Positions 1 through 34,921 of a stretch of DNA of 34,921 bases are shown one piece after another. Made by a program: the position numbers and the translations under genes. The DNA lies in the NCBI GenBank assembly GCA_038279365.1, contig JAYODI010000066.1:1-34921 (forward strand), read 5' to 3'. How positions within the stretch are numbered: the first letter of the stretch is position 1; every line of letters starts with the position of its first letter. The DNA comes from Candidatus Latescibacterota bacterium (GTDB lineage: Bacteria > Latescibacterota > UBA2968). The notes beneath the pieces are model-generated. The model ran no database searches. It saw only the letters and a list, made by a program, of their open reading frames with translations, and had not been told where the DNA came from.

Positions 1-59
1 CACACGATGTTTGCCCTCTTTTTTGTTACAGATCATTTAAGTGGTTTATTATGGAAGTA

Positions 60-293
60 TTATACTTCTTTGAGTTGGCCACTTAAATATTTATGGATGA
101 CACTGGATATTAAGGTTTGATAGGGCCTGCCTTCTTTTCGAGCCTTGATTTGAATACCTCTAAAATCTTTTTCGCTTACACGAAAGTTGATTCGATGGGA
201 TTTTGCAAAGGTTTGTTTTGCTGCCTCTTTGTATTTGTCTAAATCATCGTTTGTTGAAACCCATTCACCATGCTTATCAACTATAGGTGTCAC
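60..293 (-). CDS. CopG/BrnA-like ribbon-helix-helix antitoxin, possibly N-terminally truncated
   Basis: GEW motif, then RINFRVSEKDFRGIQIKARKEGRPYQTLISSVIHKY, matching the RHH antitoxin pattern (I.R..........A...G.PYQTL). No toxin gene directly upstream. Confidence 0.7.
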   Translation of the reverse strand: MTPIVDKHGEWVSTNDDLDKYKEAAKQTFAKSHRINFRVSEKDFRGIQIKARKEGRPYQTLISSVIHKYLSGQLKEV

Positions 294-332
294 GATTAAT
301 TTTTTACACCTATGGTTGCGTGAATGATGCTA

Positions 333-1415
333 TCATTCTTGATAAATATGTCGGTTTAGCTCGGATGTATTTAGCGATGGACTTGATGGTTGGTTGGTAT
401 CTAACTTTCCCACAGCACTCATCACGGTGTTTTCACTGCCACTTGATTTTGCGCCGACATATATGAGATGGTAGGTGCCATTGATGTTGATGATAGAGGG
501 TGAGGCCAATTCTTCGGCGTCATCTGCTTCTGGGTTTCCAATAGCGAGAAGTTTTTGGCTTTGGCGTGTGAGGGTGCGACCGTCTTCAGAGAGGTATATT
601 TCGTAGAGTTCGCTGATGCGTGCAGCCCCTCCTGATGCGCGATTGCCACCGGCACAGATGGCGACGTATTCACCATTGCCGAGTTTGGTGACCGAGTTGG
701 GATCAAATTCGTGCCAGATGAGCATGCGATTTTCTTCTACGGTGTAGCCTTCAAGGGGTGTGAAGATGGCCAAACGTTTCCATTGAATGGCATTATCAGA
801 AACCCAAATGGCGGAGTGATAATCGTTTCCGCCCCCGTGCAGAGAATAGCCCACATATTTTTGTGCGATGCCGGGAAATGGATTGGGTGCCCAGCGGAAG
901 TAACCTGTGTGACCATCGCCGACATCTGTTTGTGTGTTATAAGATAGGATGACCGAATCGTTTTCGCCGTTGATCCGCTCAAAATGCACACCGTCTTGGG
1001 AAGTTGCCAAGAGGGTTTTTTGGGTGCGGTCAATGCCGTTTTTGTGATAGGTCATATAAACGGTGCCGTCTATGACATTGGCATGGGGTGTTTCGGTGTG
1101 GCCATTGCCTTGGACGGGGTCGGTAAATATGGGATTGGCTGTGGGTTTATTGGTTAAGTGATCAAAAGCCCCCTTGGCAACGGCTTGGTCATACGATATC
1201 CAATTGGCCGCTTCTGAAGGAAGCCCGTTGCAGACATACAGCCAAATACCGCCTGCTTCTTTGTGGTGATCTGTTGAGAAATAGAGTGCATAATCAAAGG
1301 GAAAAGCTTCAATATCTTTCATATCGACCAGAGTGGTATAGTAGGGGCCTGGTTGTGGCATGTTTTCTGGGCGTGAAATGAGGCTTTCTTTTTTTGTAAT
1401 TTTAAAGTTGGTCAT
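333..1415 (-). CDS. Probable five-bladed beta-propeller glycoside hydrolase-like protein
   Basis: Blade-like segments (YALYFSTDH, HTETPH, LLATSQDGVHFER, WVSDNAIQW, YLSEDGRT, ASPSIININGTYHLIYVG). Start moved to ATG 1415 (MTNFK), which avoids overlap with pyrE and has AAGAGAG upstream. Confidence 0.6.
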   Translation of the reverse strand: MTNFKITKKESLISRPENMPQPGPYYTTLVDMKDIEAFPFDYALYFSTDHHKEAGGIWLYVCNGLPSEAANWISYDQAVAKGAFDHLTNKPTANPIFTDPVQGNGHTETPHANVIDGTVYMTYHKNGIDRTQKTLLATSQDGVHFERINGENDSVILSYNTQTDVGDGHTGYFRWAPNPFPGIAQKYVGYSLHGGGNDYHSAIWVSDNAIQWKRLAIFTPLEGYTVEENRMLIWHEFDPNSVTKLGNGEYVAICAGGNRASGGAARISELYEIYLSEDGRTLTRQSQKLLAIGNPEADDAEELASPSIININGTYHLIYVGAKSSGSENTVMSAVGKLDTNQPSSPSLNTSELNRHIYQE

Positions 1416-1452
1416 CGTATGTTTAACTCTCTTTGGGTTAATTTGAATCGCG

Positions 1453-2127
1453 TTACTCTTTGATACCATATTCGGCTAAGTAGGCTTCAATTTGTTTTTG
1501 GATTTCTTTTGTCATGGGAATTTGGCCATCAATTTCTCGGCCAGGCAAATATTCCAAAATGTCGTGAATGGTGATGATGGCGCGAATTTCAACACCCGTA
1601 GAATTTGAAAGCGCCGTAATGGCGTTGCCGCCTTCGGCATTTTTTTCTTTGCGATCTACAGAAATGATGAGCCCTGTAACGCGGGCATTGAGGGCTTCTT
1701 GGAGACGGTTGATGGTTTCTACTTTGGTTGCGCCATCGGTTACCACATCGTCTACGAGTAGGATGTTGTCATCGGAATCGGGTATGCGTCCAACAAGCCA
1801 GCCGCCTTCACCGTGATCTTTGACTTCTTTGCGATCAAAGCTAAAGGGGATATCGATATTAAAGTGGTTTTTAAAAGCAATAGCTGTAGCAAGGCAAAGT
1901 GGTATGCCTTTGTAAGCTGGGCCGAAGATGAGTGTGGGCTCTGTTTTGAGCTCGCGTGCGGCGCTGGCATAAAAGTAACCCAAGCGTTCGGCACTGCTGC
2001 CCGTGTCAAATTTGCCAGAATTGAAGAAATAGGGTGATTTGCGGCCACTTTTGAGCGTAAACTCGCCAAATCGAAGGGCTTGGGTGCGTACGAGAAATTC
2101 GATGAATTCTTTTTGGTAATCTTGCAT
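1453..2127 (-). CDS. pyrE: Orotate phosphoribosyltransferase
   Basis: FGEFTLKSGRKSPYFFN, FGPAYKGIP, DRKEVKDHGEGG and PRPP-binding LLVDDVVTDG. AGGAG RBS precedes ATG 2127. Confidence 0.96.
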   Translation of the reverse strand: MQDYQKEFIEFLVRTQALRFGEFTLKSGRKSPYFFNSGKFDTGSSAERLGYFYASAARELKTEPTLIFGPAYKGIPLCLATAIAFKNHFNIDIPFSFDRKEVKDHGEGGWLVGRIPDSDDNILLVDDVVTDGATKVETINRLQEALNARVTGLIISVDRKEKNAEGGNAITALSNSTGVEIRAIITIHDILEYLPGREIDGQIPMTKEIQKQIEAYLAEYGIKE

Positions 2128-2366
2128 GGTGCCACTCCTATTCATAATAAAGATCTAATGGCGGTTTTGGTCTGTGTATCAAATAAAAAAGATGGGATCT
2201 ACAAAGATGTTTCAAATGTGCTTATTTTATATTTGTCACTTATGGGTTGGATTTTGTTTTTTGCCTGATGCACGTGTGTAAGTGCCACTCCTTTTTAAGG
2301 CATCGGAATGTGCTTGACGGTGGTGGTTGTATGGGCGATTATAGCGTAAACAAATAAAGAAAGGGT

Positions 2367-2816
2367 TTGGGTGTGCATATTCGAGTTTGGCGCTTTGCTT
2401 TGGTTGGTTGGTTGGTGCTCATTTTTTTGTTTTCGAGTGATTTGTTTTCGGCAGAACACACCGAACAGGTTTTGATTTATGGTTTTTTAAATGTGTTTGT
2501 GCGTAAGTGTGCGCATATGATCGAGTATGCGATTTTGATGTATTTGTGGTTTCGGTCGTTATATACGGTGCGCGAACGGTTTTATCGCACGGTGATTGTC
2601 AGTGTGGTGTTGTCTGTTTTGTATGCCGCATCTGATGAGTGGCACCAAAGCTTTATCCCGAGTCGCGATGGCACAATTACGGATGTGGGATGGGATGCAA
2701 CGGGTGCCATTTTGATGGGTATCTTTTTATGGTATGTCTATGTGCGTGGCCGTGTAGAAACCAAATATAAAGTATTGGGGCCTGTTGTTGAGGGGGAAAA
2801 AGTATATAATACATGA
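2367..2816 (+). CDS. VanZ-like family membrane protein
   Basis: RKCAHMIEYAIL and YAASDEWHQSFIPSRDGTITDVGWD signature; several TM segments. Confidence 0.88.
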   Translation: MGVHIRVWRFALVGWLVLIFLFSSDLFSAEHTEQVLIYGFLNVFVRKCAHMIEYAILMYLWFRSLYTVRERFYRTVIVSVVLSVLYAASDEWHQSFIPSRDGTITDVGWDATGAILMGIFLWYVYVRGRVETKYKVLGPVVEGEKVYNT

Positions 2817-2880
2817 GATGTGTGGTGAAATCAATCTTTATTGGTGATGTGTTTCTGTGGGTTTGGATATGGAAAACAAA

Positions 2881-5298
2881 ATGAATCGTCGCATATTTTT
2901 AAAAACAACAGGTGCGGTGGGGCTGGGTATGGGATGGCCTGGGGGTATGCTTGAATGCAAGGAGCTTGATATGGCATTTTTAACAGAGAAGTCATCGGAT
3001 CGCATGTTGTTTCCACGCCCATTGGATGGTATTGATGTGCATATTACCCCACCTGGTTTGGCCTGGTTGCCTGCGGAAGGGGCTGCCAACTATCGGGTGG
3101 AAGTGCATACTGTGGGTGGAAAAAAAGTCTACGAGAAAGCAGTAGGTGCTGACCCTGTGCATTTGCCCGATCAGGTGTTTGAACCGGGTGATTATGTGTG
3201 GGATGTGGTGGCTTTGGATGACAAGGGAAATGAGGCAGGGCGACGTGGCAAGTTGCGGTTTTCGATTCCGAAAGGGGTTGCCGAATTGCCGTGGGTCGAT
3301 CCTGAAGATTTGTTGGCTCGGGTGCCCAAAGAACATGCGCGATTGTTGTATCCACGGGCTGATTTGGATGCGGTTCGAAAAACTTTAGAAACCACAAGAA
3401 AACGATCTTGGGCGGCCTGTTTGCGTGCGGCAGATCGGGCATTGGATACGGATGCGCCTCAATATCCGACGTATCACTTGACCGAAGACAAACAGGCACA
3501 GCGCCTGGAATATGTGAAATATTTTCAGTATATCAGGGGATATATTGATAGCAAACTCATGCATTTGTCATTGGCGTATTTGATGACGGAAGATGTAAAA
3601 TATGCCGAAGCCGGCAAACGCATTTTGTTGGAGATTGCGTCTTGGCCAACGGATGATGCGGATGTGACGTCGGTGAGTGCCAAATGGGGCGATGAGCCGG
3701 GGTTGAGCTATTCGAAGTGTGCGCATTTTGCGTATGATTGGTTGTATCATGCTTTGGATGAAAATGAAAAGAAATTGGTGTTTAAAATGTGTGAAGATCG
3801 CGCTTGGCAAACCTATCGGCGGTTGGTGAGACAGACATATTTGACCACACCGGGTGATTCTCACAATGGGCGAATGATTGCCTATTTGTCGGATATGGCC
3901 ATTGCGATGGCGGGTGAATCGGATGGGGCAAAGACGTGGTTGGATTTTTCGCTTAAGGCTTTGACGACCATTTACCCCCATTGGGCAGGTTATGAAGGGG
4001 GATGGGCAGAAGGTGCGCCTTATGGTTTGTGGTATAATGGGTTTTACATTCCAGCATTTGAAGCCTTAAAACAGACCACAGGGTTTGATTTGTGGCAACG
4101 ACCGTTTTTTAATAATGTGCGTCATTTCTTTTTTTATTGCACATCTGTGCGAGGTGAGATTCGCCCATTTGGTGACAGTGCCGAAAAAGGTGGACCCGGC
4201 GAAAAGGGCGGCAGTGGATATGCCGATTTGATGTGGCATCACGCCCATCGCTTTAATGACCCCTATGTGGGCTGGTGGGTGAATCAAATTCAGGGATGGA
4301 GTGGTGGTGGTGGGCGCACCTCTCTCTTGTTTGATGATGATGTGCCCAGCAAGGCACCCGTGGACATTCCACAATCGCGGGCATTTCGTGGGGTTGGGTG
4401 GGCGGGTTTGCACGGCAATTTGGCCGATGTGGACAACGATACCTTTTTCTTGTTTAAAAGCAGTCCTTATGGCAGTGTGTCGCACAGCCACGCCGATCAA
4501 AATTGTTTTGCCATTATGAAGGGGGGCAAGGCATTGGCGATTCCATCGGGGTATTATGGGCCGTCTTATGGCATGGCGCACCATGCGGAGTGGACGCGCT
4601 CGACAAAGGCAAACAATGGGATATTGGTCAATGGCGAAGGGCAGGAGATTCGCAGTGCCAGGGCCAATGGTCGTCTGGTGAACTTTGAGGAACGCAAGGG
4701 ATTGTCGTATGTGTGTGGTGATGCCAAGGCGGCTTATGTGGGCAAGTTGAACCATTTTGATCGCCACGTTTTGTTTTTGCGACCGGGGCTGATTTTGATG
4801 TTGGATGATTTGGTGGCCCCTGAGGTGTCACACTTTCAGTGGATGTTGCACGCATTTGATGAGATGGAATTGGGTGAGGGGCAGGTCATTTCACGGCGTG
4901 CAGATAAAACTTTGGATGTTCGATTGTCGAGCCCACATGGTTTGAAACTGAGTCAAACGGATGAGTTTGATACACCGTTTAATGCCGGTATTCCAGAGTC
5001 TTTTCACAAAGAGATGCCAAACCATTGGCATGTGACGGCAGAGACGCAGAAGAAGGCTGAGGCCACACGTATTGGTGCGGTATTGGGTGTGTTTGACCAA
5101 GTGGAGTCGTTTGAGATTGAGGAGCTTGACCACGATGGGTGGTTTGGCGCAAAAGCAATGGGTGATTTTGGGGTGGTGGAAGGATGGGTGCAATTGGTAG
5201 ACGGTGCAGGTGGGCCAGATGGTTTTGGCGATTTGGTGAGGGGCGGTTCTGTGAAGGTTTGTGGTCGCGCATCTGATGGGGATGTGTTTGTTATTTAG
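2881..5298 (+). CDS. DUF4962 + heparinase II/III-like polysaccharide lyase with twin-arginine-like N-terminus
   Basis: MNRRIFLK Tat motif; VPKEHARLL (HPRL-like), DSHNGR, GGWAEGAPYGLWY, FKSSPYGSVSHSHADQN, ANNGILVNGEGQ. Start could also be 2857, 2869 or 2971. Confidence 0.85.
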   Translation: MNRRIFLKTTGAVGLGMGWPGGMLECKELDMAFLTEKSSDRMLFPRPLDGIDVHITPPGLAWLPAEGAANYRVEVHTVGGKKVYEKAVGADPVHLPDQVFEPGDYVWDVVALDDKGNEAGRRGKLRFSIPKGVAELPWVDPEDLLARVPKEHARLLYPRADLDAVRKTLETTRKRSWAACLRAADRALDTDAPQYPTYHLTEDKQAQRLEYVKYFQYIRGYIDSKLMHLSLAYLMTEDVKYAEAGKRILLEIASWPTDDADVTSVSAKWGDEPGLSYSKCAHFAYDWLYHALDENEKKLVFKMCEDRAWQTYRRLVRQTYLTTPGDSHNGRMIAYLSDMAIAMAGESDGAKTWLDFSLKALTTIYPHWAGYEGGWAEGAPYGLWYNGFYIPAFEALKQTTGFDLWQRPFFNNVRHFFFYCTSVRGEIRPFGDSAEKGGPGEKGGSGYADLMWHHAHRFNDPYVGWWVNQIQGWSGGGGRTSLLFDDDVPSKAPVDIPQSRAFRGVGWAGLHGNLADVDNDTFFLFKSSPYGSVSHSHADQNCFAIMKGGKALAIPSGYYGPSYGMAHHAEWTRSTKANNGILVNGEGQEIRSARANGRLVNFEERKGLSYVCGDAKAAYVGKLNHFDRHVLFLRPGLILMLDDLVAPEVSHFQWMLHAFDEMELGEGQVISRRADKTLDVRLSSPHGLKLSQTDEFDTPFNAGIPESFHKEMPNHWHVTAETQKKAEATRIGAVLGVFDQVESFEIEELDHDGWFGAKAMGDFGVVEGWVQLVDGAGGPDGFGDLVRGGSVKVCGRASDGDVFVI

Positions 5299-5333
5299 TG
5301 TCTTTTTTGTGAAGTGGATTTTTTGGTCATTTT

Positions 5334-6938
5334 ATGGATGATTCGATTGTTTGGTCTACACAATCTGAAAGCCAATTTTTTGAGCGTAAATCTGCTTGGT
5401 CACGAAGTGGTGGGCGTGAAAGCCCGCGCCAAATTGCCGCTGTTGTGGCCGATATTTTAGATGCCTTATCGGCTATGGCCAATGCCGATGGGGGTGAGTT
5501 GGTGGTGGGCATTGAAGATGATGGTTTGGCTACGGGTGTGCCCCATTCTTTGGCTCAAATTCAAGAAATGCTCGTGGCCCCATGTGAGCTGCGTTTTGTG
5601 GTGCCTGCTTTGGATGTGGATGTACAAACGGTTGATTTGACCGATGGCGAACGGTTGCTTCATTTTGCCATATCGCCAGCGTATCATGTACACCGCTTGA
5701 TGGATGGACGGTGTTTGTTGCGCATTCGCGATGCCAATGTGCCGTTGTCGAACCGTCAGATTCCGGGTTTGGAAAAAACGATGCAACAGCGGCATGTGGA
5801 ACGGCGTGTGATGGATGGGGCGCGTTTGAGTGATTTGGATTTTGCATTGGTGTCTCATTTTTTTGGGGATGGCAATTTGGAGGATCGGTTGTATGGATTG
5901 GGTTTGATTGTTACAAAAGACGGTGCGTGGATCCCTTGTTTGGCGGCATTGCTTTTGTTTGGGAAAAAGCCCATCCGTTGGCATGCCCATTGTGGTATTG
6001 TATTTAAAAAATGGGGGCAAGAGGAAGAGCCTATTTTGACACATACTTTTGAGGGACCATTGGCCACATTGTCTCAAAATGTTTTTGAATATATCAAGCC
6101 TCATATTCCTTGTCGAGATCGTTTTCCTTTTGGTTCTGTGCCTGTTTATCCTGATTTGGTATGGCAGGAGGCCATTGTAAACGCTATTTTGCACCGCGAC
6201 TATGCCATTGAAGACCGTGCCATAGAAATTCATTTGTTTGAAGACCGTCTGGAAATTTGTAGCCCAGGTTTGCCACCGCGCCCCATTACAGCCAATCGAC
6301 TCAATCGGGCACGTGGGTTTCATTTGTCGCGCAACCCTATTTTGTTTCGGACATGGGGTTTGATTACGCAGCGGAAAGAAATTGGCGAGGGGACGGCATT
6401 TATTCGGCGTGCGATGGCGCGTGAGGGGTTGGCGGCTCCGGTATTTGATCGGTGTGATGGGCGAGTGTTGCGTTTAACACTTTATGATCGTTCGATTTAT
6501 AATGAGATGTTGTTGGCTTGGTTGGCTCGGTTTGCGCATTTTCATTTGACGGATGCACAGCAACGAGTGTTGGCTTATGGGCGGTTGCATGGCTATCGCT
6601 TTACATTGGGGCATTTTGCGAAGCTGACAGAGATGAGTCTTTATGCGGCTTCTGAGGCAGTAGATGATTTGGTGCGCAAAGGGGTTGTGCGTGTTTTGAA
6701 AAAAGGCAGTGATTTTTATCGCATTTTAGAACCTTTGTATGTGGCGTCGGATGTGCCCAGTTTTTTGATGCCACGCTTAAAAAATAAAGGTTGGTTGGCC
6801 AACCGTCATGTGCGCCGTGGTTTGGGTGTGCGCCGTCAGACGGCTCGTAAGTTGTTGCGTTATTGGTGTGCAGAAAAATGGGTAATCAAAAAGGGGAGAA
6901 GTGCACAAACGGTTTATGTGCCGGGTGAGCGGTTTTAG
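5334..6938 (+). CDS. AlbA_2 (Schlafen-like) + HATPase_c_4 + C-terminal winged-helix protein
   Basis: ESQFFERKS, SAMANADGGELVVGIEDDG (AlbA_2); YPDLVWQEAIVNAILHRDY...EDRLEICSPG...SRNP...GEGT (HATPase_c_4); two wHTH-like segments at the C-terminus. Confidence 0.88.
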   Translation: MDDSIVWSTQSESQFFERKSAWSRSGGRESPRQIAAVVADILDALSAMANADGGELVVGIEDDGLATGVPHSLAQIQEMLVAPCELRFVVPALDVDVQTVDLTDGERLLHFAISPAYHVHRLMDGRCLLRIRDANVPLSNRQIPGLEKTMQQRHVERRVMDGARLSDLDFALVSHFFGDGNLEDRLYGLGLIVTKDGAWIPCLAALLLFGKKPIRWHAHCGIVFKKWGQEEEPILTHTFEGPLATLSQNVFEYIKPHIPCRDRFPFGSVPVYPDLVWQEAIVNAILHRDYAIEDRAIEIHLFEDRLEICSPGLPPRPITANRLNRARGFHLSRNPILFRTWGLITQRKEIGEGTAFIRRAMAREGLAAPVFDRCDGRVLRLTLYDRSIYNEMLLAWLARFAHFHLTDAQQRVLAYGRLHGYRFTLGHFAKLTEMSLYAASEAVDDLVRKGVVRVLKKGSDFYRILEPLYVASDVPSFLMPRLKNKGWLANRHVRRGLGVRRQTARKLLRYWCAEKWVIKKGRSAQTVYVPGERF

Positions 6939-6980
6939 AAAAAATCATGATCCAAAATATGGTGTTTGAAAGGTGAGGCG

Positions 6981-8309
6981 ATGGCAAAAAAATCGGGTAA
7001 AGTCGAACGGCCAAATGTATTGATTATGTTGGCTGATGATATGGGATGGGGGGATGTATCTTATCATGGGTCGGTAATTCGCACGCCGAATATTGATCGG
7101 TTGGTTGAAACAGGCATTGAGTTGGACCAGCATTATGTGTGCCCGATGTGTACGCCGACGCGCACCTGTTTGATGACGGGGCGGCACCCTGGGCGATTTG
7201 GACGGCATGCAACAACACCGTCAAACCCACCGGTATTGCCCGATGGGTATGAGACAATTGCAACGTCGTTTCGCAATGCGGGATATGCAACGGGTTTGTT
7301 TGGCAAATGGCATTTGGGTTCGGATCCAAAGTTTTGTCCGAACAATTATGGGTTTGATATGTCGTATGGCAGTTTGGCTGGGGGGGTTGACCCCTATAGT
7401 CACCGATACAAATCGGGGCCGTTTAGTGTGACGTGGCATCGCAATGGGGAGTTGGTGGAAGAGCGTGGGCATGTGACCGATTTGATTGCTCATGAAGCGG
7501 TGCAGTGGATTGAAGCGCAAACAGAACCTTGGTTTTGTTATGTGCCGTTTACGGCGGTACACACACCTATTAAAGCGCCACAGGGGTGGATTGATCGGTA
7601 TGCAGATCGGCGATACGATTTGGACCCTGCAAAAGATCGTTCGTTTAAGACGTATGCGGCGTATGCCAGTCATATGGATTGGGCTGTGGGACAATTGATG
7701 GAGACGTTGGCACGCAAGTGTGAACGACAAAATACGATTGTGATTTTTACGTCGGACAATGGGGCGATTCCGAATGATCCTTTGCACGATACGGATAAGT
7801 ATCCTGGGTGGCAGGAGGAGATGCCGAGGCTGGGGAGCAATTTGCCGTTGCGTGGGAAGAAGTCGCAGTTGTATGAGGGTGGGATTCGCACGCCATCGGT
7901 GATTAACTGGCAGTCGCATTTGCAACCTGGGAAGATGTTGCATCCGATTCATATGACAGATTGGATGCCGACGTTGACGGGGTTGATTGGTTATACTCCT
8001 GCATCTGACCCGCAGTGGGATGGGATGGATATTTGGCCCTTGTTGACGGGGGATGTGATGGTGCCAGAGGAGCGGTCGCTTTTTTGGAATTTTAAGGGGT
8101 CGTCGTTTGGGTTGCGGGCGGGGGATTGGAAGTTGATTTATGAAGATGGGCAAGCGGCTGAGGAGACGGAGTTGTTTCATATTGGGAGAGATCCTTATGA
8201 GACGCGGAATTTGGTGGGGGAGCATTTGGGGCGGGTGGAGGAGATGATTGGGGAGATTGGGGAGTGGCGGAAGTTGGATGATTCTTCTAAGCGGGGGGAT
8301 GTGGCGTGA
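6981..8309 (+). CDS. Cys-type arylsulfatase (S1 family), no signal peptide
   Basis: RPNVLIMLADDMG, CTPTR formylglycine motif, GKWHLG, FTSDNG, LYEGGIRTP. GGTGAGG RBS before ATG 6981. Confidence 0.93.
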   Translation: MAKKSGKVERPNVLIMLADDMGWGDVSYHGSVIRTPNIDRLVETGIELDQHYVCPMCTPTRTCLMTGRHPGRFGRHATTPSNPPVLPDGYETIATSFRNAGYATGLFGKWHLGSDPKFCPNNYGFDMSYGSLAGGVDPYSHRYKSGPFSVTWHRNGELVEERGHVTDLIAHEAVQWIEAQTEPWFCYVPFTAVHTPIKAPQGWIDRYADRRYDLDPAKDRSFKTYAAYASHMDWAVGQLMETLARKCERQNTIVIFTSDNGAIPNDPLHDTDKYPGWQEEMPRLGSNLPLRGKKSQLYEGGIRTPSVINWQSHLQPGKMLHPIHMTDWMPTLTGLIGYTPASDPQWDGMDIWPLLTGDVMVPEERSLFWNFKGSSFGLRAGDWKLIYEDGQAAEETELFHIGRDPYETRNLVGEHLGRVEEMIGEIGEWRKLDDSSKRGDVA

Positions 8310-8311
8310 GG

Positions 8312-8506
8312 TTTGCCTTCGGCACGACTTACTTTTTTTCTACAGCCAAAAAAAGTAAGCAAAAAAGGCCGTCCCTCAAGTGCCGGGAGGGCTGATTTTC
8401 CGCAAATACTCTTAGGGGATGCACAAGATAATTTAGCCTGATACCGTAGTGCTTTTTAAAGTATGAATAGCTGTACGGAATGGCGCGGAAAATCATGATC
8501 GGTTGG
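8312..8506 (+). repeat. Structured intergenic repeat, copy A (~195 bp)
   Basis: Colinear with 12885-13070. Hairpin CTTACTTTTTTT/AAAAAAAGTAAG (8328-8359); long-range pair TGATTTTCCGC (8393-8403) with GCGGAAAATCA (8485-8495). Confidence 0.88.
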
Positions 8507-8748
8507 CTGATGGTTGTGGGTTTTGGGATGGGGTGATTTGAGGAGTGGTTGTATGATAAATAAAGTGGTGGATATTAAGACTTGGATAGGACTCACTGGT
8601 GGGGTGGGCCGTTGTGCAGTTGGTGAGGTGGGTTTGTGTGGGCAGGGTGGCGCGTGGAACGCGAGGTGGGGTGTGGGAACGGCACGGGCAGGTGAGGGTG
8701 GCCTGCGTTTGTAAAAACACTGAAGTACATTTATAAGCATCACGCAGT

Positions 8749-8806
8749 GACGGCTTTCTTTGGATACTTTCTTTAGCTGTTGAAAGAAAGTATCGCGCCG
8801 CAGGCA
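8749..8806 (-). repeat. Inverted partial copy (C) of the same repeat's terminal hairpin module
   Basis: Reverse complement reads TGCCTGCGGCGCGATACTTTCTTT-caacagct-AAAGAAAGTATCCAAAGAAAGCCGTC, the same layout as the start of copy A. Perfect 12 bp stem at 8763-8794. Confidence 0.8.
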
Positions 8807-8860
8807 TAAAAAAGAAAGATATAGAATGGTAGTCCGTACGATTTTTGTTACCACTAAGAA

Positions 8861-10324
8861 ATGGAACATGAAATGTCTCGCCCAAATGTTTTAATTTTGA
8901 TGACCGATCAACACCGCGCCGATTGGATGACGTGCGTTGGCAATAGCCCGGTGCCAACACCGAATTTGGATCGCATTGCCAAACGGGGTGTGCGGTTTGA
9001 AAATGCGTACTGTCCATACCCTGTTTGTACGGCGTCGAGAATGGCTTTGATGACGGGGATGTATGCCCATTCGACGGGGGCGATTAACAATTCGGATCGG
9101 TTGGATTGGCGATACCGTACAATGGCGCATCATTTTTCAGAGCATGGGTATTTGACGGGGTTGATTGGGAAGATGCATTTTAATGATGCACACAATCATG
9201 GGTTGGAATATTACATGTCGGTGAATGATTGGTTGATGTATTTGGGCCCCAAGGCGCAACATTATGCCAATGAGATTGCCAACCATGCTTTGAATGATCG
9301 GTTTTTTGAGACGGTTTTTGATACGGGCAGTGGGTTTCCGGATGTGTCGCATGTTTGGGAAAATGACCAGAGCCCGTGGGTGGGGCTGGTGGATCGGTTT
9401 GATTTTTCGTCGATGGCATCGGCACTGGAACCCGAAGACCATTTGGATATGTTTATTGCGCGTGAGACGGTGAAGTTTTTGAAGGCGTATCAAGATCAGC
9501 CGTTTTGTTTGACGGCCAGTTTTATGAAGCCACACCCACCTTTTTATCCACCGCGCGAGTGGGCCGAACGCTTTCGACCGGAGGCGATGGATTTGTTGCC
9601 AATCGGCGATATTTCAAAATATCCGGAGCACATTCAACAGCGTGTGGCACGTACACAGGGGATGGGTGAAAAAAGGATTCGTGCGCACAAGGCGGGGTAT
9701 ATGGGGAACTTGGCATTTGTAGATCATTGCATTGGACAGGTGTTAGATGGTTTGGACGCGTTGGGGTTGTGGGACAATACGATTGTGGTGTATACATCCG
9801 ATCATGGTGAGATGGGTGGTGAGCATGGGATTTATCAGAAATTTTGTATGTTTGACCCTGCTGTGAAGGTGCCTTTGATGGTGAGTTATCCACCCCGTAT
9901 TCCGCAAGGTCAAGTGACAGAGGCATTGACGGAATATTTTGGGTTGTATCCGACGTTGTCGGATTTGGCGGGGTTGCCTGCACCAGATCGAACGACAGTG
10001 GTGGATTTTGAAGGGGCTTGTGAGGAGATGGATGCGATTGGTTTTGCCAATGTTTTGTGTGACCCTGATGCAATAGGCCCTGAGGTTGTTTTTAGTGAAC
10101 ACGGTTTGCGCAGTGATTTGGCGTCTTATTTGGTGCGTTCGAAACAGTTTAAATATGTGCATCATGTGGGTGGGTCTTGTCATGAGTTGTACGATTTGGA
10201 GAACGATGCAGGGGAGTTTCATAATCTGATTGGAGAGGCAAAATACCAGTCGGTGGTGAAGGATTTGCTCGCGCAGTTGTTTGCGTGGTATGATCCGGAT
10301 GAGAATGTGTACGGAAGGCAATGA
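8861..10324 (+). CDS. Cys-type sulfatase (choline-sulfatase-like S1 family), no signal peptide
   Basis: RPNVLILMTDQHR, CTASR motif, GKMHF, KPHPPF, YTSDHGEMGGEHG, ELYDLEND. Start may be 8873. Confidence 0.92.
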   Translation: MEHEMSRPNVLILMTDQHRADWMTCVGNSPVPTPNLDRIAKRGVRFENAYCPYPVCTASRMALMTGMYAHSTGAINNSDRLDWRYRTMAHHFSEHGYLTGLIGKMHFNDAHNHGLEYYMSVNDWLMYLGPKAQHYANEIANHALNDRFFETVFDTGSGFPDVSHVWENDQSPWVGLVDRFDFSSMASALEPEDHLDMFIARETVKFLKAYQDQPFCLTASFMKPHPPFYPPREWAERFRPEAMDLLPIGDISKYPEHIQQRVARTQGMGEKRIRAHKAGYMGNLAFVDHCIGQVLDGLDALGLWDNTIVVYTSDHGEMGGEHGIYQKFCMFDPAVKVPLMVSYPPRIPQGQVTEALTEYFGLYPTLSDLAGLPAPDRTTVVDFEGACEEMDAIGFANVLCDPDAIGPEVVFSEHGLRSDLASYLVRSKQFKYVHHVGGSCHELYDLENDAGEFHNLIGEAKYQSVVKDLLAQLFAWYDPDENVYGRQ

Positions 10325-10327
10325 AGA

Positions 10328-10403
10328 AGGTCACTGGTCGCAAGTGAGAATCTGGATATGATAGATGTTTTGGTTTTGACTTGAGACTTGCAGACCTGAG
10401 ACC
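10328..10403. repeat. Degenerate inverted heptamer array
   Basis: GGTCACT-GGTCGCA-AGTGAGA (~10329-10349) faces GACTTGA-GACTTGC-AGACCTGA-GACC (~10378-10403). Confidence 0.45.
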
Positions 10404-10484
10404 ATATTTAGGGGGTGTTTTTGACCTGCAACTTGTAGAATTGAGATTTTAATTATAGATTTTTTTAATTTGATCGAGGTAGAG

Positions 10485-12827
10485 ATGGCCAATCAAAAAG
10501 ATGTGATTGTAAAATTGTTGCGGGGTGATGTTTCAACAGATGAGGCGGCGCGTGTGTTGGGTGTTTCCGTACAGGCTGTGGATGGGTTGAAGCGGCGTTA
10601 TCTGAAAAGCAAACATGTTAAAAAACAAGAAACGATACAGACTTTGGTGGATCAGCCTGTGACGATTTTGCGCGATAAGTGGGGTGTGGCGCATATTGAG
10701 GCGGCTTCGATGGCCGATTGTTTTACGGGGTTGGGATATGCGATGGCGCAAGATCGGTTGTGGCAGATGGATTATATGCGCCGGTTGACGCATGGGCGTT
10801 TGGCAGAAGTTTTGGGTGTGGATTATTTGGCGCAAGATCGGTTGCATCGCACCATTGGTTTGACACGTGCCGCACAAGGTGCAGCTTCGGTGATGTCGGA
10901 TGAGGTGAAATTGGTGTTGCAGTCTTTGGCGCAGGGGATTAATGCGTGGATAGATAAGGCAGGCGAACGGTTGTCTGTGGAGTTTGATTTGTTGGAATAT
11001 GCCCCTGAACCGTGGACGGTGGTGGATTCGATTGCGCTTTGGAAGTGGCGCTGGTGGATGTTGACGGGGCGGTTGGGTTTTGTGGCACTGGGTGAGATGG
11101 CGAAGCGGCATTTGCCCCCTCATTTGCAAGATGTATTTTTGGCTGTGGAGGCGGGTGAGGAAACGATTGTGCCGAGTGATGCACCTGCGGGTATGGGGGG
11201 CGATGATACGGGCATGGGGAGCAATAACTGGGTGGTGGGTGGTTCGCTAACTGAAAATGGCAAGCCTGTTTTGGCAACCGACCCGCACAACGATGTGAGT
11301 TTGGCGCGGCAATGGTATCAGGCACAGGTGACGGCACCGGGGATGGATGCGGTGGGGGCGTTCTTTTTGGGTACGCCAGGGATTTATTTGGGGCACAATC
11401 GAAACACATCTTGGGGGGTGACCAATCACGCGGCGTCTGTGCGCGATTTGTATGAGGAAGAGGTGTCAACAGAAGATAGCAATTTGTATCGTGAAGGCAA
11501 TGAATGGCGTGCATTTGAGATTGAGCGACAAGAGGTGGGGGTGCGGGGGGAGTCGTCCGATCCGTTGGTGATTCGCCGTACGGTGCGGGGGCCACTTGTG
11601 AATGCGTTTGTACCTGCGGTGGATGATGGCCCCCAGCCAGTGTTGTCGATGCGGTGGGTGGGGGCAGAGCCAACGACGGGTTTTGATGCGATGTTGGATT
11701 TGATGCGTTCGAAGGATGTGTCTGAGGTGTTGGTGGCATTAAAAAAGTGGCCAATGCCGATTTTGAATTTTGTGTTTTCGGATGTGGCAGGGCGCATCGG
11801 GTTTCATGTGGTGGGGCATGTGCCCAAGCGCAAGGCCGATGCGGTTGGATTTCGACCTGCAAATGATCCTGACCATGCATGGGGTGAACCGTATGCGTTT
11901 GAAGATTTGCCCAATATGATTGACCCTGAACGCGATTGGGTGGGCACGGCCAATAATCCACCTTGGGGTGGAAATGGGTCGTATGTGAAGTTGGGGTCTT
12001 GGTCGGATGGGTATCGCTTTAGGCGGTTGCGTGAGCGGATAGCCGCATTGGAGCAGTTTGATATGCGCAGTGTGGGTGCAATTCATGCCGATTCGTTGCA
12101 CGCGCGTGGGCGTGAGTTGGCACCGATTGTGGCGGCCATTGCGTTGAAGGTGCGCAATAAGCGGTTGCGTGAGTTGGGGGCTTTGTTGGATGAATGGGAT
12201 GGCTCGTTTTCTGTTGATTCTGTTGCGGCGACGGTATTTACGGCTTTTTGGGAGCATTGGATTAGGCGTTTGGCGAAGGTGCATTTTAAAGCCGATATGA
12301 TTGAGTTGGTGGTGGGGCGCATGGGGTATATTGGACGGCAGGTGTTGACTGGAGAAGACGTGGTGTGGTTGCCTGGGGTGGATGTGGAGAAAGAGGTGCG
12401 GGAGACATTGGTGGATGCATTGTCTTGGTTGCGTAAGCGGGTGGGAACGCGCAAGTCTCAGTGGCGTTGGGGGCGTGTGCATACCGTGACGTTTCGGCAC
12501 CCGATGAGTGATGGGGGAGCGTTGTCGAAGTTGTTGGATGTGGGGCCGTTTGAGACGTCGGGTACGTTGGGAACGCTTCGGATGGCGGGGTATACGTTTT
12601 CAACACCCTTTGAGGTGGCGATGCTTTCGACATATCGGATGGTGGTGGATATGGCCAATCCGGCACAGGCGTTGTCAACTTCGGCGGGCGGGCAGTCTGG
12701 GCATCCTTTGCATGAAAATTATCGGCGGCAATCGGAGTTGTGGGTGGGGGATGATTATCATCCGTTGTTGATGGATAAGGGGGATGTTTTGGAGGTGTTG
12801 GAGAGTCGGGTGGTTTTGGAACCGTAG
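10485..12827 (+). CDS. Penicillin acylase / acyl-homoserine-lactone acylase family Ntn hydrolase with N-terminal HTH
   Basis: ILRDKWGVAHI, GYAMAQDRLWQMD, autocleavage site MG|SNNW, LATDPH, TANN, WRWGRVH, GGQSGHP. N-terminal STDEAARVLGVSVQAVDGLKRRY is HTH-like. GAGGT RBS before ATG 10485. Confidence 0.92.
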   Translation: MANQKDVIVKLLRGDVSTDEAARVLGVSVQAVDGLKRRYLKSKHVKKQETIQTLVDQPVTILRDKWGVAHIEAASMADCFTGLGYAMAQDRLWQMDYMRRLTHGRLAEVLGVDYLAQDRLHRTIGLTRAAQGAASVMSDEVKLVLQSLAQGINAWIDKAGERLSVEFDLLEYAPEPWTVVDSIALWKWRWWMLTGRLGFVALGEMAKRHLPPHLQDVFLAVEAGEETIVPSDAPAGMGGDDTGMGSNNWVVGGSLTENGKPVLATDPHNDVSLARQWYQAQVTAPGMDAVGAFFLGTPGIYLGHNRNTSWGVTNHAASVRDLYEEEVSTEDSNLYREGNEWRAFEIERQEVGVRGESSDPLVIRRTVRGPLVNAFVPAVDDGPQPVLSMRWVGAEPTTGFDAMLDLMRSKDVSEVLVALKKWPMPILNFVFSDVAGRIGFHVVGHVPKRKADAVGFRPANDPDHAWGEPYAFEDLPNMIDPERDWVGTANNPPWGGNGSYVKLGSWSDGYRFRRLRERIAALEQFDMRSVGAIHADSLHARGRELAPIVAAIALKVRNKRLRELGALLDEWDGSFSVDSVAATVFTAFWEHWIRRLAKVHFKADMIELVVGRMGYIGRQVLTGEDVVWLPGVDVEKEVRETLVDALSWLRKRVGTRKSQWRWGRVHTVTFRHPMSDGGALSKLLDVGPFETSGTLGTLRMAGYTFSTPFEVAMLSTYRMVVDMANPAQALSTSAGGQSGHPLHENYRRQSELWVGDDYHPLLMDKGDVLEVLESRVVLEP

Positions 12828-12884
12828 GGGATTGATTGGCTTACGGAAAGACGAGTGATTTTTGGGTGTTGTTTCTTTTTGTGA

Positions 12885-13070
12885 TTTGCCTTCGGCGACC
12901 CACTTTTGTAACGACACAAAAGTGGGCAAAAAGTCGCCCCTCAGGTGCCGGGGAGGCTGATTTTCCGCAAATACTGTTTGAGGGTGCAAGAGATCATTTA
13001 GCCTGTCGCCTAAAAGCTTTTATGAAATGCATTGCTGGACGGAAGAGCGCGGAAAATCATGATCGGTTGG
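12885..13070 (+). repeat. Structured intergenic repeat, copy B (~186 bp)
   Basis: Hairpin CCCACTTTTGT/ACAAAAGTGGG (12899-12926) enclosed by GGCGAC/GTCGCC; TGATTTTCCGC (12958-12968) with GCGGAAAATCA (13049-13059); ends TGATCGGTTGG as in copy A. Confidence 0.88.
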
Positions 13071-13130
13071 GGTGATGGGTTTTGTGAGGGGGATGGTGAT
13101 CATTTTATGGATAAGTGTATAGGAGGATGA

Positions 13131-14579
13131 ATGGGTCGGCCAAATATTTTGATTTTTATGACGGATCAGGAGCAGGCGCAGGTTTCGTTTCCGGGGCATC
13201 CTTGTAAAACACCACATGCAGATCGGTTGGCAAAAGATGGGATTTTGTTTCGGAGTTGTTATACGATAGCGGCGCATTGTTGTCCTTCTCGGGCAAGTTT
13301 TATGACGGGGTTGTACCCCAGTCGGCACGGGATTTTTAATAATGTGAATACGCATACGGCCATTCATCGCGATTTGAATGATGGGGTGGTGATGTTTTCG
13401 CAAGGGTTGCGCGATGCGGGATATAATTTGGCGTATTCGGGGAAGTGGCATGTGTCCAATTCGGAGAGCCCGTGTGATCGGGGGTGGGAAGAGTTGCATG
13501 TGGGCGCGCGCGGTGAGCGCGATCCGGGGCATCCAAAGATGGATCGGTTTAAACCTTTGTCCGATGCTGAAGGGCCGCGTGGGCGCGGGCAGGTGATGCG
13601 ACCTGGGTGGGGGAATATTCAGGTGTATGGGACGAGCAAACAACGTTATGAAGAGACGAATGATTATAAGATTGTGCATTCGGCCATTGATAAGTTGCCT
13701 GAGTTGGTGAATGGCGATGCGCCGTGGTGTTTGTTTGTGGGGCCAAATGGGCCACACGATCCGTTTATTGTGCCGGAGAAGTATGCCACGATGTATGATC
13801 CTGCGCAGGTGCCGTTGCCGCCTAATTTTGGGGATCGGATGGCAGATAAGCCGCGCATTTATCAGCGGCATCGCAAGCAACTTTGGGATCAGTTTGGAGA
13901 GGATGAATATCGGGAGTCGATTGCACATTATTGGGGATATTGCACAATGATGGACGATTTGTTTGGAGAGATGTTGGATGCTTTGGACAAATCAGGACAA
14001 GCGGAGAATACGTTGGTGTTGCGGATGTCGGATCATGGGGAATATGCAGGGGCACACGGGTTGTATTGCAAGGGGGTGCCTGCATTTCGGGAAGGGTATC
14101 ATATTCCGTTGATTGCGCGGTGGCCAAAGGGCATAAAAGACCCTGGGCGTGAGGTGGATGAATTTGTGAACTTGATGGATTTTGCGCCGACGTTTTTGGA
14201 TTTGGCAGGTGTGGATGATGTGCCGGAGGGTGTGGCGGGACGGAGTTTGGTGCCGTTTTTGGAGGGGGAACAACCGACGGATTGGCGAGAGGCACATTGT
14301 ACGCAGTTTAATGGGGTGGAGTTGTATTATACACAGCGAGCCATTTGGACACATTCGCATAAATATGTGTATAATGGGTTTGATTTTGATGAGTTGTACG
14401 ATTTGGAGAAAGACCCGCACGAGATGGTGAATGTGGCAGAAGATGCATCTTATGATGGGGTGAAGCGTGATTTGATCAAAAAAATGTGGGAAGTGTCTTT
14501 GGCCGAGAAGGATATTATTTCCAATCCATATTGGACGGTGGGTTTGGTGCCTTATGGGCCGGGGATTGCGTTTGAATAA
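13131..14579 (+). CDS. Cys-type sulfatase (S1 family), no signal peptide
   Basis: RPNILIFMTDQE, CCPSR motif, GKWHV, GPHDPF, MSDHGE, ELYDLEKDPHE. AGGAGG RBS upstream. Confidence 0.93.
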   Translation: MGRPNILIFMTDQEQAQVSFPGHPCKTPHADRLAKDGILFRSCYTIAAHCCPSRASFMTGLYPSRHGIFNNVNTHTAIHRDLNDGVVMFSQGLRDAGYNLAYSGKWHVSNSESPCDRGWEELHVGARGERDPGHPKMDRFKPLSDAEGPRGRGQVMRPGWGNIQVYGTSKQRYEETNDYKIVHSAIDKLPELVNGDAPWCLFVGPNGPHDPFIVPEKYATMYDPAQVPLPPNFGDRMADKPRIYQRHRKQLWDQFGEDEYRESIAHYWGYCTMMDDLFGEMLDALDKSGQAENTLVLRMSDHGEYAGAHGLYCKGVPAFREGYHIPLIARWPKGIKDPGREVDEFVNLMDFAPTFLDLAGVDDVPEGVAGRSLVPFLEGEQPTDWREAHCTQFNGVELYYTQRAIWTHSHKYVYNGFDFDELYDLEKDPHEMVNVAEDASYDGVKRDLIKKMWEVSLAEKDIISNPYWTVGLVPYGPGIAFE

Positions 14580-14663
14580 GGGAATTTGTGCTTCTTTTAT
14601 TACCTTAATTTTGTTACTTTGGTAGGGTTCTGTTTGGATATCTCATAAAAGGAGATTTGGATT

Positions 14664-15749
14664 ATGAAGTTGACGTTGTCTATTCCACGATCACGCCCGT
14701 CGCATTTGACGAGTTTTGCGGCACCCGAAGGGTGTGAGGCGCCGCTTTTAAAATTGGATGGTGCATTGGGTTCTTTGGTGGCTGAGCGCGATCCGTCTTT
14801 GCCTATTTATCATGTGCAGTTGCCTGCCTTAGATGCTGGGCAAGCGGCAACTTTTGATGTGACGGCATTGGATGATGCCGATGCAGCTTCTGGTATTTCT
14901 GTGACCGATGCCGATGGCAAGTTGGCCATTGATGTGGCTGGGTCGCCATTTATGACATTTCATCATACGACCGACTATCCTAAGCCTGTGATCAACCCGA
15001 TTTTGACACCCAAGGGTGTGAATATGTTGCGTGAACCAATGGCGGCTTGGAGTGAGGGGGAACACCCTTGGCAACGGGGTTTGACGCTGATGCAAGGGGC
15101 CATTAATGGCGTGGATTGTTGGAATGAACGCCCCAACAAAGAAGGGTTTGGGCGCACGGCACAAGATAAGATGAAGGTGTCGCACAATCCGCTGTCTTTG
15201 TTGATTGAGTCGGACAATACGTGGTATGAGGCAGATCGGCCACTGATGACCGATTCGCGGTCTTATCGGTTGTTTGATACATCGCGCGATGCGGTGGTGT
15301 TGGATATTGCATTAACGCTTAAGGCTTCACACGGTGCGGTGACGATTGGCGATACCAAAGAGGGTGGTTTTTTGTGTATTCGCGTTAATCCGACCATGGA
15401 TGCCAAAGCCAATGGTCATATGCGCAATGCCTATGGTGCAACCGATGAAAAGGGCTGTTGGTCGTTTCCTTCGCATTGGATGGATTATTATGGCCCCGTA
15501 GGTGATGAAACGGCTGGTTTTGCCATTTTTGATCATCCGCAAAACTTTCGTTATCCCACCACTTGGCATGTGCGTGGATATGGTTTGTTTGCGCCCAATT
15601 GTTGGATGTTTAAGCCTGATCATCATTTGGCAGATGGAGAAGAACTGACATTTCGTTGGCGCGTGACCATTCATTCGGGCGATACCGATCAGGCCGATAT
15701 TGCCAACCGCTTTTTGGATTATGTGGATGGTGCACGTGTGGCGAAGTAG
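14664..15749 (+). CDS. DUF6807 / 'PmoA-like' (PF14100-type) protein of carbohydrate-catabolic neighbourhoods
   Basis: HPWQRGL, GDTKEGG, WMDYYG, FDHPQNFRYPTTWHVRGYGLF motifs; AAGGAG RBS. Confidence 0.75.
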   Translation: MKLTLSIPRSRPSHLTSFAAPEGCEAPLLKLDGALGSLVAERDPSLPIYHVQLPALDAGQAATFDVTALDDADAASGISVTDADGKLAIDVAGSPFMTFHHTTDYPKPVINPILTPKGVNMLREPMAAWSEGEHPWQRGLTLMQGAINGVDCWNERPNKEGFGRTAQDKMKVSHNPLSLLIESDNTWYEADRPLMTDSRSYRLFDTSRDAVVLDIALTLKASHGAVTIGDTKEGGFLCIRVNPTMDAKANGHMRNAYGATDEKGCWSFPSHWMDYYGPVGDETAGFAIFDHPQNFRYPTTWHVRGYGLFAPNCWMFKPDHHLADGEELTFRWRVTIHSGDTDQADIANRFLDYVDGARVAK

Positions 15750-15797
15750 GGGGCTGGAATTACATAAATGAGTAGGTCATCGAAAAATTATTGAAAA

Positions 15798-15878
15798 TCA
15801 CAGGTCACAGGTTACAGGTCACAGGTTAAAAATGAAAAGTATTGGATGTGTTTTTTGACTTGTGGCTTGGGGCCTTGT
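15798..15878. repeat. Heptamer tandem repeat (TCACAGG x4) with a degenerate inverted partner
   Basis: TCACAGG TCACAGG TTACAGG TCACAGG at 15798-15825; GACTTGT-GGCTTGG-GGCCTTGT at ~15857-15878. Confidence 0.7.
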
Positions 15879-15925
15879 AAGGCTCTGGAGTTCTTTTCTG
15901 GAGCCTTTTTATTATAGGTGAATAA

Positions 15926-16768
15926 ATGGATACAGTGTGGTTGGTGGGTTCAAATGGGTTACACCACGGTGCGCCAAAGAAAGTGTGGCAAGCCGTGGGG
16001 GCGTGTTCTTTTACTGTGAATAGTATTTTACAGACGCCATCGGGTTTGGTGGTGGGATCTGATACAGGTTTGTGGGAAATATCTGAAGGGTCGCAACGAT
16101 GGGTACAACTCCACGACGAGACGATGACCAGCATTTTGGGTTTGGCACCTACATCTGTGGGCATCGGGTTTGTGGTGGCTTCGGCTTATGGTGTTGCCAC
16201 GGCTGAAGTGGACGATTTGGGGGTGCCAAGGTGGTCTTGGTATTCGGATGATTTGGCGGTAAATGAACGTTATAGCAATGTGATTGTTGCCGACCCCCAG
16301 GACCCTTTGCGATGGGTGGTTGGCACGGAGGCGGGTGTGTTGGTGCGTGAACACGGTGATGGAAATTGGGTACACACCTCACTGACTGGGCGACCGGTAC
16401 GGGGGCTTTGTTGGGCGTTGGGCGCGTTTTGGGCAGGTGCCGATGGTGGGGGGGTGTGGCGCAGTGAAGATGGTGTTTCTTGGGCGCGCGCTGGGAGTGG
16501 TTTAGATGCGACCACGGTGTATTCTTTGGCGTGTGTGGGAGACCGTTTGTTGGTGGGTTTAGAAGGTGGTGTGGCTGTAGGCGATGGTGTGGGGCGCTGG
16601 GTATTGCAAGGGCCAAAAATTCGGGCGCGTGTGGTTGCCGCACACGGTGATATGTGGTTGGCAGGTGCCAACCCTGGTGGTTTGTGGTGGTCTACAAATC
16701 AAGGACTGAAATGGCAAAAGTCAGGTGATTTTGGGTCGGTGCGTTCACTTATTGTGCGGGAGGGGTAA
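15926..16768 (+). CDS. BNR/Asp-box-type beta-propeller protein
   Basis: VWRSEDGVSW and LWWSTNQGLKW Asp-box-like motifs; repeated VG(S/T)xxGL/V blades. Stop abuts the next ATG. Confidence 0.7.
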   Translation: MDTVWLVGSNGLHHGAPKKVWQAVGACSFTVNSILQTPSGLVVGSDTGLWEISEGSQRWVQLHDETMTSILGLAPTSVGIGFVVASAYGVATAEVDDLGVPRWSWYSDDLAVNERYSNVIVADPQDPLRWVVGTEAGVLVREHGDGNWVHTSLTGRPVRGLCWALGAFWAGADGGGVWRSEDGVSWARAGSGLDATTVYSLACVGDRLLVGLEGGVAVGDGVGRWVLQGPKIRARVVAAHGDMWLAGANPGGLWWSTNQGLKWQKSGDFGSVRSLIVREG

Positions 16769-18553
16769 ATGGATCAGGCAACTTATAACAAAGGTGTGGA
16801 CGCCCGAGCACGCGAAGTGTTGGAGGCGATGGCCAAGCGCGGTGCAAATTCGCCTTGGGCCGCTCATGCCATTTTTGCAACGGGTGCAGATCGCAGTGAT
16901 GTTCATGAAACAATGAAACGTTCTTTGGGTGATTTTACGTTGGGATTGACAGGCGCAGGGCCTTTTCAAATTTTGCCAGCCATGTTGTTGTTGTGTCGTT
17001 GGGAAAGTGAACTAAAGGCCGAAACGGTCGATTTGATTCGCCAATTTTTTACCGAAGGCATTTTGGAACGTGGCAATACCGAAAATCATTGGATGATGTT
17101 TTATGCCGGTACATTGTTGGCAGCAGAGCGTTTTGCAGATGAACCCGTTTTTTGGAATGGGCGCTCGCCTGCGTCGGTAAAGGCGGAAGCCACGCGGTGG
17201 ATTTTGGGCACGATTGAGCGCACCGCGCGCATTGGGCATCATGAATATGATTCACCCGGCTATCACGCGGAGCATTTTACGCCATTGGTGGGGCTTTATG
17301 AACACGCGCAGGATGATTATTTAAAAGCGCAAGTGGAGAAGGTGCTCACATTGTTGGTGGCCGATATGGCGTTGGAATATTACAAAGGGTCTTGGGCGGG
17401 TAGTCACAGCCGAGAAGGGTATCGGCAAAATACGTGGACACACGTGGGGCCGATTCAGACGGTACAATATATGTATTTTGGCGGTGAGGCGTTTGATGAA
17501 ACGCGTCATTTGCAGGGGTTTTCAATTCCTGTGGCGGCCGCTGGATATCGACCACCGGCTTTGTTTGCTCAAATGGCGTGGGATCGTTCAAAACCCCACG
17601 CAGTTAAAAAAACCAAAGCGTCACGTACTATTTTTCGCCACGTGGATCGAGAAACAGAACCTGTGCGTAAGTATACATATATGAGTACGTCATTTGCGTT
17701 GGGGTCTGCACAACTTGGGTTGACGGCACCTGCTGGGCCCATTGATTTGGTGTCGTGGGATTTGACGTGGCATGGTGACAAACATCAGGCCAAAATTGGA
17801 TGCAATCATCCGTATGTGGACGGCGGTCGATTTAGTGGTTTTTTAAATCCGTTGCCACAAGAAGCCCGTCGCTCTGTAGGGGGAGGTAAGCCCTATTTGC
17901 AACGGCCCGATCGTTTGTTTGGCGCTTCGCCGTTTGAGCAAATGATGCAACACGAAACAACGGTCATTGTGTTGTATCAAATTCCTGAAGATGATGACAA
18001 TCCATTTGTGAATTTATATTTGCCCAAATCAGTGGACTGGGTGTCACAAGATGGGTGGTTATTTGGCCATTTGGATGGCTTTTATGTGGCGTTGCGGCCC
18101 ATTGGTGAATATACGTGGGAGCAGATTGTTGAATCGGCCAATGACAGCATTATGGTGAGTGAAGGTGGGTTGATTGACAATTGGTTGCTGCGTATTGAAG
18201 ATGTAAAGGCAGGTTTGGTGTTGGAGGCGGTTGAGGCCGTTGATGCCGGTGCTTTTGAAGCTTTTTGTGATCGCCGTGCAGAACTGGATTTGGATTTGTC
18301 GGACTGGCCAGTGAACAATAAGGTGTGTGTTGAAACCTTTTCGGGGGCGCAGATGGAAATGGTTTATGATGGGGCGCACAAGGTGAACGGTGAAGCCATT
18401 GATTATTCGGCTTGGCCATTGTTTGGTGCACCAGGTGCCCAAGGCGAGCTGAACACGGGCAAAGTGGTGTTTCGATATGGTGAAGATGAAATTAGCGTGG
18501 ATTTTGAAATTGATCCCACAAAACCGATGATTCCTATGCGTGTGATTGGATAA
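16769..18553 (+). CDS. Conserved hypothetical protein, lyase-like alpha/alpha-toroid plus beta-sandwich
   Basis: 594 aa ORF with GGAGG RBS; GNTENH, GHHEYDSPGY and WAGSHSR motifs resemble heparinase II/III-like hypotheticals. Confidence 0.55.
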   Translation: MDQATYNKGVDARAREVLEAMAKRGANSPWAAHAIFATGADRSDVHETMKRSLGDFTLGLTGAGPFQILPAMLLLCRWESELKAETVDLIRQFFTEGILERGNTENHWMMFYAGTLLAAERFADEPVFWNGRSPASVKAEATRWILGTIERTARIGHHEYDSPGYHAEHFTPLVGLYEHAQDDYLKAQVEKVLTLLVADMALEYYKGSWAGSHSREGYRQNTWTHVGPIQTVQYMYFGGEAFDETRHLQGFSIPVAAAGYRPPALFAQMAWDRSKPHAVKKTKASRTIFRHVDRETEPVRKYTYMSTSFALGSAQLGLTAPAGPIDLVSWDLTWHGDKHQAKIGCNHPYVDGGRFSGFLNPLPQEARRSVGGGKPYLQRPDRLFGASPFEQMMQHETTVIVLYQIPEDDDNPFVNLYLPKSVDWVSQDGWLFGHLDGFYVALRPIGEYTWEQIVESANDSIMVSEGGLIDNWLLRIEDVKAGLVLEAVEAVDAGAFEAFCDRRAELDLDLSDWPVNNKVCVETFSGAQMEMVYDGAHKVNGEAIDYSAWPLFGAPGAQGELNTGKVVFRYGEDEISVDFEIDPTKPMIPMRVIG

Positions 18554-18578
18554 CAGGATCGAAATTTGTTGATTTAAG

Positions 18579-18607
18579 AGAGGCGATATGTGTCGCCTCT
18601 TTTTTTT
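18579..18607 (+). terminator. Rho-independent terminator
   Basis: AGAGGCGA-tatgtg-TCGCCTCT followed by a T run, between convergent genes. Confidence 0.85.
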
Positions 18608-18678
18608 ATAAATTTATGTTTTTGTAAGCGGTTTTTGTCAATTTTACGGCTCTGACACTGCAGTATGTGTGTGGGCTG

Positions 18679-20277
18679 TTATTGAGACAATCTTTTTATA
18701 TCGCGCTGAATGGTCGGAGCATTGGGGTGGTCGGGCTGAAGGCGAAGCACGGTTTTAAGATGTTGAACGGCTTTGGCATATTCGTTTTGATCGATGTAGA
18801 GATAGGCCAAGTTGTAATGCGCTTCGGTTTCGACAATGCTGATTTCGATGGCTTTTTGGTAGGCGGCAATGGCTTTTTGTATTTCGTTTTTTTGTTTATA
18901 AATATTGCCCAATTGGATGTGTGGCCTGGCATCATCTATGGTAAGTTCGGCATATTTCTCTAAAGTTGCCTGCGCGGTCTCTGTGTGTCCTTGGGCCAGT
19001 TGGCTGAGGCCCAAATGATAGCGGGGAATCAGATAGTTGGGTTCTTTTTCAATGGCCATTTTAAATTGCACTTCGGCATCTGGATAACGTTGGAGCAAAT
19101 AAAGGATTTCGCCCAAACGAAAGTAAACACGATTGAATTGTGTTTGATATTGTGCAGCACGTTCTAAATGATAAACGGCTTTTTCGTGTTGACCTTTTCG
19201 GTGATAAATGAGACCCAATTTGAAGTGGGCATCGGCCAAGGTTGAATCGCGTTCTAAGGCTTGTTCAAAGTAGTTTGTGGCTTCCGTATAACGAGAGAGT
19301 TCATCATACACATTGCCCAATTCATAATAGCCTGTGGGATCGTCGGGGGCCATTTTAATCATGTCTTCAAGAGGTGCGGTTAGCGATTCAAAGGTTTGTG
19401 CATATTGATTAAAAAAGAGCTGAGAGATGGCTGATTGGATATCGGGATTGAGTGGAGACTGGCGTAAGGTCTGTTCCAGTTCGCTCAGCGCCTCGGAAGA
19501 ACGACCTTGTTTTTTAAAGAGCATGGCCAAGTGAAAACGGGCCATCACATGCTCAAAGTCGAGGGTTAGCGCTTTGCGATAAGTGGCTTCAGCCTCGGCC
19601 ATCTTTTCTCGCAGTTCGTAAATGCGCCCCAGGTAATACATCGCGTGCGCATTTTTTTCATCTTGTGATATTGCGCGTTTAAAACTGGTTTCTGATTGTG
19701 CCAGCAAGGTTGTGTTTGTTGCTGTGGTTTCTGTCGATTGACGGAAAATTCGGACGGCATTGATGGTGGTGCGATAGGTGTCAAAGTTGGCCGATATGGG
19801 GTGTTTTATGGCTGTTTCCTGTCGGGATTCAAGGGGAACGGCAAGGTCTTTAACGAGGGTTGTTACAATGTCTGAAATGGCTTCTTGAGGGTGTTGGGTT
19901 GGGGTTTTGGTGATCACTGTTTTACGCACTTTGCCATTGGATGCTTCGACAATATCGGTGTGTACGGTGAGTTGATTTTTGGCCAGTGTGTACCAACCTT
20001 GAATGGCAATGTGAATATTTTTTTCGTTCACGCGTTTGGCATTGCCAACGGCTGTTTTCCAATCTTTGCCAAAGACGGTTTCGTCTGTGATGTGAATTTG
20101 TGGCACCTTGTAAAGGGCGACCACCACCGACTCAGAAATACCACGGGCATACCATTCTTGTTGTGGATCGCCCGTTCTGTTTTCAAAAGGCAAAATAACA
20201 ACTTGCCATTGGGCCAAGGCTGGGGTAGATAGACTAATAAAAAAAAGAGTAAAAAATAAAAAATGTCGGATCATCAT
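18679..20277 (-). CDS. Secreted TPR protein with N-terminal TolB-N/FlgO-like domain
   Basis: Signal peptide ending PALA-Q; VVILPFENRTGDPQQEWYARGISE; about ten TPR-like units. Confidence 0.8.
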   Translation of the reverse strand: MMIRHFLFFTLFFISLSTPALAQWQVVILPFENRTGDPQQEWYARGISESVVVALYKVPQIHITDETVFGKDWKTAVGNAKRVNEKNIHIAIQGWYTLAKNQLTVHTDIVEASNGKVRKTVITKTPTQHPQEAISDIVTTLVKDLAVPLESRQETAIKHPISANFDTYRTTINAVRIFRQSTETTATNTTLLAQSETSFKRAISQDEKNAHAMYYLGRIYELREKMAEAEATYRKALTLDFEHVMARFHLAMLFKKQGRSSEALSELEQTLRQSPLNPDIQSAISQLFFNQYAQTFESLTAPLEDMIKMAPDDPTGYYELGNVYDELSRYTEATNYFEQALERDSTLADAHFKLGLIYHRKGQHEKAVYHLERAAQYQTQFNRVYFRLGEILYLLQRYPDAEVQFKMAIEKEPNYLIPRYHLGLSQLAQGHTETAQATLEKYAELTIDDARPHIQLGNIYKQKNEIQKAIAAYQKAIEISIVETEAHYNLAYLYIDQNEYAKAVQHLKTVLRLQPDHPNAPTIQRDIKRLSQ

Positions 20278-20334
20278 GATTTTGGCTTTTTTTGCGTCAG
20301 GAGATGGATGGATATTTATGACTCTTGACAGGGT

Positions 20335-22125
20335 TTATGGTGATTGCAATAGGTTTTCATCGTCGTGTGTGACGTGTAGAAAAACGGTACACATTTCATC
20401 GGTTGATTCTTCTCCCCAACGCACGAGCTTGGGTGGGTTGTTGGGGTTGTTGGGGTTGCTGGCAGAGTTGTCATAATAGGCTTCGAGGGTGATGCGTGTG
20501 CCACGAGGCAGGGCTATGGGTTCTTTAAAGACATAGGTTTCTTGCCAGTTAAAGTCCCAGGGTTTAACCCATACCAAAGGTTTTTGTTCACCTGATGGAT
20601 AGGTGGCGGTTACTTTCATTTCGGTGCCCAGCAAGTGCATGTGTGGCAATATGCTGATGACGTGTTCGTCTTGTGCAATGGTGAGTGATCCGGTGACTTT
20701 GTGGTTTTTGACGCCGGGTGGAATGATGAGCAACCGACTGTTGATAATTTCTTCATACAGGCGTTTCTTTATGGGTTTTTTGGAAAAGTAAATGCCCAAT
20801 TGCGATTGGTCGTTTACGGCGCGACCAATTTTGTGATAATGGATTTGAAGCACAATGTCACTGCCAGCAGGCAAATGACGGCCCACACCTTCTGGCAAGA
20901 TAACGGGTGTGTTGCCCGGTGCCCAACCGCCTAAGGCTTCATATAAGGGTACACCAATGCCACCAAAACTGGGATATCCTACTTCGGGTGCCAAATCTTG
21001 TAGCATGCGGGCTTTGCCCGATACGTCTACATAAACGCTGACATGGTGCACCACTTCACGTTCGTCGGGTAAGAGTTCTATGGCGGAGACAAATTGGTCT
21101 TGGGTGAGGTTGGTGGGCAACACAAAACATCGGTATTCATCGCGACCAATGGCTTCTACAGGATAAGCGGATTCGGGCTTAAGGATGAGATCGGGTTCAC
21201 CCAGTGTCCAACTGTTGGGAAAGTGAATGGGCTTGGGTGCTTGTTCGGGTTTGCCTTCGGGCATACTGGCTTCAACCCACTTCCCAAAGGTGGCTATTTC
21301 TTTGTCTGACAAACGACGTGAATGTTTAAATTCGCCATAACCGGGTTGCACTTTCCAAGGTGGCATAATGCGCGTTTCAATGGAGTCGCGCATTTGATGT
21401 GCCCAAGCCAGTACTTCCATATAATCAAAAAATGCGGCCCGTCCTATACCTCCAGGGCGGTGACAGGTTTGACACCGTTTTTGCAAAAAAGGGACAATGT
21501 CGCGATAAAATGTGGGCGTATCTGCCGTGATGTGAGAGGGTGTTTGTGGTTGTCGTCTGATTTCACATCCAAAGCTGGGGATGTTGGTTTGGGCAATTTC
21601 TTTATTCGCAAGCAAGGCGTCTAAAGCATCCCAAAGCCCACGTGAAGTGGTGTTTTCGGCAACACCCCATCCATTGTCAATTTCTCCGCGGTATCTCAGG
21701 GTGTGGTTTTGGTCAAATAAAAAGGCTTGGGGGGTGTGTGTGGCACCCAATTGATCTGCCAAGCTGTTGTTGGGGTCGCGATAGATGGGAAAGGGGACGG
21801 GGTTGTTTTGGTAGTGTTTTTTAAGGGCATCATTGGTTTCATTAAAGTTGGCATTAATGGCTACAATGCGCACACCCTTTGGACCATAGGTGTTGTGGAT
21901 TTGGGTTTGATGAATGTGATATTTAAGTGAGGCGGGGCAAACGATGGAATTGAAGACGAGAATCAGCGCGCGGTCATAGGTGAGATCTGAAAGGGCAATG
22001 GGAGTGCCGTCTAAATGGGTGAGTGACACGGCGGTCAATTTGTCACCTATTTCTAACGGTGCGGCTTGCAATGAAGCATATGCAAGCGTGAGGAATGTTA
22101 AGAGCGCAAACAATCGGGTTGCCAT
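20335..22125 (-). CDS. Secreted redoxin (AhpC/TSA) + monohaem c + copper type II ascorbate-dependent monooxygenase-like fusion
   Basis: Signal peptide; CPAS redoxin motif, ATHTPQAF, YRGEIDN, FGCEI; CQTCH haem motif; Cu ligand motifs VVHH, IHYH, PHMH, DEMC. GGAGG RBS before ATG 22125. Confidence 0.87.
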   Translation of the reverse strand: MATRLFALLTFLTLAYASLQAAPLEIGDKLTAVSLTHLDGTPIALSDLTYDRALILVFNSIVCPASLKYHIHQTQIHNTYGPKGVRIVAINANFNETNDALKKHYQNNPVPFPIYRDPNNSLADQLGATHTPQAFLFDQNHTLRYRGEIDNGWGVAENTTSRGLWDALDALLANKEIAQTNIPSFGCEIRRQPQTPSHITADTPTFYRDIVPFLQKRCQTCHRPGGIGRAAFFDYMEVLAWAHQMRDSIETRIMPPWKVQPGYGEFKHSRRLSDKEIATFGKWVEASMPEGKPEQAPKPIHFPNSWTLGEPDLILKPESAYPVEAIGRDEYRCFVLPTNLTQDQFVSAIELLPDEREVVHHVSVYVDVSGKARMLQDLAPEVGYPSFGGIGVPLYEALGGWAPGNTPVILPEGVGRHLPAGSDIVLQIHYHKIGRAVNDQSQLGIYFSKKPIKKRLYEEIINSRLLIIPPGVKNHKVTGSLTIAQDEHVISILPHMHLLGTEMKVTATYPSGEQKPLVWVKPWDFNWQETYVFKEPIALPRGTRITLEAYYDNSASNPNNPNNPPKLVRWGEESTDEMCTVFLHVTHDDENLLQSP

Positions 22126-22140
22126 GAGCACCTCCAAGTT

Positions 22141-22857
22141 TTATGTGTTGCGCTTGCGAAGAAAGTCGATGAGAAAAGCCAAGGTAATGAGCCCCAAAAA
22201 AGCTGCGATGGAAACCACAATCCAATGACTTTCTTGGGGCAATCGCCAATATTGAACACCCACCAGAATGAGCGATGGCACAAAAAAGATAAGCGCCCCA
22301 AAGAGGGCATACGCTGCTTGATTGGCAGAGGGCAATGGGATTTCTGTGGGCTGAGATGTTTGGGGCGGGTTTTGTGTGGGTTGAATTTTGGGTGGGGTGG
22401 GGGCCATTTCTATGGGTTTGACATCGACTAGCATATTGATCACATCTTTGCGATATGCATTGTCGGCGGCATAATAGATGGTCCAAAATGCGTTAATTTC
22501 TTCGGCACCTACTTTGGTAAATTTTTTTTCGATATCTTGTTGTCTGTCTGCTGGCAGTGTTTCAACGGGATTGTCTTGGTTTTGTTTGAGGTCTTCTAAG
22601 ATTTGAGCCATGCTGGCGTCATAGCCATGGATCCAAGGAAAAGTGGCGTGTTGCAACAGTTTTTCATTTGGGTGTGCAGATGTAAATTCTTTGATATAAG
22701 CATCTGTGAGTTTTTTGCGCCCGATTTGTGGGCCTGCACCCGGAAAGTATTTGGCACGCAACTGATTGTTGTTTTTAAAGGGCAAATCGAGATGGTTGCG
22801 ATCTGCAATTTTTAGGATGCGTTGAAACGCTTCTGTGAGTGTTTTTCTGTCTGTCAT
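22141..22857 (-). CDS. Hypothetical protein with P/Q/T-rich linker and two C-terminal TM helices
   Basis: 238 aa ORF; linker PTPPKIQPTQNPPQTSQPT; two hydrophobic segments followed by RKR. Confidence 0.7.
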   Translation of the reverse strand: MTDRKTLTEAFQRILKIADRNHLDLPFKNNNQLRAKYFPGAGPQIGRKKLTDAYIKEFTSAHPNEKLLQHATFPWIHGYDASMAQILEDLKQNQDNPVETLPADRQQDIEKKFTKVGAEEINAFWTIYYAADNAYRKDVINMLVDVKPIEMAPTPPKIQPTQNPPQTSQPTEIPLPSANQAAYALFGALIFFVPSLILVGVQYWRLPQESHWIVVSIAAFLGLITLAFLIDFLRKRNT

Positions 22858-22938
22858 AAATTAAAGAGGTGGTAAGAGGTGGATATGAGTAAATGAATGT
22901 GCGTAAAATAAACCGCAAATATATCTGAAGAGCAATAA

Positions 22939-22976
22939 TAAAAAGGACGGGTATTCTCAAGGGAGAATACCCGTTT
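22939..22976 (-). terminator. Rho-independent terminator after the selenoprotein gene
   Basis: Perfect 12 bp stem ACGGGTATTCTC-aagg-GAGAATACCCGT (22947-22974), followed on the - strand by CCTTTTT. Confidence 0.85.
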
Positions 22977-23028
22977 CAGTTTTCATGTTTAAGCATACGG
23001 ATCAATTTTCACAATACACGTATATGGG

Positions 23029-24336
23029 TTAATTGACAGATTTTCCGAAAGACTGTGCAAATGCCAAAAAGTCTGGGAAATCAACCGTGCCATTGTCATT
23101 GAGATCGTATAGCGGGTCATTGGCACCAAAAGCACGGGCAAAGCCGAGAAAATCTGGAAAGTCGATGGTACCTGATCCGTCAAAATCGGCACGTGGGTTG
23201 GCAGGGATAAAGATTGCCGTACCTGATAAACTGATATTAAGTGTGCCTTTTGCTGGGTCATCTGAGACAATGTTGATGGTGCCAGATAATGTGCTTTCTG
23301 TTTTTGGGGTGTAGGTGATGGTGATGTCTTTAGATGCACCAGCTGCAACCGTAAATTGTTTGGTTGAAATGCTGATGTCGGTCAAGGTGGTGGTGACGTT
23401 AGACACATTCAAAACACCTGGCCCATCATTGCGAATGGTGATGGTTTTTTGTACAGATTTGTTGAGTTCTGTTTGACCAAAGCTGATGCTTTCTTGCCCC
23501 AAAACAATATTCGGTGAAACTTTGCCCTCTATGGTGAGTTGTAGAATGGGCATTTGCAACTTATCAACCGCTGGATTGTTGTGGTTGAGTTCAATGGTAC
23601 CCGAAAATGTGCCTGGTTGTGTGGGCGTCAAGATGATTTTGACTGTTTTGGTTTCGTTTTTAGCAACAGTAAATGTCGCAGGTTCAATGACCACATCTTT
23701 GGGTGCGGTATAGCCTGTTATTTCAAGTGGACCATCGCCTGTATTGGCAACATTGAGATTCACGGTTTTGGATTCTCCCGCGTTGGCTTTGGTGCCAAAA
23801 TAAACCTGACGCAGAGAGAGGGCAATGACGGGGTTTTGATTGAGCAAGGCATCAACCATTTGGTTGACTTTGTAATAATTGTCGGTACCAGCGGCGTTGA
23901 TCCAAAGGCGAACAACACGATCTTGATCCAGCACAACAATGTCTTCTAAGCGTGCACCGGCATAATCGGTGCCATTGGATGCTTGGCGAAGCATGGGTAC
24001 TGTTACACCTGTAAACTGACGATAAGATTCTGCCTGTATAGGTGTGCCATTATATGTGTCGAGAACCATAATTTGTACATTGCTTTTGCTGCTGTTGGGT
24101 TGCACAATACCCGATTGGAAGAAGGGGCCCGCCCCTTGACAAACTGCTCAGTTGTAGCCGACAAAAAAAAGTACCGATACTTTTCCGGCGGCATTTTTGG
24201 TGCCGTGAAATTTTCCTTCTGTGCTTTGCAATTCAAACTCAGGCATTTTTTCACCCACACGTGGTTGTGCATGTGCTTGTGTGGTCAGGCCGATGCAAGC
24301 AGCGGTGATGAGTGAAAGTAATATCCATCTTCTCAT
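23029..24336 (-). CDS. Secreted selenoprotein (435 aa): signal peptide + UxxC redoxin + two Ig-like (ASH/choice-of-anchor-D-like) domains + paired EF-hand/dockerin-like C-terminus
   Basis: ORFs 24148-24336 and 23029-24105 are in the same frame, separated only by TGA 24150-24148; read-through gives LFFVGYN-U-AVC-QGAGPFFQSGIVQPN. SECIS-like hairpin follows. GGAGG RBS before ATG 24336. Confidence 0.88.
24122..24137 (-). promoter_or_regulatory. Putative bacterial SECIS element
   Basis: mRNA UGA-GCAGUUUGUC-AAGGGG-CGGG-CCCCUU: a 6 bp stem starting 10 nt after the UGA with a G-rich apical loop. Confidence 0.7.
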
Positions 24337-24714
24337 GATAAAGCCTCCCCAGGTGGTCTTTTAATACGTGTGTTTTGCAAGCAATAACATTTGTTTTGAT
24401 GGCAACAAATCTACTAAATAATCATGATGTCTATCATAAAGACATCAGAGAAATAAACATGTCCAATAGGGTTTTGCAGGTGCTAAAGGGTTGTTTTTAT
24501 AGAAATATGATATTTAAAGATACATTCCTAATGGTATCTCATGCAAATATCGTTCTCAATGCGCATAAAAATAAAAAATCATGTCTTTCGGTTTTCAAAA
24601 TGGCACCAGGCTTTGGGCTTGATTTCGGTGATCTGATTCTCTACATTGTATTACCCAATCCCAGCGTTACTACAACGCTTGAACCGCTATTTCTGTTCCA
24701 TTTGTGAATAATCT

Positions 24715-25950
24715 ATGTCATTATCCCCCAATCATTTTGATGCACTGATGCAACGTGCCATCACCTTGCGCGACACGGGTCACTTTGAGGCAGCATTGGC
24801 CGATTTTAATCAGGCCATTGCATCTGATGGTCACCAAGCTGAGGCATTTGTGCATCGGGGCATTGCATATGGGCAGATGGGGCGTTTCGATGCGGCATTG
24901 GCCGATTTGAATCGCGCAGTGACTCTTGCCCCCGAAAATGTGTGGGTATGGATGCATCGGGCGATTGCTTGTGGTTTGATGGGTCACTTTGATGAGGCCA
25001 TCAACAGCTTTAACCAGGCTCTTGTTTTAGACCCCAACGATACACAGGTGTTGGCCAGTCGGGGTGAAACGTTGCGGGAAATGAGACGTTATGACGAGGC
25101 CTTGGTAGACTTTAACCGTGTGATTGCGTTGGATAATGGGTATTTGGGTGCGTGGATCAACCGAGGGCATACATATATTCAATTGGGCCAATTGGATGAT
25201 GCGTTGGCTGATTTTCAATATGTTTTACAAGTGTCAGAAGGGCATCCCAATGCTTTGTTGGGGCAAGGTGAAGTTTGTCGTCGTCAAGGGCGTTTCGATG
25301 AGGCACGGGTGGCTTTTTCAAATGTTTTGAAACGCGTGCCCGAACATGTTGGCGCGCTCATTGGGCGGGGAGAGACGCATCGACAAATGGGACAACATCA
25401 AGCCGCTTTAGCCGATTTTGATCAGGTTTTGGCATTGCAGCCCAACCGGATTGATGCGTTGGCGGGGCGGGGCACAACGGTTGCCGAATTGGGCCGGTTT
25501 GATGAGGCCATTGCCAACTTTAAACGTGCAGCAGAGCTGGCCCCCCAAGATGGGGATGTGTGGGCTGGATTAGGCGATGTTTTGCGGCAAGCTGGGCGCT
25601 TGCATGAGGCTGTCACGGCATTTTCTCGTGCGTTGGCGTTAATGCCCAATAATTTTTGGGCATTATTAGGGCGTGGGGTTTCTTTGAGAATGGATCATGA
25701 CTTAGAAGCGGCCCTGGATGATTTTGAAGCGGCATTAAAATTGAATGACCGCGATGCTTGGGTGTGGACACACAAAGGTGAAACCTTGCGCCAGTTAGGG
25801 CGTTATGACGCGGCTGTTGCCGATTTTACAAAGGCATTGGCTTTGGACAATGATTTTGTTTGGGCATTGGAATGTCGCAGTGAAAGTTATCGTCAAATGG
25901 GGCGTTTTGTTGAGGCGCTTGACGATATGAATCGGGTGAAGGCACTATGA
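24715..25950 (+). CDS. All-TPR protein (~12 repeats)
   Basis: Regular 34 aa units (A...RG......G..D.A.ADF..A..L.P); ATGA overlap with the YcaO gene. Confidence 0.92.
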   Translation: MSLSPNHFDALMQRAITLRDTGHFEAALADFNQAIASDGHQAEAFVHRGIAYGQMGRFDAALADLNRAVTLAPENVWVWMHRAIACGLMGHFDEAINSFNQALVLDPNDTQVLASRGETLREMRRYDEALVDFNRVIALDNGYLGAWINRGHTYIQLGQLDDALADFQYVLQVSEGHPNALLGQGEVCRRQGRFDEARVAFSNVLKRVPEHVGALIGRGETHRQMGQHQAALADFDQVLALQPNRIDALAGRGTTVAELGRFDEAIANFKRAAELAPQDGDVWAGLGDVLRQAGRLHEAVTAFSRALALMPNNFWALLGRGVSLRMDHDLEAALDDFEAALKLNDRDAWVWTHKGETLRQLGRYDAAVADFTKALALDNDFVWALECRSESYRQMGRFVEALDDMNRVKAL

Positions 25951-26957
25951 ACGATGTCGGTAAGATTGTAAATGCAGATCGCACAGTGCCATTTGCCAAA
26001 ACGATTTCTCGATTTGGTGAAGCCCTCAAAAAAAAGAGTCGATTTTGTACGCGGGCACGCCATTTTTACAATACGATTTGGATTGCCGATTGTTATACAG
26101 ACTATGTTCAAGCTGCTTTGTTTCGAAAATATGAAGGCCCATTAAGAGAAGGTATTGCCTTGCGCACAATGGGTAAGGGGCTTTCTAAGTCTCAGGTGTT
26201 GGCCGGTGCGATGGCCGAAGCTGTGGAGCGCATTTCTTTTTTTGATGCGCTGGCGACTGGGCGCCATACTCCCATTTATGAGCTGACACCCGATGTGGAA
26301 TTGGTTCCTACACAGTTAAAAGCATCAGAAATACCTCATCTCAATGATTCTGCCAACGGTGTTTCGGCGGGTAATACAGTTTTGGAGTGTGTGTTTCATG
26401 GTTTGTTGGAGATGCACGAACATTTGGATGTGGGATTGCATTTCCCGTTTCCAGGGTTGGCACATCGGCAGTTTATCGACCCCACTCTGACGGGGTTTGC
26501 GCCTCATGTTGCCAAGCGCATGTTGGCCGTGGCCGCACCGGGAGAAAATGAAAAAGTGACCACTGTTCATGCGGTGGTTTGCCCAAAAGATTTGGGTCCT
26601 TTGGTGCGCACCTGCACACACTTAGATGGGCGCATTGCCTTACAACGTGCTTTTAATGAGACAGTGCAAAGTCACAAAACCCGATATGCATCTGATTTAC
26701 AAATGTTTGGCCCAGAAATTTCTCTGTGGGATTTGCCCAATCATTTTACTGATGACTTGAAAAAGGACATCCAAGTGGTTTTAAGTGGCATGAAAGAACC
26801 TGTTTATGTTCAAGATTGGACCGATCCTGATATGCAAATTCCCGTATTTCGCCCATTTAGCTCCAAAACGGTTGCTCAAAAAAGAGACCATGTTGTGATT
26901 GAAACTTATGTACAACGCATTATGGCGGAGGCCGAAAATTATATTGTCTGGGAGTAG
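25947..26957 (+). CDS. YcaO-family ATP-dependent backbone amide-activating enzyme (compact, 336 aa)
   Basis: MGKGLSKSQVLAGAMAEAVER, SANGVSAGNTVLECVFHGLLEMHEH, ALQRAFNETVQS and DWTDPDMQIPVFRP match the YcaO motifs in order. Confidence 0.85.
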   Translation: MNDVGKIVNADRTVPFAKTISRFGEALKKKSRFCTRARHFYNTIWIADCYTDYVQAALFRKYEGPLREGIALRTMGKGLSKSQVLAGAMAEAVERISFFDALATGRHTPIYELTPDVELVPTQLKASEIPHLNDSANGVSAGNTVLECVFHGLLEMHEHLDVGLHFPFPGLAHRQFIDPTLTGFAPHVAKRMLAVAAPGENEKVTTVHAVVCPKDLGPLVRTCTHLDGRIALQRAFNETVQSHKTRYASDLQMFGPEISLWDLPNHFTDDLKKDIQVVLSGMKEPVYVQDWTDPDMQIPVFRPFSSKTVAQKRDHVVIETYVQRIMAEAENYIVWE

Positions 26958-27016
26958 TTCATTTTAACCAAGGTGTTGTGGTGTGGTGCCGGGGATATCA
27001 AGAGGAGGGCTTGATC

Positions 27017-27871
27017 ATGCCGGAACTAAGACGTCTGTGGTTTGGTGGATGTGTGATGGTGTTGGTTGCTTGCGGGCAAGTAGAAAAAACAACAGGTCCA
27101 GATATTGTGATTGAAGAGTCAACGATCACAACACCTGCGGGAAGTGAACATATTCAAGTTTTTGTGCCAGGGGGTGCATTTGAAATGGGTAACCCCGATG
27201 GACCTGATAATGAGCGTCCATTACACGAAGTGGCATTGGATGCATTTTATATTGATAAATACGAGGTGACCAATGCACAATATTTGGCCTATGCGGAAGT
27301 CACGGGTGTTGGAAAACCTCAGTTTATTCGCGAAAAAGCGTTTAATCAACCCGATCAACCTGTTGTGGGCATTCTTTGGAGTCAGGCGCGTGATTATTGT
27401 GATTGGGCAGGTTTGAAATTGCCATCCGAAGCGCAGTGGGAAAAGGCCGCCAGTGGAACCGATGGGCGTATTTACCCTTGGGGGAATGAGGCTACGGTAA
27501 CCCAACAGGGCAACTTTAATTTTAGCTCAGGACCAACGGCGGTGGGGAGTTTTCCTGAAGGTGCAAGCCCTTATGGGGCACACGATATGGCGGGCAATGT
27601 GTGGGAGTGGACGTTGGATGAATATGAACATACTTATTATAGCCATAGCCCTGTAACCAATCCCATCAATTTGAAAAATTCGGGCCTGAATGATGGGCCA
27701 GATCGCACATTGCGCGGTGGGGGATGGTTTTCATCATTGCAAAATGTACGTGTGTCCGTACGCAGTTCCATTTATTTAATGGATGCACAATACGAGCAAA
27801 ACCCAGATATGGACAATGTCTTGATGTTTGCACGCATTGGCTTTCGTTGTGTGAGAAATATTTCGAATTGA
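27017..27871 (+). CDS. FGE-sulfatase (SUMF1/EgtB/PvdO-type) domain lipoprotein
   Basis: Lipobox LVAC; PGGAFEMG, NERPLHEV, YEVTNAQY, LPSEAQWEKAA, DMAGNVWEW, RGGGW, IGFRC. GAGGAGG RBS before ATG 27017. Confidence 0.9.
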   Translation: MPELRRLWFGGCVMVLVACGQVEKTTGPDIVIEESTITTPAGSEHIQVFVPGGAFEMGNPDGPDNERPLHEVALDAFYIDKYEVTNAQYLAYAEVTGVGKPQFIREKAFNQPDQPVVGILWSQARDYCDWAGLKLPSEAQWEKAASGTDGRIYPWGNEATVTQQGNFNFSSGPTAVGSFPEGASPYGAHDMAGNVWEWTLDEYEHTYYSHSPVTNPINLKNSGLNDGPDRTLRGGGWFSSLQNVRVSVRSSIYLMDAQYEQNPDMDNVLMFARIGFRCVRNISN

Positions 27872-27877
27872 GGCCCA

Positions 27878-30184
27878 ATGTTTTCTAATAATGTGCGCCT
27901 GCTATTGGCGTTGGTGACCGTTGCTCTTGCCGGGGCAGCGGTCTACCTATATGTGTCATTACAAGCACCTGATGTGGCTGAGGTGAGTCAAAAAGAAAAT
28001 ACCCATGTTTTGGCATCTGAAGGGTATGCGGGTGCGGAAAGCTGTCGAGAATGTCACCAGTCGGATTTTTCAGTTTGGGAAAAATCGGCTCATGCTCATG
28101 CGATGGCCATTGCATCGCCAAACACGGTGCAGGGTGATTTTTTGCGTGATACCACACATACATTTGACGGACAATCATATCGCATGTTTGTGCGTGGTGA
28201 TCGATATTTTATAGAAGCCCCCAATAAAGACGGTATACCTGAGGTATTTGATGTCGATTATGTTTTGGGGGCACGCCAACACGAAAACTATTTGACGCGT
28301 TTTGCCGATGGCCGTATGCAAATGTTGCCTGTTTATTATGATCTTAATCAGAAACGGTGGTTTGATTCGGCAGAGGGCACATTGGAGTTGGGTAAGGCGT
28401 TGCATTCTGGAGATTATTATTTTTGGGCCAATCATGGGCGCACGTGGAACAAACGGTGTTTTGATTGCCATGCTTCACAAATGCGAAAGAACTACGATTT
28501 AAACACCGATACATATGATACGGTTGTTGGCGATTTGAGCATTAATTGTGAAGCATGTCATGGTCCAGGTGCAGCACATATTCAATTTTGGCGTGATGCC
28601 GGCCAAGATCCCAATTTGGCAGCACAAGGTGATCGCTCTTTACCCGATTTGAGTGCTTTAAGTGCCAAGCAACAAGTTGAAAATTGCGCACAATGTCATG
28701 CGCTTAAGGCGGTGTTGCGGTCTGGATATACACCGGGTGCTGATTATCAAAATTTTTACGAGCCATTTCTCATTGATTCACCCGAGTTTTTTTGGCCCGA
28801 TGGGCTGTCTAAAAAGTTGGCGTATCCGTATTTACAGTTTGCAAGCAGTGGTTGTTTTTTAAAGGCGGGGCTTACGTGTAATGGATGCCATGCCACACAT
28901 GGCAGTGATTTGAAGGCCGAGTTGGTAGCCGACCCGGGTGGGGTGGGGTTGTGCGCACGCTGTCATCCTGAAGTGGCGGCCAATGTGAATGCACACACGC
29001 ATCACAAACCCACAGGCCCTGGGGGCAATTGCAATGTGTGTCATTTGCCCAAGCAATTTCGCAATCAGTTGGATATGACCGATCACCGCATTACTGTGCC
29101 TGTGCCAGAAAATACGGTGAAGTTAAATATTCCCAATGCGTGTAATCAAAGTGGGTGTCATGTGGATCAATCGGCACAATGGGCATCTGATTGGGCGCGT
29201 ACTTGGTATGGTGATTATCAACAAGATCGGGTGGCAAGGGCAGATGCCATTCATCGTGGTCGTGAAGGCGATGTGTCTGCTGTTCCTGCATTGTTGGCGA
29301 TGCTACAAGCTGAAGAGACTGCACCGCTTTTACGCGCTGGTTTGGTAGAAATTTTGGGCAAATTGGGTGATCGGCGTGCATTGCCACAGCTTGTTGTGGC
29401 CCTTGAAGACAGTCATTCGGCTGTGCGTGCACAGTCATCGGCGGCGTTGGGGCGTGTCGGACATCCGTTGGCCATACGCCCATTGGTGAAGGCATTGTCT
29501 GATAGTGTTTTTTCTGTGCGTATTCGTGCGGCATATGCATTGGCACTGTTGGATTATGTGCCTCAAGAGACACATAAAAAGATCTATGAAGATGCACTTG
29601 ATGCATTCGTTTCGGTTGTGACAGGCAAGGGCATGATGGCAGATGACGCCCATATGCATTTGAATGTGGGGCAAATTTACGAGTTTCGAAAAAGCTTTGA
29701 TACAGCCTTAGAACACTACAGGCATGCATTGGGTTTTTTGCCGGGGTTGGTAGAGGCTCAAAATCGAACCCAGCGCTTGTTAGAAGCCGAAGCGCGGTAT
29801 CAAAAATTGGTATCGTTGGTGAGCCCTGTGGTAGAACGCGATGTTCGTGCACAAGTGGCACTGGGTTTGGCTTATGTGCACAGAGGAAAAACAAAGGAAG
29901 GGATTGTTTTGCTCAATCAGGCGATATCGGCAGGGGTGCGTTCTGATATTGTTGAAACAGGTTTGGGCGATGCCTATCGTTGGTTGGGTCAGTTTGATCA
30001 GGCACAACAACATTATGAACAAGCATTGCAACTGATGGATACCACACCGGGAGCGCATCGGGGTATGGCTTTGTTGATGTATGCACGTGGTGAAGATGAA
30101 CGTGGAGGAACCCATTGGTTGCATTTTGAAAAAGCTCAACAGGGCGGAGAGGCGCGGGTGCGGGAATTGATGGGAGAAAATTAA
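27878..30184 (+). CDS. Multihaem cytochrome c (7 CxxCH + 1 CX4CH) with HEAT and TPR repeats
   Basis: N-terminal signal/anchor; CRECH, CFDCH, CEACH, CAQCH, CNGCH, CARCH, CNVCH, CNQSGCH; HEAT-like VRAQSSAALGRVG; TPRs at the C-terminus. Confidence 0.9.
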   Translation: MFSNNVRLLLALVTVALAGAAVYLYVSLQAPDVAEVSQKENTHVLASEGYAGAESCRECHQSDFSVWEKSAHAHAMAIASPNTVQGDFLRDTTHTFDGQSYRMFVRGDRYFIEAPNKDGIPEVFDVDYVLGARQHENYLTRFADGRMQMLPVYYDLNQKRWFDSAEGTLELGKALHSGDYYFWANHGRTWNKRCFDCHASQMRKNYDLNTDTYDTVVGDLSINCEACHGPGAAHIQFWRDAGQDPNLAAQGDRSLPDLSALSAKQQVENCAQCHALKAVLRSGYTPGADYQNFYEPFLIDSPEFFWPDGLSKKLAYPYLQFASSGCFLKAGLTCNGCHATHGSDLKAELVADPGGVGLCARCHPEVAANVNAHTHHKPTGPGGNCNVCHLPKQFRNQLDMTDHRITVPVPENTVKLNIPNACNQSGCHVDQSAQWASDWARTWYGDYQQDRVARADAIHRGREGDVSAVPALLAMLQAEETAPLLRAGLVEILGKLGDRRALPQLVVALEDSHSAVRAQSSAALGRVGHPLAIRPLVKALSDSVFSVRIRAAYALALLDYVPQETHKKIYEDALDAFVSVVTGKGMMADDAHMHLNVGQIYEFRKSFDTALEHYRHALGFLPGLVEAQNRTQRLLEAEARYQKLVSLVSPVVERDVRAQVALGLAYVHRGKTKEGIVLLNQAISAGVRSDIVETGLGDAYRWLGQFDQAQQHYEQALQLMDTTPGAHRGMALLMYARGEDERGGTHWLHFEKAQQGGEARVRELMGEN

Positions 30185-30186
30185 AC

Positions 30187-33009
30187 GTGGATAAACGTGA
30201 GATGGCAAAAGGCAAATGGCAAATCTGGTGCTGCTGTTATATCCGTGGGTGCTTTCGGAGCTTATTGGGTTTGGGGTTTTTGTTGGCTTGTTTCTTAACC
30301 TTGATCGGTTGTGGTGCCAAGTCCGATGTGCCCGATTTGGTACGGGCATCAGAGCCAGGGTTTACGGGTGTGGAACGGTGTGCCGAATGTCATACCAATA
30401 ACTTTGCCGAGTGGAAACGCAGTTTGCATGGTTTGGCCATGACGGTGCCCACCGATTCTACTGTGGTGGGCGATTTTAATAATGCCTCACATAGCTATGG
30501 GGGTGTGACCAGTAAAATGTATCGGCGCGATGGTAAGTTTTATATGCAAACACCCGATGCCGATGGGCAAGTGAGAGAATTTCAGGTAGACTATACCATT
30601 GGTATGCGACAACACCAAGCCTATGTCACACGGTTTCCCGATGGGCGTTATCAGGTCTTGCCATTGTATCATGATGGGGCCACAAACGCTTGGGTAGATG
30701 CCCAAGAGGGTGGGGTGGTTGCCCAACATCATCCTTTAAAAAAGGATGATTATTACTACTGGACCAATGCAGGCAGAACGTGGAATTTTCACTGTTTTGA
30801 TTGTCATGCCAGCCGTGTTCAAAAGCATTATGATGTGGATTCGGATACATATCGCAGTTCGGTAGGCAACTTGGCCATTGATTGTGAAGCCTGTCATGGC
30901 CCCTCGGCCAAACACGACGAAACGCGTGGGCAACCTGGGGCACCGATGCATCAATTGGCTTTGCGGTTGTTAGATAAAGAACATGCTGTTGAAGTGTGCA
31001 CGCAATGCCATGCTGCCAAAGAAATATTGGCTGAAGGATATTTACCAGGTGAAAATTATTATGACCATTATCAACTGATATTACCCGATGATAAACGTTT
31101 TTTCTACCCCGATGGCCAGCCTCGGGTTTATATCTATCCGGGGGCATTGCATTTGATGAGTCCGTGTTTTGTGAATGATGATTTGCGTTGTACGACTTGT
31201 CATGATTCACATGGTTCCAAATTGGGTGTAGACTTGGTGGCCAATCGGGAAGGCGTGGGGTTGTGTGAGAAATGCCATGTGGATATTACAGAAAATCCTG
31301 TGGCACATGGGCACCATAAACCGGGTAGCAAAGGCAACCAATGTGTGCAATGCCACATGCCTTATCATTATGTAACGGGTGAAAATTTAACAGATCACCG
31401 CATTGTTTCACCGGTTCCCGAAAATACGGTTGTCAATGGGGTACCCAACTCTTGCAATCAAAGTGGTTGTCATGCAGATCAATCGGCGCAATGGGCCTCG
31501 TTGTGGGCATCAAAATGGTATGGCAATTATCAAGAGGATGAGGTGAAACGCACCACGGCGATTGCTTTGGCGCAAAAAGGCGATAAGCGTGCCGTAAACG
31601 ATTTGGTCGATATGCTAAAAGATGGCAGTTCGGTGTGGCGAGCCACTGCTGCGGGGTTGTTGGGTGGTTTGGGTGATGTGCGTGTGGTTCCACATTTGAT
31701 TCAAGCTATGGCAGATGATCATGCGATGGTGCGTATGAAGGCGACGGTTTCTTTGGGCCGTTTGGGTGATGTGCGCGCCCTGCCGTCGCTGATTTTGGCA
31801 TTGTCTGACTCTGCGCGATTGATACGGATTCAAGCCCCTTTTGCATTGATGGATTTGGGATATCTTGATCAAACGAGTGATGCTTTCCAAAAAGCTTTGG
31901 CCGAACACCGTGAGGTGGTGGCCAGTGTACAAAGTGATGATCCGGGCTATCACGAAAGTTTGGGGCAAGTCTATGAGCGACAGGGTCAATTTGATGCGGC
32001 ACAACGCGAGTTTCAAATTGTGGCAAAGTTAGATCCAAATCACCCTGAAACAATGAAAGATTTGGCCCGATTAAAAAAAGAGCACGATCTATTTGCTCAG
32101 ATGAAACTACACTTTGCCAAAGATGGGTTGGCTCTGTTGCAGGCTGTTGCTTTTTTGAAATATGGCCATTATGAAGAAGCACTTAAAATTTTAGAAAAAC
32201 AGTCGGGCACATCGGCTATTTTTTGGACCATATTGGGAAATGCACATTGGGGGATGGGCCACCGCAACAAGGCATTGGATGCTTATTTGCGAGCAATAGA
32301 TGTCGAGCCAACGTTTCGACCTGCAGTGAAACGGTTGGTGCAAATGGCTTTTTCTGAACCTCAGGTAAGTGGAGGAGATGATGTGTACGATGTGTTGTCG
32401 GCGAAACAATGGGTAGAGCAAGCGATTGTGGCTGTGCGTCAAAAAGATTGGAAAAATGCACGGCTGTATTTTGGCGCGGCATTAGATGGCGAAGCAGAAG
32501 GTGATACATCATTTGGTTTGGGAGATGCGGCTTTTTCATCCATTAGGGTTTTGTCAGACTCTTTGTTTGCGGCTGGTGGTACGGCTTATGAACAGGGTGA
32601 TTTAGATGCTGCAGTGTCGGCCTATATGCAGGTTATAAAAGTGGATTCGGAACGAACGGATGCTTATACTTTGTTGGGTTTGATTCGGGCCGATCAAGGT
32701 GCGTCTTCACACGCCAAACAATATCTTTTTGATGCATTAATGGTAGATGTGGCTTATGTACCTGCATTGTCTATTTTGGGTAGTGTGTTTCAAGAAGGTC
32801 AAAATTTAGATACGGCATTGGCTTTGTATCGGCAAGCTTGGGCTTTGGAGCCTACAGCATCTGGGGTGGAGTTGTTTATGGGGCAGGTTTATTTGATGCA
32901 AGGCAATCGAGACAGTGCGCGTGTGGTGCTGTCACGTGTGGTTCAGCGTGAGCCTAATAATTCGCAAGCACGAGAACTTTTGAATGAAGCTGGAGGTCAG
33001 GAGCTGTGA
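30187..33009 (+). CDS. Paralogous multihaem cytochrome c (7 CxxCH + 1 CX4CH) lipoprotein with HEAT and extended TPR repeats
   Basis: Lipobox LIGC; CAECH, CFDCH, CEACH, CTQCH, CTTCH, CEKCH, CVQCH, CNQSGCH; colinear with the upstream gene. Exact start uncertain (30187 or 30202). Confidence 0.9.
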   Translation: MDKREMAKGKWQIWCCCYIRGCFRSLLGLGFLLACFLTLIGCGAKSDVPDLVRASEPGFTGVERCAECHTNNFAEWKRSLHGLAMTVPTDSTVVGDFNNASHSYGGVTSKMYRRDGKFYMQTPDADGQVREFQVDYTIGMRQHQAYVTRFPDGRYQVLPLYHDGATNAWVDAQEGGVVAQHHPLKKDDYYYWTNAGRTWNFHCFDCHASRVQKHYDVDSDTYRSSVGNLAIDCEACHGPSAKHDETRGQPGAPMHQLALRLLDKEHAVEVCTQCHAAKEILAEGYLPGENYYDHYQLILPDDKRFFYPDGQPRVYIYPGALHLMSPCFVNDDLRCTTCHDSHGSKLGVDLVANREGVGLCEKCHVDITENPVAHGHHKPGSKGNQCVQCHMPYHYVTGENLTDHRIVSPVPENTVVNGVPNSCNQSGCHADQSAQWASLWASKWYGNYQEDEVKRTTAIALAQKGDKRAVNDLVDMLKDGSSVWRATAAGLLGGLGDVRVVPHLIQAMADDHAMVRMKATVSLGRLGDVRALPSLILALSDSARLIRIQAPFALMDLGYLDQTSDAFQKALAEHREVVASVQSDDPGYHESLGQVYERQGQFDAAQREFQIVAKLDPNHPETMKDLARLKKEHDLFAQMKLHFAKDGLALLQAVAFLKYGHYEEALKILEKQSGTSAIFWTILGNAHWGMGHRNKALDAYLRAIDVEPTFRPAVKRLVQMAFSEPQVSGGDDVYDVLSAKQWVEQAIVAVRQKDWKNARLYFGAALDGEAEGDTSFGLGDAAFSSIRVLSDSLFAAGGTAYEQGDLDAAVSAYMQVIKVDSERTDAYTLLGLIRADQGASSHAKQYLFDALMVDVAYVPALSILGSVFQEGQNLDTALALYRQAWALEPTASGVELFMGQVYLMQGNRDSARVVLSRVVQREPNNSQARELLNEAGGQEL

Positions 33010-34226
33010 TGGGGGCTATGCGGTTTATGCGATATGCGGGTGTTGGGGTATTGATTTTAATTGTTGCCTTTGGGGCATTTTGGTTGCTGCATCCAACGGG
33101 TGGTGTGGTGGTAAAAAGGCTTGCGGAACGACCAGCCTTTTTGTGGCGTATCAGTGGTGAAAAATCTTGTGAAGGATGCCATTTGAAAATTGATCCAGGC
33201 ATGGACAAACAATGGCGTGAAAGTGTGCATTATCGCGTGAATGTTGGATGTGCAGATTGTCATGGCAGCGATCATGAAGCTGTCTTTGCAGACAAGGGGA
33301 AGGTTTCGGCTGGGGTGTGTGGCAAGTGTCATGAAAAAGAAGTCACTGCTTTTGCAAAGAGTGGTCATGCCGATGCTGAGGTGGCCATTCTTTCGGATGC
33401 ACGATTTTTGGCTCAATCGGCAGCCATGCAAGAAGAAGGGTGTGTGGGGTGCCATAAATTGGGCGCGCGTTTTGCCGATGGCAGTGTGGGCGGATGTAAT
33501 GCGTGCCATCCTGGGCATGAATTTAGCTCGGCTATGGCTCGCGAACCCGAAGCATGCCAAGTGTGCCACGGTGGACCCGATCACCCTGTGATGGAAGCAT
33601 ATAAAACAAGTGTGCATGGGGTGTTGTATTATCACGATAGAGATCCTGAAAAATCGCCCAGCTGTGTGACGTGTCATATGCCCAATGGTGAGCATGGTCA
33701 TGTGGCAAATATTGGTTTGGGTGCTGTATTTACGGGCGCAGTATTGGAAGATGAATATTTACCTCATTTGGCCATGAAACGACTGAGCAAAGAAACCTTT
33801 GAGGCCAATCGCAAAGAGATGCTCAATGCTTGTGCGCCATGTCATTCTGCACGTTTTGCACGTGAGAGTTTGGAACGTGCCGATGCCATCAAACGCGAGG
33901 CCGATGCCATTGTGGCCGAAGGGTATACGATTATCAAATCGCTTTATGATGAAAAAGCTTTAGATCCCATGCCAGAAAATCGTCCAGCAAATCCTGTGGT
34001 TGGGCATGTGCTTGAATTGGGTGGGCAACAATTGTATGAAAACACCTCAGAAATTGAACAAGCATTTTTTAGATTGTTTAAGTTTTATCATGCAACCACA
34101 TTTAAAGCGGCCTATCATCATTCACCCGACTACACACATTGGGAAGGCATTGTGCCAATGAAGATGGAGATTGATAAGATACGGTCAGAAGCCAAACGGT
34201 TGCGTTTGATGGCAAAAATAAAATAA
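33006..34226 (+). CDS. Octahaem cytochrome c of the hydroxylamine oxidoreductase (HAO) family
   Basis: Eight CxxCH (CEGCH, CADCH, CGKCH, CVGCH, CNACH, CQVCH, CVTCH, CAPCH); HAO-type HEFS..AREPEACQVCHGGPDHP, YKTSVHG, HHSPDYTHWEG; N-terminal TM anchor. Confidence 0.87.
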   Translation: MMGAMRFMRYAGVGVLILIVAFGAFWLLHPTGGVVVKRLAERPAFLWRISGEKSCEGCHLKIDPGMDKQWRESVHYRVNVGCADCHGSDHEAVFADKGKVSAGVCGKCHEKEVTAFAKSGHADAEVAILSDARFLAQSAAMQEEGCVGCHKLGARFADGSVGGCNACHPGHEFSSAMAREPEACQVCHGGPDHPVMEAYKTSVHGVLYYHDRDPEKSPSCVTCHMPNGEHGHVANIGLGAVFTGAVLEDEYLPHLAMKRLSKETFEANRKEMLNACAPCHSARFARESLERADAIKREADAIVAEGYTIIKSLYDEKALDPMPENRPANPVVGHVLELGGQQLYENTSEIEQAFFRLFKFYHATTFKAAYHHSPDYTHWEGIVPMKMEIDKIRSEAKRLRLMAKIK

Positions 34227-34543
34227 ACGGATCATTAATTTTTAATATTGAAATACGCATATAGAAAACTCCAAAACGCCTGTCTATTGTCATTGTACTT
34301 TGAATAAATGTCAGTGATATGTATGAAATTAAAATCGAGATTTTTTTTACATTTTTTTATTAAACAACATTTTATGCCTAAATAAGGGTTTGAAGAATTT
34401 AAAAAAACATCGCTTGTAATTAGCCAGTCTAATGTGTGTTGTTATGTTTCGCAAAAAAGGTGTTGCATGGTGTTTTTCTTTTCCTTATCTTAAAAAAGAT
34501 GTGGCTCAGTGTGTTTATGATAAAAATAATAGATACACTGTAA

Positions 34544-34752
34544 GCCCTCCGAAGTTGTTAGTTCCGTCCCCGCCAAGGACCCATTATTTATTATTGTTTT
34601 ATTTAAAATTCAAACATATGCTTCAGAAAGTGGTTGTTTGTCGTTTCTAAATGTAGACCTGTTAAGTTTTTTGCTTTAAATGTACTGGTAGGCTTTTGCT
34701 GCATTTTTGTATGTGCCTTCCGAAGTTGTTAGTTCCGTCCCCGCCAAGGACC
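34544..34752 (+). repeat. Tandem 38 bp direct repeat (two copies, 171 bp period) in a long non-coding leader
   Basis: GCCYTCCGAAGTTGTTAGTTCCGTCCCCGCCAAGGACC at 34544-34581 and 34715-34752, one mismatch; 34 bp core identical. Confidence 0.95.
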
Positions 34753-34883
34753 TCAAATTAAATAACGAACAATATCTCATCTGTTTAAAAGGAGAATGTC
34801 ATTAGGTTTTAAATATTTATCAAGGAGGTGCCTGGAGAAATAACTTGAGAGCGGTTTTTGAAGTGTGTTTCCGAAAGTCGTCA

Positions 34884-34921
34884 TTTCGCTAAAGAGCGAA
34901 AGGAGGTAGTCCGTTGAAATT
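34884..34921 (+). promoter_or_regulatory. Hairpin + Shine-Dalgarno + probable TTG start of a gene running off the window
   Basis: TTTCGCT-aaag-AGCGAAA (34884-34901) abuts AGGAGGT (34901-34907); TTG at 34914. Confidence 0.5.

Follow-up and report, generated by a model that had tools for sequence, protein, structure and literature searches.

Prx-like thiol:disulfide oxidoreductase selenoproteins, which fall in PF00578 and carry a UxxC or UxxU motif, have already been catalogued (PMC13188914 Table 1), so that the redox domain described here is of a known kind while its architecture is new. Published constraints on the bacterial SECIS hairpin (bSECIS) are a loop of 3-9 nt with G in the first two loop positions, a stem of 4-16 bp, a distance of 16-37 nt from the UGA and an energy <= -7.5 kcal/mol (PMC13188914 section 5). 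For thioredoxin-like proteins at the cell surface, Porphyromonas gingivalis HBP35 is a published precedent (PMC2907840), the likeness being one of description.

In the window, i.e. the whole stretch of 34,921 nucleotides from a Candidatus Latescibacterota bacterium analysed here, the minus strand from 24336 to 23029 carries two ORFs of 62 and 358 codons that share one frame and have a single TGA between them. We read them, with a probability of about 0.87, as a single gene whose product is an exported selenoprotein of 435 residues that combines a selenocysteine (Sec) redoxin, two spacers and a docking module. Judging from sequence comparison, the protein most likely belongs to a conserved, unannotated family in Latescibacterota.

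Layout of the gene and its product

The gene and its borders are composed of the following features.

23029..24336, minus strand: whole gene, 435 codons plus a TAA stop, one in-frame UGA
24148..24336, minus strand: 62 aa ORF of the table 11 ORF list
23029..24105, minus strand: 358 aa ORF of the table 11 ORF list, start GTG
24344..24350, minus strand: Shine-Dalgarno-like GGGGAGG, 7 nt upstream of the ATG, from direct reading of the sequence
24268..24336, minus strand: signal-peptide-like N-terminus, residues 1-23, with MRR, a hydrophobic core and AHA followed by Q
22947..22974, minus strand: intrinsic-terminator-like hairpin with a T-run, 55 nt past the stop

The initial annotation had proposed that the ORF pair is in frame and split by the TGA alone, and this was confirmed. 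The 14 open codons from 24147 to 24106 link the TGA to the GTG of the 358 aa ORF, and taking the TGA as U gives a single 435-aa product in which U63 lies within VLFFVGYN-U-AVC-QGAGP. The alignment of the orthologues spans residues 1-435, with one TGA inside. Standard annotation had been expected to fragment the gene, as it indeed does: the public proteins correspond to the post-TGA piece (317-371 aa) and are named 'choice-of-anchor D domain-containing protein' or hypothetical. The database entries that were matched are either this fragment or rare Cys forms, and the catalytic domain of a phylum-conserved protein is thus invisible to standard pipelines. A protein search with residues 25-175 alone added nothing to the earlier one.

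By sequence reading, the homologues repeat the signal-peptide pattern, with A-x-A and then QP. A lipoprotein reading based on Cys14 was dropped because this residue is not conserved. The gene looks monocistronic. The order redoxin-Cu-monooxygenase / unknown / selenoprotein gene / TPR / YcaO-like / FGE-like is kept in the genomes G012 and G015, and it is not kept in G029, in G003 or at the paralogue loci. Among the loci compared, this pattern fits relatedness better than a functional operon with the neighbours, and the operon reading was rejected.

Domain folds and probable location

The product is divided into four modules, the first of which contains the UxxC motif.

23812..24264, minus strand: TlpA/ResA-like thioredoxin-fold redoxin domain, residues 25-175, from Pfam, PDB profile and Foldseek
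24148..24150, minus strand: UGA codon 63, read as selenocysteine, first position of UxxC, aligned with the first Cys of CxxC in 2ls5/ResA and with the paralogue Cys
24139..24141, minus strand: Cys66 codon, resolving partner in UxxC, invariant in 23 of 23 aligned N-domains
23527..23826, minus strand: Ig-like domain 1, residues about 171-270, choice-of-anchor D / ASH type
23212..23511, minus strand: Ig-like domain 2, residues about 276-375, choice-of-anchor D / ASH type
23032..23211, minus strand: dockerin-fold module with two Ca-loop and helix repeats (DFDGSGTIDFPDF..., DLNDNGTVDFPDF...)

The isolated redoxin domain scores 28.1 bits against AhpC-TSA (cut-off 26) and 24 bits against Redoxin (cut-off 26.6), and in the full-length protein both matches are below cut-off (25.5 vs 26 and 21 vs 26.6 bits). 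At E<=1e-3, AhpC-TSA (PF00578) matches 22 of 23 family members and Redoxin (PF08534) 18 of them; none of the NCBIfam selenoprotein models reaches its cut-off on the protein. Comparison of the profile with the PDB gave 2ls5 at 4.4e-19, ResA at about 1e-10 and peroxiredoxin types at about 1e-4. Foldseek returned TMt values of 0.75-0.82, including 0.82 for ResA and 0.79 for 2ls5. The AlphaFold2 (AF2) model (pLDDT 86) predicts a strand at residues 53-59, followed by U63 and C66, with a helix at 64-81. U63 is matched to the leading Cys of the motifs WCGVC and WCKPC, and the near-invariant P114 to the Pro of GVTYP in 2ls5, the candidate position of a cis-proline loop. The AhpC/TSA-like fold assigned at first stands as a thioredoxin-fold UxxC domain, and its finer class becomes that of a TlpA/ResA-like oxidoreductase, not a peroxiredoxin. 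At the N-terminal end of helix 1 of this fold, Sec63 and Cys66 would form a selenol/thiol redox pair, so that the mature protein would be a thiol-disulfide (selenenylsulfide) oxidoreductase.

The remaining modules also agree with the domain list drawn up from the sequence, namely AhpC-TSA/Redoxin, two Ig domains of the ASH/HYDIN/DUF1573 type and a duplicated EF-hand-like tail. The choice-of-anchor D model NF012200 reaches 87.9 bits (cut-off 45) in two stretches; the Ig-like domains match DUF1573, and NF041425 weakly (25 bits vs a cut-off of 100). They would act as the spacers on which the redoxin is carried. For the C-terminus, the proposed Ca-binding duplication is present, and the assignment is refined from a mere EF-hand to a dockerin fold. 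The AF2 model of the tail (pLDDT 93) predicts helices at 23-32 and 50-59, Foldseek ranks 1-13 are all dockerins (best TMq 0.76), and its profile matches 2y3n_B at 2e-11 over the whole module. Family scores are below cut-off for Dockerin_1 (16.4 vs 22.9) and dockerin_GC (24.5 vs 29) and above it for EF-hand_1 (31.4 vs 25.4). In the same genome, 13 cohesin matches exceed the Pfam cut-off, and the tail module occurs in 38 copies. This calcium-type dockerin tail would most likely plug into cohesin-bearing proteins encoded elsewhere in the genome.

A T9SS-tail-like C-terminus was found in 89 of the best 150 Cys relatives, four of them confirmed by TIGR04183. These tails argue for a surface or extracellular location of the presumably exported protein. 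Alternatively, it could be a genuine selenoprotein that works as a periplasmic ResA/TlpA/CcmG-type reductase, e.g. in cytochrome c maturation, and is re-reduced by a single DsbD/CcdA-type membrane protein, in which case the tail would be no surface anchor. ResA is indeed among the closest solved relatives, there is one DsbD_TM gene in the genome, and multihaem cytochrome genes are located in the window, 3.5-10 kb from the selenoprotein gene. We nevertheless consider such a role unlikely, given the fusion to Ig spacers and a dockerin-fold tail, the export tails of the Cys relatives, the monocistronic appearance of the gene and the lack of ccm, res or dsbD linkage in the window or at two paralogue loci.

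The probability is lower again that the main activity of the exported selenoprotein is the scavenging of peroxides or oxidants, in the manner of a peroxiredoxin or a glutathione peroxidase, instead of disulfide exchange. Selenols react fast with peroxides, which together with the Pfam match to AhpC/TSA would suit such an activity. However, the motif is aligned with the CxxC of ResA and 2ls5, the peroxiredoxin-type PDB matches (about 1e-4) are far weaker than the 4e-19 of 2ls5, and the motif given for peroxiredoxin selenoproteins is TxxU instead of UxxC (PMC13188914 Table 1).

Decoding of UGA codon 63

Reading of the fetched loci revealed a TGA at the motif in 47 distinct homologues, many of them close kin, which span four families of the phylum; the flanking sequence is conserved on both sides, and in the alignment protein conservation runs unbroken across the TGA. 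A search of the phylum found the domain in 70 of 168 genomes at E<=1e-8. Among the 110 places listed, TGA is present in 103: counted by hand from the search table, a single TGA occurs in 102, a TGA together with a TAG in 1 and only a TAA in 1, and 6 are stop-free, one of these six ending short of the motif. Cys occupies the U63 column at G000:C43 and G002:C22 and in P0013, P0016 and P0017, and the alignment entries with Cys under the UGA (L046, L047, P0013, P0016 and P0017) are uninterrupted sequences. The family thus shows a Sec/Cys pair with its paralogues, and in the tree the Cys forms sit at 3 places. Trp was never seen at position 63 among the homologues compared, and Asn stands at this position in three redox-dead relatives, in which Cys66 has been lost as well. 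A check of homologues at this position had been proposed at the outset, and apart from these three relatives it returned TGA or Cys.

The TGA itself is real. DNA contigs of runs X5 and X9, from two independent studies, span it unchanged, and sequencing error is therefore excluded as its source. Contigs X6 and X16 from RNA libraries, in which DNA may occur, cover parts of the gene and none bridges the TGA by the bridging rule applied, X6 ending 20 nt past it.

The stem-loop noted initially 10 nt past the UGA, AAGGGG-CGGG-CCCCUU at 24137-24122, was recovered.

24122..24137, minus strand: SECIS-like hairpin, 6-bp stem AAGGGG/CCCCUU, loop CGGG at 24131-24128, UGA-to-loop distance 16 nt

With its CGGG loop, 6 bp, 16 nt and -8.5 kcal/mol, it is within all four bSECIS constraints given above. 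This is also the case for 35 of the 47 Sec forms, through 23 different hairpin sequences, and the other 12 miss at least one strict constraint when only contiguous stems are counted. Across 500 synonymous recodings, the mean energy at this position is -1.7 kcal/mol, against -8.5 kcal/mol in the window gene (p = 0.024). The same positional test gave p<0.05 in 36/47 Sec forms and in 0/4 Cys forms, the latter being the controls for which DNA was available (n=4, median p 0.555). One Cys form also folds a hairpin there (-7.9 kcal/mol, p = 0.108); the codons for G-A-G-P are GC-rich. These computations show that the hairpin is under selection. Other tests of RNA structure were weak or negative: the whole 66-nt stretch does not stand out against shuffles (z = +1.25, 184 of 200 shuffles folding at least as well), and a synonymous test on total MFE gave z = -0.07 and p = 0.44 for the window gene, with just 16 of 47 Sec forms at p<0.05. 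From the codon-register alignment, RNAalifold derived a consensus that was weak, differed from this hairpin and contained 0 compensatory pairs, because the register of the hairpin moves by 1-3 nt between subfamilies.

The Sec machinery that the initial annotation had asked for is encoded in the genome: selA (592 bits), selB (379 bits), selD (367 bits) and tRNA-Sec (68 bits, anticodon tca) are all above curated cut-offs and form one cluster on contig C34. The selD gene has 1 TGA of its own. In the phylum, selA was detected in 68 of the 70 genomes with the redoxin family and was not found in two genomes with a TGA form, G020 (91% complete, 430 contigs) and G082 (80% complete, 820 contigs). We infer that the SelB/tRNA-Sec complex would read UGA63 as selenocysteine, guided by the stem-loop that is formed by the codons for Q67-F72, 16 nt downstream of the UGA.

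It is very improbable that the UGA is decoded otherwise, as Trp or Gly by a variant code or as Cys or Trp by near-cognate read-through. Under selenium scarcity, UGA may in principle be misread as Cys or Trp, and nothing more specific speaks for such decoding. In contrast, TGA terminates 6 of the 21 long ORFs in the window as well as several homologues of the selenoprotein gene, stop-free homologues align Cys and not Trp or Gly, and the genome combines a full Sec machinery with a SECIS-like hairpin. Least credible of all is a TGA acting as a true stop, through a pseudogene, an assembly error or a 62-aa peptide followed by a 358-aa protein re-initiated at GTG 24105, since this would explain the two ORFs under table 11 and the public calls of the downstream piece only, but not the TGA column kept across the homologues of four families, the continuous protein conservation over it, the unbroken Cys paralogues, a predicted thioredoxin fold that crosses the break (strand 53-59, then helix 64-81, block pLDDT 85-95) or the same TGA in independent DNA contigs.

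Significance and comparison with known systems

New features are the tethered architecture and the predominance of Sec over Cys forms. The catalogue of prokaryotic selenoproteins thereby gains a multidomain, tethered architecture, and a family that is systematically mis-annotated comes into view, in which Sec forms outnumber Cys forms, as is unusual among thioredoxin-fold families. The gene also supplies a concrete peptide for metaproteome searches, and it suggests that uncultured sediment bacteria carry out selenium-dependent redox reactions at their cell surface. A wider picture, which we put forward tentatively as a possibility, is that Latescibacterota show a Sec redox enzyme extracellularly on cohesin-dockerin scaffolds, perhaps beside about 37 other dockerin-tagged proteins, Sec being ancestral and strongly preferred in this lineage of surface redoxins. 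The protein would then be the first dockerin-borne selenoprotein. In sulfidic sediments, it might reduce or rearrange substrates that are locked by disulfides, or else deal with oxidants and chalcogen compounds.

Our literature searches found no work that pairs a selenoprotein with choice-of-anchor or that joins Latescibacteria, dockerin and cohesin, and titles returned for selenocysteine with dockerin included none of relevance; in the paper examined that names both selenoprotein and Latescibacteria, the terms stand apart from each other. The PF00578 UxxC selenoproteins share with the protein described here the thioredoxin fold, Sec in the first position of UxxC, Cys homologues, a SECIS right after the UGA and the PF00578 match, obtained here with the isolated domain (28.1 bits vs 26). 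By description, they differ in that no entry of PMC13188914 Table 1 is named with choice-of-anchor D and dockerin. The DUF1573 / OS_HP2 (seleno)protein family (PF07610, NF041425) has the same type of Ig-like domain, but there Sec is in the Ig-type domain itself (UGC), whereas here it is in the redoxin and the Ig domains are without Sec.

Proteins of the TlpA/ResA/CcmG type (2ls5 of Bacteroides thetaiotaomicron; ResA 1su9/1st9) resemble ours in fold, active-site position and exported N-terminus. They are Cys proteins, single-domain or membrane-anchored, in contrast to the combination of Sec, Ig spacers and dockerin tail found here. The CxxC redoxins sorted by the T9SS, some 255-265 aa long (P0082, P0084, P0089 and others), belong to the same family, with GYNCxxC and LDxWNG and E to 1e-37, and likewise end in a module for export to the surface or attachment there; they lack Ig spacers, and where our protein has Sec and a dockerin they have Cys and a T9SS sorting tail. 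Finally, cellulosomal dockerins such as 2y3n chain B of Bacteroides cellulosolvens share the two Ca-loop and helix repeats and the presence of cohesins in the genome. They differ from the present tail, which is below the Dockerin_1 cut-off and which carries a redox selenoprotein in place of a glycoside hydrolase.

A conserved in-frame UGA

The predicted selenoprotein gene is real, conserved and unannotated. Its elements in the window are as follows.

24336..24148, minus strand: ORF 1, 62 aa (translation table 11)
24150-24148, minus strand: TGA codon, followed by 14 open codons and then the GTG of ORF 2
24137-24122, minus strand: hairpin AAGGGG-CGGG-CCCCUU, beginning 10 nt 3' of the UGA
24105..23029, minus strand: ORF 2, 358 aa (translation table 11), in the same frame as ORF 1
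7 nt 5' of the ATG, minus strand: GGGGAGG
22974-22947, minus strand: terminator-like hairpin and T-run, 3' of the stop

The initial annotation had joined the two ORFs across a TGA as the sole interruption, with open codons leading into the second ORF and a hairpin shortly downstream, and each of these elements is indeed present in the sequence. Translating the TGA as selenocysteine (U) gives a single product of 435 residues, with U63 within VLFFVGYN-U-AVC-QGAGP. With GGGGAGG preceding the ATG and a terminator-like hairpin following the stop, the transcription unit looks monocistronic.

When 41 related genomes were searched in six frames, full-length matches with one internal TGA turned up within the genus itself (76% and 70% identity), in other genera belonging to the family, and in a second family. 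Position 63 was expected to carry Cys or TGA in homologues: the 52 motif matches in the fetched loci comprise 47 distinct TGA forms, 4 Cys forms and 1 false match. In all 47 TGA forms the TGA holds the first position of UxxC within G-[YHFW]-x-U-x-x-C. Over the whole phylum, the redoxin domain was detected at E<=1e-8 in 70 of 168 species genomes. At the 110 listed places of this search, tallied by hand, the match contains exactly one TGA in 102, one TGA and one TAG in 1, a single TAA in 1 and no stop in 6, one of the latter lacking motif coverage. DNA contigs from two other studies (X5, 22900-24237; X9, 23884-24204) bridge the codon without any difference at it; a contig from an RNA library (X6, 23777-24170) extends just 20 nt beyond the codon, too short to count as bridging. 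Two to four family members stand in tandem at L052 (G036:C1:5119000-5124000), at G023:C1:3281003-3285114 and at L055 (genome G027); in the G036 array one Cys form is flanked by two Sec forms.

Cys is aligned to the UGA in the genome's own paralogue (G000:C43, 46% identity), as well as in G002:C22 and the database proteins P0013, P0016 and P0017, and Cys66 is invariant in 23/23 aligned N-terminal redoxin domains. Three relatives have Asn at the UGA column and Ser in place of Cys66, and so have lost the redox pair. P0042, P0048 and P0049, in which both redox residues are replaced (GYI-N-DT-S), are full-length relatives that are presumably not catalytic; their Ig domains and dockerin tail are retained. 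TGA is the ordinary stop of 6 of the 21 long ORFs in the window and also ends several homologues of the gene, which excludes a variant genetic code.

The SECIS-like hairpin and the selenocysteine machinery

In the bacterial SECIS model of a 2026 review of prokaryotic selenoproteomes (PMC13188914), the loop is 3-9 nt long and has a G in its first two positions, the upper stem has 4-16 bp, the loop lies 16-37 nt from the UGA and the energy is <= -7.5 kcal/mol. The proposal that the stem-loop 3' of the UGA is a SECIS element is supported: its loop is CGGG, its stem has 6 bp, the UGA-loop distance is 16 nt and the energy -8.5 kcal/mol, so that it falls within the published model on all four counts, as do the hairpins of 35 of the 47 Sec forms (contiguous stem only). 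The hairpin sequence differs among these 47 forms: we counted 23 variants, whose loops include GGUC, CGGGU and GUC. The hairpin is encoded by the Q-G-A-G-P-F codons and this peptide is conserved in Cys forms as well; we therefore tested for structure beyond what the peptide forces, using 500 synonymous recodings per gene with the codon usage of each gene itself.

Synonymous-recoding test of the hairpin
Window gene: -8.5 vs mean -1.7 kcal/mol; p = 0.024
47 Sec forms, many of them closely related: p<0.05 in 36; p<0.2 in 44
Cys forms, only four controls with DNA: median p 0.555; hairpin absent in two

Measured by total MFE, the window gene scored z = -0.07 in the same kind of test; across the Sec forms z averaged -1.42, with p<0.05 in 16/47. 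Folding of the whole 66-nt stretch of the window gene gave no support (z = +1.25), and RNAalifold found no consensus in the codon-register alignment.

Selenocysteine machinery was sought in the genome, which is an estimated 98.5% complete, and tRNA-Sec (68 bits, anticodon tca by ARAGORN), selA (592 bits), selB (379) and selD (367) were all found. They are clustered within 6 kb on contig C34 (G000:C34:31069-36920; loci L009, L014, L022 and L001). Judging from its one in-frame TGA, this selD is probably a selenoprotein too. Within the phylum, selA is present in 131/168 genomes and in 68 of the 70 carrying the redoxin family; the two where it was not found are fragmented assemblies (G020, 430 contigs; G082, 80% completeness).

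Domain architecture and genomic surroundings

All the modules proposed initially, a UxxC redoxin, Ig-like domains and an EF-hand/dockerin-like tail, were recovered, and the tail can now be specified as a dockerin. Residues 1-23 read as a signal peptide ending AHA|Q, a pattern also seen in homologues. Residues 25-175 form a TlpA/ResA-like thioredoxin fold (Foldseek TMt 0.79 with 2ls5 and 0.82 with ResA), and phmmer aligned U63 to the first Cys of CxxC. The family profile matches 2ls5 (4.4e-19) and ResA (~1e-10), and peroxiredoxin-type chains only at ~1e-4. The isolated domain scored above the Pfam AhpC-TSA cut-off of 26 (28.1) and the full-length protein just below it (25.5), and 22 of 23 family members match this model at E<=1e-3. 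Two choice-of-anchor D/ASH-type Ig domains follow, their number in homologues varying from zero to three. The final 60 residues make up a dockerin: a profile built from 19 tails matches dockerin 2y3n_B over its whole length (2e-11), the predicted fold has a pLDDT of 93, and Foldseek ranks 1-13 are exclusively dockerins, with calmodulins reaching TM 0.31 at most. The tail scored below the cut-offs of the Pfam and NCBIfam dockerin models. The AlphaFold model of the entire protein (19-row alignment) has a mean pLDDT of 86.2 and a pTM of 0.42, the latter being compatible with beads on a string.

The genome contains 38 matches to the tail module and 13 cohesin matches over cut-off. We infer docking of the tail to cohesins, as well as the redox direction and substrates of the protein. 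At L096 (904-1947, minus strand; G000:C196), a 347-aa protein with a signal peptide carries two cohesins together with a tail of the same dockerin type, and so could self-assemble. At L098 (G000:C1), a protein with a classical dockerin and a T9SS-like tail adjoins a cohesin protein, so that two dockerin types seem to coexist in this genome.

Several neighbouring genes are shared with genomes G012 and G015. A 600-aa exported fusion protein (20335-22137, minus strand) joins a redoxin domain (VCPAS, CxxS-like) to the haem motif CQTCH (CxxCH) and to the C-terminal domain of a copper type II monooxygenase; it neighbours the selenoprotein gene there too (69-70% identity). Between the two genes lies a 238-aa protein with a hydrophobic C-terminus (22141-22857, minus strand; 56-59% identity), which has no match in Pfam or NCBIfam. 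On the plus strand, a short YcaO-like protein (336 aa) and an FGE-sulfatase-like protein (25947-27871), with a TPR protein upstream, are kept as a pair (61-82% identity). Three multihaem cytochrome genes follow in a row (27878-34226, plus strand), two of which (768 and 940 aa) carry HEAT and TPR repeats, the third being of the seven-haem type (406 aa).

The redoxin family and known selenoproteins

Searched with the profile, 1.84 billion representative proteins yielded 23,440 matches at E<=0.001, of which 1,354 reach E<=1e-10 and 74 reach E<=1e-30. The best 150 of the 23,440 are chiefly CxxC proteins of about 255-265 aa. The four of these that were examined carry the T9SS type A sorting domain over cut-off; a model made ad hoc from such tails finds them in 89 of the 150, and 2 of the 150 have a dockerin-like tail. 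The family is thus repeatedly joined to modules for cell-surface export or attachment, the chief ground for proposing that the window protein acts extracellularly; it is probably displayed outside the cell. P0071, P0073 and P0088, of up to 1280 aa, have this CxxC redoxin domain in two to five tandem copies, some also with a T9SS tail. A comparable surface protein is HBP35 of Porphyromonas gingivalis, for which a thioredoxin-like motif and a C-terminal domain of this type have been described (PMC2907840).

In a maximum-likelihood tree of 57 N-terminal domains, midpoint-rooted for drawing only and built from loci whose choice favoured TGA forms, three changes are required for the Cys label and a single one for the redox-dead label. 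The Cys clade with G000:C43 is sister (support 100/99) to a 25-row Sec clade holding the window's gene. As Sec occupies nearly all deep branches, an ancestral Sec that was replaced by Cys in later lineages would be the simpler reading of this tree, which has no outgroup root.

Public protein sets contain just a truncated piece of the protein, labelled for example 'choice-of-anchor D domain-containing protein', in line with the fragments anticipated from standard annotation. No NCBIfam selenoprotein model reached its cut-off on the protein, and none of the 119 families in Table 1 of PMC13188914 is named as a choice-of-anchor D and dockerin architecture. The redox domain itself agrees in Pfam family and motif with the PF00578-type UxxC family listed in that table, and is therefore of a known kind. 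Judged by Pfam family and motif, the window protein belongs with the UxxC redoxin selenoproteins, among which its architecture is new.
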